DNA of 64,000 nucleotides from assembly GCF_006345805.1 (NCBI RefSeq), contig NC_043002.1, forward strand, positions 91,450,001 through 91,514,000. Reading direction: 5' to 3'. Source of the stretch: Octopus sinensis. Its lineage: Eukaryota. A program made the translations under genes and the position numbers. Shown here piece after piece: positions 1 to 64,000 of the stretch (position 1 is its first letter; each line of letters starts with the position of its first letter). The notes below the pieces were generated by a model. That model worked only from the letters and a program-made list of their open reading frames with translations. It searched no databases and was not told where the DNA came from.

Positions 1-1369
1 ATGAATTCCAGACGAAGACGCAAACGCCAAGATAGCAGCAGTAGATGAATTAAATAACGCCGCTCAAAGAGAGGTGAAAGAGGTGCAGCAATTATGAGTC
101 GAGCAGTTTGAGGCAAAAGAGGTCTGAAAGCGTTCACACATTTTAGAAACTATGAAGACTCACCCTAATTCCCATGGATTAGGCACTAGATTCACTTGAC
201 GCCAGTCTTATAAAGAAAGCAACAGACGGACAGATAATAGATGCTTTTCATGATATTTTCTTGAATCTTGTAATGATATTTGATAGATTTTGCCCTGTAC
301 TCTGCTGCTTTTGTCGCATCCAGACATGATGATCTAGAGGTGACTGATAGAAAAACGAGCGGAAGAATAACCACCAGCTCCATCTTCCGCAGGACATTTT
401 CGTGTAATTCATTTTCATTCATTTGAACAACTTTACCATGTTTATTTATCTCTATATGTTCGATATCATTAGGCTCCGGATTTAATTCCACAACCTATTA
501 TAAGAAGCTTGAAAATTAAAGTATACCAACGATATTCGTTATTAAAAAATATTGGTGCTTATTTTCATGAGATTAAAAACGCCATTTTGAATATCTAGTT
601 CATTTATTGTCAATCTTTTTACATTATATTATAAAATTTGTTTTAACATTATATTGTAAAATATAATTATAGTCATAAATAATATTAGATCTGAAGCTCA
701 TGTCCAAGATTAGTTTACGTGCACCCAAGGAGCACAAAAAAAAAACATGTAAAAGATGAAGACAAGGAAAGAGATTTTATAAAATGTTCGAAAAAAAAAA
801 ATTCGGGAATGTTTAGAATAACCAGAAGAATTTATAAAAATTAGCTTATCTAGTCAAAAGTATTAGTAAAATTCTAAGACATAAAAATTTCTTAGAAGAA
901 AATAATTAAAACAGCTTTTTTTTTGGGGGGGGGGTGAAATAAGTAACAAATTAAAGGAAAATTACTGAGATACCGAACCTATGACTTTATTCATGTATAC
1001 ATATTCAGACAATTGGGAAATACTGTCCGCTAATGTTAGCAATATGTTGGATTTGCAGATATTTAATAAAAGACGCAGTCAGGTACAGAAAGAGAAGAAT
1101 CTGTAGCAAAGAAGTCTTTTTAGAAGCAGCTTGCAACTACAGAGTTTCGGGTTCAGTCACACTGCACAGCACCCTCAGTTGACTGATATCTAGTGAAGTA
1201 ATTTGTATGAAATACCGTATTTTTATCTCTTAAAAAAACAAATGCAAAAGAAAATAAAGAAAGAAATTTGAAGTAAGTGGAAATAAAAAAGAAGTGGTGA
1301 GGTAAAAATTGGAAAAGCTTGGGACAGAATCTTGATCTCTATTAAAAATAAATTTTTGAAAAACAAAAT

Positions 1370-1747
1370 GGAAGCACTCCGTCGGTTACGACGACGAGGG
1401 TTCCGGTTGATCCGAATCAACGGAACAGCCTGCTCGTGAAATTAACGTGTAAGTGGCTGAGCACTCCACAGACACGTGCACCCTTAACGTAGTTCTCGGG
1501 GATATTCAGCGTGACACAGAGAGTGACAAGGCCGGCCCCTTGAAATACAGGTACAACAGAAACAGGAAGTAAGATAAAGTTGTGGTGAAAGAGTACAGCA
1601 GGGATCACCACCACCCCCTGCCGGAGCCTCGTGGAGCTTTAGGTGTTTTCGCTCAATAAACACTCACAACGCCCGGTCTGGGAATCGAAACCGCGATCCT
1701 ATTACCGCGAGTCCGCTGCCCTAACCACTGGGCCATTGCGCCTCCAC
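1370..1747 (-). mobile_element. tRNA-derived SINE (family 1, tail type A), full length with 12-bp TSD
   Basis: Minus strand starts gtggaggcgcaatggcccagtggttagggcagcggactc...ggtttcgattccc (Pol III A and B boxes); direct repeat gaaaaacaaaat at 1358-1369 and 1748-1759. Confidence 0.9.
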
Positions 1748-2614
1748 GAAAAACAAAATAATACAAGAAAATGGAGTGGAGAGCGTATCTGACAAATCTA
1801 GGAACTTATTCCACTTTCGAATTGTTTATACTCAGTAATTACTGGTAGAGGCCATCAATACTTTCTTTGGCTACACCTGTTCACTTTGTGTATATATACG
1901 TGTGTGTGAGTGTGTATGTGTGCGTGCCCGTGCGCGCGTGTGTATGTGCAAGTACATAAAGGCGTAATTACAATTTGGTACCCCATCGATCACCCTCGTA
2001 TCTGACATTTATTTGCCTCATATCTATACTTCACAGTTTTGACTGGATGATTCCTCTCCTCTCATCGAGATTTTTCACTAAAACTTAAATTGAGGAATTA
2101 TTTTAAAAGATTAACAGAAAAAATGATGTTTAAAGACAGCAGGTGTTACACTTATTCCAATTTAGCCCCATATTTTTTGCTGTAATTTTTTTTTTTTTTG
2201 CTTATATCAATTTTGCTGCAGATTTTATAATTAAAGTTCATTCATTGAAATTCTCCACTTAAATATACTAAATTTTCTGTTAAATATATATATATATTCC
2301 CCTTCCAATTCGGTAATTTTCGTAATTCCCACATCTATGAATTTAGTGCTTGCTATTAATAAACTTTCCTAAACATACCCGAATCTTTAACTAAAGATAT
2401 TCATTGGTAGGATCATAAGTTCTATACAAGCAATTTGCGCATCCCCACTCACTAGTTTTGATTAGTGACACTTCAAAACACAGGATTTTGAAGTTCAAGT
2501 TTATATCTTGTCTTCAAGACAATCCCTGTTTTTTTTTTCTAACGATAAAACCCCTGTCATATACACATCAACATTCTAATGTGCTAAATTAATTTGTCTA
2601 ATTAGAACTTAGGA

Positions 2615-2762
2615 GCACTTTCCTTATTTTATCGAACCCAAAATGGTAAAAGGCAAAGTTGACCTCGGCGGGACTGGAACTCAGAACATAAACAGCCGGA
2701 CGAAATGCTTAACAGCATATTGTCTGATGCTCTAACGGTTATTCTTCCAGCCTACCGCCTTG
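2615..2762 (-). mobile_element. SINE family 2 (tRNA-like head + conserved central domain), partial
   Basis: aaaggcaaagttgacctcggcgg...gaactcagaac...ccagcctaccgcctt matches the copies at 23.7 kb and 30-32 kb. Confidence 0.75.
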
Positions 2763-3615
2763 GTTCCAATACTTGGTTTCAATACTGTAAATACCGCAAA
2801 TTTACTTTTCTAAATTCTAACGTATCTGCTCAGATTTCATAGAATTTTCTTGAAGAATGCAGCATTTAAGCGCACACGAAATTTGGCCTGGCTGAGAAAA
2901 GATTTGAAGAAAGTTACAGAATGATAGAATATACCAGCAAACATTTTATGCCACGGGCTTTCTTTGGATCATTCATCCGTTCTAGTCGCAATAAGTTTAC
3001 GAATGTTTTCTCTATATTCTGAACATTTGTCATCGGAATCATTCATTTACTTTTACGTTTAACCCATGGACATCTGATTTTAGGAATGTGTTCTCTGGAT
3101 TCAGAATGTAGTTTTCGGATCCCACTAACCCTCTATACGACTCTGCCATAGCAATATGCCAACAAAACAATATGATGGTATTTTCATCTTCCCTTTCTAT
3201 TTTTATTTTTGGAACTGTTTGCTGTCGTGTACGAACCTCACAAGTTATGCCAATCTAATGAGTTCTTTCATCTATTATTTTCGACCTGGTATTCTTCCAA
3301 CACCCTAACTATTTCTAGGTGTTACCCACTTTTTAATTCTCCACTTATCTTAGGTACATATAGAGGTCAGGATGAATTCAACGCTCCTTTTGTGTAGATC
3401 TATCACGCTTTGCAAGATGCTATGTATATGCTGAATATTTAAACTGGCTGCAATTGTAATTGTTTTTTGTTTTTGTTTGTTTCTTTTGACCTAATTTTCT
3501 AATGAATAACTGGTTTATTCGTCTCCTTTAATTTTTATAGAAACCGATTTTATTCATGAACTTCTTCAAGTAACACTCTTGCTTTAGCAAGTCAGAGACA
3601 CACACACATACTCAC

Positions 3616-3661
<46 letters not shown>

Positions 3662-4362
3662 GGAGGGAGAGAGAGCGCGAAAGGAATCAGACAGAGGTAT
3701 GAATATCTGTAGAAGGAACTGCGTTGAGAGAAGCTCTAATGCCGATTTCCTTTCCGTTTTCGGAGATTTTATCCGAATCTTAATTTCTAATACAGGAGGA
3801 GAGGCAAAGTTGATTAAAATGACTCCAGTGCTGAAGTGGTATTTATTTTATTGACTCTACAATGATGAATAATAAAGTAAATACTGGTTTGATTTGAACG
3901 CAGAACGCTTAGGTATGCACTAAGTACTACATTAAAATGTTTCAATACTTACTGATTCTGCAAATACCACCCACCCCTCCATTTGCTCATAATACTGATT
4001 TTTTTTTTTTTTACCGTAGAGACATGACCTCAGATTTCGAGGTTGGAAATAGTTGATTATATCGAGCATTGCACACGACAGCGATAACATTTAAACATAT
4101 AATCTAAATAGTAGTATCAAAAGTATTACAAAATATTTGTCTGATGCCCAACCAATATCCACAGCCCATCATCTTCCTGTTCATCACAAAGTTGACTTTA
4201 CTAAAACATAAAAGCAACTCCATCTGCTTCTGTAATACGTCCAAACGGTTCAGGATCCAATCACGAGGAAAAGGATTAATACAGCAGTCAGGATTACGAC
4301 AGCGGGGTATTTCGATTTTCGTACGTGCTTCCATACATACTTACATATGTCTGCGTATATAT

Positions 4363-4669
4363 ATCACGTGATCACGTGACCGACCAGACCATCAGATGTT
4401 GCTACACATCGCTGGTCACAATGCGTTCGCATTGTTTTAGCCTTCGAATGACGCCACCCCGCTGGCTAAGCGAGCAGGCCAACAGAAGAAAGAATGAGAG
4501 AAAGAGTGGTGAAAGAGTACAGCAGGGATCACCACCCCCTGCCGGAGCTTCGTGGAGCTTTTAGATGTTTTCGCTCAATAAACACTCACAACACCCGGTC
4601 TGGGAATCGTAACCGCGATCCTACGACCGCGAGTCCGCTGCCCTAACCACTAGGCCATTACTCCTCCAC
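4363..4669 (-). mobile_element. tRNA-derived SINE (family 1, tail type B)
   Basis: Same head as 1370-1747 but a different 3' half ending ggtcacgtgatcacgtgat. Confidence 0.9.
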
Positions 4670-4673
4670 GCGT

Positions 4674-4763
<90 letters not shown>

Positions 4764-4813
4764 TGTGTGTGTGTTGGTGTGTGTGTGTGTTGGTGTGTGT
4801 GTGTGTGTGTGTA

Positions 4814-5022
4814 TAGTTAATCCAAACATGAAAACACAAAGAGAAAACACAACAACGCGAGGACGTGGAACAAGTATAGTATTATTGGACGCTCAGGAAA
4901 GAAGGAAAGAAGGAGGGTTTAACGTTTCGAGCGGAGCTCTTCGTCAGAAACATAGGAAAAGGAAAGATCCAAAGAAGGGAAGACGGAGGAAAAACATCGC
5001 CAACGGTACACACGCGGTCACG
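4814..5022 (-). mobile_element. Short non-coding repeat with hammerhead core (family HH-A; Penelope-like LTR/retrozyme-like)
   Basis: Homologous copy at 36683-36858; contains a CUGANGA/GAAA core; flanked by microsatellites. Confidence 0.7.
4917..4951 (-). ncRNA. Minimal type I hammerhead ribozyme motif
   Basis: Minus strand GUUU-CUGACGA-A-GAGC-UCC-GCUC-GAAAC-GUU-AAAC: stem I GUUU/AAAC, stem II GAGC/GCUC, palindromic ACGU stem III. Confidence 0.75.
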
Positions 5023-5036
5023 TATGATTGTGTGAG

Positions 5037-5068
<32 letters not shown>

Positions 5069-5078
5069 TGTATATATA

Positions 5079-5147
<69 letters not shown>

Positions 5148-5397
5148 TTATGTATGTATGTATGAGTTTTAAATTCTTGAGTGAGTTCAAGTCTGTCCCT
5201 AACGAAGCGACTGGACATTTTGAGTTAAGAGAGTTCCGGTTTTTGCAAATACGTTGTCGAGACGGTATGTTGGTTGAACCGTCGGTGTCTGCATCTATGC
5301 ACATAAGAATCTCAGATGAAAAATTTTGTGAATGTCTCACAAATCTTCACTGTGATACTTAAGAGACTGTATTGTCGTAGGTACGTTCGTACGTACG

Positions 5398-5576
5398 CAT
5401 GTATGTATGTATGTATGTATGTATGTATGTATGTATGTATGTATGTATGTATGTATGTATGTATGTATGTATGTATGTATGTATGTATTATGTATGTATG
5501 TATGTATGTATGTATGTATGTATGTGTGTATGTATGTATGTATGTATGTATGTATGTATGTATGTATGTATGTATG
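5398..5576. repeat. (TATG)n microsatellite
   Basis: Visible directly in the sequence. Confidence 0.95.
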
Positions 5577-5873
5577 CATAAGACATTTATCGTGCTGATG
5601 TTGCCTCTTAAATAAGAAAAACTCTTTTCTTATTTCAAGGCAATACACCTGACCTTTTGCTTACTGTCAGCTTTGGAGAGTTCTTGATTTTTGAGATGAC
5701 CTCCCCGTGTCAAATGGTGCTGGTCTCAATTGCGATTGGACAATTTGTAAACATTTTCTAGATGCAGCATTGATTTGAATAAATCATTTATGTTGTACGG
5801 TATTTGTTATAACACTAATTGTTTATGTTCAAATACATACTGCTGCTCAGTTAGCTCATATCTATTTATATAC

Positions 5874-5921
<48 letters not shown>

Positions 5922-6119
5922 CTGTGTGTGTGTCTGTGTGTGTGTGTCTGTGTGTGTGTCTGTGTGTGTGTGTTGTGTGTGTGTGTGTGTGTGTGTGTGT
6001 GTCTGTGTTTGTCTGTGTGTGTATGTATACTCTTTTATTTTTATTCGTTTCAGCCATGTGGCTGTGGTCATGCTAGAGACGACTGTGGTCTTTGTGATTT
6101 CTCAGTCTGCGGGTGTTCA

Positions 6120-6290
6120 CATCACCACTCCTGTACGTTTCTTTATCTCAGCCGTTGGCCCATTTGGTGTATAAGGGAGTTTGATTCCGCTGCCATTCTC
6201 TGTACATTATGTCAGGCAGCTGGTTCATCCGGTATTGTGGAGAGGAGAATGTTTAGTTCCTTTTTGAGGGCATCAACCTCCACCTTATGA
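6120..6290 (-). mobile_element. CR1-group LINE ORF2 C-terminal remnant
   Basis: Translates HKVEVDALKKELNILLSTIPDEPAA*...AAESNSLIHQ, resembling the LD..L..IPDEP...SNSL tail of invertebrate CR1-like elements. Confidence 0.55.
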
Positions 6291-6300
6291 ATAATATATA

Positions 6301-6388
<88 letters not shown>

Positions 6389-7122
6389 TAAATACATATT
6401 TAAGCGTGTGTGTGAGAATATGCATGTGTGTATATAAATATATACACACGTATGTATGCGTGCGTGTATACACACGTTCATGCACAGATACCCGTGCACA
6501 CATATATATGCATATATACACATACATTCATGCATATGTAAGTGTGTAAGTGTGTATATATGTTAGTGAGTATACATGTATGTATGCAAGCGTGTATGAA
6601 TAATATATCTGTTTATCTTTGTGTATGGGCATGTAAATCGATGTGTCGAATCGCGTTTTAGTCCCAACTGAAAATAGAAATTAATAAATAATTAGTAGAC
6701 CAAAATAATCATTGGAAGCGATATAATTTACTAAATCCTATGAAGGCTGTGCCAAAGCCTAGTAACTGCAAACAGTAAAAAGAATTAGAGAAAAGGAATT
6801 TCCAAAATCACGCTTTGGAAATCCCTTATTGAGATCATTTTGGTAAAGTCTTGTCGATAACCATACCGTTTGATAACAATAAGCAGACAACCTAGATAAC
6901 AATATCCTGATATTTTTTTCAAACAAGCAAATAAATCTTATTTCATTTTAATCTATTAGCATTTAAACTGGCCATATCTAGCCCAAATATGCAACCTGTT
7001 ATATGTTAATGCTAGCCAGATCCAGCCTATCACACCTACTCTTTAATGGCATTATAAAATATACAATCACATCATTATAATTTCGAAGCTGCAAGATATT
7101 GCAGGATTAAGTCAAAACAATA

Positions 7123-7457
7123 TGAAGGCGCATGGATCAGTGGTTAAAGCGTCGGGCTCACAATCATGAAGTAGAGAGTTCGATTCCCGGACCGCGCTTT
7201 GTGTTGTGTTTTTGAGCAAGACACTTTATTTCACGTTGCTCCATTTCACTCCGCTATAGAAATGAGTTGCGACATCATAGATGTCAAGCTCTATTGGCCT
7301 TTGCCTTGGATAACATCGGTAGCGTGAAGAGGAAAGGCTGGTATGCATTGGCAACTGCTTGTCTTCCATAAACAATCTTGCCCAGACTTGTGCCTCGGAG
7401 GGGAATTTTCTAGGTGTAATCCCATGGTCATTCATGACCGAAGGGGGTCTTTACCCT
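7123..7457 (+). mobile_element. tRNA-derived SINE (family 3)
   Basis: ggcgcatggatcagtggttaaagcg...gagttcgattccc head followed by ttgagcaagacact; homologous minus copy at 47657-47938. Confidence 0.8.
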
Positions 7458-7937
7458 TTTTAATTAAAAATAATGTGAGTGAAAGAGCATTATATTTGAT
7501 AGAAAAATCTGAACGCTATAAGGTCAAACAAAGTGATTGTGTCCCACGGATAGTATTATACGTGATCATAATAAATGGCGTCCGTCTTATTTGTTTCGTA
7601 TGAGTGAAACATGCCACTTGGCATAAATGGTGCTAAGAATGTTATCTTGTCAGAACTGCTGTTAGTGTTGTCGTATGCCTTTCATCTACAGTTGAGAATT
7701 CTCATCATATTTATTACTCATTGCCTCTCCCATTCTGTTCCCATCGGAACGGTATATCACAGACTATTGCAACCTCTTCAAGTGAGGCAATTGTTAAAAT
7801 AGAATGTATGAATCATTACATCCGGATTGAGAAAAGCGTGGTAAAACAAAATAGCAACCACACACACAGACACCCAACACACTGATTCACGAGTGACCAC
7901 CAACAACAAATAATAACAACAAAATAATAATAATAAT

Positions 7938-8445
7938 CATGGTTTCAAATTTTGCCATAAGTACAGCAGTTTGGGGGGGGATGGGAAGAGACGATTACAT
8001 CAACTCCAGTGTTCAACTGGTACTTATTTTATCGACCCACCCCCCACCACCAATGGATGAAAGGCAAAGTCACCCTCGGATTTCTGTGAACTCAGAACGT
8101 AAAAATGGACGAAATGCCGTCAAGCATTTGCCCGACGTGCTAATGATTCATAATAATAATAACGGTTTCAAATTTTTCCACAAGGGCAGCCATTTTGGAG
8201 AGGGGATGAGTCGATTACATTGACTCCTGTGTTGAAAACAATAATAACAATCCTTTCTTCTATTGGCACAAGGCCTGAAATTTGGGGTGGCGGGCCAGTC
8301 GATTAGATCGACTTCAAGTACACAACTGATACTTGATTTATCGCCCCCGAAAGAATGAAAGGCAAAGTTGATCTCGGCGGAATTTGAACTTAGGACGTTA
8401 AGACAGACGAAATACCGCCAAGCATTTTCTCCGACATGCTAACAA
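7938..8445 (-). mobile_element. Cluster of three SINE family 2 fragments separated by (AAT)n
   Basis: Repeated ggtttcaaattt/ggcacaaggcc tails and gaaaggcaaagtc...ctcggcggaatttgaact bodies. Confidence 0.75.
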
Positions 8446-8465
8446 TTAATAATAATAATAATAAC

Positions 8466-8525
<60 letters not shown>

Positions 8526-8526
<1 letters not shown>

Positions 8527-9077
8527 GATGCACTACCAGGCAGTGGCTCTCATGGCTTCTGATCTTAACTGATTGGAAGTGTTATCATGTACATTGTTTT
8601 CTCTTTGTATAAAAGATGGGCTACAGCAAATATTCTGCTCAATACCACAGATTTGCTTGTCAGTTGTTTGACCATAACAAGTTGAGCATGTCCCTTAGTG
8701 GCTGACGATATGTGCATCTCTGATCACGAGCAGAAGTAGTGGGGGAGTATCATAGCCATGTGTTGAGAGGGATTCTTTGGGGTTTAAATAATTCACCTCT
8801 GGAAACATGGGTGGTTCTTTCAACATCCTTAAACAACCCTTATTCAGGGACCTTTTGAGCAGGATGGGCCACTCAACCTGAAGAAAATTCTAACTGGGCC
8901 CCACCTGCAAGGTCATGTGCTGTTTATCTTGATATGAGATCACCATGTCGCGCACATATGGTTGTGATGCATGTGCCTGGTGTACCCTTATCAGACGGGT
9001 AGTCATGATGGGTATATTGGGCTTCGTATATTTTACACCAGTGTCACTTTGATGGCATGAACTGCTCTCTCACTCAA
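8526..9077 (+). mobile_element. Non-coding retro-element or LINE 3' region embedded in (AAT)n
   Basis: Flanked on both sides by (AAT)n; homologous inverted copy at 10868-11212. Confidence 0.65.
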
Positions 9078-9765
9078 TAATAATACTAATAATAATAATA
9101 ATGATAATAATAATAATAATAATAATAATAATATAATAATAATAATAATAATGATAATATATTTAACGACTGAACTCTGATTTCCGAGCGTTTTATCTCT
9201 CGGTGTCGCTAGAATAATTACCAGTCAAGTATTGGGTTCGATCTAGTCGTTTTACTCCTCTGTCAAAAATCGATGGCCTAGTGCCAAGCTTAGAAAATCA
9301 TTTTCCATTTCCTCAAACAATGACAGCCATCATCTAATAAGCACATTATACGTCATAGAATAACAAGTCAGACCTTTTAGTTTGACCTGCAGTACATTCA
9401 TCGAAGTTCAAATATTTCCACTGGAATCTCACTCTAACGTGACTTATATACAACACGACCACTTCACATCTTAATAGCCAAACTTTTTCATTTCACTTCT
9501 ACTACCGCCTCCTTCTGGTTATTCTTCATTCGTAACTTTTATTTCTCTGCTTTGTACTTTAACCCCGCTCCCCCTTTATTTTCACTCTCTTGTTTTGTAG
9601 TCGTCCTCATACCTCCTTTTTTCCTGTTTTTTCTCTTGATATTTTCGGTTTTTCTTGTTCTTTTGGTGCTTGATAATAATAATAATAATAATGATGATGA
9701 TGATGACGGTGATGATGATGATGATGATAAATATTAATAATAATAATAACAACAACAACAACAAC

Positions 9766-9895
<130 letters not shown>

Positions 9896-9927
9896 CCGGT
9901 ATTATTTAATTATTATTATCATTATTA

Positions 9928-9971
<44 letters not shown>

Positions 9972-9989
9972 TATTATTATTATTATTAT

Positions 9990-10754
9990 CTTCACATGCA
10001 ATCAAAAGATTACACTACTGGAAAAAAAAAGAATCCTAACATCGGGCTACAAGCACCCTTAGATGCCAAGAACCCTCCTAAGTATCCTAGCTGTCCCTAA
10101 TAACACTGTTTTCTGCAGCTGTACTAAACTGAGTTTTATGCCTATTTCCTCTAATCCCTCTGTTCCGATATTTAGAGATAGTTCTTCATGCACCTATATC
10201 TATTGAGATACATTTTAGCTACAGTTTCCATAGTCACTGTAATTCTATAGCTAAGTCCTGGTACTTTGCTATTTTTTCTATACTTCTCATATTAATTTTT
10301 TCATTATTTGGGACTGTAAAGTCAATTATTTGACACTTTCTACTCTCTTCATCTACTGCTACCAAATCAGGGCTTCCAGCTTCTATTACTCTGTCAGTCT
10401 GAATGTTAAAGTCCCATAACATTCTATATTTCTTACTTTCTGGTACTTTACTAGGTTCATGTTCATACCATTTATCAGTGTGTTCAAAACTTAGCTTTCT
10501 ACATAGCTCCCAGTGGATTACTCTCCCGAAATTGTAACGTCCTTTTTGTATTTTCTGTGCCAGCATGCTACATTCACTTACTATATGAGTAACGCTTTCC
10601 CATTTTGGTTTGCATAATCTATATTGGATATCTGCTTGGATTTTGTCTATTTTGGCTTTTATCCAATTAGTCCTTAATGTTTGATCTTGTACAGCTACTA
10701 ACAAACTTTCTGGCTTCCTCTTCAGTTTTCCTTTCTGCAACCATAACCATGTCT

Positions 10755-10757
<3 letters not shown>
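9990..10757 (-). mobile_element. R4/Dong-clade (RLE) LINE 3' fragment
   Basis: QDQTLRTNW, degenerate CCHC knuckle (YRLC...ESVTHIVSEC), LWDFNIQTDRVIE..PDL..IIDFTVP..KYQDL restriction-like endonuclease, LQKTVLLGTARILRRVL*. Confidence 0.85.
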
Positions 10758-10834
<77 letters not shown>

Positions 10835-10867
10835 TTATTATTATTATAATAATAATTATTATTATTA

Positions 10868-11212
10868 TTGGGTGACAGTGCAGTGCATGCCATCAAAGTG
10901 ACACTGGGGTAAAATATACGAAGCCCACCATACCCATCATGACTACGCGTCTGATAACGGTACACTAGGTAAATGCTTCACAATCATATGTCCGCGACAT
11001 TGGGAATCTTATTTCATGATAAACAGCGCATGACCTTGCAGGTGGAGGCCTAGTTAGAATATTCTTCGGGTTGAGTAGCCCATTCAGCTCAAAAGGTCCC
11101 TGAATATGGGTTTTTTAAGGATGTTGAACGAACCACCCATGTTTCCAAAGATGAATTATCCAAACCCCAAAGAATTCCTGTCAACACATGACTATGATGA
11201 TCCCCCACTCTT
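10868..11212 (-). mobile_element. Second copy of the 8526-9077 element
   Basis: catgccatcaaagtgacactgg...aaaaggtccctgaata is the reverse complement of part of 8526-9077. Confidence 0.7.
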
Positions 11213-11258
11213 TCTGAATATTTGCTGTAGCGAATCTATTATTGTTATTATTATTATA

Positions 11259-11324
<66 letters not shown>

Positions 11325-11344
11325 TTATTGATTGTTGTTGTTGT

Positions 11345-11684
11345 TGCTGTTGTTATATGTTTGACTCTTGCTTTGTATTTGTACAAGTTGCTTTTCAGTC
11401 TCACCCAGAGTCCTCAAGAGACAGCAAATTAAAAGTTCGAGTTGGTATTATGCCTAAGTTGACATATATTTGTTTTTGAACAAAGTATTGTTCTAGAGAA
11501 TGTTTAAGAAAACATAAGAAAGTTATAAGTTTGTTTTTTAAATTTAAGATTACATAGACATTATTTTACGCAGGATATGGGTAGTTCCCATGACCAGTCT
11601 CTTTTGAATTTCTGCCATTTTGGGATTTCCTGGTATCTGAGCTAGTTTGGAATCAGCCCCTTTTGCTATCATACTTAGGGCGCC

Positions 11685-11688
<4 letters not shown>
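11345..11688 (-). mobile_element. R4/Dong-clade LINE extreme 3' end
   Basis: IGALSMIAKG...AEIQKRLVMGTTHILRKIMSM* followed by a 3'UTR and microsatellite. Confidence 0.75.
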
Positions 11689-11751
<63 letters not shown>

Positions 11752-11805
11752 ATTATTATTATTATTATTATTTATTATTATTAATATTATTATTATTATT
11801 ATTAT

Positions 11806-12160
11806 TGAAGACGTCACACAGCATCCAATATCTTGATGTTGCTGATTGAAGATAATTGAGTGTACCGGGGGTTTGTACTGTCTTTCAAGTCACAAGGATC
11901 TCAGACAGACTGTGCTTTCTGCAATATGCGTGTAGTTCCAAGTAATGCCGATTTTTGCCATACCCCTAGACTGCATGGTATTTATAAAGTTTATAAATGG
12001 TATTGAACCCAATGTTCCGTTGACAAGAGGGACAGCTTTGATGTTTGACTCTCGTAGCTTCCACATTTTAGCGATCTCAATTCTCAGGTCTCCGTATTTA
12101 TCTATCCTTTCTTTTTTTCATGACAATATGTTGATCTCACGTCAATTATTAAACACTCTT
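11806..12160 (-). mobile_element. R4/Dong-clade LINE 3' fragment
   Basis: EIAKMWKLRESNIKAVPLVNGTLGSIP, followed by a ggaactacacgcatattg (GTTRIL) remnant. Confidence 0.65.
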
Positions 12161-12558
12161 GCTTGTCCCTTTTAAAGGGTTTTCTCTTCTCCCTCCTCTG
12201 TATTATTGCCAGTAACGGAGGGGGAAAGTCTTCAGCATTTGTCATATTTATGGGACGGGTTGTGTTCTTTTTTCTCAACTCTTTCAAGTTATTGAGTTTT
12301 ATTTGATTCAATGAAGTTAACGCCCATTGAAATTTTATTTGGCGGGCCGAATATCGCGCCTGTTGGGCTAAACAACCATTAAAAAACCAGTAACAGGTTC
12401 CTTGTGTTTCTATTCACGATTTGGAATAAAATAATCATTACAAAAAGACACCAATCCTGGAAAAATAAATATTTTGATCTAAACTTACTTGGAACGTTCG
12501 AAACATTCCGATACAGCATATATTATAGTAATAATAATAAAACATTCCGCAGCATATC

Positions 12559-12640
<82 letters not shown>

Positions 12641-12641
<1 letters not shown>

Positions 12642-13267
12642 CTGTGGACAAAATGGTGAAACCATATGGCATATTACCAGTCGTTGTACGCCACAAGCTC
12701 AGAAAGAATTTAAGAGACGTCATGGCAATATAGCAAGTATTGTCCATCGGACACTTTGCAACAAGTACGGACTTGACAGAGCAAAAAATTGGTGCGAGCA
12801 TAAACCCGAAGGCATCAACGGAAATGATAATGCAAAGATCCTTTGGGATTTTATGATTCAGTGAGATAGAGAATAGGAAACCAGACATAGTGCTAATCGA
12901 GAATGAAAGCAAACAATGCTGGATCACAGATATAGCATGCCCAGCTGACAACAAGGTATGCTATAAGGAAGAAAGAAAAGTCGATATGACAGGTTAGCTT
13001 GGTGGGTTAAGCAGTTGTGGTCGATGAAAAAGGTGGTGCTAGTACCAATAATTGTTTGAGCCCTGGGAACAGTGAGTAAAAATCTTGAGAAGTACATGGA
13101 ACAAATAGGGGCTGCAATAAGGGTGGAACAACTGCAGAAAACAGCACCGGTTGGAACCGCTCGAATGCTTCGAATGGTGCTCGAAAAATATGGGGTGTTA
13201 CCTTAGTTCACTGGTAGTAGACAGCTAACACCGTTGTACATTTCTAGAGTTATAAGCTGTGCAAAGA
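12641..13267 (+). mobile_element. R4/Dong-clade LINE 3' fragment
   Basis: ICGQNGETIWHITSRC, RHGNIASIVH, KILWDFMIQ, KPDIVLI, ITDIACPAD; flanked by (AAT)n. Confidence 0.85.
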
Positions 13268-13268
13268 C

Positions 13269-13350
<82 letters not shown>

Positions 13351-13370
13351 CAACAACAACAACAACAACA

Positions 13371-14830
13371 AAGGTAGAAAACATAGAACTTGATACTACC
13401 TCAGCTATTGGAAACCTAGACCAATCCGAAGTATACAAATATCTGGGAACCAATGAAGGTGATGATATCCAGCACTCTAAAATGAAAGAGAAAATCCGCA
13501 AGGAATGCTACCGAAGGGTAAGAATGGTCCTAAACTCAGAACTAAATGCTGCTAACAGAATTAATGAGATCAATTCTTTGGCCATACCAGTAACCTTATA
13601 CAGCTTCGGTATCATTAAGTGAAGTCTCACTGATATGCAGAATATGGATAGAAAGATCCGTAAAATCCTTACACGGTACCGAATGCACCATCCAAAATCA
13701 GATGTAGACAGGATTTATCTCCCGAGAAAAATAGGTGGAAGAGGTTTTATACAGCTCGACCAATCCCTCAAATCAGCAATAATAGGCCTTGAAATGTGCC
13801 TTAATACAACAAGAGATGTGCTCTTACGAACTGCCCTGAAGTATGAAGATTTCAAAAAAGCTTCAGTCATAAAGAAATTCAAACAGTTTCTTTTTCCTAA
13901 ACGTTAACAATAAGAATGGCCAAAGACACTTAAAAATTAACAGACCTACCATTACTTCTCCTGATTTAGTAAGTAACAATCAGAAAGACCAATGAGATCC
14001 AAATAATGACAAACCTATTACTGACGCAAAAAACATCAAAAGCAAAAAAGGCTTGTATGAATAATATCGAAGACAACTGGAAAGGCAAACTCCTGGAGGG
14101 AAAATACCCTAACTGTTTGTCTAAGCCAGATATTGATCAAAACCAAACACATCAATAGATACAAGGGACAGATCTGTAAGGGTAAACGTATGGTTTTGTT
14201 ATTGTAGCGCAAGATCAGAGCTTACCTACCAGAAACTACTGTGTAAACATCCTTAAAGTTGCGTCTGCTCCCACGTGGAGAATTTGCGGAAAATTCACAA
14301 AGACAATTGACCATGTTGTTTCTGACTGCCCAATCCTCGCGGAAAAGGAGTACCTCATAAGATATGACAGACTACGGCAGTACATCCACTGGAATGTTTG
14401 TAAATACTACATAATTAAATCTCATAAGTGGTACAGGCACCATCCAGAGGGTGTAGTAAATGGTGATGGCGTCACCATCCTTTGGATACAAACAGACAAA
14501 ATAATTGACTCCAATCGACCAGACATTTTGATCAAGAACTACGACAGAAGAACTTGTCTGTTAATTGAAATGACAGTCCCACAAGATCAAAATGTCTCAA
14601 GAAAAGAATACGGGAAGCTTTCTCATTATAAAGATCTGCAAATTGAAATCACAAAAATGTGTAAGGTTAGTACTACGATAATACCAGTAGTAATTAAGGC
14701 GTTGGAAATGATGAAGAAGGGAGCTGAGTAGTATATTAAGCAACTCCATGGCAACTCCAATCTTCGTGAACTACAAAAGATAACCTTGATGGGTACAGCC
14801 CATATACTACGGAAAGCACTCTTCATCTAA
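13371..14830 (+). mobile_element. R4/Dong-clade LINE, 5'-truncated (late RT, zinc knuckle, RLE), with stops and frameshifts
   Basis: YKYLG, RIYLPRKIGGRG, QDQSLPTRNY, ICGKFTKTIDHVVSDC, NRPDILI..LIEMTVP..KLSHYKDL, LMGTAHILRKAL. Confidence 0.9.
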
Positions 14831-14877
14831 AATGGAACAAATGTGGTGATAATTTTAGCATGCATAGCAAAACAATA

Positions 14878-15174
14878 GTGCTCTTATTACTCTTGGCCTC
14901 TTTCTCAAAGGCTGTCATTACTTTCGAGGTAGTACTTCTTGATACACCAAACATTTCGGCTATTTTCGTTACGCTAGCGCCTGCCATACGAGCACCAACA
15001 CTTTGCCTTTTTCAGATGATATCTGAAAAGAAACAATAATTTTAGCAAAACGTATAAAGCGACACAAATAATAAATCAAAAAAACATAAAAATAAACAAG
15101 CTTTTGATGGTTTTATAGATATTTCAAAATTATGATGCTATAATGCTAGGTGTTTCTATTAATTTGTCCAACCC

Positions 15175-15177
<3 letters not shown>
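14878..15177 (-). mobile_element. Tc1-like transposon 5' remnant
   Basis: VGARMAGASVTKIAEMFGVSRSTTSKV N-terminal HTH; terminal tttgtccaacccct abutting (TA)n. Confidence 0.7.
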
Positions 15178-15215
<38 letters not shown>

Positions 15216-16288
15216 CAAAGAAGCTGAAGGTGCCACGTAGTTGGGAAGCTAGCTTTTTACCACATGCCCACGCCTATGTGCGTGTGTATGTATATATTTT
15301 GTGTGCGTGTATGTGTATACATATATTTATCCGTGTGTATGTAGCGTGTGCGTGTGCATGTGTTTGAGTATGTACGTATGCACGTGTGTGTACGTATGCA
15401 CGTGTGTGTACGTATGTACGTGTGTGTGTGTGCGTGTGTGTAACCACAGCACATACGCACACACACACACACACACACAAACAAGAGTGCCTTCATTTGT
15501 GAAAATAAAGACTTACAGAAACCTAAATAGTAAATAGACGTCTGTGTTTCCACATTTCCTTTAGTATTTGGTGCATGTGACAGCGTTGGATTGTTGTTGT
15601 TTGATTCTAGACGTCGGTAAATTGATAGAAAACTTTAAATTATAGAAAAGGAATGGAAGATGATAAAACTACATAATAATAATAAAAATAAAAATAAACA
15701 AGCTTTTGATGGTTTTATAGATATTTCAAAATTATGATGCTATAATGCTAGGTGTTTCTATTAATTTGTCCAACCCCTTTATATATATATATATATATAA
15801 GCAAAGAAGCTGAAGGTGCCACGTAGTTGGGAAGCTAGCTTTTTACCACATGCCCACGCCTATGTGCGTGTGTATGTATATATTTTGTGTGCGTGTATGT
15901 GTATACATATATTTATCCGTGTGTATGTAGCGTGTGCGTGTGCATGTGTTTGAGTATGTACGTATGCACGTGTGTGTACGTATGCACGTGTGTGTACGTA
16001 TGTACGTGTGTGTGTGTGCGTGTGTGTAACCACAGCACATACGCACACACACACACACACACACACACAAACAAGAGTGCCTTCATTTGTGAAAATAAAG
16101 ACTTACAGAAACCTAAATAGTAAATAGACGTCTGTGTTTCCACATTTCCTTTAGTATTTGGTGCATGTGACAGCGTTGGATTGTTGTTGTTTGATTCTAG
16201 ACGTCGGTAAATTGATAGAAAACTTTAAATTATAGAAAAGGAATGGAAGATGATAAAACTACATAATAATAATAAAAATAAAAATAAA
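15086..16288. repeat. Near-identical tandem duplication, ~600-bp unit x2
   Basis: aagcttttgatgg at 15098 and 15700; the copies differ visibly only in (TA)n/(CA)n length. Confidence 0.9.
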
Positions 16289-16369
16289 ACCGTGACTCGG
16301 GGAGACAGAGACGCACATTATAATCGATATTAATCAATGCACCTTCGATAACCAGGAACAACTGAAGCA

Positions 16370-16438
16370 CATAATAACAACAACAGCAGCAACAATAATA
16401 ATAATGATGATGATGATGATGATGATGATAACAATAAC

Positions 16439-16472
<34 letters not shown>

Positions 16473-16583
16473 GTAATAATAATAATAATAATGCCAATAA
16501 TAATACCAATAATAATAACTGACAACAAAAATAATTCTTTCTGTCAATAATAACAGCAACATAATAACACTACTACTACTACA

Positions 16584-16617
<34 letters not shown>

Positions 16618-16782
16618 TACTACTACTACTACTACTACTACTATTGCTACTGCTGCTGCTGCTGCTACTACTACTACTACTACTTCTACTACTATTGCTA
16701 CTGCTGCTACTATTACTGCTACTGCTACTACTACTATTGCTACAACAGCTACTATTACTACTACTACTACTACTACTACTAC

Positions 16783-16858
<76 letters not shown>

Positions 16859-16874
16859 AATAATAATAATAATA

Positions 16875-16955
<81 letters not shown>
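16370..16955. repeat. Compound trinucleotide microsatellite (AAT/GAT/TAC/AAC)
   Basis: Visible directly in the sequence. Confidence 0.95.
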
Positions 16956-16956
<1 letters not shown>

Positions 16957-17844
16957 AGGAGCGCATGAAACACTAGCATAATTAGTTATTCGCAAGCAAC
17001 AGAAGAAATGTTAGCAGCTAGAAATAGCGACAACGTATCATTGACACAAATAAGTAGTTTGCTGTCTGGCTTTGTTTCCAGTTCTATACACTTCCAGATG
17101 GATAGACTAAATTTCAATGAAAGAAAAGAACAGTTCACAAAGTTGATATGTACGTATTGGAACCACAGTTGATTAATTTACAGCTTCAGACCATAAACTA
17201 TCATCTTCTTGAAGCATGAAGATATTGGAATCACTTCAGACAATACATTGTATTCTTCAGTGCATTCCGAACTCGACTGACAGAACCGCCTGTTACGCAG
17301 CCGTCAGTCGAACTGCTGGAAAAAAAAGTCACACTGTGTTAGCTTTAAAAAAAGGGCTTGATGCATTGTATGATGTATTCCCAGATACATTAGGCCTGTG
17401 AAAAACGAAAGAGACGATATGGCTTTTGTAGGAATTACTTTCCTCACAGGACTGAAGAACCAGGGCTGATCTGTAGCTAAACAACAACAACAAAAACGAA
17501 GGCAACAACAACAACAAAAAACAGCAAAAGTACTAATACTGCACGTGACTAGGCTTCAAAATTGGAATTGCTTAGCAGTATGGCACCGAACTAAATTCTG
17601 TAAAGTATGTAGTCTGGTAATAAATCTATTTGTTTCCCAAATAGCAAAGTAACAGTAACTCAATTTATAATATGACTGCGTGAAGAATGAGTTTCTTCTA
17701 TGTCGTAGATAAGTCTGCTAGAAACAGCAGTTGAATCTGTCCCATATGCGACCAATGTTGTGCACCGTGCCTGGCTAGAATAGATAGGATGATCACGACT
17801 GAAAAGTTTCTGATCACAGTTTTATATATATATATATATTATAT

Positions 17845-17880
<36 letters not shown>

Positions 17881-18232
17881 AGGCGCAGGAGTGGCTGTGT
17901 GGTAAGTAGCTTGTTTACCAACCACATGGTTCTGGGTTCAGTCCCACTGCGTAGCACCTTGGACAAGTGTCTTCTACTATAGCCTCGGCCCGACCAAAGC
18001 CTTGTGAGTGGATTTGACAGACGGAAACTGAAAGAAGCCCGTCGTATCTATGTATATATATATATATGTGTGTATGTGTGTTTATGTGTCTATATTTGTC
18101 CCCGCAACATTGCTTGACAGCCAATGCTGGTGTGTTTACGTCCCCGTAACTTAGCGGTTCGGCAAAAGAGGCCTATAGAATAAGTACTAGGCTAACAAAG
18201 ATTAAATCCTGGGGTCGATTTTCTCGACTAAA
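17881..18232 (+). mobile_element. SINE family 4 (tRNA-like head, CORE-like central box, internal microsatellite)
   Basis: ggagtggctgtgtggtaag...gggttcagtccc, then caccttggacaagtgtcttctactatagcctc resembling the CORE motif gaccttgggcaagtca; further copies at 18.5, 22.9, 27.5 and 34.3 kb. Confidence 0.8.
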
Positions 18233-18521
18233 GAGTAAGGAGTAAAGTTTTTAAATAACTTAGTTACTCATTTTCCATCTATCATATTACTCTGTGTAAC
18301 AGCTACAAAACAAAAAGAAAACATATTCATGCTTCACCGTAGCGTAAATAGCTTAATTGCACAGAAAGTCAAACGTCCAACACCATTTCTCAAGAACATC
18401 AGATATTTTTGGCTCAAAAATTGTTACAAGTTTATAGACAACGACAAATGAAGAACAAAGGCAATCAAGATGACGTTTGGCACTTAGAAGAGCAACATAT
18501 AAAATGTATTTTCAAGACGTT

Positions 18522-18842
18522 TGGTTGCTTCCCAACCAAATGACTCCGGGTTCAGTCTCATTGCGTGGCAACTTGGGCAACTCTCTTCTACTATAGCCTC
18601 GGGTCGACCAAAACCTCGCGAGTGGAGTTGACAAGCAGAAACTGAAAGAAGCCCGTTGTGTTTTTGTGTGTGCGTGTGTGTGCTTTGTGTCTATGCTTGA
18701 CAACCGGTGTTGGTGAGTTTACATTATCGTAGCTTAACTGCTCGGCAAAAGAATATATGACAGGTTTTAAAACAGAGTATTTGGGTCGATTCCTTCGATT
18801 ATATATTCTTCAAGGCAGTGCACCAATATGGCCGCTGCAGAA
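18522..18842 (+). mobile_element. SINE family 4, diverged
   Basis: gggttcagtctcattgcgtggcaacttgggcaa...gaaactgaaagaagcccg. Confidence 0.7.
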
Positions 18843-19311
18843 AGAGACACAGAAAAAAAAACAAGGAGAGAAAAAAATGTGTAGTGGCTAACGATCTATC
18901 ATACATACATACATACATACATACATACATACATACATACATACATACATACCCTGTTGATATTGTTGAAATTTCACTGAAGAAGCCTTGGATCAAGGTT
19001 AGAAATCGGATCTTTCTCTATTCGTAAAAAAATCTTGAATTAAAACTGAAAAATGACATACATACGTACATATGTTTGGTGACGCAAACAGGAAAATCAG
19101 AACTCAAAATATGAGTGTATATATTTGTGTGTGTGTGTGTGTGTGTGTTTAATTAATAAATCAGCAGAAGCTACAAGGCGACTACAAGGCTGTGGGTTTC
19201 TTGCGTTTGCACTTACTAAAGGTTGATAAGTGCCAACGCGAAACTTTCGGCTCTTGAGTCACACTGAAACTTTTACCGATTATTTTAAAAAATTGCATAC
19301 GTAGATATATA

Positions 19312-19543
<232 letters not shown>

Positions 19544-19740
19544 ATCATACATACTAGATGGTGGTCCGAAACTTTTAATCCGACAACAGGAGGAAAGATG
19601 TTTTTAATCAATGATCATAGTGAACACCGCTCGCATTTACATATATAAAGTCATACATTCGTAAATATGAGTGTATTATGTGCGTAGATATCTATGGAAA
19701 TTTACCCCATCTCCCGCATACATTATATATTATATATATA

Positions 19741-20149
19741 CTAGCAGCATAGCCCGGCGTTGCCCGGGTATGTAAGAGCCCCTAGTAGGCAACGACTAAT
19801 CCCAATCTAGTTCTTTCCCTCTAGGGAACGAAGGCGCATGTGTAGGATGCAATGTCTTCTCTTCACTCGAATACTTCTATGTATACGATGTTCCTAGCTG
19901 TCTCCCGACAGAAAATGTGTTGCATATAAAAAGCTTAGATTCTCGACCCCAAGTCGAATTTATCGACGTTTTTCCAGAACTGGGGGAACTTTTCAAACTT
20001 TTCGCTGCGTTAGTTTTGAATTATGACATTGGGCTATGTGTGTGTCAATTTTCATCAGAATCGGTTGAAAGCCGTGGTCAGGGTGAGGGTACAACCTGAC
20101 AGCCACACAGACACACAGACAGACAAACTGCCGTTTTTATATATAGAGA
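19741..20149 (-). mobile_element. Non-autonomous Helitron
   Basis: Minus strand 5'-TC...cccgggcaacgccggg hairpin...CTAG-3', inserted between A and T, no TSD. Confidence 0.85.
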
Positions 20150-20548
20150 TATATATATAGTAAAACTCCAGTACTTCTTCAGTTCTGTTGCAGCTAAATT
20201 ATACTAAAATCGCGCTAGTCACGTAATGTAAACAACATCGTTTGTTATACCTTTGAAATCAAGCAGTATTAACGTCATCTCCTTATTTAGGCGAACGACT
20301 TGTTTCAACACATCTCACTACTAATCAGGTAGCAAAACTCTTATGAATGGTTTTACTGGCTTAGAATACTAAATCAGTCATATATGTTTTGGGGAGGAAA
20401 GGAAAGAAAAAAACACATATTGGAAGAATCATAAATTTAGTTGTTCTGAGTGCTTCTGTTTGCATTTTCATCTACAGTATTATCTGTCTTTCGTGTATCG
20501 TTCATTGCCAGGTCTGATATTTATGCGTATGTGTGATATAAATGTATG

Positions 20549-20964
20549 GGATCTTTTCGGTTTGAACGGCAGTTTTTAACATAATTTCTAGGTAACTAAA
20601 ACATTTTAAATTTCGTATACTGGTAGAATGTGTTTATAAAACATCTTTTCTCTTGGCTTTATTGAGAAAATTCTATAGTTTGTAAGATATTTGTTGTTTT
20701 TTTTCTTCAATTTCTACAATTTCAACCAATCACTGACGTCCATTGAGGTAAAAAAAACATTCTGTGCCGTATGAATATGTCCCACGTTTAAGAAACAGAT
20801 TGGGTTTATTTACATTTGTGTAGAAAAAAAGATACCCTTCCCCCCTAACCCCTAACCCCTAACCCTAATTGAAATGCAATAGATCGATACTAGGGTCATA
20901 ATTATGGGTGACAATTTCATATGACACTGCTAGAAAAAAACTGCCGTTCAAACCGAAAAGATCC
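20549..20964. mobile_element. MITE with GG...CC termini and 8-bp TSD (Merlin-like)
   Basis: TIR ggatcttttcggtttgaacggcagttttt / aaaaactgccgttcaaaccgaaaagatcc; TSD aatgtatg on both sides. Confidence 0.85.
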
Positions 20965-22213
20965 AATGTATGCTTGTTTAGAAATTGGGGAATAGCAAAA
21001 GCAAAAAGGAAATTCAAAATGGAATTATTTAAAGGATTCTGAAATATTGAAGTTGCTAACTTTCATTGAAAAGTCCTACGATCAAAAGAGTTCCAGAAGT
21101 GACAGTCGTTTCTTTTATTCAGATAAATAAAGTCTACTCTGTAACTACGTTGTCCAACGTGGCTTTCGTTTTTAAGACAGTGACGTATCATTTGATGGAG
21201 ATTTGGTTGCTAATTATAGTACATCGACCAGTCGTGAGATTACATAGAGCTTTCATCGTTGAATCAAGATAAAGGCACGGAGTGAGTGTGTGTTTGCATA
21301 CGTGTATGCATATATATGTATATATATATATGCATTCATATGTATGAGTGCATGTGTATATACGCCTGTACGTATGCTCATGTGTATATGCATGTGTATC
21401 TACGCTTGTGTATGTGGGTGGCATATGTATGTGTTTTGTACAATATACTATATAAAGACACGTTATATGACATGACCAAATACAAAAAAAAGCAGATAGT
21501 CGACATGTCACATGACCAACAGTGAATAGCTGGAATCTCATTGTCGTTTTCGTTGGGTTGCTTTTTATGGTATGTCATAATTGGAAATTAATTTTTATGT
21601 GAGTTATATATTTTAGAAATTTCAATAAAATATTATGATGAATAAAACAACGTTGGTGTATTGTTGACAGAGTTACAGATTGACGCCATAAATCTTCTGT
21701 AATAATAAAGTAAAAATGATTCAGACTATGCCACTGTGTATGCTTCTTTATTGAAAAACATTCAATCTAATCCCATAATTTGTTAAATAAAGCCATTTTC
21801 CCTGCGTTGAACAATAAACCTGTCAAACATTAATGATATTTTTTTGTATTATTTCGACGTGAACATCCATATTAATTTACGTAAAATACAGATTTGAGGG
21901 TTTGTGTTGGTAAGAAATAATCCCAGAGGCAGTTCGGTGGTTAAATAATTGTAGCCGCAGTGAATAAAGGGAGTGAGAGCTTCAATGTCCCGTCTGACAG
22001 ACGCTTTTACCGAGAACAGCAAGACAGATTTCTGTGTGTTGTAATTGAAATATATCACACCCACTGCCTTTATTCCAACCAAAAACACACCAACACCGGT
22101 TGTCAAGTGGTAGTGGGGGACAAATGCAGACACACAGATACACATACACATATATATAGATACATATATATAATCTATAATATATAATATAATATATAAT
22201 GAAATAAAATATA

Positions 22214-22277
<64 letters not shown>

Positions 22278-22829
22278 AGCAAAGCAGTTTGATTAAAATT
22301 CGTTGGTACGCTTGAGTTTCAAGCGTGATGCTAGTCGTCAGCCATTTTGAATTTGAATCACAAAAGTTGATTGTTATTACCCATAGGTGGGTTGTGATTG
22401 GTCGAGGAAGGTTATGCGGTATCGTGGTTTGATGTTGGTATATGGGTAACAGTTAGCTGGAAAATGCCTATTTCTTAATTACCCACAAGGGGCTAAACAC
22501 AGAGGGGACAAACAAGGACAGACATAGGTATTAAATCGATTATATCGACCCCAGTGCGTAACTGGTACTTAATTTATCGACCCCGAAAGTTATCAAACAC
22601 GTGGTATGGTTATTTTATACAGCGGAAGGAATAGCCATATCACGTGCTTGACAATGTTCAGAACGGAAAGCGCTTGCGCATTTATTAAAACCTACACACA
22701 ATTTGTTAAATTCTTTCCTAAAGTTTAGTACCATTCCACTCTCTAAAAAAGTCTTTTTCTTAATCTTAACTACTTGAAAAAATCTTTCTCTAAATGTATA
22801 TATATATATATGCATGCGTGTGTGTGTGT

Positions 22830-22998
22830 GTATAAAATAAGCTTCTACCAGTTTCCGTCTATCAAATCCATTCACAAAGCATTGGCCGTCCCGAGACTAT
22901 AGTAGAAAACACTTTTCCAAGAATGCCATGCAATGGGACTGAACCCGGAAGCATGAGGTTAAGAACTAAGCTTCTTACCACAGAGCCACGTCTGCTCC
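22830..22998 (-). mobile_element. SINE family 4 fragment
   Basis: cagtttccgtctatcaaatccattcacaaagc...gggactgaacccgga. Confidence 0.7.
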
Positions 22999-23684
22999 TA
23001 TTTACAGAGATGACTCGAGTACAGAACGTTTGTAATTTGCTAGTGTAAATCATAACGTTATTTCGTTTCGGCCAAGTCTTTAGATACTAGAGCTGAATAC
23101 AGTAGAAGCTGTTGCTTATAGGTTATTCCGGATGAGCCAACCCTTTTACCAAAGGCGTTATAGTTGTGTCGTTATACAAAGTGTCCTTTCACTTTCTATA
23201 AGGACACTCTGTGATTTAACGGAGACCGATTGCCAAGTATGGAAGGTGAAACAATCAGAAAAAGTTTCCGTATTGATTCGTGGAAATAACAAACACAATC
23301 ACAGCAAGCCAATTCCTAATTTCTGTTGACCAAGGCAGAAAAAGAGGTTAGACCTTGTCTCTTTATGTCGACTAACTCTATTGAATCTTGTTAACACATT
23401 ACAAAAATTATTCTTCCCTGAAATTGAAACCATTACTATTTTTTGTGCACCACCATAACCGCAATCGAATGACTGAACCAAGTAAAAGAAAAACATATAA
23501 GACAGTTTAGATTAATTCATATTATCTCATATAATGGCAATTATATCAATATACGATAAAATATATAGATAAAGAAAATATGAATTAAAGACAGATTGAA
23601 AATCGCATGCCTGCCATTTGGAATGATGATAGTTATTGTGTGGTGATCAAATTTTAAAATCAATATAAAGCATTTATATATGTT

Positions 23685-23918
23685 AAGGCGGTGAGCTGGC
23701 AGAAACGTTAGCCCGCCGGGCGAAATGCGTAGCCGTATTTCGTCTGCCGTTACGTTCTGAGTTCAAATTCCGCCGAGGTCGACTTTACCTTTCATCCTTT
23801 CGGGGTCGATAAATTAAGTACCAGTTACGCACTGGGGTCGATGTAATCGACTTAATCCGTTTGTCTGTCCTTGTTTGTCCCCTCTATGTTTAGCCCCCTT
23901 GTGGGTAGTAAAGAAATA
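23685..23918 (+). mobile_element. SINE family 2, full length with 16-bp TSD
   Basis: Head aaggcggtgagctggcagaaacgttagc...gagttcaaattcc, central gtcgactttacctttcatcctttcggggtcgataaattaagtaccag; TSD aatataaagcatttat at 23662-23677 and 23919-23934. Confidence 0.9.
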
Positions 23919-24120
23919 AATATAAAGCATTTATCTCCCGACCACAGTTTATGGCGGGCAACATTACATATTCCATGACGTCGTTGATGCTTTTCCTTCA
24001 GTTACGAAATTAGAGCAGCAAAAACAAGTATGAGCCCACACTCCTGATGAGTTAATTTTCGATACTTCTGAAGGTTTAGTTAACTGCATAGATTTTACAT
24101 TATTATATCTCTACCTTCTA

Positions 24121-25150
24121 GGGCGGCGAGCTGGCAGAAACGTTAGCATGCCGGGCAAAATGCTTAGCGGTATTTCGTCTACCGTTACGTTCTGAGTTCA
24201 AATTCCACCGAGGTCGACTTTGCCTTTCATTCTTTCGGGGTCGATAAATAAAGTACCAGTTACGCACTGGGGTCGATATAACCGACTTAATCCGTTTGTC
24301 TGTCCTTGTTTGTCCTCTCTGTATTTAGCCCCTTGTGAGTAGTAAAGAAATAGGTATTTCGTCTATCGCTACGTTCTGAGTTCAAATTCCGCCGAGGTCG
24401 ACTTTGCCTTTCATCCTTTCGGGGTCGATAAATTAAGTACCAGTTACGCACTGGGGTTGATGTAACCGACTTAATCCGTTTGTTTATACTCTCTGTATTT
24501 AGCCCCTTGTGGGTAGTAAAGAAATAGGTATTTCGTCTGCCGCTACGTTCTGAGTTCAAATTCCGACGAGGTCGACTTTGCCTTTCATCCTTTCGGGGTC
24601 GATAAATTAAGTACCAGTTGCGTAATGGGATCGATCTAATCGTATGACCCACCCACCCACCAAATTTAGGACTTTGTGCATAGAGTAGAAAAGAATCGTT
24701 AGAACGTCGGGTAATAATGCTTAGCAGTATTTTGTCCGTTCTTACATTCCAACTTCAAATCCCGGTGGAATTGACTTTGCCTGTCATCCTCTCGGAATCG
24801 ATAATGAAATACCAGTGAAACACTGGGGTCGATGTAATCGTCTAGCTCCTTCACCCAAAATTACAGACCTTGTGCCTTTGGTAGAAAGGATTATTATATC
24901 TTCTTTCTTTTCTTCTTTTCTTCGTTTTTAAAGGCGGTGGCCTGGCAGAATTGTTAGCACGCTGGACGAAATGCTTAACTTTATTTCGCCCATTGCTACG
25001 GTCTGAGTTCAAATTCCACCGCGGTCGACTTTGTCTTTCATCCTTTCGGGCTCGATAAATTAAGTATTAGTGAAACACTGGATCGTTGTAAACGACTAGT
25101 CCTTTTCGCACAAAATTTCGGGCCTTGTGCCTTTAGTAGAGAGGATTATT
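24121..25150 (+). mobile_element. Head-to-tail cluster of about five SINE family 2 units
   Basis: Repeated central domain; junctions aaagaaata|ggtatttcgtct at 24352 and 24526. Confidence 0.85.
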
Positions 25151-25799
25151 TTATCTTCATTCTTTCTTTTTTTCTCGAAGACAAAAGTATGTAATCTGAG
25201 GGATATGTGGCTATAATTTCTAACATATTACTCCGCAATCTAGTTTGTCGTATATTCTCTCTGAATGCTAGCTATCGAAATCGGTGTAATTTCTAGTTAT
25301 AGTCTCTTATCTTTTTTTTATAAACAACATTCCTACATGTCAGAAATATGTTTTGACTAATCTCTCATCTTACAAATAACTAGGAAATAAACAAAGATTT
25401 CCTTTTGTATTGTAACAAAACCAATGTTGAAGGAAAGGTGTTCTAATTGTGAAAATCGATGACTGTATTTCGCTATCTCTTCATATAGCAGGAAGTATGT
25501 CATACAGAGCATGACCTACTTAGAAGAAACATGAGTGTGTTACAGTTTAGTCATGACGGAGAAGTGTACGTGACAGTTTACATGGGAACCAAGGTTGGTG
25601 GGACGAAGGGAGGGAGAAAGGAAAGAATGCATACTAAAATCGGATGCCTGCCTAGCGCAGTGAACTCCGCTGAAGTCACCCAAGGTGGTAGTATTAAAAC
25701 GGGTAACAGAATAATTCCACCATTCAAGAACACAAAAGGCTGTAGCCCATCTTTGACACTAAGTCAAAACATGATAATATTTCAATTCAGTTAAGATCA

Positions 25800-26150
25800 G
25801 AAACTATGAGAGCCACTGCCTGGTGTTAAGCCCAAACCAACAGGGGGTGCTTGGCACCGGAGTGTCGGCCAACGCTCACAGTCCTCTGCCAATCTGGCAA
25901 TGTGACCGGTGGAAGTTCCACAGTTTAATAGATTAGTGGCGGGCAAGGGTGACGACGTCTGGGCGTCGGGGGAGATCAATTAGCAAGACTTTTCCGCAGG
26001 ACCTTCTGGCTGGGGTTTATGGATAATTTCCAAAATTCCCAAGTCTGTCAGTGCTACCGGGCTACACTTCTGGATCTGCTGTATAAGCTTGTACAGGCAT
26101 AGGGGCCCGGGGGAGGGAAACTCAAGAGCTGCGTCTCCCACGCGGTTGTT
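25800..26150 (+). mobile_element. Degraded Tx1/L1-clade ORF2 C-terminal fragment
   Basis: RRTFWLGFMDNFQNSQVCQCYRATL aligns to GRTFGPGPMDNFQRSLVWQCYRWAL of the 44-kb element. Confidence 0.65.
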
Positions 26151-26701
26151 ACATTCTAGCTACGCCACTTGACAGAAGAAATACCATAAGGCATTTTCTC
26201 TGATGCAGTAACAATTACATCAATCAACACCCTGGATTGGTACTTTAGTTTATAAATTTTGAAAGAATGTAAAGGAAAGGTGATATGAGGCTGGATATGA
26301 ACTCTGGGCGTACGGAGCTGGAACAGATGCTACAATTCATTTTGTCCTACCTTCGAACGGTCCACCTAATTGGTCAGTTTTTATAATCATCGAACTATCG
26401 ATAGGGGAACATAGCAGGAACCGAATTCAAAAGTGTTAAACTGCAATTTCAGTATCCAAATACAATTTTGCCGATCCGAAAATGTCGACTGTATGCCACA
26501 TTTTAGTTCTATCTACTAGAAATAACAGTGAACTCTCATTCACATGATACATCATTATCTTAAACAAAGGTAGGAAAATTGTTCAGTGTCTGGAGCGAAA
26601 AGGTGGGAAGCGTAGCTGGAATGCTTTTGAACACAGGTCTACAAGAACAGAGGCTCACAAAACAACGCCTTTCCATAAAAGAAAGTTAAATAAATTTAAA
26701 T

Positions 26702-27470
26702 ATTGGTTTCAAATTTTTGCACAAGGCCAGAAATTTTCGGGGAGTGGGTACGTCGATTATATTGAACCCAGTGCTCAGTTAGTACTTAGCTTATCGACCC
26801 CGAAAAGATAATAGGCAAAGTATACCTCGGCGGAATTTGACTTCAGAACATAAAGACGGACGAAATACCTATTTCTTTACTGCCCATAAGGGGCTACACA
26901 GAGAGGGGAAAAACAAGGACGGTCAAACGGATTAAGTCAATTATATCGACCCCAGTACGCAACTGGTACTTAATTTATCACCCCGAAAGGATGAAAGGCA
27001 AAGTCGACCGCTAAACATTTTTCCCGGCGTGCTCAACGATTTTTCCAGCTCGCTGCCTAAAAGAAATATAACAATGGTTTCAAATTTTAGCACAAAGCCA
27101 GTAATTTCGGGGGAGTGGGGTAAATCGATTACATCGCACTCTGTGTTCAACTGTTATTTCTTTCATTGATTCCGAAAGGATGAAAGGGAAAGTCAGCCTT
27201 GACAGAATTTCAACTCAGAATACAAAGACCAATTTGAACTCGGAGCATAAAGACGGGCGAAATGCTGCTAAGCTTTTAGCCCTGCGTGCTAAGCATTCTG
27301 CCAGCTTGCTGCCTTACATTGGTTTCTACTAAAGGCACAAGGCCGGCAATTTGGGGGAGGGAATAAGCCGATCACATTGACTCCAGTGGTCAGTTGGTAC
27401 CCATTGTATCGATTCCGAAATACTGAAAGGCAAAATCGACCTCGGCAGAATTTCAACGCAGAATGTATAG
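26702..27470 (-). mobile_element. Cluster of SINE family 2 copies
   Basis: Four partial units; junction gaaatacc|tatttcttta at 26869. Confidence 0.8.
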
Positions 27471-27471
27471 A

Positions 27472-27632
27472 CAGGAGTGGCTGTGTGGTAAGTAGCTTGT
27501 TTACCAACTACATGGTTCCGGGTTCACTGCCACTGCGTGGCACCTTGGGCAAGTGGCTTCTACTATAGCCTCGGGCCGACCAAAGCCTTGTGAGTGGATT
27601 TGGTAGACGGAAACTGAAAGAAGCCCGTCGTA

Positions 27633-27663
<31 letters not shown>

Positions 27664-27881
27664 GCGTGTGTGTGTTTGTGTGAGTGTGTTTATCCCCCTA
27701 GCATTGCTTGACAACCGATGCTGGTGTGTCTATGTCCCCGTTACTTAGCGGCGGTCGGCAAAAGAGACCGATAGAATATGTACTGGGCTTACAAAAGAAT
27801 AAGTCCCAGGGTCGAGTTGCTCGATTAAAGGCGGTGCTCCAGCATGGCCGCAGTCAAATGACTGAAACAAAGTAAAAGAGT
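27472..27881 (+). mobile_element. SINE family 4, nested inside a family 2 copy
   Basis: Near-complete copy ending gcatggccgcagtcaaatgactgaaac; the interrupted family 2 head resumes at ~27885-27945. Confidence 0.85.
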
Positions 27882-28365
27882 ACAGGCTAAATGCTGCAAA
27901 ACATTCTGCCCGGCCTGCTAACGATTCTGTCTGTTCGCCGCCTAAAATAAACATAAATATTACATCTAAAAGGTAAAAACAGTCTCAGATGATACGTCAG
28001 TTCATTGGCTATTTTCTTGTTTGGATATTTGCCAAGAGGATACAGACAGTGATAATTTGTGAAGTAGTTGTGACACACCTTTCTTACAAATAAAGATACT
28101 TAATAACTAACTTACAAACAAAACACAGAACATGGTCGAATTATAACTATGAGTTGTAAATAGTTCAGACGTTGGAGGTTTTGTTAGAAATGAATTAGTC
28201 AATTTTTATTTTGTATTTTGTATTTAACTTGGTGATTTTCGTTGGTTCTTCTTTTGTTTTTAGACATTAATTCCGTTTTTTTTTGTATGTGTGTTGGATG
28301 AATCTATATATATATATGTATACATACATACATACAGACATACAAACATACATACAAACATGCAT

Positions 28366-28423
<58 letters not shown>

Positions 28424-28431
28424 CATATATA

Positions 28432-28467
<36 letters not shown>

Positions 28468-28490
28468 TGTATGTATGTATGTATATATAT

Positions 28491-28579
<89 letters not shown>

Positions 28580-29164
28580 TATTTTTTTCCCTCCTCAAAC
28601 AACTGGCACGAACGCGAGACGTGTCTTCATGTCTCTGCACAGCCGTTGGGCAACAAGTACAGAGACATAGTACAATGCTAAAGAGAAAAATGAGAGAGAA
28701 ACCAGTAAGAAAGAGAGAGGGAGAGAGACGAGAGAGATAAGGAGAGGGTGAAGGGAGAGAGGGAGACATTGCTTTTTAATTACAGAATAAAAAGTGGAAG
28801 AAAAGAGACGGAAGGTAAGGTGGAGTGGGATAAAGAAAGTAAGAAAGATGTAAATGTCTGAAAAGAAAGAACTGAGATCGTCTGAAATACTACTTTACAG
28901 CAAAGTGTTTGAAGCTGAACTTAAATTGCATAGAGAATAATGATAATTATAAAGCCGTCGTCATCGTAGTGGTTGGTCGTCGTTGCTTTTGTTGTTGTTG
29001 TTGTTGTTGTTGCTGTTTCTGCTGTTGTCGTTTACGCTGCCGCCGCCATTGTCGCTGCCGCCATTGTCGCCGCCGCCACTGCTGCCGCCACCAACCTTCT
29101 TTTTACATTCTGCTTGCTAGCTATCCTATTAAGAAATAGCAGGGAAGATGGTGTGGCGGTGCTG

Positions 29165-29303
29165 GTGGTGAGCATGTAATAGTAGTAGTAGTAGTAGAAG
29201 CAGCAGCAGCAGTAGTAGTAGAGTAGTAGTAGCTGCAGTAGTAGTATAAGCAGCAGTGATAGTAGTAGTAGTATTAGTAGCAGCACCAGCAGTGGTGATA
29301 GTG

Positions 29304-29340
<37 letters not shown>

Positions 29341-29532
29341 AAGCAGCAGCAGCAGTAGTAGTAGAGTAGTAGTAGCTGCAGTAGTAGTATAAGCAGCAGT
29401 GATAGTAGTAGTCGCAACAGCAACAGTAGTAGTAGTATTAGTAGCAGCACCAGCAGTGGTGATAGTGGTAGTAGTAGTAGTAGTGGTACTTGTAGTAGTA
29501 GTAGTTGTAGTAGTAGTAGTAGTAGTAGTAGA

Positions 29533-29590
<58 letters not shown>

Positions 29591-29592
29591 TT
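29165..29592. repeat. (GTA)n/(GCA)n compound microsatellite with internal duplicated blocks
   Basis: Visible directly in the sequence. Confidence 0.9.
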
Positions 29593-29880
29593 AGAAGTAC
29601 GAGTAAATAACTTCAAGTAGCCTTAATGTAGAAATCCTGTCGATGGTGGAGATAGAGCGGTGCTGTGGTCTCTGTTTACTAAGACCAGTAAACAACGTAA
29701 AAAGACGTTAGCAGAGGAGACGGGTTGACATCTTTCACTTGATCAACTCGTCCGTTTCTTTCATTTTTAAGTACTTCGCTACAGAAGCAAAAACGATAAC
29801 TACTACTACTACAACTACCACAAAAACAACGACCGCTACTACTATTACCACCACCACCACGTCTAATGCATGTTTTAGAC

Positions 29881-30105
29881 CAGGGGTGGGCAAACTACGG
29901 CCCGCGGGCCGCATGCGGCCCGCCATAGGTTTTCATGCGGCCCGCCGAGAGGAATATTTCACAAAATTTCCTTTCAATCAATTGTGTGTTTATAGGTCTA
30001 TAACCGCCTTTAAAAATATTTTCACTTGATTTTTATAAATGAGGTCCGCCAAGGTTCCAAAGACGCACTGTGCGGCCCGCGATCAAAGAAGTTCGCCCAC
30101 CCCTG
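29881..30105. mobile_element. hAT (Charlie-like) MITE
   Basis: TIR caggggtgggcaaact / agttcgcccacccctg; 8-bp TSD ttttagac; subterminal gcggcccgc repeats. Confidence 0.9.
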
Positions 30106-30555
30106 TTTTAGACTATTGATGTTTTTAGATGTGCGTTTGTGACTTTGAAATCTTCAAGGTCGTGCCCCAGCATTGCCGTAATCTAATGACAGAAACAAGT
30201 AAAAGATGAAAGAGAATCTTATTTCCCTATTGTCTTTCTAGTTTTCATGAAGAACGGGAATCAATGCTGGAGACTAAGTACGAAGGCGTAGGATTCCTGT
30301 TTGTAAGTCCTGTCTTTTTGATTGCCTTCAGGTGGAAAGCTGACTTTCGGATGTATTGATTTCAAATTTTGGCACAAGGCGAGCAATTTGAAGGGTGAGG
30401 TTAAATTGTTTACATCTACCCCAGTGCTCTACAGGTACTTATTTTGTCGACCCCGAAAGAATAAAAGGCAAACTCAACCTCGGCGGGATTTGAATTCAGA
30501 ATGTAAAGACGGACGAAAAGCTGCTAAGCATTTCGTCCGGCGTGCTAATGATTCT

Positions 30556-32066
30556 TATTTCTTTATTGCCCACAAGGGGCTTAACATAGAGGGAACAAAG
30601 AAGGACAGACAAAGGGATTAAATCGATTACATCGACCCCAGTACGTAATTGGTACTTAATTTATCGATCCCGAAAGGATGAAAGACAAAGTCGACCTCGG
30701 CGGAATTTGAACTCAGAACGCAACGACAGACGAAATACCTATTTCTCTACTACCCACAAGGGGCTAAACACAGAGAGGACAAACAAGGACAGACAAACGG
30801 ATTAAGTCGATTATATCGATCCCAGTGTATAACTGGTACTTAATTTATCGACCCCGAAAGGATGAAAGGCAAAGTCGACCTCGGCGGAATTTGAACTCAG
30901 AACGCAACGACAGACGAAATACCTATTTCTTTACTACCCACAAGGGGCTTAACATAGAGGGAACAAACAAGGACAGGCAAACGGATTAGTCGATTACATC
31001 GACCCCCGTACGCACTGGTACTTAATTTATGACCCTGAAAGGATGAAGGCAAAGTCGACCTCGGCGGAATTTGACCTCAGAACGCAACGGCAGACGAAAT
31101 ACCTATTTCTTTACCACCCACAAGGGGCTAAACACAGAGAGGACAAACAAGGACAGACAAACGGATTAAGTCGATTATATCGATTCCAGTGCGTAACTGG
31201 TACTTAATTTATCGACCCCGAAAGGATGAAAGGCAAAGTCGACCTCGGCGGAATTTGAACTCAGAACGCAACGACAGACGAAATACCTATTTCTTTACTA
31301 CCCACAAGGGGCTTAACATAGAGGGAACAAACAAGGACAGGCAAACGGATTAAGTCGATTACATCGACCCCAGTACGCAACTGGTACTTAATTTATGACC
31401 CTGAAAGGATGAAAGGCAAAGTCGACCTCGGCGGAATTTGACCTCAGAACGCAACGGCAGACGAAATACCTATTTCTTTACCACCCACAAGGGGCTAAAC
31501 AGAGAGGACAAACAAGGACAGACAAACGGATAAGTCGATTATATCGATTCCAGTGCGTAACTGGTACTTAATTTATCGACCCCGAAAGGATGAAAGGCAA
31601 AGTCGACCTCGGCGGAATTTGAACTCAGAACGCAACGACAGACGAAATACCTATTTCTTTACTACCCACAAGGGGCTTAACATAGAGGGACAAACCAAGG
31701 ACAGGCAAACGGATTAAGTCGATTACATCGACCCCAGTACGCAACTGGTACTTAATTTATGACCCTGAAAGGATGAAAGGCAAAGTCGACCTCGGCGGAA
31801 TTTGACCTCAGAACGCAACGGCAGACGAAATACCTATTTCTTTACCACCCACAAGGGGCTAAACACAGAGAGGACAAACAAGGACAGACAAACGGATTAA
31901 GTCGATTATATCGATCCCAGTGCGTAACTGGTACTTAATTTATCGACCCCGAAAGGATGAAAGGCAAAGTCGACCTCGGCGGAATTTGAACTCAGAACGT
32001 AACGGCAGACGAAATACGGCTACGCATTTCGCCCGTGTGCTAACGTTACTGCCAGCTCGTCACCTT
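30556..32066 (-). repeat. Tandem array of 8 SINE family 2 units (~184 bp), inserted in another family 2 copy
   Basis: Units start at ~30556, 30741, 30925, 31105, 31289, 31472, 31653 and 31836; only the last carries the complete head. Confidence 0.92.
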
Positions 32067-32087
32067 GGTGGCGTTTTCTATAAGCAT

Positions 32088-32182
32088 TTACATGTTATTA
32101 GGGTATAAGAATTGTGACACTGTTATTGTAATATAGGGTGTGCTGTAGACGTTGATGTTGAAGGTAATTACTTTGCTGCTGC

Positions 32183-32215
<33 letters not shown>

Positions 32216-32372
32216 CTCTTCTGCCGCTGCTGCTGCTGCTACCGCTGTTGCTGAAGTTGTTGTAATAATTCTCCGCATTGGTAAATAATCCCATCCCATC
32301 GTTGACAGCAGGCAATTGCAAGTCTAGAAGTTTAAGGGATGCTGTAATTGTAGGGTGTACTTCAACTTCCAT
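32088..32372 (-). CDS. Candidate host coding exon (unverified), Ser-rich
   Basis: ATG in good context (attATGg), non-repetitive N-terminal part, possible donor aa|gtaatt; no homology recognised. Confidence 0.2.
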
Positions 32373-32647
32373 AATATTCCTACCACATCAGTATTGTTTG
32401 TGGCGAAATAAGCCAAAAAAAATCATTTCTTAAATAGATTGATGTTTACAATAACAAGTGAACAATAGAAAGATTAAAAATTTTAAGATTTCGTTTTACG
32501 TTGTTGTTTTGTTTTGTTTTGTTTGATTCTTTTATTTGCTTTGTTGCTCAATATATTTTGTTTTTAATGTCTTTTTATATTTTTTTTTATACCTTTTATT
32601 CCTTTTGGCTTTTGCTTTGTTGCTCAAGATTTATAACACTTACATTA

Positions 32648-32702
<55 letters not shown>

Positions 32703-33409
32703 TTAACAATCTGTGCATTTGCTGATGTTTTTTAACATTCATCCGTGAAACGCTCGCTTTCAATACTACTGAATGGAAGTAGACGAAAGAATATGAAGGA
32801 AATTCATCTACAGGATAAATGGGAAAATTACAAAGATAAAAATACATATACAAGAAAATAATACAAAAATTAGGGAAATATTAAAGTTCAATAAATTTCT
32901 TTGTGGTTTTTATTTTTAATCTATTCTCATTGTTTTCCAATGATTTTCAATTTTATTAGTTTTCGGCCAAAAAGTGAAACATATTAAAGTTCTGGGGAAA
33001 ATTCAAAGAGAGTGAAAGAGACAGACAGAGAGAATGAATTATATTAATATAGACAGCAAAATCAAAGGAATATAAAACAGTTCCCTCTAAGAAATTTCTT
33101 TTTGCAATTTATTTTTCTTAAACTTTGGAATTCTCTCTTTCTCTCACTCACCTTCTCCTTTTATTTTTTCTGAAACAAAATTAATATCATTATGCCAAGA
33201 AAATTTTCTAAAATGCTAACTATTAAAAAAGAATTACTTTCCTTTTCGACTGTGATAACTTTCGTTTATTGACTGGTCAATATAGGACCACCAAAGGTAG
33301 AAATGTGTTATCGTATGTAGCTAAAATTTTTGAATGTGAATGAAACAAAATAAATTCTTTTAAATACTTTACCGTGCTTAATATCTGCTATATTTGTGAT
33401 ATGTTTAAG

Positions 33410-33772
33410 GGATCTTTTAGGTTTGAACGGCAGTTTTTAACATAATTTCTAGGTAACTAAAAATGTTAAACTTCGTATACTGGTAGAAATGTGTTTATAA
33501 AACATCTTTTTCTCTTGGCTTTATTGAGAAAATTCTATAGTTTGTATGGTATTTGTTGTTTTTTTCTTCAATTTCTGCAATTTCAACCAATCACTGACGC
33601 CTATTGAGGTAAAAAAAAACATTCTGTGTCGTATGAATATGTCCCTCGTTTAAGAAAAAGATTGAGTTTATTTACATTTGTGAAGAAAAAAGATACACCC
33701 CCCCTAAACCTAACGCTAAAACAGATTGAAATGCAATAGATCGATACTAGGGTCATAATTATGGGTGACAAT
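33410..33772. mobile_element. Merlin-like MITE, second copy lacking the right TIR
   Basis: Colinear with 20549-20915. Confidence 0.8.
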
Positions 33773-34156
33773 TTAAGAGCAATGGTGGAAAAGGTATTTC
33801 TCTTTCTACACTATACACGATGATGCATTCTGGGTATTTCATGCTATATCTTCTATCTTTTACCTTTTACTTGTTTCAGTCATTAGAATGCGGCCCTGCT
33901 GGAGTATCGCCTTGAAGAATTTTTAGTCGAATGATACTTATTTTATGAGCCGCTAGTTTACGAGACATAAACACACCAACACCGGTTGTCAGGTATGAAC
34001 CTGAACTTGTAATCTAGGTAAAGTATTTGTAGATTTCTCATTAGTTCAACGTCGCAGCGTAGGTATTTTCTTTTTCCGCTGATCTTTTGCTTTAAGTTAA
34101 CATCCACTGGGCAGCTGATTTCCACAACTGTTTCTCTTCTCTGTCCCAAACCATCT

Positions 34157-34218
<62 letters not shown>

Positions 34219-35260
34219 TGTATGTATGTATGTATGTATGTATGTATTTGTATGTATGTATTTATGTGTCTGACAATCAGTGTTAGTGTATTTGCGCCCT
34301 CGTAACTTAGCGGCTTGGCAAAACTTAGCAGTTTGACAAGTACCAAGCTTAAATTTTTTTTAAGTACTAGAGTCGATTCATTCAACTAAAACTTCTTCAA
34401 GGCAGTGCCCCAGCATGGCCACAGTCTAATTACTGAAACAAATTAAAAAATAATGATAAAATATATACATATTCACAACCAACTAGAAATAGCATAAAAG
34501 TTTCCTGCAGGTCAACCACATAGATTCATCATTATGATGAAAGCAGAAACTTGACTAGGGACGTTGTTCTGTCAATAATATACAGTGTACATATTTTAAT
34601 ATATTTCATGATGAACACAAAATATATTAAAATATACGTTTTCCGTTAAACGATATGAAAAGGCTAATTATTAAGCCTTCGCTTAGAAAGACAACTTAAA
34701 TTTCAGTTATCTACCTGATTAAAAAGTGGCCCAGACAACAACAATTTTTCTGAAAATAAAAATAGAAGTAAAGTTAATTACTTTAATATTTTCAACGGCA
34801 TTTTGTATTTAAACTGAATATGTTTTAGATTAACGGTGGCATCCTTTCGAGGTTAATAAATTAAGTACAAGTTGAGTACTAGGGTTGATGTAAACGACTG
34901 ATCACCTAGAATAAGAAATACCAACATTAGAAAGGATTTTAAACGGACAAATAATTTCAATTGAAACTTGTACCATCTAGCCATCAGCTAAGCGATGGAT
35001 ATCGAACTAGTGTTTAATAATTAACTTATTAACTATTACGGAGGTGTACTTGCATAGCAAATGACCTGATCTGAGATCGTGTGCTGGAACGAAAATAATT
35101 GCAGCTTGGAAGGTTTTTAAGCCATTTAAGAAACACAAAATCCGTTAGATTCACTTCAACATTTAAATTTAGTTTGTCAGTTAACTATTATATAATTCAA
35201 TAATATTTGTTCCAAAAATCTGTTTCACAGAAACTCTTTCGTTATTTCCTTGGGTCTTTA

Positions 35261-35325
<65 letters not shown>

Positions 35326-35858
35326 TCACTCACTCTCCCTCCTTTCTTTCATTCAATCTTTCCAGCGTACTCTCTCTTCCGTATCAATTATTTAGAACAC
35401 ACACACACATACACACACACACACACATACATATTGATTGATTGAGAAATATCTACAGACGAGAGCGAATGTGAAAAGAAAATAGACTTACTATTTGCTG
35501 CACAAAAATGGAAACCAAATGTATCGCATTACTTAAACACCGTTTTCTGAAGGGACTGGTCAACTTCACGAAAGTTCAAATGTAAAACTTGTAATTTCTG
35601 CATAGAACAGCCATGTTATAACATGGATGTTCTAAATTGTTACCTACCGTCTAGTATTGTTACTACTTATATCTCGTTCAGAGGTTTTAGAATTAGTTAC
35701 TTTGCCCGTTATATATAATTCTTTCTTCTTAATCTATCAACGCATATAAAATTGTAAATGAGAGCATGTAAACGCTAGGAGTTAAAAAAATATTTGGGCA
35801 AAAGAGGCCAAAAACAGCAAATATAAATTTATATATGTAAGCACCTATATATCTATCA

Positions 35859-35905
<47 letters not shown>

Positions 35906-36632
35906 GGTATATATATATGTGTGTGTGTGTGTGTTTGTGTGAATGTGTGCCTCTGCGCGGGTACGCAATTATGTATGCATATGTGTGCGTAAATGTGTGT
36001 ATATATTTATCAGATATGACATAATTTTCATTGATTTTTTTTTATTATATATCCTTTTTTTATCTCAATACTACTACTACATTCACACAGCCTATCATGC
36101 ATATGATGGCATAATCAAGTATAATACTTTAATTAATCAATTAGTCAACATTATACTAAATTATCTGACTGATCACGTTTAACTGTTAAATGTCACTTAA
36201 ACATTATTTTGTTTCAGTCATACTTTTCTTTCTTAGGATTTCGATCTATTCCTCTGCAATTTGATATCTACTACTTTGTGTTTTGAACATGAATATATTA
36301 TTTGTTTCTCAGCTAATTTGTGTTAGAAGTGTATTCTCAGCTGTAAACAAGCGTAATGACGTATCTAGAAGTATGTGTATATATATGCTTTTATGCATTG
36401 TATATTCCTTAGTGTATGAGAACATGTGAACTGGTGTGTATGTGTGTGTGTGTGTGTGTGTGTGCATGCAAGTGGACGTGTGGAAGTGTTTGAAAATATT
36501 AATATATTAGTGCATGTATACACACACATATAAACAATAATAATAAGGGTTATTACGAAGGTGCATAGCAATTACTGTTAATTCTTTTAATATATATATA
36601 CAGCTTTGCATAGACCTACTCATGTTTTACTG

Positions 36633-36674
<42 letters not shown>

Positions 36675-36682
36675 ATATATAT

Positions 36683-36857
36683 AGTTAATCCAAACATGAG
36701 AGCACAAAGAGAAACACAACAACGTGAGGACGTGGAACAAGTATAGTGATATTGGACGCTCAGGAAAGGAAAGAAAGAAGGAGGATTTAACGTTTCGGGC
36801 GGACCTCTCCGTCAGAAACATAGGAAAAGAAAATCCAAGGAAGGGAAGTCGGAGGGA

Positions 36858-36858
<1 letters not shown>
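36683..36858 (-). mobile_element. HH-A element, second copy with mutated hammerhead core
   Basis: Colinear with 4814-4992; core reads CUGACGG and stem II has mismatches. Confidence 0.7.
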
Positions 36859-36889
<31 letters not shown>

Positions 36890-36952
36890 GTATATATATA
36901 ATATATAAAGATATATATACATATATTATTAATCTTGTATATATATTAATCT

Positions 36953-36994
<42 letters not shown>

Positions 36995-37456
36995 CACACA
37001 CACACATACACGCGCGCGTGCGCACATACACATTTGTCTCTGATGTTCAATTACTTCTGTTTGCACAATTTCTTCCCCCCCCCTTTTTACAAATTCTCTC
37101 GGCCTCTGATCAGATGTTCTCCTTTCGTTTTGGATGCATCTATGTTCTTAAGGCTGCTGGAAATAAGGTAGGACAATTGCTATGCTATTGACACTGATGC
37201 CGTCCTTTTCCTTAATGTCATGTCAGCTTTGCAGAAATGTTTATAGCTGAGATTGTCTCCCCTTCTGATATGGATCTGGTCCCAACTGCTATTTGGTAAC
37301 TGGGACACACCCTCTTGAGGCAGAGATAATTTTAATGAAATCATTAATTTATGCTGTACGTTATTGGAAATATCTGTATTTGTGTATGTTGTTCATACAT
37401 ATCATTAGTTACAAATTCTTTTTCATGGCACTTTTGTTGAATACGTACATAGATAT

Positions 37457-37769
37457 ATCACCGTGATCACCGTGACCGACCAGGCTATCAGATGTTGTTA
37501 CACATCGCTGGTCACAATGCGCTTCGCATTGTTTTAGCCTTCAAATGATGCCACCCTGCTGGCTAAGCGAGCAGGCCAACAGAAGAAAGAGTGAGAGAAA
37601 TTTGTGGCGAAAGAGTACAGCAGGGGTCGCCACCACCCCCTGCCGGAACCTCGTGGAGCTTTTGGTGTTTTCGCTCAATAAACACTCAGAACGCCCGGTC
37701 TGGGAATCGAAACCACGATCCTACGACCGCGAGTCCGCTGCCATAACCACTAGGTCATTGTGCCTCCAC
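37457..37769 (-). mobile_element. tRNA-derived SINE (family 1, tail B)
   Basis: Colinear with 4363-4669. Confidence 0.9.
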
Positions 37770-37876
37770 ATATAGATATATACACACGTAAATACATACA
37801 TATACATATGTGTGTGTGTGTGTACATAAGCATTCAAAGTATTTGTGTAGCTATGTGTTTGAGTGCGTGTGTGTGT

Positions 37877-37928
<52 letters not shown>

Positions 37929-38084
37929 GTAACTTTATCCCTGTATATAGACGAAATAGCACAAATGCAACGTCCCTTAAGAAGGACAGTTATAATACGT
38001 GAAGATTACGAAATCACAAAAAAATTAACGCAGATTTTGTGCACAGTGAATTGTTGACCGATAAATGGAAGAATTAAGGAAATA

Positions 38085-39667
38085 CACTAGTGAAAATAAA
38101 GTTATGACCGATGTTAAAAGTTCTATTTCTTACAAAACATTTTGTACTAACACCATGCACATTTTTTTAATCTTTTACACCTTATGCAGAATTTATTTCT
38201 CTTTCGAATGATGCAGACAATAACTATTTTTATACAACTTGAAGAATTCTAATGCTAAATTAATATAAACGTTTCAAATTTACCGGCAATATTAGTTTAA
38301 GACCGTATCATTATAATTTTATTTTAAGCTTAAGACTGTAGCGAAAATGAGCAACAAGAACGAAATACATATTAGTACTTTGCGCCGTAGACTTTATTCT
38401 TAATAACGGCTGAACAACGCCTCGGCATTGAATTCGCTAAGTGATTACAAAATTCTATGGGAATGTTTTGTCATATTTCATTGATATAATCGAATAATTC
38501 TTTTAGATTAGATGGTTTTTTTAGCATGGACTTTTTTGGAAACTTAATTCCACAGGTTCTCGATCGGCCTTAGATCCGGGCTCTGGGAAGGCCATTCGAT
38601 TACTTCAATATTATGGTGATCAAAAAATTCCATAACGTTTTTGGTTTTGTGCACAGGACTATTGTCCTGCCGATAAATAGCTCCCGGAGGCATTTGGTGA
38701 GTCAAATATGGCACAACACTATCCTTTAGTAGATTCATATAACCTACACTATTTAGCTTTCCATCAACTTTAACTAGAGGGCCAACACCAAAGCTACTAA
38801 TGCGTCTTTTTCACGCATTTCGGATGGAATTCCTCGGATGGGCGACGTCTGACGTGTTTTACCATCTGATCCAAATATACAGAAATGTAACTCGTCACTC
38901 TAAAGGACCCTGCACCATTGAGCATGGCTTTTTGCGAAATTAAGGCGTTTGAGTCGATTTCTTTCGGATATTATTGGCTTTTTCCTAGCGATTCGTCCAT
39001 ATAGTCCAAATCCTCTCAAACGGTTGCGGAAAGTTTGAGGTGTAAAAATAACACCATTCTCGTTGGACAATTATTTACAAATGTCAACGGCTGTCAGCAT
39101 TCGGTTGCCTTCCAAAAGTCGGTGGATTCGATATTCAAAATCTGCCGTCGTTTTTCTTGGGGCGCCAGTCCTTTGCCGATCTTTAATATTGACCGGTCTC
39201 CGAGTATAACTTCCACGCTTGCACGCAAGCCGTTTTACTGCACTTTAGGTGCTTGCTGATGTTCGAAAAGGAGACTTTTTGCTGGTGGAGTAATACGAAT
39301 TTTGCTCTTGTGACTGGACTGAGGTTACGTTGTTTTCCCCTTATTGATCAATTGCATAATAACATTAAATTATAACAATATATAGTGCAGTTAGGCAAGT
39401 TGTGTGACCACCCATTTTGGCAAAAAAATTTGCATACATATTACATGGTCTTAAAATAATTTTGCCGGTAAATTTGAAACGTTTATATTAATTTAGCATT
39501 AGGATTCTTCAAGCTGTATAAAAATAGTTATTGTCTGCATCATTCGAAAGAGAAATAAATTCTGCATAAGGTGTAAAAGATAAAGATGATTTGTATGGTG
39601 TTAGTATCAAAATATTTTGTAAGAAATAGAACTTTTGTCACCGGTCTTAAATTTATTTTCGCCAGTG
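38085..39667 (-). mobile_element. Tc1 (DD34E) transposon with ~220-bp IR/DR-type TIRs and decayed transposase
   Basis: TA flanks; TIRs 38085-~38307 and ~39445-39667; QDNSPVH...WPSQSPDLRPIENLW catalytic region. Confidence 0.92.
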
Positions 39668-39834
39668 TATTAACGTTACTGGTAAAACGTTTATCAAGTC
39701 GGTCAAGAGAGAAATAAATAACAAAGAAAGGGGGAAAAGAACGGGGTGGGTGTGGGTGGAAAGGACGAAACGATACCTGTTTAAATGTGTTAATTGTGTG
39801 TGCATCTTTTGGGTATATCTTTTTAAAACTGTAT

Positions 39835-40726
39835 TTGTGGTCTCAAAAGGTTCCCGGACTAGTTATGTTTAATAAAAGGTAACTTATTTACCTACGTTTT
39901 ACCATCATCTCCTTCGAAATAGTCACCTTGCGCAGCAATACACCGGTCCCAGCGTTCCTTGTTTTTGGTGAGAAACTAATGAGTAAGGAGAATTCTTCGC
40001 GCTTCACAAATCCAGTCGCTTTCGCCGAATGTCCTCCCTAAAACGCTTCAAAACGTCGCAGTAGACCTCTCGATTGACGGTCTGGCTCGGATCTTTACCT
40101 TTTGATTCACAGATTTAAAAAAATAATCTTTTGTAACTAAACACTTTCAAACTTCGGACACTGGTAGAATGTGTCATATAAAACATTTTTTACTCTAAGT
40201 GTTGTTGAGAAAAGATTATATCTACGAAGTAATTTCACGTTAAAGTAGTCCTAAGTTTGAAAATGTTTAGTTACAAAAAAATATTTTTTAAATCTGTAGG
40301 TCAAAAGGTAAGGATCGTCTGGCTCTGGGGGAGGAGTCCTCGATGCACAGTACCACATTTCCAGGAGTTACGCTCGTGGCAGATCTTACATATCTCGGTT
40401 TCTCAGGGACGTTCTTCAGCTTTTGTGGCGCCGAGCCACTCGGAACATTACGTACAACACATTGACTCGCCGAAGCATGCTCAAAGTCCCTGTAGCAGAC
40501 ATTCCAAGTTTAACGCAAAATTTCACGTGAGCTCCTTGTTCTATTTTCCTGTGCAGGACAAAATTGCAGACTACAGCATACACGTGATCGCAAGAACACA
40601 AATTTCACAATTGCGTAGTAAACACAGCAATATCACTCGGCACACTGCTTCATGAAGGTCACTGGTAGCACTGATTACTAGCACTCGTGTGCTACCATGC
40701 GCTACAGGAACATTTTGATACCACCA
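39835..40726 (-). mobile_element. Mariner-like element, internally deleted
   Basis: N-terminal KIEQGAHVKFCVKLGMSATGTL; C-terminal ERWDRCIAAQGDYFEGD; imperfect TIRs gtggtctcaaaaggttcc / ggaacattttgataccac. Confidence 0.75.
40089..40317. mobile_element. Merlin-like MITE nested in the mariner element
   Basis: TIR ggatctttaccttttga / tcaaaaggtaaggatc; TSD tctggctc; shares ctggtagaatgtgt...ataaaacat with the 20.5-kb MITE. Confidence 0.85.
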
Positions 40727-40746
40727 GGCATGTCTTTATATGAATT

Positions 40747-40800
<54 letters not shown>

Positions 40801-40802
40801 AT

Positions 40803-40833
<31 letters not shown>

Positions 40834-40837
40834 CACA

Positions 40838-40868
<31 letters not shown>

Positions 40869-40906
40869 TGTATGTATGTATATATATATATACATATATA
40901 TTTATT

Positions 40907-41008
<102 letters not shown>

Positions 41009-41983
41009 TGTATTTATGTATGTGTATATATGTATATGTATATATTGTACGTATGTATATGTATGTATATGTATTTATTTATATATGTATGTATGTCTTC
41101 ACGCATGTATTTATGCATATACGCATAAATAAGTAAAGCAATAAATATGCTTGCGCATGTGTACACTTTAATGCTTTCATATTCGGTTTCATGATAATCT
41201 ACGCCTTTTGTCAATATCTGCACGTAAGATTGACTGGCTTTTATTGCACTTATTTCCCACTTAGTCCAGTCTCTAGCATGAGCTTTATGCTCTTACTCAG
41301 ATTTTAGGCGAAACAACTAATTTATAACCCTCGCTCTTCTTGTGACAATCTACAGAGCCTGTTGTTACTTTTATTTGTTTCATTTTATATAGTAATATAT
41401 TGCTATATTGACTTACGTTTCACATGTATTACTTCTTTATTTATGATTTCATCTTAAATTTGATAATTATTTTGTTTTTATTTCTCTCGTTCCCTTCCTA
41501 TTTTGTATTTTCTTTGCGTCTTTTGCTCTGAAGTTCATTCTCTCCTGTCTCACTTTCTAATCTAATTCTTCTGTCGTCTATAAGAGAAGTTTTCATTTAG
41601 TAAATCGTATCTTAATGTAACAGCTTCCTCTTCCATCTATCTTATCTGCCTTTCTTTGACCTCAACACCAGAACATCACCCTCTTCTAAATATTGTATCC
41701 GAAACATATCTCTTTCTCTTTACCTTTCCCTCCTCATCTTACAACATGTCATTAACACTTCTCTTTCTTTCTTTTCTCTCACAATGTTTTCCTCTCACTC
41801 TTCGCCTCTCTCTCCAACTAACCACGTAATGCATTATACTCCTCTTTTCTTTCTTTTCTGCTCACATTCCTCCCCCGCCCTCTCTCTCACTATTATTCCA
41901 TCTCTCACTCACTCTACCTCCGTCTCTCTAACTAACTAAAGTATAACGATCGAACGAACAAGTAGGATTTTCTAGAGATTATA

Positions 41984-42512
41984 CCGTAAATCCTCGAGTA
42001 TAATTCGCTTTTTTTCCAAAAAATTTAAAGGTCAAAATCCCTTGTGCGTACTATATACAAGGTTAAAAATGAAAAATATTTTCTAAGCAATGCCCGAGTC
42101 TCTATTTGCTGTCTGGCAATTTTTATTCAGAGGAATTTTGTGATGTCGGGTGCGAAAATACATTAAGCTAAGCCTGAAAGCAATGAAGTCATAAAAGAAT
42201 CATAATAACTTGCAGTAAGCAACATTTATTAAACGTTATTACTGTTATTACTGTTATTACTGTTATTTCCTTATTTTCTGCAAACAAAATGCACAAAAAC
42301 TCTACAGGTTTGCATTATGTTATATGTACAATAATAATAAAGGACGTTATCGTATACATTTTTACAAACCAAGGACGTTATATAGACCTCCTTGACTCAA
42401 GTCAGAGAAGAGTTGCGTATTATACACAAGGTTTAGTTTTTTCAGAGGTACAGCCCCCTAAAAATCCCCTGCGTATTATACTCAAGGGCGGACCATACTC
42501 GAGGATTTACGG
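41984..42512. mobile_element. Tc1/mariner-superfamily (Tc2/pogo-like) MITE
   Basis: TA flanks; TIR ccgtaaatcctcgagtat / atactcgaggatttacgg; subterminal tgcgta.tata..caagg repeats. Confidence 0.85.
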
Positions 42513-42891
42513 TATTTATAATAGACTCTGTCCTGTTATATGAAGTATACTTTTGCCATTATGGATTACATCAGAATATATGGCATATCTACAATAATTA
42601 TAATTTAAGCTTTATCAAATTTCCTGTTACTGATACAAAATAATAAAATGAATAGTAATTTTTTACAGAAAAATAGTTAGGTAAAGCAAATTTCCTACTT
42701 GTATATTTGGAATAAATATATGTAATTATTTTTCTAAATGCTATTCATAATCACAATCAGCATCCTCAAAAGCCTATTTCTGGATAATTTTAATAAAAAT
42801 TAACGTAATTTTCAGAGAGTTACAAGATACTTATCCCGAACGGCTTATGAATTAACTCTCTCTTTATGAATTTCACTTTTTGTCTCTCTAT

Positions 42892-42955
<64 letters not shown>

Positions 42956-43234
42956 CACACACTCTCACTCTCTCTCTCTCTCTCTCTCTCCCTCTGTCTC
43001 TCTCTGTCTCTCTCTCTCTCCACGTTGTAAAGCGTGACTGCAGAGAGACAGTCTCAGCAAGATAGATAGATGTAGATTGCATTGCTCTCAGCCCTCTTTC
43101 GATCAGCGGAGAGTGTTAGTCTGCTCACATAACCATCGGGGTGGTATCATACGAAGGCTAAAACGATGCAAAACGCATCGTAACTAGCGACGTGTAACAA
43201 CATCTCGTCGGTCACGTGTATACATTATATATAT

Positions 43235-43271
<37 letters not shown>

Positions 43272-43644
43272 TTGTGTGTATATATGTATAAAACTATTTT
43301 GGGGAATAATTGATCTCGAAGCAAATAATGCTAGAAATAATAAATATTGCGTTAAAGCCACGTTTAGAGGATGTGTGGTTTCAAGTACCATGGCCACCTT
43401 TCGACTTTTTCTTTTCAAAGTGGATTTTAGACACAGTTTTTATACACTGTTACGTATAGCATCATTTGCTCAGTGAATCACAATTGAAAAAAGAAGAAAA
43501 AACGAAAACAAAACATTATTTCAAGTTCTTTCGGAGTTTATAAAAATTGTTACATCAGCAATGTGTGTGTATGTGTTTATGCGTGTGTTAATAATAATAA
43601 TAACAACAACAACAACAATAATAATAATGATGATAATAATAATA

Positions 43645-43699
<55 letters not shown>

Positions 43700-43970
43700 T
43701 AATAATAATAAATTCTTTTTATTGGCCACAAGGGCTGACACACATGATTAGAAAACATAAAGGGACAAAACAGGACGAAAGGTTACAAAGGGTTTGTGAA
43801 AAAAATCGTGTAAAAACAGTGTAACAAGGAAATAATATAACAATGAAAAACTCCCAATAGGGGGAGGCGTTACGAAAGGTTCCTGGTGGAAAAAACCCAT
43901 AAAAGCCAACGGGAGCCTGGTCAAAAGTGGGGTAGAGAGCCCATTTCTCCTTTTATAAAACCTTTTTCAA

Positions 43971-45500
43971 TCACAGGCGAAACCTGAGAATTGGTCCATT
44001 TACACTGGCCATTCTTGCACAATTCACCCACCTTTTAGAAAACTTGCTATCAGCCAGCACTCTCCTCTCTAACCTCATTTTCCTTTTCAAGTGAAACTTG
44101 AAAAAGTTGATGAGGCCTTGACCAAAGAGGAAAGTGTCTGACTTTAGCCCTTTCAAACGTGTCCACCATACAACCTCTTTCGCCACAGCCACTAAGGTAC
44201 AGGAAAACGGCCTTGCCCTCCTTGTTAAAGGAGGTCGGCGGGGCAATCTTCACTGTGGATTCAGCTGATAGCCGGATCCGTCCTATACGTGACAGTAGCT
44301 GTTCGACATAAACCCATAGTTCAGCAATATTCGGGCACTGGACGAGTGCGTGCAGAACGGTTTCGTCGTCCTGGCAACACTTCGGGCAGGCCCGGCTGAT
44401 GGCACTTCGGTGCCGGTTGAGTTTATCCCGTACAGGCAGAGCCCATCGGTAGCACTGCCAGACGAGCGACCTCTGAAAGTTATCCATTGGCCCCGGCCCG
44501 AAAGTCCTTCCGAATAGACCGCTCAGTTCGTTATCATCAACGCCTAGAGTTCCCCCGAGAACGTCGTTGCATTTTTCCTCCATTAACCCTCTATAGAACG
44601 CTAGAGTGGAACTAACACCGATCGCATTGCCCGCCTGGCGGAGGGTGGAGAGAGCTTGACGGCACTCAAAGTGCCAAGCGCCCTTTCTCGGTCTACGTTT
44701 GATCTAGGTCTGCAGCTCTGTCAAAGGGACGAGCTGCGGAAAGTCGCGTCTGACAAAAGACGACCACACTTGTTCACCGTCTAGGAAACGCTTGAGATGT
44801 CGCAGCCTGAGCGCATGTCTGTGCATCAGTAACCACGGCATGCCAAGGCCTCCGTTCAGCGGTCGTTGACAGCAGCTGCCTTGAGAACAGCTGCCAAGTA
44901 CCGATGGTCGACCCTATCGAAAGCTTTACTCTGATCTAAATTGATAAAAGCCCCACCCGCGCCAGCGTCGTTACACACCCTCTCTATGATGTAGCGCATG
45001 AGATGGAGGTTGTCATGTGTCGACCTGGTCGGTACGGCGCATCTCTGCTTCTTGCCAATCAGATTGTCCACGACAAGCGCCAATCTCTTGGCTAGCACCT
45101 TGGCCAAAATCTTCAACTCTGCATTGAGCAGAGTGATGGGCCGAAAATTCCCTATAATGTCCCCTTTGTTTGGGTCCTTTTCTAGCAAAGCCACCACCCC
45201 TCGACAGACAAAAGCAGAAATTCTCCCGTTTTGCTGCCAGTTGCAGTAGACGTTTGCCAACAGGCCCGCAAACAGGTCTGGCATTGAAGTGTAAAGCTCG
45301 TAGGGCGATCTACCTCTCGTGCAACTCTTCATTGCTTCCTCCACTTCCCAGGCAGATATCGGTCCCTCGCAGCACTCTGCCTCGCTGTCCGAGAGTTGCG
45401 GTAGGCCGTCCAGGTACACACCGAAGTCTTTACCGTTGTTCGTTGCACCGCTCGTCCCAAACAGTTGAGCAAAGTGCCGCTGAAACACCGCAGCTCTCCT
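43971..45500 (-). pseudogene. Tx1-like ORF2 remnant (partial RT + zinc-finger tail)
   Basis: ORF pieces 44856-45884, 44050-44583 and 43971-44246. Confidence 0.85.
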
Positions 45501-45748
45501 GATCCAGAAAGGGGATGGCTGTCGGGTCCGCTTCAGCAGCAGGGCGAAAAATTGTTGGTTCTGCTGGTAGCGGTGGTGTTGCTGTATCTGTTGGTGATGG
45601 TGACGGTGTCGGTGATTCTTCTTCTTCCTTTTTTTGTTGTTGGTGTTTTTCTTGGTGCTGGGGTTGGTGTTGGTTTGGTGGTTGGAGGTGTTGTCGTTCG
45701 TCGTGGTGGTGGTAATGGTGTTGGTGGTGTGGCAGCCTTTGGTGTTTC

Positions 45749-46868
45749 TTACTGTTGTTGTTTCTGTTGTTGTTGTTGTTGATGTTGTTGTTGCTGCTGC
45801 AGCTTCTTGCCTTCTGCCTCCATTCTTTTTTTGTAAATGGGACAGTCCCACTTTAGGTGGCTTTCGCTGCTGCAGAGGTAACATTTTGGCTTTCGCCCCT
45901 CCACAGCAACGTGCAGCCTGGTTCCGTCCGGCAAATTTACCGAGTCAGGTATGGCATTAATGTTTTCCTGCTGGATTTTTCCCAGCAGTTGAACTCCCAT
46001 ACCTGACCAGTTTTTTTCCCTCACTCTTCGTACATCTAGAATAGTGGCAGTGTCCTCTATGTCATAGAGGACAGCCGCCACCAGCCATGATATATTTAGT
46101 TCGGGGGGTACTGTGTCGATTTTTATTTTTTGGACCCTCCGCCCGAGGTATGTTGGAACAAGGAACAGATTTTCATTTTGCAAGGGCGAAATGGCATGCG
46201 CCCTTGCATCCTCCTCTGTTGGGAAGCGAACCTCCACAGTTCCGAAACGCTTCCCTCTGGTGACATAGCTCTTTTTGCCCCATATGGGCTTCAGAACTAT
46301 TTCCAATTGTTGGGGTGTTGCGTTGATTAATCTTTTGTTTTTCTTGTCGAAAACCTTGTAAAATATCGTCTTCTTGTTTGTGTCATGTATGAGTTGTTGA
46401 GGTGTATTGAGGAAAACACTGTTTCCCTATGTTCTCAACAACTCCTTTGCGCTTTTTATTTGGTCCATCGTAACTTTTACTTCCTCCGAGTTTTCTTTTG
46501 CAGCGGAGGCAAAATTGCTACGATGGCTTGTTGTGTTGTTTGCTGGTGGTGGTGTCGGTGTGGCTGCTGGTCATTTTCTTTGCTTCTTTCTCCGGTACTG
46601 GAGCACTGGTGGAAGGAAGAGAAGGCAAATCTTCGTTGACGTCAAAGGTGACGCCATCGTTGTCGCTTTTCTTTGCAACGCTCTTTCTTCCGTCCTTCCC
46701 CGGTACTGGAGCACTGGTGGAGAGAAGAGGAGGGAAATCTTCGATGACGTCAAAAGTGACGCTTTCGTTTTCATTTTCATTTAGAACGTTGAACGTGCTG
46801 ACACGTTCCATCGAAACATTTTGTTTGCCTTTTAAGGCACGAAATGGGCGGTTTGGAGAAATGTTCAA
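45749..46868 (-). pseudogene. Tx1-like ORF1 (gag-like, zinc knuckle), frameshifted
   Basis: ORF segments 46518-46868 and 45749-46306; VEGRKPKCYLCSSESHLKWDC. Confidence 0.75.
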
Positions 46869-46989
46869 ATCAATTTTTTTCTTGTGTCGGGGGGGGGGGG
46901 TGTTCGAAGAAGGGAACAGCCAACTGTTCTCTTCGACATCTTTTCAATATGTATGTGAATGTAATTTTAAAAAAGTCAATATTTCAAAC

Positions 46990-47190
46990 GAAAATTTTAC
47001 CCCTAAGAAAGATTTGTACAAATGTAAAGATAGAACACCTATAAAAGTCAGCATTGCTTGGAACGGCAAGAATTCTTCGCAGGGACCTTGAAACATGACC
47101 AGTAAACAAGTGCCACAGTAGTCTGCTGGTTGTGGACAGTGGATACTTTCCATCATACCCAGCAAAATAAGCCAAGAGTCTTCATCAAAT
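46990..47190 (+). mobile_element. R4/Dong-clade LINE 3' end
   Basis: EHL*KSALLGTARILRRDLET*. Confidence 0.65.
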
Positions 47191-47656
47191 AATATACTAC
47201 CTCGTGTGAGTTATACAGAAATTACATGCCGTGAACAACGGTTTGGCCTGCTCAAGTCTTGTGTCTGAAGTTATAATTCTAGGATATTGTTGTATTTCGG
47301 AATGGTCATTTTTCTTTTGGTTTGTTTTGTTAAATAAACACACGCATTATATATTCGTCCACCGCTCATTTATTATTGTTCTTATTCTAACTCATGTCCA
47401 TTGTCCGGAAATCTTTCGTCACACATCTGTGACCTCCTCAGCAACACTTTTCATCTTCGTGTGTGCTTTTGCTCTGCTTATTCCATTCATGCAACACAAA
47501 TTCATAAATGTAAAGTTCTAGGATATTTTACGGAAACACTAAATCGAAACAAGCACTTGACTGGTATTATATTTTGTCAGCTCTACATACATACATACAT
47601 ACATACATACATACATACATACATACATACATACATACATACATGTGTGTGTATAA

Positions 47657-47938
47657 GATCTCCTTCGGTCATGAGTGACCATGAGATTGCACCTATAAAG
47701 TTCCCCTCCGAGGCACAATTCTGGGCAAGGTTGTTTCTGGAACATCAGCAGTCGCCCGTGCATACTAGCCTCCCCTCTCCCCGCCACCGATGTTATCCAG
47801 GGGAAAGGCAAAGGCCAATACAGCTTGGCATCAGTGATACCGTAACCGATTTCTACAGCTGAGTGAACTGGAGCAACGTGAAATGAAGTGTATTGCTCAA
47901 GAACACAGCTCGGCCTGGGAATCGAACTTACTACCTCC
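47657..47938 (-). mobile_element. tRNA-derived SINE (family 3)
   Basis: Reverse-complement homologue of 7123-7457. Confidence 0.8.
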
Positions 47939-48027
47939 TGAATATATTATGTAGTTGTATGTATGTATGGATGTAGTATGTATGTATGTATGTATGTATG
48001 TATGTATGTATGTATATATATATTATT

Positions 48028-48074
<47 letters not shown>

Positions 48075-48078
<4 letters not shown>

Positions 48079-48240
48079 CACATAAGCAATCTACACCCCT
48101 AGGGTGAGATTCAGCGCATTAGAGTGCCACAAAAATAATGGATAAGATTTGAATTTTTGTTCTGTCGAATCTTATCTATTGTTTTGTGGCTCTCTAATGC
48201 GCTGAATCTTCACCCTAGGTGTAGATTCCTTATGTGTATA
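48075..48240. repeat. Fold-back inverted repeat, ~75-bp arms and ~15-nt loop
   Basis: tatacacataagcaatctacacc...gataagatt / aatcttatc...ggtgtagattccttatgtgtata. Confidence 0.9.
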
Positions 48241-48347
48241 ATTAATTATATAGTCTTTTTGACAAATTTTTGCACGTTAGACCACTGGAAATGTAAATTT
48301 TGATTGAGTATTTTAAATTTAATTAAATTCCATTTCCCTTATTGATA

Positions 48348-48396
<49 letters not shown>

Positions 48397-48447
48397 GAAA
48401 GAAAAAGAAAGGGAGCCAAACAGAGGAAGGAACCTAACAAAAAATGA

Positions 48448-48552
<105 letters not shown>

Positions 48553-48795
48553 ATAGATGAGAATAAAAGTTCACTCAACACGTTTCGTAGAGGTTTTCTG
48601 TATTAAGCATTACAATGTTAAAGCATGCATAAAGCGTCGCGGCTGTGAGAAAACTCAGAAACGAACATACGGATGATTAAGTGTTGCCTTCTGACTCCAG
48701 CGAAACTTTAAGTAATGCCTCTCTGACTCAGTCTGCTTGTGTTTATGCCTGCGTGCATATGTATATATATGTATATATATATATATATATATTAT

Positions 48796-48834
<39 letters not shown>

Positions 48835-48885
48835 TATATAGATATATATATATAGATATATATATAATATATATATATGTATATG

Positions 48886-48927
<42 letters not shown>

Positions 48928-48954
48928 ATATACATATGCATATATTTGAATGCG

Positions 48955-48985
<31 letters not shown>

Positions 48986-49043
48986 TATATAAATATATAT
49001 TCACGTATGTATGCGTCAATATACATATATGAGTGTGTATATC

Positions 49044-49124
<81 letters not shown>

Positions 49125-49825
49125 TATATATAATATACATACATATGATGTGTGTGTGATGTATATATAATATATATATATGTATATGTATAAATGCGTA
49201 GATACATATTTACGTTCAGAGGAAAGGCGGGATTTTTCTTATATTTATTACATAGCCATTATTTCTACTAAAACCATTTGGGTTTGATTTCTCGGTCTAT
49301 ATCTTTATTAGATTTGTTGGTGAGATAGAGACCCGTTATGTCATACATGTAGGATTTATTTACTGTAGCTAAATCACTTTCAACAGTGCCTCATTTTTGT
49401 TTGATTTATTTTCCCTTCAATTTATGTAATTTTCTATTCAAGTGTTCAATTTTTCGATGTGGTGTATTCATAAGGAAGACGTCTTTGAAAATATTTTATA
49501 TGCAACAAGCAGCCGGAAATGATTGAAAACTTTTCTTCTGTAGAAGATGAACTCAATAATGCACGGTTGTTTGAAGCAGATGATTATTGACGGCATTTTT
49601 GAATGATTTTGTGTTGAATTAATGTAGGCATCTATCTACTGGCTGCTTACAGAAGGAAGCATTAATCTACAAGCTTTCATCTATGCATAATTCACAAACC
49701 TTCAAAGACGTTCCGACGACTCACTGAAATTTAGCTGTGGATAATGCCTGCCTATCCACTTTTCTCTCCTTCTTTCGTTCGCTCTTTCTTTCTTTCTTTC
49801 TTTCTTCATATGTGTGTTATGTGAT

Positions 49826-49912
<87 letters not shown>

Positions 49913-50497
49913 AGGAGATGAGAGAGAGAGAGAGAGCGTGAGAGAGAGAGAGAGTATTTATGTAATCGGAAAAAGGGACAGAAAGAGAGACAATGTATGA
50001 GATAGAGATAGAAGTAAAAAAAAAAATGAAGACTGCAAGAAGGATACTTATAGATAAGAGAGAGAAAAAAAAGCGTCATATGAATGAATTAGATAAGAGA
50101 AAACTGTAGAAGTCACCGCAGCAGACGATGCTGACGAGGACTAAGCTGTTATTGTTGTCGATTGTTGTTGATGTTCTTTTTCATGATGATGATGGTGGTA
50201 GTGGTGTTGGTGGTGGTAGTAGTAGTAGTAGTCGTGGTGGTGGTGGTGGAAGAACAACAAGCACGAGCAAAAGAAGTGAAATAAGCAAGATCAGTGAAAA
50301 AAAAAAGAATAATAAAATTGCTGGACTAGAAAACATAGGAGGATAGGAGGAGGAGGAGGAGGAAGAGGAGAGGCTGTAGGTAGTTTTTAAAGGAAGAAAA
50401 TAATAGCAAAGAGCAGGAGAGACAAGAAAGTGATACACAAAGTGAATGTTCGATTGACACACATATATAGAGAGAGAGAAAGAGAAAGCGAGAGAGG

Positions 50498-50530
<33 letters not shown>

Positions 50531-51354
50531 AGAGAAAAGAGAGAAAAAGGAAAGAGAGGGGAGACGCACACAAAAGAGAGATAGAAATATAAACAAACGA
50601 GATAAAATTATAAACAAAAAATTTAAATATGAATCAAATAATATAGATTCGTAACTTGAATGACAAACTTGAGAAAAGCTGTTCACTTAATCAGCCTTTA
50701 TAATTAGTTCTCAATTGACGAGACGTGAAGCAATGAACGGGCAAGTGGGACCGTGGTCGAATCTGGACTTAAAATATATAAAGGAATGAATTCTGTTTTA
50801 TATTCTATGAAAGCCAGAAGTGTCAGGACTTTTATCTTTTGTAAGGTTACCCAGGAGATTGAGGTATTGTTTAAATATATTTTAGTTGATCTTATAAGAG
50901 AGAAAAAATGTGACGATCCTCTACGTTATAGTTCCATATACGAGACATAGCAGGTTTGGATAATGTGCCTAGAAAGAAGGACAAGATGATAAGATCAGAG
51001 CGCATTTCATCGAGGCCGAACACAAGCAGTATAACGTTTTGCAGAAAAATTGTCCGAAATTTGCAGGCGAAAATATTACTGAAGTAGTTTATTCACGCAG
51101 GTTTGGTGTTGGTAGTTCAAAGGAACGGAATTTATTGAGGCAGCGAAGTATGAGGTATAAAGATGAAACAGTTAGTCTGCAAGCCAATGATTACAATGTG
51201 TTGATGACTAAATCAATCAGGTGAATTGCCTAGCTATGCGCCATATTAAGGCTAACTGATGAGCTAAACAAAGCGTTTTTTTTTTCCGAGCTCTACTGAT
51301 TGGGCGAATCTACTACGATTGTCTTCTTGTTTATGCCCCTGTAACACAGATACG

Positions 51355-51565
51355 AAGGAGGTGAGTTAGCAGAATCGTTAGCACGCCAGACAAAGTGCTT
51401 AGCGGCATTTCGTCCGCCTTGATGTTCTGATTTTAAATTCCACCGATGTCGACATTGTTTTCCGTTCTTTCAGATACAATGAGTACAAGCTGGCTGCTGG
51501 GATCGATGTAATTGACTATCCCCTCCCCACAAATTCCAGGCCTTGTGCCTATAGTAGAAAGGATT
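51355..51565 (+). mobile_element. SINE family 2 with alternative tail ending in (ATT)n
   Basis: aaggaggtgagttagcagaatcgttagc...ggccttgtgcctatagtagaaagg. Confidence 0.75.
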
Positions 51566-51623
51566 ATTATTATTATTATTAATTATTATTATTATTATTA
51601 TTATAAGCACTTTATTATTATTA

Positions 51624-51772
51624 TTCAGGTCACTGCTTGAAATCGAAGTCGGAACCTTGGGATTAGTAGTCCGTGCTCTTAACCACTACGCCCATGGGCA
51701 TATAGCGTAGTGGTTAAGAGCGCGGGCTACTAACCCCAATATTCCGAGTTCGATTCGAGGCAGTGATCTGAA
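51624..51772. repeat. Head-to-head palindromic pair of tRNA-like units
   Basis: Each arm has an A box (gcgtagtgg), an anticodon-like loop ctactaa and a B box (gagttcgattc); second instance at 62446-62595. Confidence 0.85.
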
Positions 51773-51794
51773 TAATAATAATTATTATTATTGC

Positions 51795-51828
<34 letters not shown>

Positions 51829-51889
51829 GCTGTTGTTGTTGTTGTTGTTATTATTATTATTATTATATTATTATTATTATTATTATTAT

Positions 51890-52035
51890 ATCATCGAAAA
51901 ATACCTTAGGAATGAGACCCCAGGTTCGAAATTTTCCAGGACAACTGATGAATGCTGGAGAGTACATCAGCCGAAACGTTGGGTTAACAATAAACAAGAC
52001 GAGGAGAAATCCTTTAAATGTAAATAATGTACAAT
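51890..52035 (+). mobile_element. Hammerhead-bearing short element (family HH-B), degenerate
   Basis: ctgatga-a-tgctg...cagcc-gaaac-gtt at 51945-51980; homologous minus copy at 62270-62388. Confidence 0.65.
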
Positions 52036-52039
52036 TTCA

Positions 52040-53200
52040 TCACTGCATACATATTGGACAGTCCCGTCCGACGGAAATTCCGTGCTTGCAGAGTTTATCT
52101 CGAACCAGTAACGCACTTCATTGCACTGCCAGGCCAAAGACACCAAGAAATTATTGAACGATCCAAAAGTACTCCCAGACCGACCAACCAGTTTGTTTTC
52201 ATCGACGTTCAGTGATTGCTGAGAATATCGTCTCTCTTTCCCTCTATAGATTGCGGGAGCGGAATGTCTACCGATCTATTGGACGCATGTTGAAAACATT
52301 CTTGATGTCAGGTGCCCAGTTTCGATCTTTGCTTCATCCAAGAAAGCAACCACTTCAGAGATGAGCTACGGAAATATTTGCCTCCCGAACACTGCCCAGG
52401 AATTTCTCAAAGCGACGAAGCTGAAGTGTGCCTCAACAAAGGCGTAATGCCCAGTCTACAGTACTCAGTGTATAGACAGCAGATAGAAAGCTAGACCAGT
52501 GAAATGCGTCTCTACCACTAGAATTCGAAGAACAGACTTTCCAATTAGATTAGGTGCTAAATGGACCAAAGTACAACGGTTAAAATGTAGTTTATGATGG
52601 AGGTGATGTAAGCGTTCGCCACCTTCATTCGAACTTTCAGAGACAACTTCCTCTCATCTCATTTCAAGGTAAGATTTACCGCCCTCTTCGTCCCTTCGGT
52701 TTTGTTCCGGTCCACCTGGTGGTCGGTGTTTACCAGAAACTGAGCAATTTAATCAGTCTGTCGGTCCAATCTAGTGTCGTCAGTGTCGAGTTGTTGCTCC
52801 AGTTATGAAGCTTGTGAAACCACCGACTTGTCCAAGTTCGTGTTTGCTCTTGCCACAGATTCGTTTACCTTCCAAGTGGTGTCGACCACCTCCACTCAGG
52901 TGATATGAAACACTATGACTCTGACATCCTCTGCATATGTCAGCATAACCCTCAATCTCCTACCTCTAAAAGGATGTCAAAAGTTTCAGCTTCCACAGTA
53001 GACACGAAAAGAACCTCTTGAAGGTCCGAACAGCGAAACAGTTCTGAGAGGTGACAACCGAGCAGATGCTGCGGTGCATTGCAGCAATCCAGCCCCTAAA
53101 CACAAGGCAAAATCGACCACTTTCAACACAGTCGTCAAACAAGCACGCTCGATCATATCTGATGTTTTCGACTGATTTAAACTTGTCATAGCTTCACCAA
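52040..53200 (-). mobile_element. Old degraded Tx1/L1-clade ORF2
   Basis: LNQSKTSD (cf. LDQSKAFD), FRGWIAAMH, TYAEDV (cf. YADD), SLAWQC. Confidence 0.65.
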
Positions 53201-54619
53201 AGCTATCACCAATAGGGCACCAGAAACAATCAAGTACCAGTCCAGTACTTGAGGTGATGGAATTAAATTACCCATCCCTCTAAAATCGATTGCCTTGTGG
53301 TAAAATTAGAAAGAGTTATTATTATCTTCATTATCATAAACGGTAAGAACACGCACAGATTCGGATCTGAAGATTTTTACGGACAGGAAATAGTTTGGAT
53401 ATTTGGAAAATAGTCGTGTACTAGATAGCATCAGCTGGGATATGCAATTTTGGTTTCTTTATACAGCAGCCTTTCGACATCTTTTCACATGTCAGTCATA
53501 CTTTGACGCAAGAAGAGCTGGGAAGTCTTGGAGCTATGTCAAATGTCGATTGTCTCGTATAGTACGAATCGAGTTATCATGTTACATCGTTAAGATACCA
53601 CACGTTCTTCCTTTAACCACGACAGACAGGCAGCTTTCTTCTATCTACGGGCTATGGAGAGAAATAATGTGTAGTGGACAAAGCAGTGTATAGTCGTTAT
53701 GAGCACCGCAACCATGAAGTGCCACAATGTGGACAAGGCGATGTAGAGACATTATTAGCACTGGGAAGATAAAACGCTACGTTGAGCTCGATGGGATTAT
53801 GATTTGAAACATTAAAATATGTGACTAAATACTACAGTATTTTATCCGCTGCGATCGATTCTGTCACCCATTGTTTTTTCGAGAGGAAGTATAATAAGAA
53901 TAGAGGAGTCAGGCGAAGAAAAGAATGAAAAAAAATGTGTGTAGAGAAAGCTGAAAAATTAAGGAACATGATAAAAAAGAAAGTCTTTTAAAGGGAAGAG
54001 ATTGGGAAAGTAATAGTAAGAGAAAAGGAGACACGTGTGAAAGGAGCAAGAGCTGTAAGAGAACGTCTTTGATACGGTCACTGTCCTCTGACAACGTCGA
54101 CTTTGTTATTATGTAACACAGACTTGACATCCCTTTTATTGTCTTGGTCTGTTTTTGCCATAATTACAGCAAACTCCGAGTCATATTTCGCAATTTTACT
54201 GGGAATATCGACAACAAAAGTAATTTCAAAAACATTTTTAACAATAATTTATGGGGGAAAAAAATGTAAGGGAACACGAGGAAATATTTGGTTAAAATGA
54301 CAGTTTTTGCTTGTAATTTTTAATTTTCTTTTACGAAATTGTATCTAAATTATACAGCGCTCTTCTTTTTTTCTTTTTAATTTGGTGACAGCAACTAAAA
54401 TTCAGTTTTAAAAAATTAGTTGAACTAAATTGAAATTAAAATATCAGTTGTGAAGATTTGAAAGTGATTTGGTGACTCATCTTAACACATATACGCACAC
54501 AAACACACACACACAAAACATACACACACATACGCATACATACATACGCACACATACACAAAAAATACGCATACATTTAGTCACACATTCACACACAAAC
54601 TTGATATATTTCTATTTAA

Positions 54620-54666
<47 letters not shown>

Positions 54667-55599
54667 CCTATCTATCTATCAATCAATATGTACACACACA
54701 CACACACATACCCCCCCCCAATACATACATAGATACATATATATATATATATACATATATGCATGTGTATATATATGTATGCGTGTATATATATATGTAT
54801 ATATATGTGTATCTATGTATCTATGTATATATACATATACATATATGCGTGTAGGCACGTGTGTGTGTGAGTGCATGTGTTCGCGTGCGTGATGAATGAT
54901 AATAGAGCTTAAGAAACTGTGAGAGATGGATGAAAACCATAAAATCATGTGATTTATGCGAGTATCAAAACGATGAGGGGAAAGAAAATACAAATGAAAT
55001 CAAATGACTTTAGCCCCCACCGTTACCTGACGCTGTCCTTGATTAAAATATGGCGACATTGAGTAATTTATAGAAAGGTGATTGTTTCTATTGATTTTTT
55101 CATCATTGCTAATTTTTTCTTTTGCTTTTATTTAGATGTTAATAAGGTATTGTAAGACACACTCCATGCGTTATCGATTGTTAGATAAATGTAGAAATAG
55201 GAGGAAATTATAGGAAACCCTATGCATTCTAGTAAAATATACCAAAAAAATCTTATATTCACCAAAGGGGAGGAAAAAGGAGTGACTAATATAATATAAA
55301 TCATCAATAATCCCAAACGTGATGGGTTTTAATTCCTTGGTGTCGAATTAGTTGCCAAGACAGAGGTCTCGAAGTATTTACAGTAAATGTCACAAAGGAA
55401 ATATTTTCCAACCATTTCTAAAACCGCTTCTGAAAAGAGAACAGTTTTCTAATATAAAGGTTGGCCCAAAAGTAGGCTTACAGTTATCACGTAGGTACTT
55501 TAAATTCTTTTTAAAGCATTTTATTACATTTAAATTTCTATCTTACAAACAAAAAAGGAGCTTTACAAAAATTAACAAAATTTGCATGGAATATAGCGG

Positions 55600-56394
55600 T
55601 GGTGGTGGTGAGTGCATAGTGACAAACTTGCCATTCACTTTAGAAGGAAACCAGTTTCCCGTTCTCCTGTGATATCCGACGACTATCAATAAATCACAGG
55701 GGTAGACATTTGATAAAGTGGGACCATGGTCAGCTATATGTTGCATTTTGAAGGGCTCGCAAATTATCTTATGTGAGAGTTAAAGTTATCTACACTGACA
55801 AAGAAAGGAAAAGAAGAGGGAGAAATTATACGAAGAACGTAGTTTGCAAAGAAGTATTGGATTGCAAGGTGTACACAAACTGAAATTTGTATTGGCTCTG
55901 ACCCATCTCTTTGGCTTATAAGTTACCAACGATGTGGTTTCCAGAGTATGCTATTATGCATTAAATTTCACCCCCGTGAAATTGTGACCCGTATATTTTA
56001 CATATAAAATGATGTTTTTATTATAAATTTTTTGTTTTCTAGATATGAAATTGAGACCATGTTAATTTTAAATTGTAATTTTTCTGTATATGGGGGAAAT
56101 GGGAAAATAAGAGTTAATGTTTATTTTATGAGTGCTGTGTATTAAGTCTATGAAATTGTGCATATTTTATGAGTGCTGTGTATTAAGTCTATGAAATTGT
56201 GTATTAAGTTTATGAAATTGTATATAAATCATATATATAAAGTGTATTAAGAATTCATCGTATTTCCTTCACTTTTCAATGAATAGCAGATGATATATAC
56301 ACAGCACAGGCTACACTTTAAGGCTTTTGGGGTAAATTTCCAGGAATAACCCAATAAGTTTACTATTCCGTGAAATATTCACGGGTCCTGCTAG
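55600..56394 (+). mobile_element. Helitron 3' part with PIF1-type helicase remnant
   Basis: QFPVLL*YPTTINKSQG*TFDKVG, HGQLYVAF*R, TKNVVCKEVL; terminal hairpin ccgtgaaatattcacgg followed by CTAG|T. Confidence 0.85.
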
Positions 56395-56821
56395 TGTCAA
56401 TGATTACCTTAATTGATAAAAGTTTAGCTACTCTTCTAGTAATGTTACTTCTAAGAGCGAGTGATCGTAAAGAATATTAACATGCGTAAGATTCTCGTAG
56501 GGTTTAAAATATGGTATATATCTGTTCCTTTTTGTGCTGATAGACGACCAAGCAATTTAAAGTGGTGGATTGTAGGTGCTAAACAAACGCATCAAGAAGG
56601 AATAGCCGTTAACTTTACACGAAGCACTAAAATATTTCGTCAGATTCCAATTATTACAAACCGAGGCAAATATTTACCCAAGCCTCCTGTATAAAATTCA
56701 AAGAAATATCTTATTGTCATATATTGACATCGGTTAAACAATTTTCTTGTGAAATAGACTAAATGAGAATCTTATTCATATCTGTAATTGAAACATATTT
56801 TGCTTTTGTACCTTTCCTAAT

Positions 56822-57514
56822 CTATATAAACCAATCAGCAATTTGAATAACGTTGCTATCACTTGTGATCAATCCAAATACCAGGATATTGACTGGATGT
56901 TTGACTTTTATCACTCTCGGTACATGTTTTGGGGACACGGGAAGCCAACGATTGTTCTGTGCGTTCACCATCTGATCCCGGTAGAAATTTTTCTCGTCTG
57001 AGAAAATTGAAAGCATATTCGGTTGGAGGGGATGCTGGAGTTTGTTCAAAAGGTTCGTAGTGTGGTCTTTCCTCTTATCCTTGATTGTTTGGGATAAAAA
57101 AATTGTCCCTTTTCCATCTTATATGAGGAATATCGAATGCTTTCATGTACTACCTGCTTGATAAGAAACACAGACACTCCCATATCCCTGGCGATGGACT
57201 TGATTGACTTGGAGGGATGGATGATTGTCAATCATGGCCTGTATCTCTCCTACAAATTCAGGAGTTTCTTTCTCATCAGAACAATCGGAGTGAGTTTTTC
57301 GAGCTACCGTACCTTTTTAATCACCATTATACTAATCAAACTCTTTCCGAGTTCTCTGCACTGCCCTCATTCTGACACCCAAACACTCTGAAATGTTCGT
57401 ATTGGAGCTTATAGCGCGAATGCTAAGCTGTACAGCATGTCGATTCGAAATTTCTGGCAGTGTGAATCGCGTCATGGTATTGTTTTTCTCGGAGATGGTG
57501 CCTAACTGACCCAA
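56822..57514 (-). mobile_element. Tc1/mariner-superfamily transposase remnant (maT/DD37D-like)
   Basis: PSKSIKSIARDMGVS..IKQVV..YK and IFSDEKNF...NAQNNRW...KHPVNILVFGLI; frameshifted and truncated, so the subfamily is not confirmable. Confidence 0.7.
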
Positions 57515-58417
57515 CTATACTGTGTAGTTGTCAAACTCAAACACAATAATTAATAATTGTTATTCGAGTAGCAGCTATAGAACTATAGCTTTGTATTAGT
57601 CTTGTTTTGGCAAGCATAGATACTTTAAACCGTAACACGAGGAACTTTCTCCAAAACATTATGTATTACATAATGCTTTATGTATTATACATTGCGGAGT
57701 CGCACATCCAACGGATATAGACTCCCAGAAAAAAATGGTAGTAGTCTATTAGTTTGATTAAAACCCTTCAAGGCGGTGCCCCAGCATGGCAGCAGTTTAA
57801 TACCTAAAACAAGCAAAAGATTATATCTAAAACTAAACGAGACATCCACTTTAAATAAATACAAAGATTATTAAAATGGCTATAAAGAGATCATTTTATT
57901 AATCATATTCATAAATGAATGAATGGAATCATTTTATAATTGATTTCAACTCCTGTAATGACTAATACCCTTAATACCCTTAATACCCTGAATTCTGCAC
58001 CGACACCACTTTCTACTATAAACGCACGCATGCATACGCACACACATATACACATACTCTCAATTTCTTTATAGTTTAATTCCGAACCTTCTTCTTTTGA
58101 CATCTTTTTCACTTACACAATTTTACCCTTAATAACCTTACATCCACATCTAGTAGTAGTTTTTTTTTATTCATTATATAGCTCCTTTCTCTTCAACTAA
58201 AGTTTATAAGGGAAATTTGGATTTTTTAAAATATAGGTCTAGAATTGTCCACGAAAAACTAAATGTCAATCTACCTATGTATCGATAAATCTCTGTCTTT
58301 GTGTTGCCTATTTGTCTGTTTATCTGTTGATCGCTCTGTCTCTGTCTTTCTCTCTCTCTCTCTGTATATATATACATATATTATATATATATATATTATA
58401 TATATATATATATATAT

Positions 58418-58714
58418 ATCACGTGACCGACCAGACCATCAGATATTGTTACACATCGCTGGTCACAATGCGTTCGCATTGTTTAAGCCTTCAAATGATG
58501 CCACCCCGCTGGCTAAGCGAGCAGGCCAATAGACGAAAGAGTGGGAGAAAGAGTGATGAAAGAGTACAGCAGGGATCACCACCCCTGCCGGAGCATCGTG
58601 GAGCTTTTAGGTGTTTTCGCTCAATAAACACTCACAACGCCCGGTTTGGAATCAAAACTGCGATCCTACGACCGCGAGTCCGCTGCCCTAACCACTGGGC
58701 CATTGCGCCTCCAC
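58418..58714 (-). mobile_element. tRNA-derived SINE (family 1, tail B)
   Basis: Colinear with 4363-4669. Confidence 0.9.
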
Positions 58715-58725
58715 ACCACACACAC

Positions 58726-58769
<44 letters not shown>

Positions 58770-58830
58770 ATATATATATAATATATATATATATATAATA
58801 TATATATATTATATATATATTAATATATAG

Positions 58831-59099
58831 GTGGAGGCGCGCAATGGCCCAGTGGTTAGGGCAGCGGACTTGCGGTCGTAGAATCGCGGTTTCGATTCCC
58901 AGACCGGGCGTTATGAGTGTTTATTGAGCGAAAGCACCTAAAGCTCCACGAGGCTCCGGCGATCCCGGCTGTACTCTTTCGCCACAACTTTCTCTCACTC
59001 TATCTTCCAGCTGGGTGGCGTCATTTGAAGGCGAATATAATGCGACCAGCGACGTGTGTAGCAACATTTGATAGCCTGGTCGGTCACGGTGATTACGGT
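58831..59099 (+). mobile_element. tRNA-derived SINE (family 1, tail B), inverted relative to its neighbour
   Basis: gtggaggcgcgcaatggcccagtggttagggcagcggact...ggtcggtcacggtgat. Confidence 0.9.
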
Positions 59100-59398
59100 T
59101 ATATATATATACATACACATACATACACATACACATACAAACATACATAATCATATTTTCGTATACGAAATTATATAAGAGTACATTCATAATTACGTAT
59201 ATATATCAAAAGAAATTGTCACCAAAACAATGAAACAGATTGGTGATTATCATCCAAGGTACAAAGTGACTCTACGACGTTTAGCTTGTGAGAAAAGTTG
59301 TCTTCTCATCACAGTACACCGTTGAAATGTTAATAATGGTGGCTTTCAATAGCAACCGATAAAGAGTGATGCAGGAAATGTTGTGATTAATACGCACA

Positions 59399-59445
<47 letters not shown>

Positions 59446-60558
59446 ACACACTACGCGCGCGCGCACATGGAGGGAGTAAGAGAGAGAGAAGGGGGAAAGG
59501 AGAGAAGCCGAGTAAAGAAGAGTTATTGGCGGCAACATGATGGAGGAAAATGGATAAAGTCTGTGGATTAATGGGAAAAGTGTAAGGAGAGTAAGCAGAA
59601 CAGAGAGATGGAGAGTAAGCAGAACAGAGAGATGGAGAGAAAGAAAGAAAACGAAATAAAAAAAAATTGCAGTGAAAAGACAGAAAAGACAGAAATAGAA
59701 AAAGCAAAACGAAGAGGGGGGAAATAGGAGCGGGGGGGGCAGATAAGAAAGGAGAGTTATAGGTCGCTGGAAGAAGAGAGAACGGATGAAAATGGCATTA
59801 TGGCGGTAGGTAGAGGAGGATTGGTTGTAAACTAGAGCTGGCACTGTTATCGATCTAAGTCCTATTGGAAGCGGAATCAGCAACAAATGTAAGGATTATT
59901 GCCCAACAAACACAGTAAAAAATAAATAAATAAACGAATAAATAAACAACCAAAGATGGCGACTGCCAGAACAGCATCGCCGCCATCACTATCGTTATCA
60001 TCATCATCATCTTCATCATCACCATCATCACCATCATCACCATCATTGTCGTCGTCATAATTAGGTTGATTATTATAACCAGGATCACCATGATAACCAT
60101 ATGAACATCACATCACGATGGATATTATCATCATCATCATCATATCATCATCATATCATCATCATCACCTTCGTCATCTACAACAACAACAAAAATAACA
60201 CCATCACCATCACCAACAGCAACAATAGCAGCAACAGCCAAACCAACACCATCCACCACCACCAATAACAACAACAACAACAACAACAGTAACACCGGGG
60301 ACAACATTAATAGCAACAATAATGAACAGTTATAATATCGTCTTTCTACATGATTGACGAGCTTCGCTGTGGACGAAGTCTTTGAAGTATTACTCCCAAC
60401 TACGCACATTGTTATATACACAAACGTGGGCATGCGCACACGCATTCATATCAATATATGTATATATAAACATATATATATATATGACGTATATGAATAT
60501 ACATGGCATACATATGTGTGTGTGTGCGTATGTATATACCATATTTACATCTGTGTGT

Positions 60559-60593
<35 letters not shown>

Positions 60594-60876
60594 GCATATA
60601 TTTATATACATATGTGTATATATCTATATATATGCATATAAATAAATGTGTATAGATATCTATATATATTTAAGTAGGTGAATGAATTATCCTATGTTTA
60701 TCGTCAGCATGGAAAATTCGTTTAACCGAAACCTGGGTAGCAAATTCACGTCAGAAAACACGGTTGAAGCGACCTGTCAAGGGTAGAAACTCTGGGTTCA
60801 TGTGTAGAAATTTGTGTGTTGTATATGAATAAATGAAAGAATGGAGTCGAACAAAGATGTTAACAAAATTCCTTTA

Positions 60877-60958
60877 CTCTCGACATATGTTTCGAAGACA
60901 CCATATTTTCATTCCAAAGGAATAAAGGGTGCATTATGCAATCTTCTCACCAGGAAAG
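60877..60958 (-). ncRNA. Hammerhead ribozyme copy with core substitution (CUGGUGA)
   Basis: Same fold; stem III is the perfect palindrome ACAUAUGU. Confidence 0.6.
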
Positions 60959-61615
60959 AAAGGGAGCCTCTCTCGACAACAAGACAAACAAAGATTTCGA
61001 TGATTGCCTACATGGTAAACAAAGCGATACTGAGTGTTTTTTTTTTTAAATCCGTTAGAAGAATTGACGTCAAAAATAGATAGTAGGAGGAAGAGAAGGG
61101 ATAAAGTAATAATAGGTAGGGAACAGTATATCATTTATATGAGTAGAAAGTGTGATAACAATAGTCACTGTGGTTTGAACAATTAGCTTTACGTCCACCC
61201 TACTGCTATAGAGAAATTCTTTCCTATGCCTTCGAACATTCTTTCAATCAACGTACCCTTCCCTCTCCACTTGTTCCCTACCTATTATTCCTTTATACCT
61301 TCCCTTCCTACTATCTATCTTTGACGTCTGTCTCTCTCTCTCACACACACAATCACACACACAGACACAAATGCAGTTATACACACACACATACACACAC
61401 AAAAACACAAGCACACATCCACACATTTCCATACATACAGCAAACATACTGTTCCCTACCTATTATTACTTTATCCCTTCTCTTCCTCCTACTATCTATT
61501 TTTGACGTCAATTCTTCTAACGGATTTTTTAAAAAAACTCTCATTATCGCTTTGTTTACGATGTAGGCAATCATCGAAATTTTTGTTTGTCTTGTTGTCG
61601 AGAGAGGCTCCCTTT

Positions 61616-61697
61616 CTTTCCTGATGAGAAGATTGCATAATGCACCCTTTATTCCTTTGGAATGAAAATATGGTGTCTTCGAAACATGTGTCGAGAG
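61616..61697 (+). ncRNA. Type I hammerhead ribozyme with extended stem II
   Basis: CUUUC-CUGAUGA-GAAGA...UCUUC-GAAA-CAUGU-GUC-GAGAG: intact core, stem I CUUUC/GAGAG, GUC cleavage triplet. Confidence 0.8.
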
Positions 61698-61872
61698 TAA
61701 AGGAATTTTGTTAACATCATCGTTCGACTCCATTCTTTCAATTATTCATATATCTATATATATATATAAATATCAAAGGTGAGAGCGAGTGCGAGAGCAT
61801 GTGTATATGTATACACAAGCACACACACACCACACACACACACACACAACACAACACATACATATGTATAGC

Positions 61873-61917
<45 letters not shown>

Positions 61918-62269
61918 GTATATATATATAGGTATATAGATGCCAGCTCAGCCGAATAGCTGAAAAGTCTCTTTCACAATCTTGAAATTGAGATTTATCC
62001 CCACTCGCGCAATATCTTGAGCAAGACAACACAACTTCGTTCGACCTTAGCCTTGTATCTGAAATTGGTTAAACGCAAACTGTGTGGAAAGTACGTTGGA
62101 TCCACTGTACCTTCAGTATTTTCGCATGACTTACAATTATGTTAAGGCTAATAGTAATAGTTGCACATACACCTAGACAACACATCATGGAAACCAAAGT
62201 GATGTGTATATTATAATGATATGCACCTGTATAATATTAAAATGTAAGTGAATGTAGTACATATTATAT

Positions 62270-62388
62270 TTAAGAGATGAGGAATTATGTACATTATTTA
62301 CATTTGACGGATATTTGCCCTGATCTTGTTTGTTGTTAATACAACGTTTGAGCTAATATACCCTCCATTCTTCATCAGGTGTATTTTT
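62270..62388 (-). mobile_element. HH-B element, second degenerate copy
   Basis: Minus strand tacac-ctgatga...caaacgttgtatt...gtaaataatgtaca. Confidence 0.65.
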
Positions 62389-62389
62389 G

Positions 62390-62436
<47 letters not shown>

Positions 62437-62445
62437 CATTATTAT

Positions 62446-62595
62446 ATTCATATATCGGCCTGGAATCGAACTCGGAATCTTGGGGTTAGTAGCTCATGTT
62501 CTTAACCACTACGCCACGGGCATATGGCAAAGTGGTTAAGAACGTGGGCTACTAACCCCCAAGATTCCGAGTTTGATTCCAGGCAGTGACCTGAA
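62446..62595. repeat. Head-to-head palindromic tRNA-like pair, second instance
   Basis: Homologous to 51624-51772. Confidence 0.85.
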
Positions 62596-62925
62596 TAATA
62601 ATAATAATATTAATAATAATAATAATAATAATAAATAATGTATGTGTATATATGTTTGTTTATATGTATAGTCATGTATGTAAGTCCGCGCGCACACTTA
62701 TATAAAAGTTTTCCTTCATGTATAATCATGTATAACAACAAACATCAAATGGAAATATTACTCAATAGCTTTCAATTGAGTAACGTATATATATATATAT
62801 ATTGTATTTGCGAGGAAATGATTAACATTGAATACGAATTTTCGGGAACTAACCTTCATAGGACTAGTAGCTAATTCTAAACGCAGAATAGCCGTAAACA
62901 CGTAAACACATGCGCGCGCGTGCAC

Positions 62926-62928
62926 ACA

Positions 62929-63016
<88 letters not shown>
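62926..63016. repeat. (GCAC)n microsatellite
   Basis: Visible directly in the sequence. Confidence 0.95.
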
Positions 63017-63462
63017 CAGGTCACATATGCTCAAAGCTCACTCTTATGTGTACATTTAATATTTGCTTTATAATCGCAATTTGAACATGATATCCTATAA
63101 TTATTTACGGACTGCATGAATAAAGAAATATTTAACACTGTAACTAAGTCAACCTACAATATTAATGCTCCAATAATTTGTATAATGCCTTTAAAGCAAA
63201 CCAAACACAGAAAACACACACAAAAAAAAAACTACCTGACGTTAATAAAACACAGATATAACGGCAGAAGGAAATTCAATTCAGCATATCCTGAGCATTT
63301 CTCTCATCAGCTGCCTAATGGATCCCATCGTGATTTCAGCACCCAAGGCAAGAAATCTACTTCCGTGGATGCAAAACAACTACAGAAAAGGAGTAAACAA
63401 TGTTGGGGAAGATACAAAACTTTTTTTAAATTAATCCGCTCCACAAATCATGAACATATATA

Positions 63463-64000
63463 TTGGGTTGTCCGGAAAATTTGTGCCGATTCTTAAAGGA
63501 AAAAAAAAAGTCAATAAATACTTGCCATTACATTTTTAACCAACCAAATATGAACCATTTCGTTGCACAATGCGTCTCCATCTTTCCTTTAACTCGAAGA
63601 TACCCTCTTCCCAGAATTGAGGTGGTTTCATGGCAAAGAATTCATCAATGTATCTTTTTACGTCATCCAAGGAATTGAAATTTTTACCATTAAGACTATT
63701 GTGCAGAGACCTGAATAGGTGAAAATCCGAAGGAGCAATATCTGGTGAATATGGAGGTTGGGGTAACACATCCTTGCCGAGCTGCAGCAATTTTTGTCTG
63801 GTTCCCAAAGCATCAACTGCTGAAAATGAACTTTCTTATCTTCCATTTTCAAGGGTTACAGAATTAACACAAGTTATAGGAATATAAATATTCTTCCGCG
63901 AAAGGATAGCTTAAACTGTGCTCTAAATGGAGGTGTAGTCAAATCCTATTTCATGAACTCAACCATGTTCTAATATAAGTCGAAAGGTAAGCTACTATAA
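63463..64000 (-). mobile_element. Mariner (DD34D-type) deletion derivative running off the window
   Basis: PPYSPDIAPSDFHLF...ERWRRIVQRNGSY; N-terminal MEDKKVHF joined almost directly to the C-terminal part; TA + ttgggttgtccggaaa terminus. Confidence 0.85.

Follow-up and report, generated by a model that had tools for sequence, protein, structure and literature searches.

SINEs are defined as parasites of LINEs, and tRNA-derived retroposons of octopus, named OK, OR1 and OR2, were reportedly described by Ohshima and Okada in 1994. Of these, OR2 is cited as a CORE SINE. Insertions of Penelope-like elements (PLEs) are of a different type: in the accessible portions of Arkhipova 2013 (PMC3846280) they are described as carrying a 31-bp tail on one inverted pLTR, TSDs of 8-10 bp and palindromes at head-to-head junctions, and Craig 2021 (PMC8557442) agrees on this insertion structure. 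The same two sources state the origin of the inverted ends and one-sided tails as open. PLEs also contain minimal hammerhead ribozymes (min-HHRs), whose cleavage is weak and requires a dimer, and Schistosoma has dual min-HHRs on opposite strands, separated by 100-700 bp; in the available text of that paper, dispersed motifs are ascribed to truncated PLEs and no tRNA-headed family is named (Cervera and de la Pena 2014, PMC4209133). In Sm-alpha and Sj-alpha of Schistosoma, a tRNA-derived head, apparently transcribed by Pol III, is followed by a hammerhead, and the elements reach 10^4 copies (PMC2770079, PMC6765202). Animal non-LTR retrozymes are short, non-coding, carry a type I hammerhead and are thought to use PLE enzymes (PMC7229834; bioRxiv 2026.07.22.740005), and MRC1 is likewise a short non-coding element thought to use PLE enzymes (PMC8557442). 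Pol III heads on LTR elements are also on record (PMC10886601).

The sequence described here combines features of these systems. We hold it quite probable that it is a non-autonomous retroelement of about 280 nt, present mostly as two outward copies within one TSD, likely transcribed by Pol III and likely inserted by PLE enzymes. Four features of a non-autonomous PLE are observed, namely the inverted pair, the one-sided tail, the TSD and the minimal hammerhead. Like the PLE pLTR insertions, as far as these are described in the portions at hand (PMC3846280, PMC8557442), it has inverted copies that meet head to head, a tail of 31 bp restricted to one of the arms, a palindrome at the junction, 5′ truncation and a TSD of about 8-10 bp, whereas the element has no ORF, a tRNA-like Pol III head replaces the TATA/Inr promoter, and no direct tandem pLTR occurs in the element loci examined. 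The nearest precedent for a tRNA head joined to a hammerhead is Sm-alpha, but that element is tandem and cleavage-defined: its units stand head to tail, its active hammerhead cuts, and its promoter lies at the 3′ end of the cleaved unit, while the present element forms inverted pairs, starts at the head and keeps the hammerhead internal. Retrozymes differ in being tandem repeats with circular RNA intermediates, and no tRNA head is described for them in the available text. Like OK, OR1 and OR2 as cited, the element is tRNA-derived. The literature search, which had Repbase, Dfam and subscription papers outside its range, found no tRNA-headed element with Penelope-type integration, and the accessible parts of three cephalopod repeat papers do not mention the element.

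The 64,000-nt stretch of DNA analysed (the window) contains two loci of the element, whose parts are listed in Table 1. The host genome, that of an animal and, judging by its repeat content, likely an octopus, is 2.72 Gb, with plentiful microsatellites and SINEs. At locus 1, a palindrome at 51625-51771 with arms about 82% complementary has a folding energy of -105.8 kcal/mol (z -18.4; not reached by any of 200 shuffles), and an A box, CTACTAA and a B box can be read directly in each arm, the left-arm B box with two changes. A module CTGATGA...GAAACGTT at 51945-51980 points away from this palindrome. Locus 2 is its mirror image, with a palindrome 85% identical to that of locus 1 and a minus-strand body 79% identical to the locus 1 body. 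These results agree with an earlier note made on this DNA, which had claimed a palindrome of two head-to-head tRNA-like units, an outward-pointing CUGAUGA...GAAAC module and a second, mirror-image trio; it ended locus 1 at 52035, and the element continues through a degenerate tail to about 52061.

The left head of locus 1 begins 11 nt short, at about tRNA position 9, and its spacer is fused with the (ATT)n in which a SINE lying upstream and unrelated to the element (51352-51560) ends. The right spacer consists of a few AAT units followed by (ATT/GTT)n and is thus mostly reversed relative to typical copies, and the locus 1 body diverges by about 13% from the column majority. One of the two bodies is gone at each window locus, and the remainder of the right-arm body of locus 2 appears to have been deleted. 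No clear TSD was found at either locus, and no copy of the right flank of locus 1 was found upstream.

Table 1. Parts of the element at the two window loci.
Feature	Position	Strand	Basis
Left-arm (AAT)n spacer, locus 1; body absent	51563..51624	-	sequence reading
Left-arm tRNA-like head, locus 1; B box damaged	51625..51692	-	sequence reading, alignment
Right-arm full head, locus 1 (3-nt leader and tRNA-like region)	51693..51771	+	
Right-arm boxes, locus 1	A box 51703-51713; B box 51747-51757	+	
Internal microsatellite spacer, locus 1 right arm	51772..51891	+	
143-nt body (Penelope pLTR-like), locus 1	51892..52031	+	alignment
Minimal type I hammerhead motif, damaged, locus 1; predicted cleavage after 51980	51940..51985	+	
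Degenerate 31-nt tail, locus 1 (tailed arm of the pair)	52032..52061	+	
Tailed body with damaged hammerhead, locus 2; first 50 nt deleted	62265..62382	-	
Left-arm (AAT)n spacer, locus 2	62390..62445	-	
Head-to-head junction, locus 2	62456..62594	.	
Parts of the locus 2 junction	minus head 62456-62515; leader 62516-62525; plus head 62526-62594		
Right-arm (AAT)n, locus 2, with last 11 nt typical of a tail-less body	62595..62642	+	

Searches of the same genome (40 of 3439 palindrome candidates and 40 of 3700 body candidates scored) and an unbiased sample of 100 evenly spaced 10-kb stretches (1 Mb) define the unit. The element is a monomer of about 280 nt, consisting of a tRNA-like head, an internal (AAT)n, a 143-nt body with a minimal hammerhead, and a 31-nt tail; by alignment, the head divides into an 11-nt start and a 68-nt remainder, and the (AAT)n is variable in length. 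The palindrome is the head-to-head junction of two separate copies that are both full length. Of 30 palindrome loci, 22 are flanked by bodies on both sides, seven have a body on a single side and one has none, and the direction of the bodies is always outward. The 1-Mb sample holds eight loci with a body, of which six are two-armed, six have a head and one has a complete double head, so the full palindrome is a minority outcome. No direct tandem of whole units was present in 58 search loci or in the 1 Mb of samples. Extrapolation from this sample gives about 2x10^4 insertions genome-wide (Poisson range 0.9-4.3x10^4), with bodies differing by 3-7% from the majority. An older sister family (L192-L220), found through a stray match in locus L060, has a related head, the same hammerhead type, a tail and the inverted-pair layout, with unique sequence in place of (AAT)n in the middle.

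When the head was compared with 15 distinct tRNAs, the best alignment was with the genomic tRNA-Arg(TCT) (score 58 versus a shuffle maximum of 41), and Lys(TTT) and Thr(TGT) scored 52; the parent tRNA may be Arg, Lys or Thr. ARAGORN did not call a tRNA in the head. In the full arm, 3 nt precede the inferred tRNA position 1, as would be expected of a Pol III start, and the element is likely transcribed by Pol III.

Near the 3′ end of the unit lies a minimal type I hammerhead, and the column majority of 84 genomic bodies fits the published features of PLE min-HHRs: an extra nucleotide between 9 and 10.1, G10.1-C11.1, a palindromic 15.2-16.2 and a short helix I, with a helix II of 5 bp instead of the 7-8 given for PLEs (PMC4209133, available portions). 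The majority is the same as the ancestral fold, RACAC CUGAUGA...GUGUU, that had been reconstructed by comparing the two window copies, and the damage claimed for each copy is evident, since G10.1 and helix I are broken at locus 1 and G12 is changed at locus 2. A search of Rfam returned no hammerhead or tRNA match, its rows being hairpin and microsatellite noise. The hammerhead is intact in 20 of 101 bodies, and no selection on the hammerhead of inserted copies was detected in this set, the core positions decaying almost as fast as the rest (3.2% versus 4.2%). The fold of the whole 174-nt body was no better than that of shuffles (z -0.13). A different family of about 210 nt is found within (TA)n/(CA)n at 4816-5030 of the window (minus strand), with a second copy at 36684-36858 and 14 matches in the 1-Mb sample; it has its own minimal hammerhead at 4947, lacks a tRNA head and is probably a further non-autonomous derivative of PLEs.

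The pairs were analyzed in 46 two-arm loci, taken from 57 search loci and the 1-Mb sample. The 31-nt tail is present on one arm only in 43 of the 46 pairs (including L060, a false pair with a sister-family copy), on both arms in one and on neither in two. The PLE layout of an inverted, 5′-truncated copy joined head to head is thus represented by 46 two-arm loci, and by six of eight loci in the unbiased sample. The model finds a single arm at 18 further loci, several of which have an inverted stub made up of the tail only. Flank stretches of at least 10 nt are shared in 17 of 43 pairs, one of which is a TA run, compared with 1 of 1806 mismatched pairs, and stretches of at least 7 nt in 26 of 43 compared with 134 of 1806; the other 17 of the 43 have no shared stretch of 7 nt or more. 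These TSD-like repeats are 10-14 nt long and consist of unique sequence. The 3′ end is not of the LINE type, with neither poly-A nor a tandem tail, and the element is terminated by the unique 31-nt tail. The pairs carry the published Penelope insertion signature of one-sided tail, TSD and junction palindrome. One exception (L123:8930-9620) is a tail-less pair with about 170 nt of flank duplicated in inverted orientation, for which fold-back copying is the better fit.

The junctions bear on how the pairs form. In 34 double-head loci, one arm has the 11-nt start and the other starts at about tRNA position 9. The longer arm, with the leader, is the tailed one in 8 pairs and the tail-less one in 18 (undecidable in 8), and truncated pairs likewise show both phases. 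Because either arm can be the longer one, the pairs likely arise anew at each insertion. A single palindromic master is disfavoured because it would fix the phase, and the occurrence of leader and tail in both phases already speaks against a simple fold-back of the tailed cDNA, which would always leave the tail-less arm the shorter. Two cDNAs, one per target nick and joined through microhomology, would fit both phases. Arms of the same locus have non-CpG variants in common (19 in 42 pairs of bodies, 15 in 37 pairs of heads) about twice as often as arms from different loci do (7/2000 permutations for bodies, 3/2000 for heads), which could reflect a common template and also gene conversion between arms.

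From the observed anatomy, pairing, tail asymmetry, flank duplications, phase and copy density, we infer the following route. Pol III would start about 3 nt before tRNA position 1, and a Penelope RT/GIY-YIG protein would bind the 3′ end of the RNA, where a hairpin of 9 bp is predicted to close within the tail, and would nick both target strands about 10-14 nt apart. One nick would prime at the RNA 3′ end and give the tailed arm; the other would prime about 31 nt inside, at AAATAATGT, and give the tail-less arm from the same or a sister RNA. A template switch at a microhomology of 1-3 nt would then join the heads of the two cDNAs, producing the double-head palindrome when both had reached the 5′ end and a truncated junction otherwise. 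The hammerhead would be inherited from the pLTR of the partner; its cleavage is predicted to require a dimer, and the copy ends would not be set by it. Read-through transcripts across a pair would form long hairpins subject to A-to-I editing.

The autonomous partner was sought among the GIY-YIG PLEs, which are abundant in this genome: searches with the GIY-YIG family and with one PLE protein returned 5029 and 6233 candidates, and 150 of each were scored. Neither the body nor the tail of the element was found in the 80 GIY-YIG loci obtained from these scored candidates (roughly seven families), and two of the families have their own, different hammerhead ends. None of 20 further copies of the 3′ end of one PLE family matches the element, and the only matches of a tail-only model in 1.4 Mb were the two non-autonomous families, the element and its sister, together with a single old relative that scored weakly. 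The consensus libraries accompanying PMC13282606 or PMC8557442 may already contain the element family or its partner. Among the autonomous PLEs, two young families (L271-L290 and L291-L320) have distinct minimal hammerheads downstream of the ORF, and one young family has a (TA)n end and 98-100% identity between its top copies.

The linkage of head and body must be weighed against the possibility that the head palindrome and the hammerhead module are independent elements with (AAT)n as their common target, a reading with some appeal since there are 106 (AAT)n arrays per Mb and other elements do enter the spacers, as LINE-like ORF fragments that we take to be Dong/R4 have done at L002 and L149. 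Co-occurrence beyond such a shared preference was the check proposed in the earlier note, and in the unbiased sample a same-orientation body lies within 300 nt of seven of eight heads, in fixed order and orientation (P about 3e-10 versus the shared-(AAT)n null, 5e-6 when side and strand are ignored; the count omits L150, a head fragment without spacer or body). The body of the eighth head is separated by a 2.1-kb nested insertion. The TSDs are of unique sequence, and because none of 44 tailed ends adjoins (AAT)n and the sister family joins head to body without it, the (AAT)n spacer is an internal part of the element and not an insertion target. The reading as independent elements is thus refuted and keeps practically no probability, and head and hammerhead body form one non-autonomous element, as the note had held. 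The note had further regarded the palindromic double head as a built-in module, so that a single element would carry a bidirectional Pol III head and one hammerhead module. The junction is indeed stereotyped, with a gap of 10-11 nt in 30 of 34 double-head loci; its exact pattern gave at least 20 matches versus 0 for the reversed control, and the 10-nt form keeps a full A box on both arms. But a complete double head occupies only one of the eight unbiased loci, bodies flank both sides, leader and tail occur in both phases, and the points of junction truncation are many. In most of the sampled insertions there is a single head or a junction that is truncated. A built-in double head or bidirectional promoter is not supported, and this largely refuted reading is now very improbable. 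Missing bodies are often due to other elements inserted into the spacer, or to deletion.

Joining of two copies could also be mimicked by a foldback or MITE DNA transposon of the Mutator-like type, with long inverted repeats derived from a SINE and a TSD of about 10 bp. Mutator elements have TSDs of about this length, and the long inverted arms and the flank repeats of 10-14 nt would suit such an origin. However, the very termini are not inverted repeats, one end having the 31 extra nt, truncation can fall on either arm, the ends without a tail are uneven and show a 9-mer duplicated by slippage, and single-arm copies occur; we consider a DNA transposon unlikely, and decidedly so. There is a similarly slim chance that the element is a LINE-dependent SINE that captured a PLE hammerhead, its pairs arising by L1-like twin priming or by later fold-back. 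The tRNA-like head, the lack of a PLE partner in the 80 GIY-YIG loci and the abundance of RTE and Dong-R4 LINEs reported in available text on octopus genomes speak for it. On the other side, a poly-A or tandem-repeat tail is absent, and the one-sided 31-nt tail is, in the portions of the PLE literature at hand, a PLE hallmark. The arms overlap in sequence, unlike the segments of L1 twin priming, which do not, and copies of a conventional tRNA SINE from these samples mostly stand alone (34 matches in sample and window). Two outward copies inserted by PLE enzymes remain our preferred reading.

Words of the element were present in sequencing runs of six organisms. In two raw RNA runs from one carrier species, 7273 and 5987 reads came from the body, from both strands equally, and about 77% of them continue into unlike flank; this RNA looks like read-through. 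No pile-up of read ends was found on the body, the part covered in two ordinary RNA-seq runs (head not covered), and these reads lend no support to a discrete Pol III transcript or to cleavage. At a threshold of at least 5%, A>G changes occurred at 15 sites in each of the two runs, and T>C at 10 sites in the first and 11 in the second; the corresponding counts in 100 genomic arms were 3 (among 62 A) and 4 (among 36 T), whereas C>T and G>A occurred at 9/9 and 9/8 sites in the RNA versus 16 and 13 in the genomic arms. At 19 listed sites the frequency was 11.1% in RNA versus 32/1862 (1.7%) in genomic arms, the sites having been picked in the RNA and the species possibly differing from that of the window. 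The A>G and T>C excess is editing-like, relative to a comparator of genomic arms unmatched to the RNA. The animal group of the host is known for heavy RNA editing, and the pairs may be a sizeable source of double-stranded, edited RNA.

With about 10^4 short, well-assembled pairs, the formation of Penelope inverted ends becomes testable. We regard it as an even question whether the element represents a class of SINE that has a PLE instead of a LINE as host, built from a tRNA promoter and a pLTR end and spread in at least two waves, whose pairs reveal that inverted ends come from two cDNAs at two nicks and not from one self-primed strand, and in which each pair is an A-to-I editing substrate like inverted Alus.

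Other repeats of the window and the samples were noted alongside. A conventional tRNA-headed SINE lies at 58384-59120, where (CA)n(TA)n separates two copies that face each other with their heads (58714/58831), and also at 1568-1747, 4345-4669 and 37449-37769. Tandem arrays at 30556-32017 (8 x 184 nt) and 24169-24639 (2.6 x 174 nt) are the internal part of an abundant SINE. LINE-like ORF fragments sit in (AAT)n, including the element's own spacer, at L002:1680-2600 and L149:3690-5480, and an element of about 640 nt or LINE-like ORF fragments lie within (AAT)n arrays at 8449-9079 and 10866-11216 of the window. The sole GC-rich stretch of the window contains a 362-codon open frame (44859-45944, minus strand), which is probably the opposite strand of a coding exon.

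Follow-up and report, generated by a model that had tools for sequence, protein, structure and literature searches.

The inverted repeat between positions 60666 and 61752 of the window (the whole stretch of 64,000 nucleotides of Octopus sinensis DNA analyzed here) is almost certainly a 5′-truncated Penelope-like retrotransposon of high copy number, its 3′ end inserted head to head; that it is this and also has no function at its present locus is, taken jointly, very probable. An earlier, sequence-only reading had described the feature as a young, non-coding ribozyme retroelement of Penelope type that could cleave transcripts after position 61692. Its assignment to Penelope-type hammerhead insertions proved right, the family having an RT–endonuclease ORF and hammerheads in its pseudo-LTRs. 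‘Non-coding’ was mistaken, the insertion being the truncated end of a protein-coding RT–endonuclease family, and ‘young’ was overstated: copies lie ~3.5% apart pairwise and are decaying without detectable selection.

Identity of the insertion

The two near-identical divergent arms reported previously (61446-61752 on the plus strand and 60822-61129 on the minus strand; 295 of 308 positions identical, 316 bp apart) are present, and each belongs to a longer copy of the element (Table 1). The right copy, beginning at about 61153, is a 92% match to L034:7591-8216 of another family locus, directly 3′ of the L034 stop codon, and covers the post-stop-codon sequence through the 3′ end of the element, ending 60 nt beyond the predicted hammerhead cleavage site. 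The left copy runs to 215 nt past its own site, 155 nt beyond the end seen earlier, and carries the only ORF content of the window insertion, the last codons of the element ORF. A third copy in the spacer was rejected, as the spacer matches the element’s own 3′ UTR; what had been taken for a ‘partial third copy’ is a 57-bp duplication in that UTR (61272-61328), which is present beside many other copies. Elsewhere in the window, a short SINE-like inverted pair lies at 62383-62639 with (TAT)n and (ATA)n tracts at its flanks, and 44050-47091, 10234-10977 and 14186-14731 hold what we take to be broken LINE-like retrotransposon pieces; LINE-like pieces in the window carry RT, zinc-knuckle and restriction-like endonuclease motifs.

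Table 1. Features of the insertion, in window coordinates
Feature	Position	Strand	Description
(TA)n-rich target tract, left flank	60454..60665		read from sequence
Left inverted copy	60666..61155	-	last ORF codons, ~295-nt deletion and pseudo-LTR
155-nt ‘tail’ of left copy	60666..60821	-	corresponds to the 5′ leader toward the ORF start codon (+263) in tandem full-length copies
Second hammerhead (predicted)	60871..60963	-	A6G core change at 60950; predicted site 60882/60881
Remnant of last codons and stop codon, element ORF	61128..61155	-	reverse complement of L034 ~7570-7596
Right copy	61153..61752	+	5′-truncated 3′ end (3′ UTR / pseudo-LTR) of Hydra-type Penelope-like element
57-bp internal duplication of 61450-61509	61272..61328	+	within element 3′ UTR; flanks CA-rich tract
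Type I hammerhead, canonical core (predicted)	61611..61703	+	predicted cleavage 61692/61693
Helix II, 53 nt	61628..61680	+	lower stem 61628-61638/61670-61680, internal loop, apical hairpin 61648-61655/61659-61666
Stem III octamer, self-complementary	61684..61691	+	monomer: 2 bp and 4-nt loop; dimer: 6-8-bp duplex
(TA)n-rich target tract, right flank	61753..61772		read from sequence

Matches to the arm in the 2.72-Gb genome gave 1611 first-look candidates, the best 40 of which were scored and proved 94–100% identical, and at least 781 places match a 29-nt motif over the cleavage site exactly, against 0 for its reversed control. Over 30 loci, upstream homology thins out in a pattern of 5′ truncation. 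Upstream of the pseudo-LTR in L034 lies an open frame of 670 aa with the motifs DKT, KDHK, FDIS, MGS, YRDD and FLD; the endonuclease part of the ORF is readable in L008, and sister subfamilies have single frames of 778–923 aa. The family motifs (DKT, KDHK, FD, MG, YRDD and, toward the C terminus, Y.G, CxxC..E and CxH) align by eye with those of Hydra-1_Obim and fit the diagnosis of the Hydra clade as given in Craig et al. 2021 (PMC8557442). At curated cut-offs, Pfam returned no family for protein P0001 or for three sister ORFs, the GIY-YIG family was matched by two of 34 aligned proteins, the first protein not among them, and a PDB sequence search found no solved-structure match for the RT; the RT identity therefore rests on the motifs and on comparison with the published alignment. 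Among 82 protein matches, one, from Argonauta hians, is 39% identical.

The hallmarks of endonuclease-bearing (EN+) Penelope-like elements are found in the family: a single ORF with RT and GIY-YIG parts (by motifs, in family copies), partial tandems acting as pseudo-LTRs (L042, L056, L064 and others read 3′ UTR–leader–ORF–3′ UTR), 5′ truncation with an inverted copy at the 5′ end and a tail at one end, and a hammerhead in the pseudo-LTR. Traits of the Hydra clade, including Hydra-1_Obim, are likewise shared (PMC8557442), namely a C-terminal GIY-YIG EN with CxxC and CxH round a conserved E and N (CxxC..E..N..CxH), DKT in place of DKG, KDHK, (TA)n targets, a 3′ type I hammerhead with palindromic stem III, and truncated and inverted copies; CCHH is absent from the family EN, by eye. 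This is nevertheless a family other than Hydra-1_Obim, with different protein and ribozyme sequences, and it departs from the clade as published there in having RWL for the N-terminal RWK motif, a unit of 3.2–3.7 kb where most are <3 kb, and an Asn/Ser-rich tract where the CxCx5C linker would be. The linker is absent in L064 and L069 and present in 25 of 34 aligned relatives, sister lineages of the same genome included. Because the lineage nests among linker-bearing relatives in the RT tree, the loss is likely secondary, and the family is best regarded as Hydra-type, not as a strict Hydra member. In the ORFs of L034, L054, L064, L069 and L073 the tract that replaces the linker zinc finger is long and its sequence is subfamily-specific.

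Hydra-type RTs are abundant in the same genome (14072 first-look candidates for one 362-aa query, of which the best 113 were scored). Another Hydra-type lineage (L088, L089 and L092), with intact 842-aa frames and near-identical hammerheads with a 51-nt helix II, looks recently active.

The earlier proposal that the repeat is a non-autonomous, non-coding retrozyme spreading as small circular RNA is extremely improbable. Like metazoan non-LTR retrozymes as described in PMC7229834, it has a type I hammerhead in an AT-rich repeated unit of a few hundred bases (~300 bp here); long copies are far outnumbered by short ones, and an origin of retrozymes from PLE pseudo-LTRs has been proposed (10.64898/2026.07.22.740005). 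Neighbors among the first 100 of the 781 listed places were divergent in 13 cases, same-strand in 6 and convergent in 1, the same-strand cases being in its favor. However, these are spaced 482–1987 nt apart with no fixed unit length, 5′ ends are scattered along the whole element into the ORF, ORF codons are kept in the left copy, and a tandem array of unit monomers is absent at the locus. Whereas retrozymes are non-coding tandem repeats expressed as small circles (PMC7229834), the family here is coding, has no head-to-tail repeats of a 150–450-bp unit, and left at this locus a truncation product.

Predicted hammerheads and transcripts of the locus

A strict descriptor finds only two hammerhead motifs on both strands of the 64-kb window, one per arm. 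The complete core (CUGAUGA 61621-61627, GAAA 61681-61684, GUC 61690-61692) and 5-bp stem I (61616-61620/61693-61697) attributed to the right arm are both there, with 5 more pairs (61611-61615/61699-61703) beyond a bulged U, as are the CUGGUGA core and palindromic stem III (ACAUAUGU) attributed to the left arm; the right-arm counterpart, ACAUGUGU, is likewise self-complementary via G.U pairs. The right arm thus fits the type I hammerhead definition (CUGANGA / GAAA / NUH with stems I–III), from which the left arm departs by A6G, and N7 and H17 vary between subfamilies, as expected for this type. An Rfam search gave no match at gathering score for the window hammerheads, and shuffled sequences fold about as well as the isolated 106-nt motif (z −0.26; −0.20 in a second value), so that support for the hammerhead is comparative.

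Stem II had been called unusually long and branched. The length was borne out; the branch, which paired CACC with GGUG, was rejected, as the family pairs GCAU with AUGC in an unbranched helix. The difference traces to G61673, a near-private base (present in both window arms and in one of 42 other copies) that breaks one family base pair of the right-arm helix II and raises its energy to −13.9 kcal/mol, against −16.5 kcal/mol for the family pairing.

Could the right-arm ribozyme cut host transcripts at 61692 and so serve as a regulatory element at this locus? Its canonical core would allow this, for the isolated arm the active monomer fold costs only 2.4 kcal/mol relative to the free minimum, and a transcript initiated in the spacer would avoid pairing with the other arm. 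Contigs of guessed-RNA runs also contain family 3′ fragments: four of 24 listed runs, guessed to be RNA and available as contigs, were compared with L044:235-1500 and contain family pieces, some bridging the cleavage site; no splice joint was found in those contigs, which cannot show RNA ends. Against regulation at the locus, a plus-strand transcript through both arms is predicted to form a hairpin of ~330 bp over the core (−581 kcal/mol by folding), in which the upstream antisense arm would sequester the right-arm ribozyme; helix II is weakened by G61673; inserted cores show no detectable selection (see below); and no recognizable host ORF of at least 170 aa lies nearby, a weak test for intron-rich genes. 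The window also holds no second same-sense hammerhead for dimerization. A long hairpin of this kind, if transcribed, is a possible substrate for RNA editing or small-RNA pathways.

Nor do insertion ends betray cleavage. Two of 30 loci start exactly at +1 of the cleavage site, and the seven pattern rows that start there comprise six true junctions, five of them independent. Control positions gave 13 rows at −12 (12 inspected, all junctions, ~9 independent), 4 at +24 (3 junctions) and, by pattern only, 3 at −8 and 13 at +8, of which 10 look like a one-base deletion. The idea that 5′ ends accumulate where the ribozyme would cut was accordingly rejected, +1 showing no excess over the controls. One copy that begins at the cleavage site, in L164 (~1480-1510), follows two short stuttering duplicates of its own opening bases, a pattern resembling successive template jumps by the RT.

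In PMC4209133 and PMC11167929, the tested PLE hammerheads are weak or need protein; some hammerheads with a 2-bp stem III cleave from single copies, and a mussel retrozyme repeat cleaves at ~0.1 per minute (PMC7229834). With no detectable selection on inserts, no 5′-end pile-up and a hairpin of ~330 bp, the cleavage of transcripts after 61692 that had been suggested is unlikely for host RNA, the arms being predicted to pair with each other and a same-sense partner being absent from the window. Probably no cutting takes place at this locus, a regulatory role here is very unlikely, and we infer that the insertion has no function where it stands.

The ribozyme across the family

Conservation was examined in an alignment (A1) of 26 hammerheads, one per locus, chosen to span subfamilies. 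Its rows were picked by a core-demanding pattern, so that core invariance in it is partly by construction. In this alignment helix II is an unbranched domain of 53 nt with a lower stem of 11–12 bp, an internal loop and an apical hairpin. Double changes occur in 7 of the 12 lower-stem pairs, which are 88.6% paired; the rows are related and not independent events, which inflates this count, and covariation across the family, proposed earlier as a check, is present to that extent. The structure as a whole is 92% paired, compared with 85.6% in shuffles (0/500) and 37–54% for slid partners, and RNAalifold recovers the lower helix II stem unprompted. In 25 distinct rows the inner pair of stem III takes the forms UG, UA and CG but never CA, so the dimer palindrome is kept; stem III is self-complementary in all 25.

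A homology-based check of 40 loci (L042-L081) found the core intact in 41 of 57 rows, three of which repeat a place. Of the 20 loci most distant in this set, which RT similarity had selected at ~70% DNA identity, 16 have an intact core, and the other four (L067, L068, L069 and L080) form one subfamily with a common U4C core change. Core conservation across copies, on which the sequence-only reading had let its ribozyme stand or fall, therefore largely held, with the U4C subfamily as the exception. This subfamily has frames of 704–854 aa and near-identical ribozyme regions. In the full-length copy L042 both pseudo-LTRs (410-519 and 3776-3885) have lost the GAAA core through the same 15-nt deletion, which ends at the cleavage site and lies between two 4-nt direct repeats. 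By the evidence of the U4C subfamily and L042, propagation does not strictly require a canonical ribozyme. In the close copies the core is intact in 56 of 69 cases, and changes are no rarer in it than elsewhere (15/1089 versus 252/13814; 1.4% versus 1.8%, p = 0.34). Selection on the ribozyme is thus visible between replicating lineages and not detectable on inserted copies. The commonest core change in the close family is A6G (3 of 69 arms), which could reflect chance or A-to-I editing of template RNA.

The long helix II extends beyond the close family. In 20 loci of more distant lineages the helix II domain measures 51–60 nt in 15 and 19 nt in one, with no motif in four; the long forms, those of a second lineage included, fold as unbranched imperfect hairpins. 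The four without a motif (L091, L093, L096 and L101) gave no hammerhead by either descriptor within 1.7–2.1 kb 3′ of the ORF, and theirs may be variants or sit at a greater distance. In an RT tree of 42 rows, long helices occupy four deep branches with the short form nested among them; the tree is midpoint-rooted without named reference elements and so gives no order of events. By contrast, in File S2 of PMC8557442 none of the 26 Hydra rows has loops longer than 10 nt or a helix II domain above ~25 nt. The family shares a type I fold, pseudo-LTR location, palindromic stem III and G10.1-C11.1 with the minimal, short-helix-III PLE hammerheads of Cervera and de la Pena 2014 (PMC4209133), whose helix II has 6–8 bp instead of 11–12 bp with an internal loop and apical hairpin; in PMC13725137, a helix II called ‘long’ has 6 bp. 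Length alone has precedent in the spike-moss hammerhead of PLE-X1_sMoe, with a helix II domain of ~53 nt (PMC8557442, File S2). This and PLE-X1_sTam, both flagged there as non-canonical, belong to EN-minus plant elements targeting 28S rDNA and are unrelated in sequence. Searches of the open literature showed no description of a long helix II hammerhead in cephalopods; subscription papers, Repbase and Dfam may hold such variants.

These patterns make it likely that the ribozyme is active in master RNAs, and the predicted hammerhead would likely work only in RNA of full-length elements. Cleavage there may be dimer- or protein-assisted, with the palindromic stem III linking one pseudo-LTR of a tandem transcript to the other. 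One model for such elements, proposed in PMC4209133, would have dimer cleavage by the two hammerheads followed by ligation of the unit RNA into a circle, reverse transcription of which from internal sites would yield the partial tandems. This concerns the family and is compatible with its Penelope-like identity. Copies do continue through the cleavage site on both sides, the self-complementary stem III suits dimer cleavage, and the deletion shared by both L042 pseudo-LTRs ends at that site. However, the same structures would be expected from a tandem transcript left uncleaved, which is the dominant in vitro template for PAc, the Anolis carolinensis element of PMC11167929; the U4C subfamily, moreover, has propagated. 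We therefore regard the circle as doubtful. Still less likely is a role in translation, whereby a cut in the upstream pseudo-LTR would release the ORF RNA from read-through transcripts and allow cap-independent initiation at the AUG, 263 nt further on. In fungal viruses and in plant reporters, 5′-UTR cleavage by a hammerhead does drive cap-independent translation (PMC13725137), and the leader geometry is compatible; the precedent is limited to fungi and plants, copies starting at the cleavage site are not in excess, and the leader of the window subfamily contains upstream AUGs.

Paired 3′ ends and a probable insertion mechanism

Divergent pairs are the usual arrangement of neighbors in the family, and two fixed 3′ ends recur in it. 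In 29 loci chosen by the arm alone, ends lie at +60 from the cleavage site in 18 cases, at +215 in 18 and at +69 in 2, and all nine pairs have one short and one long end. Over 144 loci, all 40 distinct divergent pairs combine an end near +60 with one near +215; this count leaves out 40 loci of distant subfamilies and lineages, and 30 of the 144 were picked for the +215 arm, which excludes a double +60 and not a double +215. Where full-length copies lie in tandem, the 155 nt that separate these ends belong to the 5′ leader, with the AUG at +263. Arms of the same pair agree in 79 of 84 comparisons at seven polymorphic sites (26 pairs with data), compared with 55% for shuffled partners (0/2000). 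Both arms of a pair come from one source; descent from two different source elements was rejected on this agreement. Four pairs have a discordant site, the window pair among them (at 61688).

A tail on one arm is known for Penelope elements (PMC8557442; PMC3846280), and opposite-strand hammerhead pairs 100–700 bp apart are described in PMC4209133. EN+ Penelope elements of Adineta vaga similarly have inverted pseudo-LTRs, a tail on one of the two and Asn-rich ORF inserts, but belong to another family, with a 31-bp tail and target-site duplications (PMC3846280). The closest mechanistic parallel is PAc, of the Poseidon clade (Frangieh et al. 2024, PMC11167929), whose protein nicks and extends both target strands, whose tail in vitro is the stretch between two internal RT start sites, and whose hammerhead is protein-assisted. 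As in PAc, two fixed 3′ ends bound the tail, targets are AT-rich, AC-rich sequence adjoins a start site and there is no sign of ends at the hammerhead site; unlike in PAc, the tail measures 155 nt and not 30–40 nt, the putative start sites lie in the 5′ leader and not in the ORF, and the hammerhead is fully outside the ORF.

The analogy with PAc makes priming on both strands, from two internal sites, a reasonably likely mechanism: the RT–endonuclease would nick both strands of a TA microsatellite, and one source RNA would be copied from two internal start sites, one per strand. A further conjecture, held only tentatively, joins two proposals, that each inverted insertion is the work of one dimeric complex obliged to use both start sites, 155 nt apart and one per strand, and that the helix II of 51–60 nt is a protein-docking arm that would make the hammerhead a switch run by its own RT–endonuclease. 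The long helix II places its terminal loop away from the usual position.

Known Penelope biology accounts for most of the feature. What is new, in degree, is the long covarying helix II in several Hydra-type lineages, the 155-nt tail with its strict one-arm rule and the loss of the linker zinc finger. The window locus itself is unremarkable retrotransposon debris; the family can help with the open question of what role hammerheads play in Penelope elements and by what route inverted insertions arise. Its assets are a long covarying helix II missed by Rfam, a 155-nt tail that sets the two putative start sites far enough apart to be scored at a glance, and long-frame subfamilies, one with a common core change, as natural comparisons. 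If the docking arm and the dimeric complex were real, the family would be an unusually readable genomic record of Penelope insertion.
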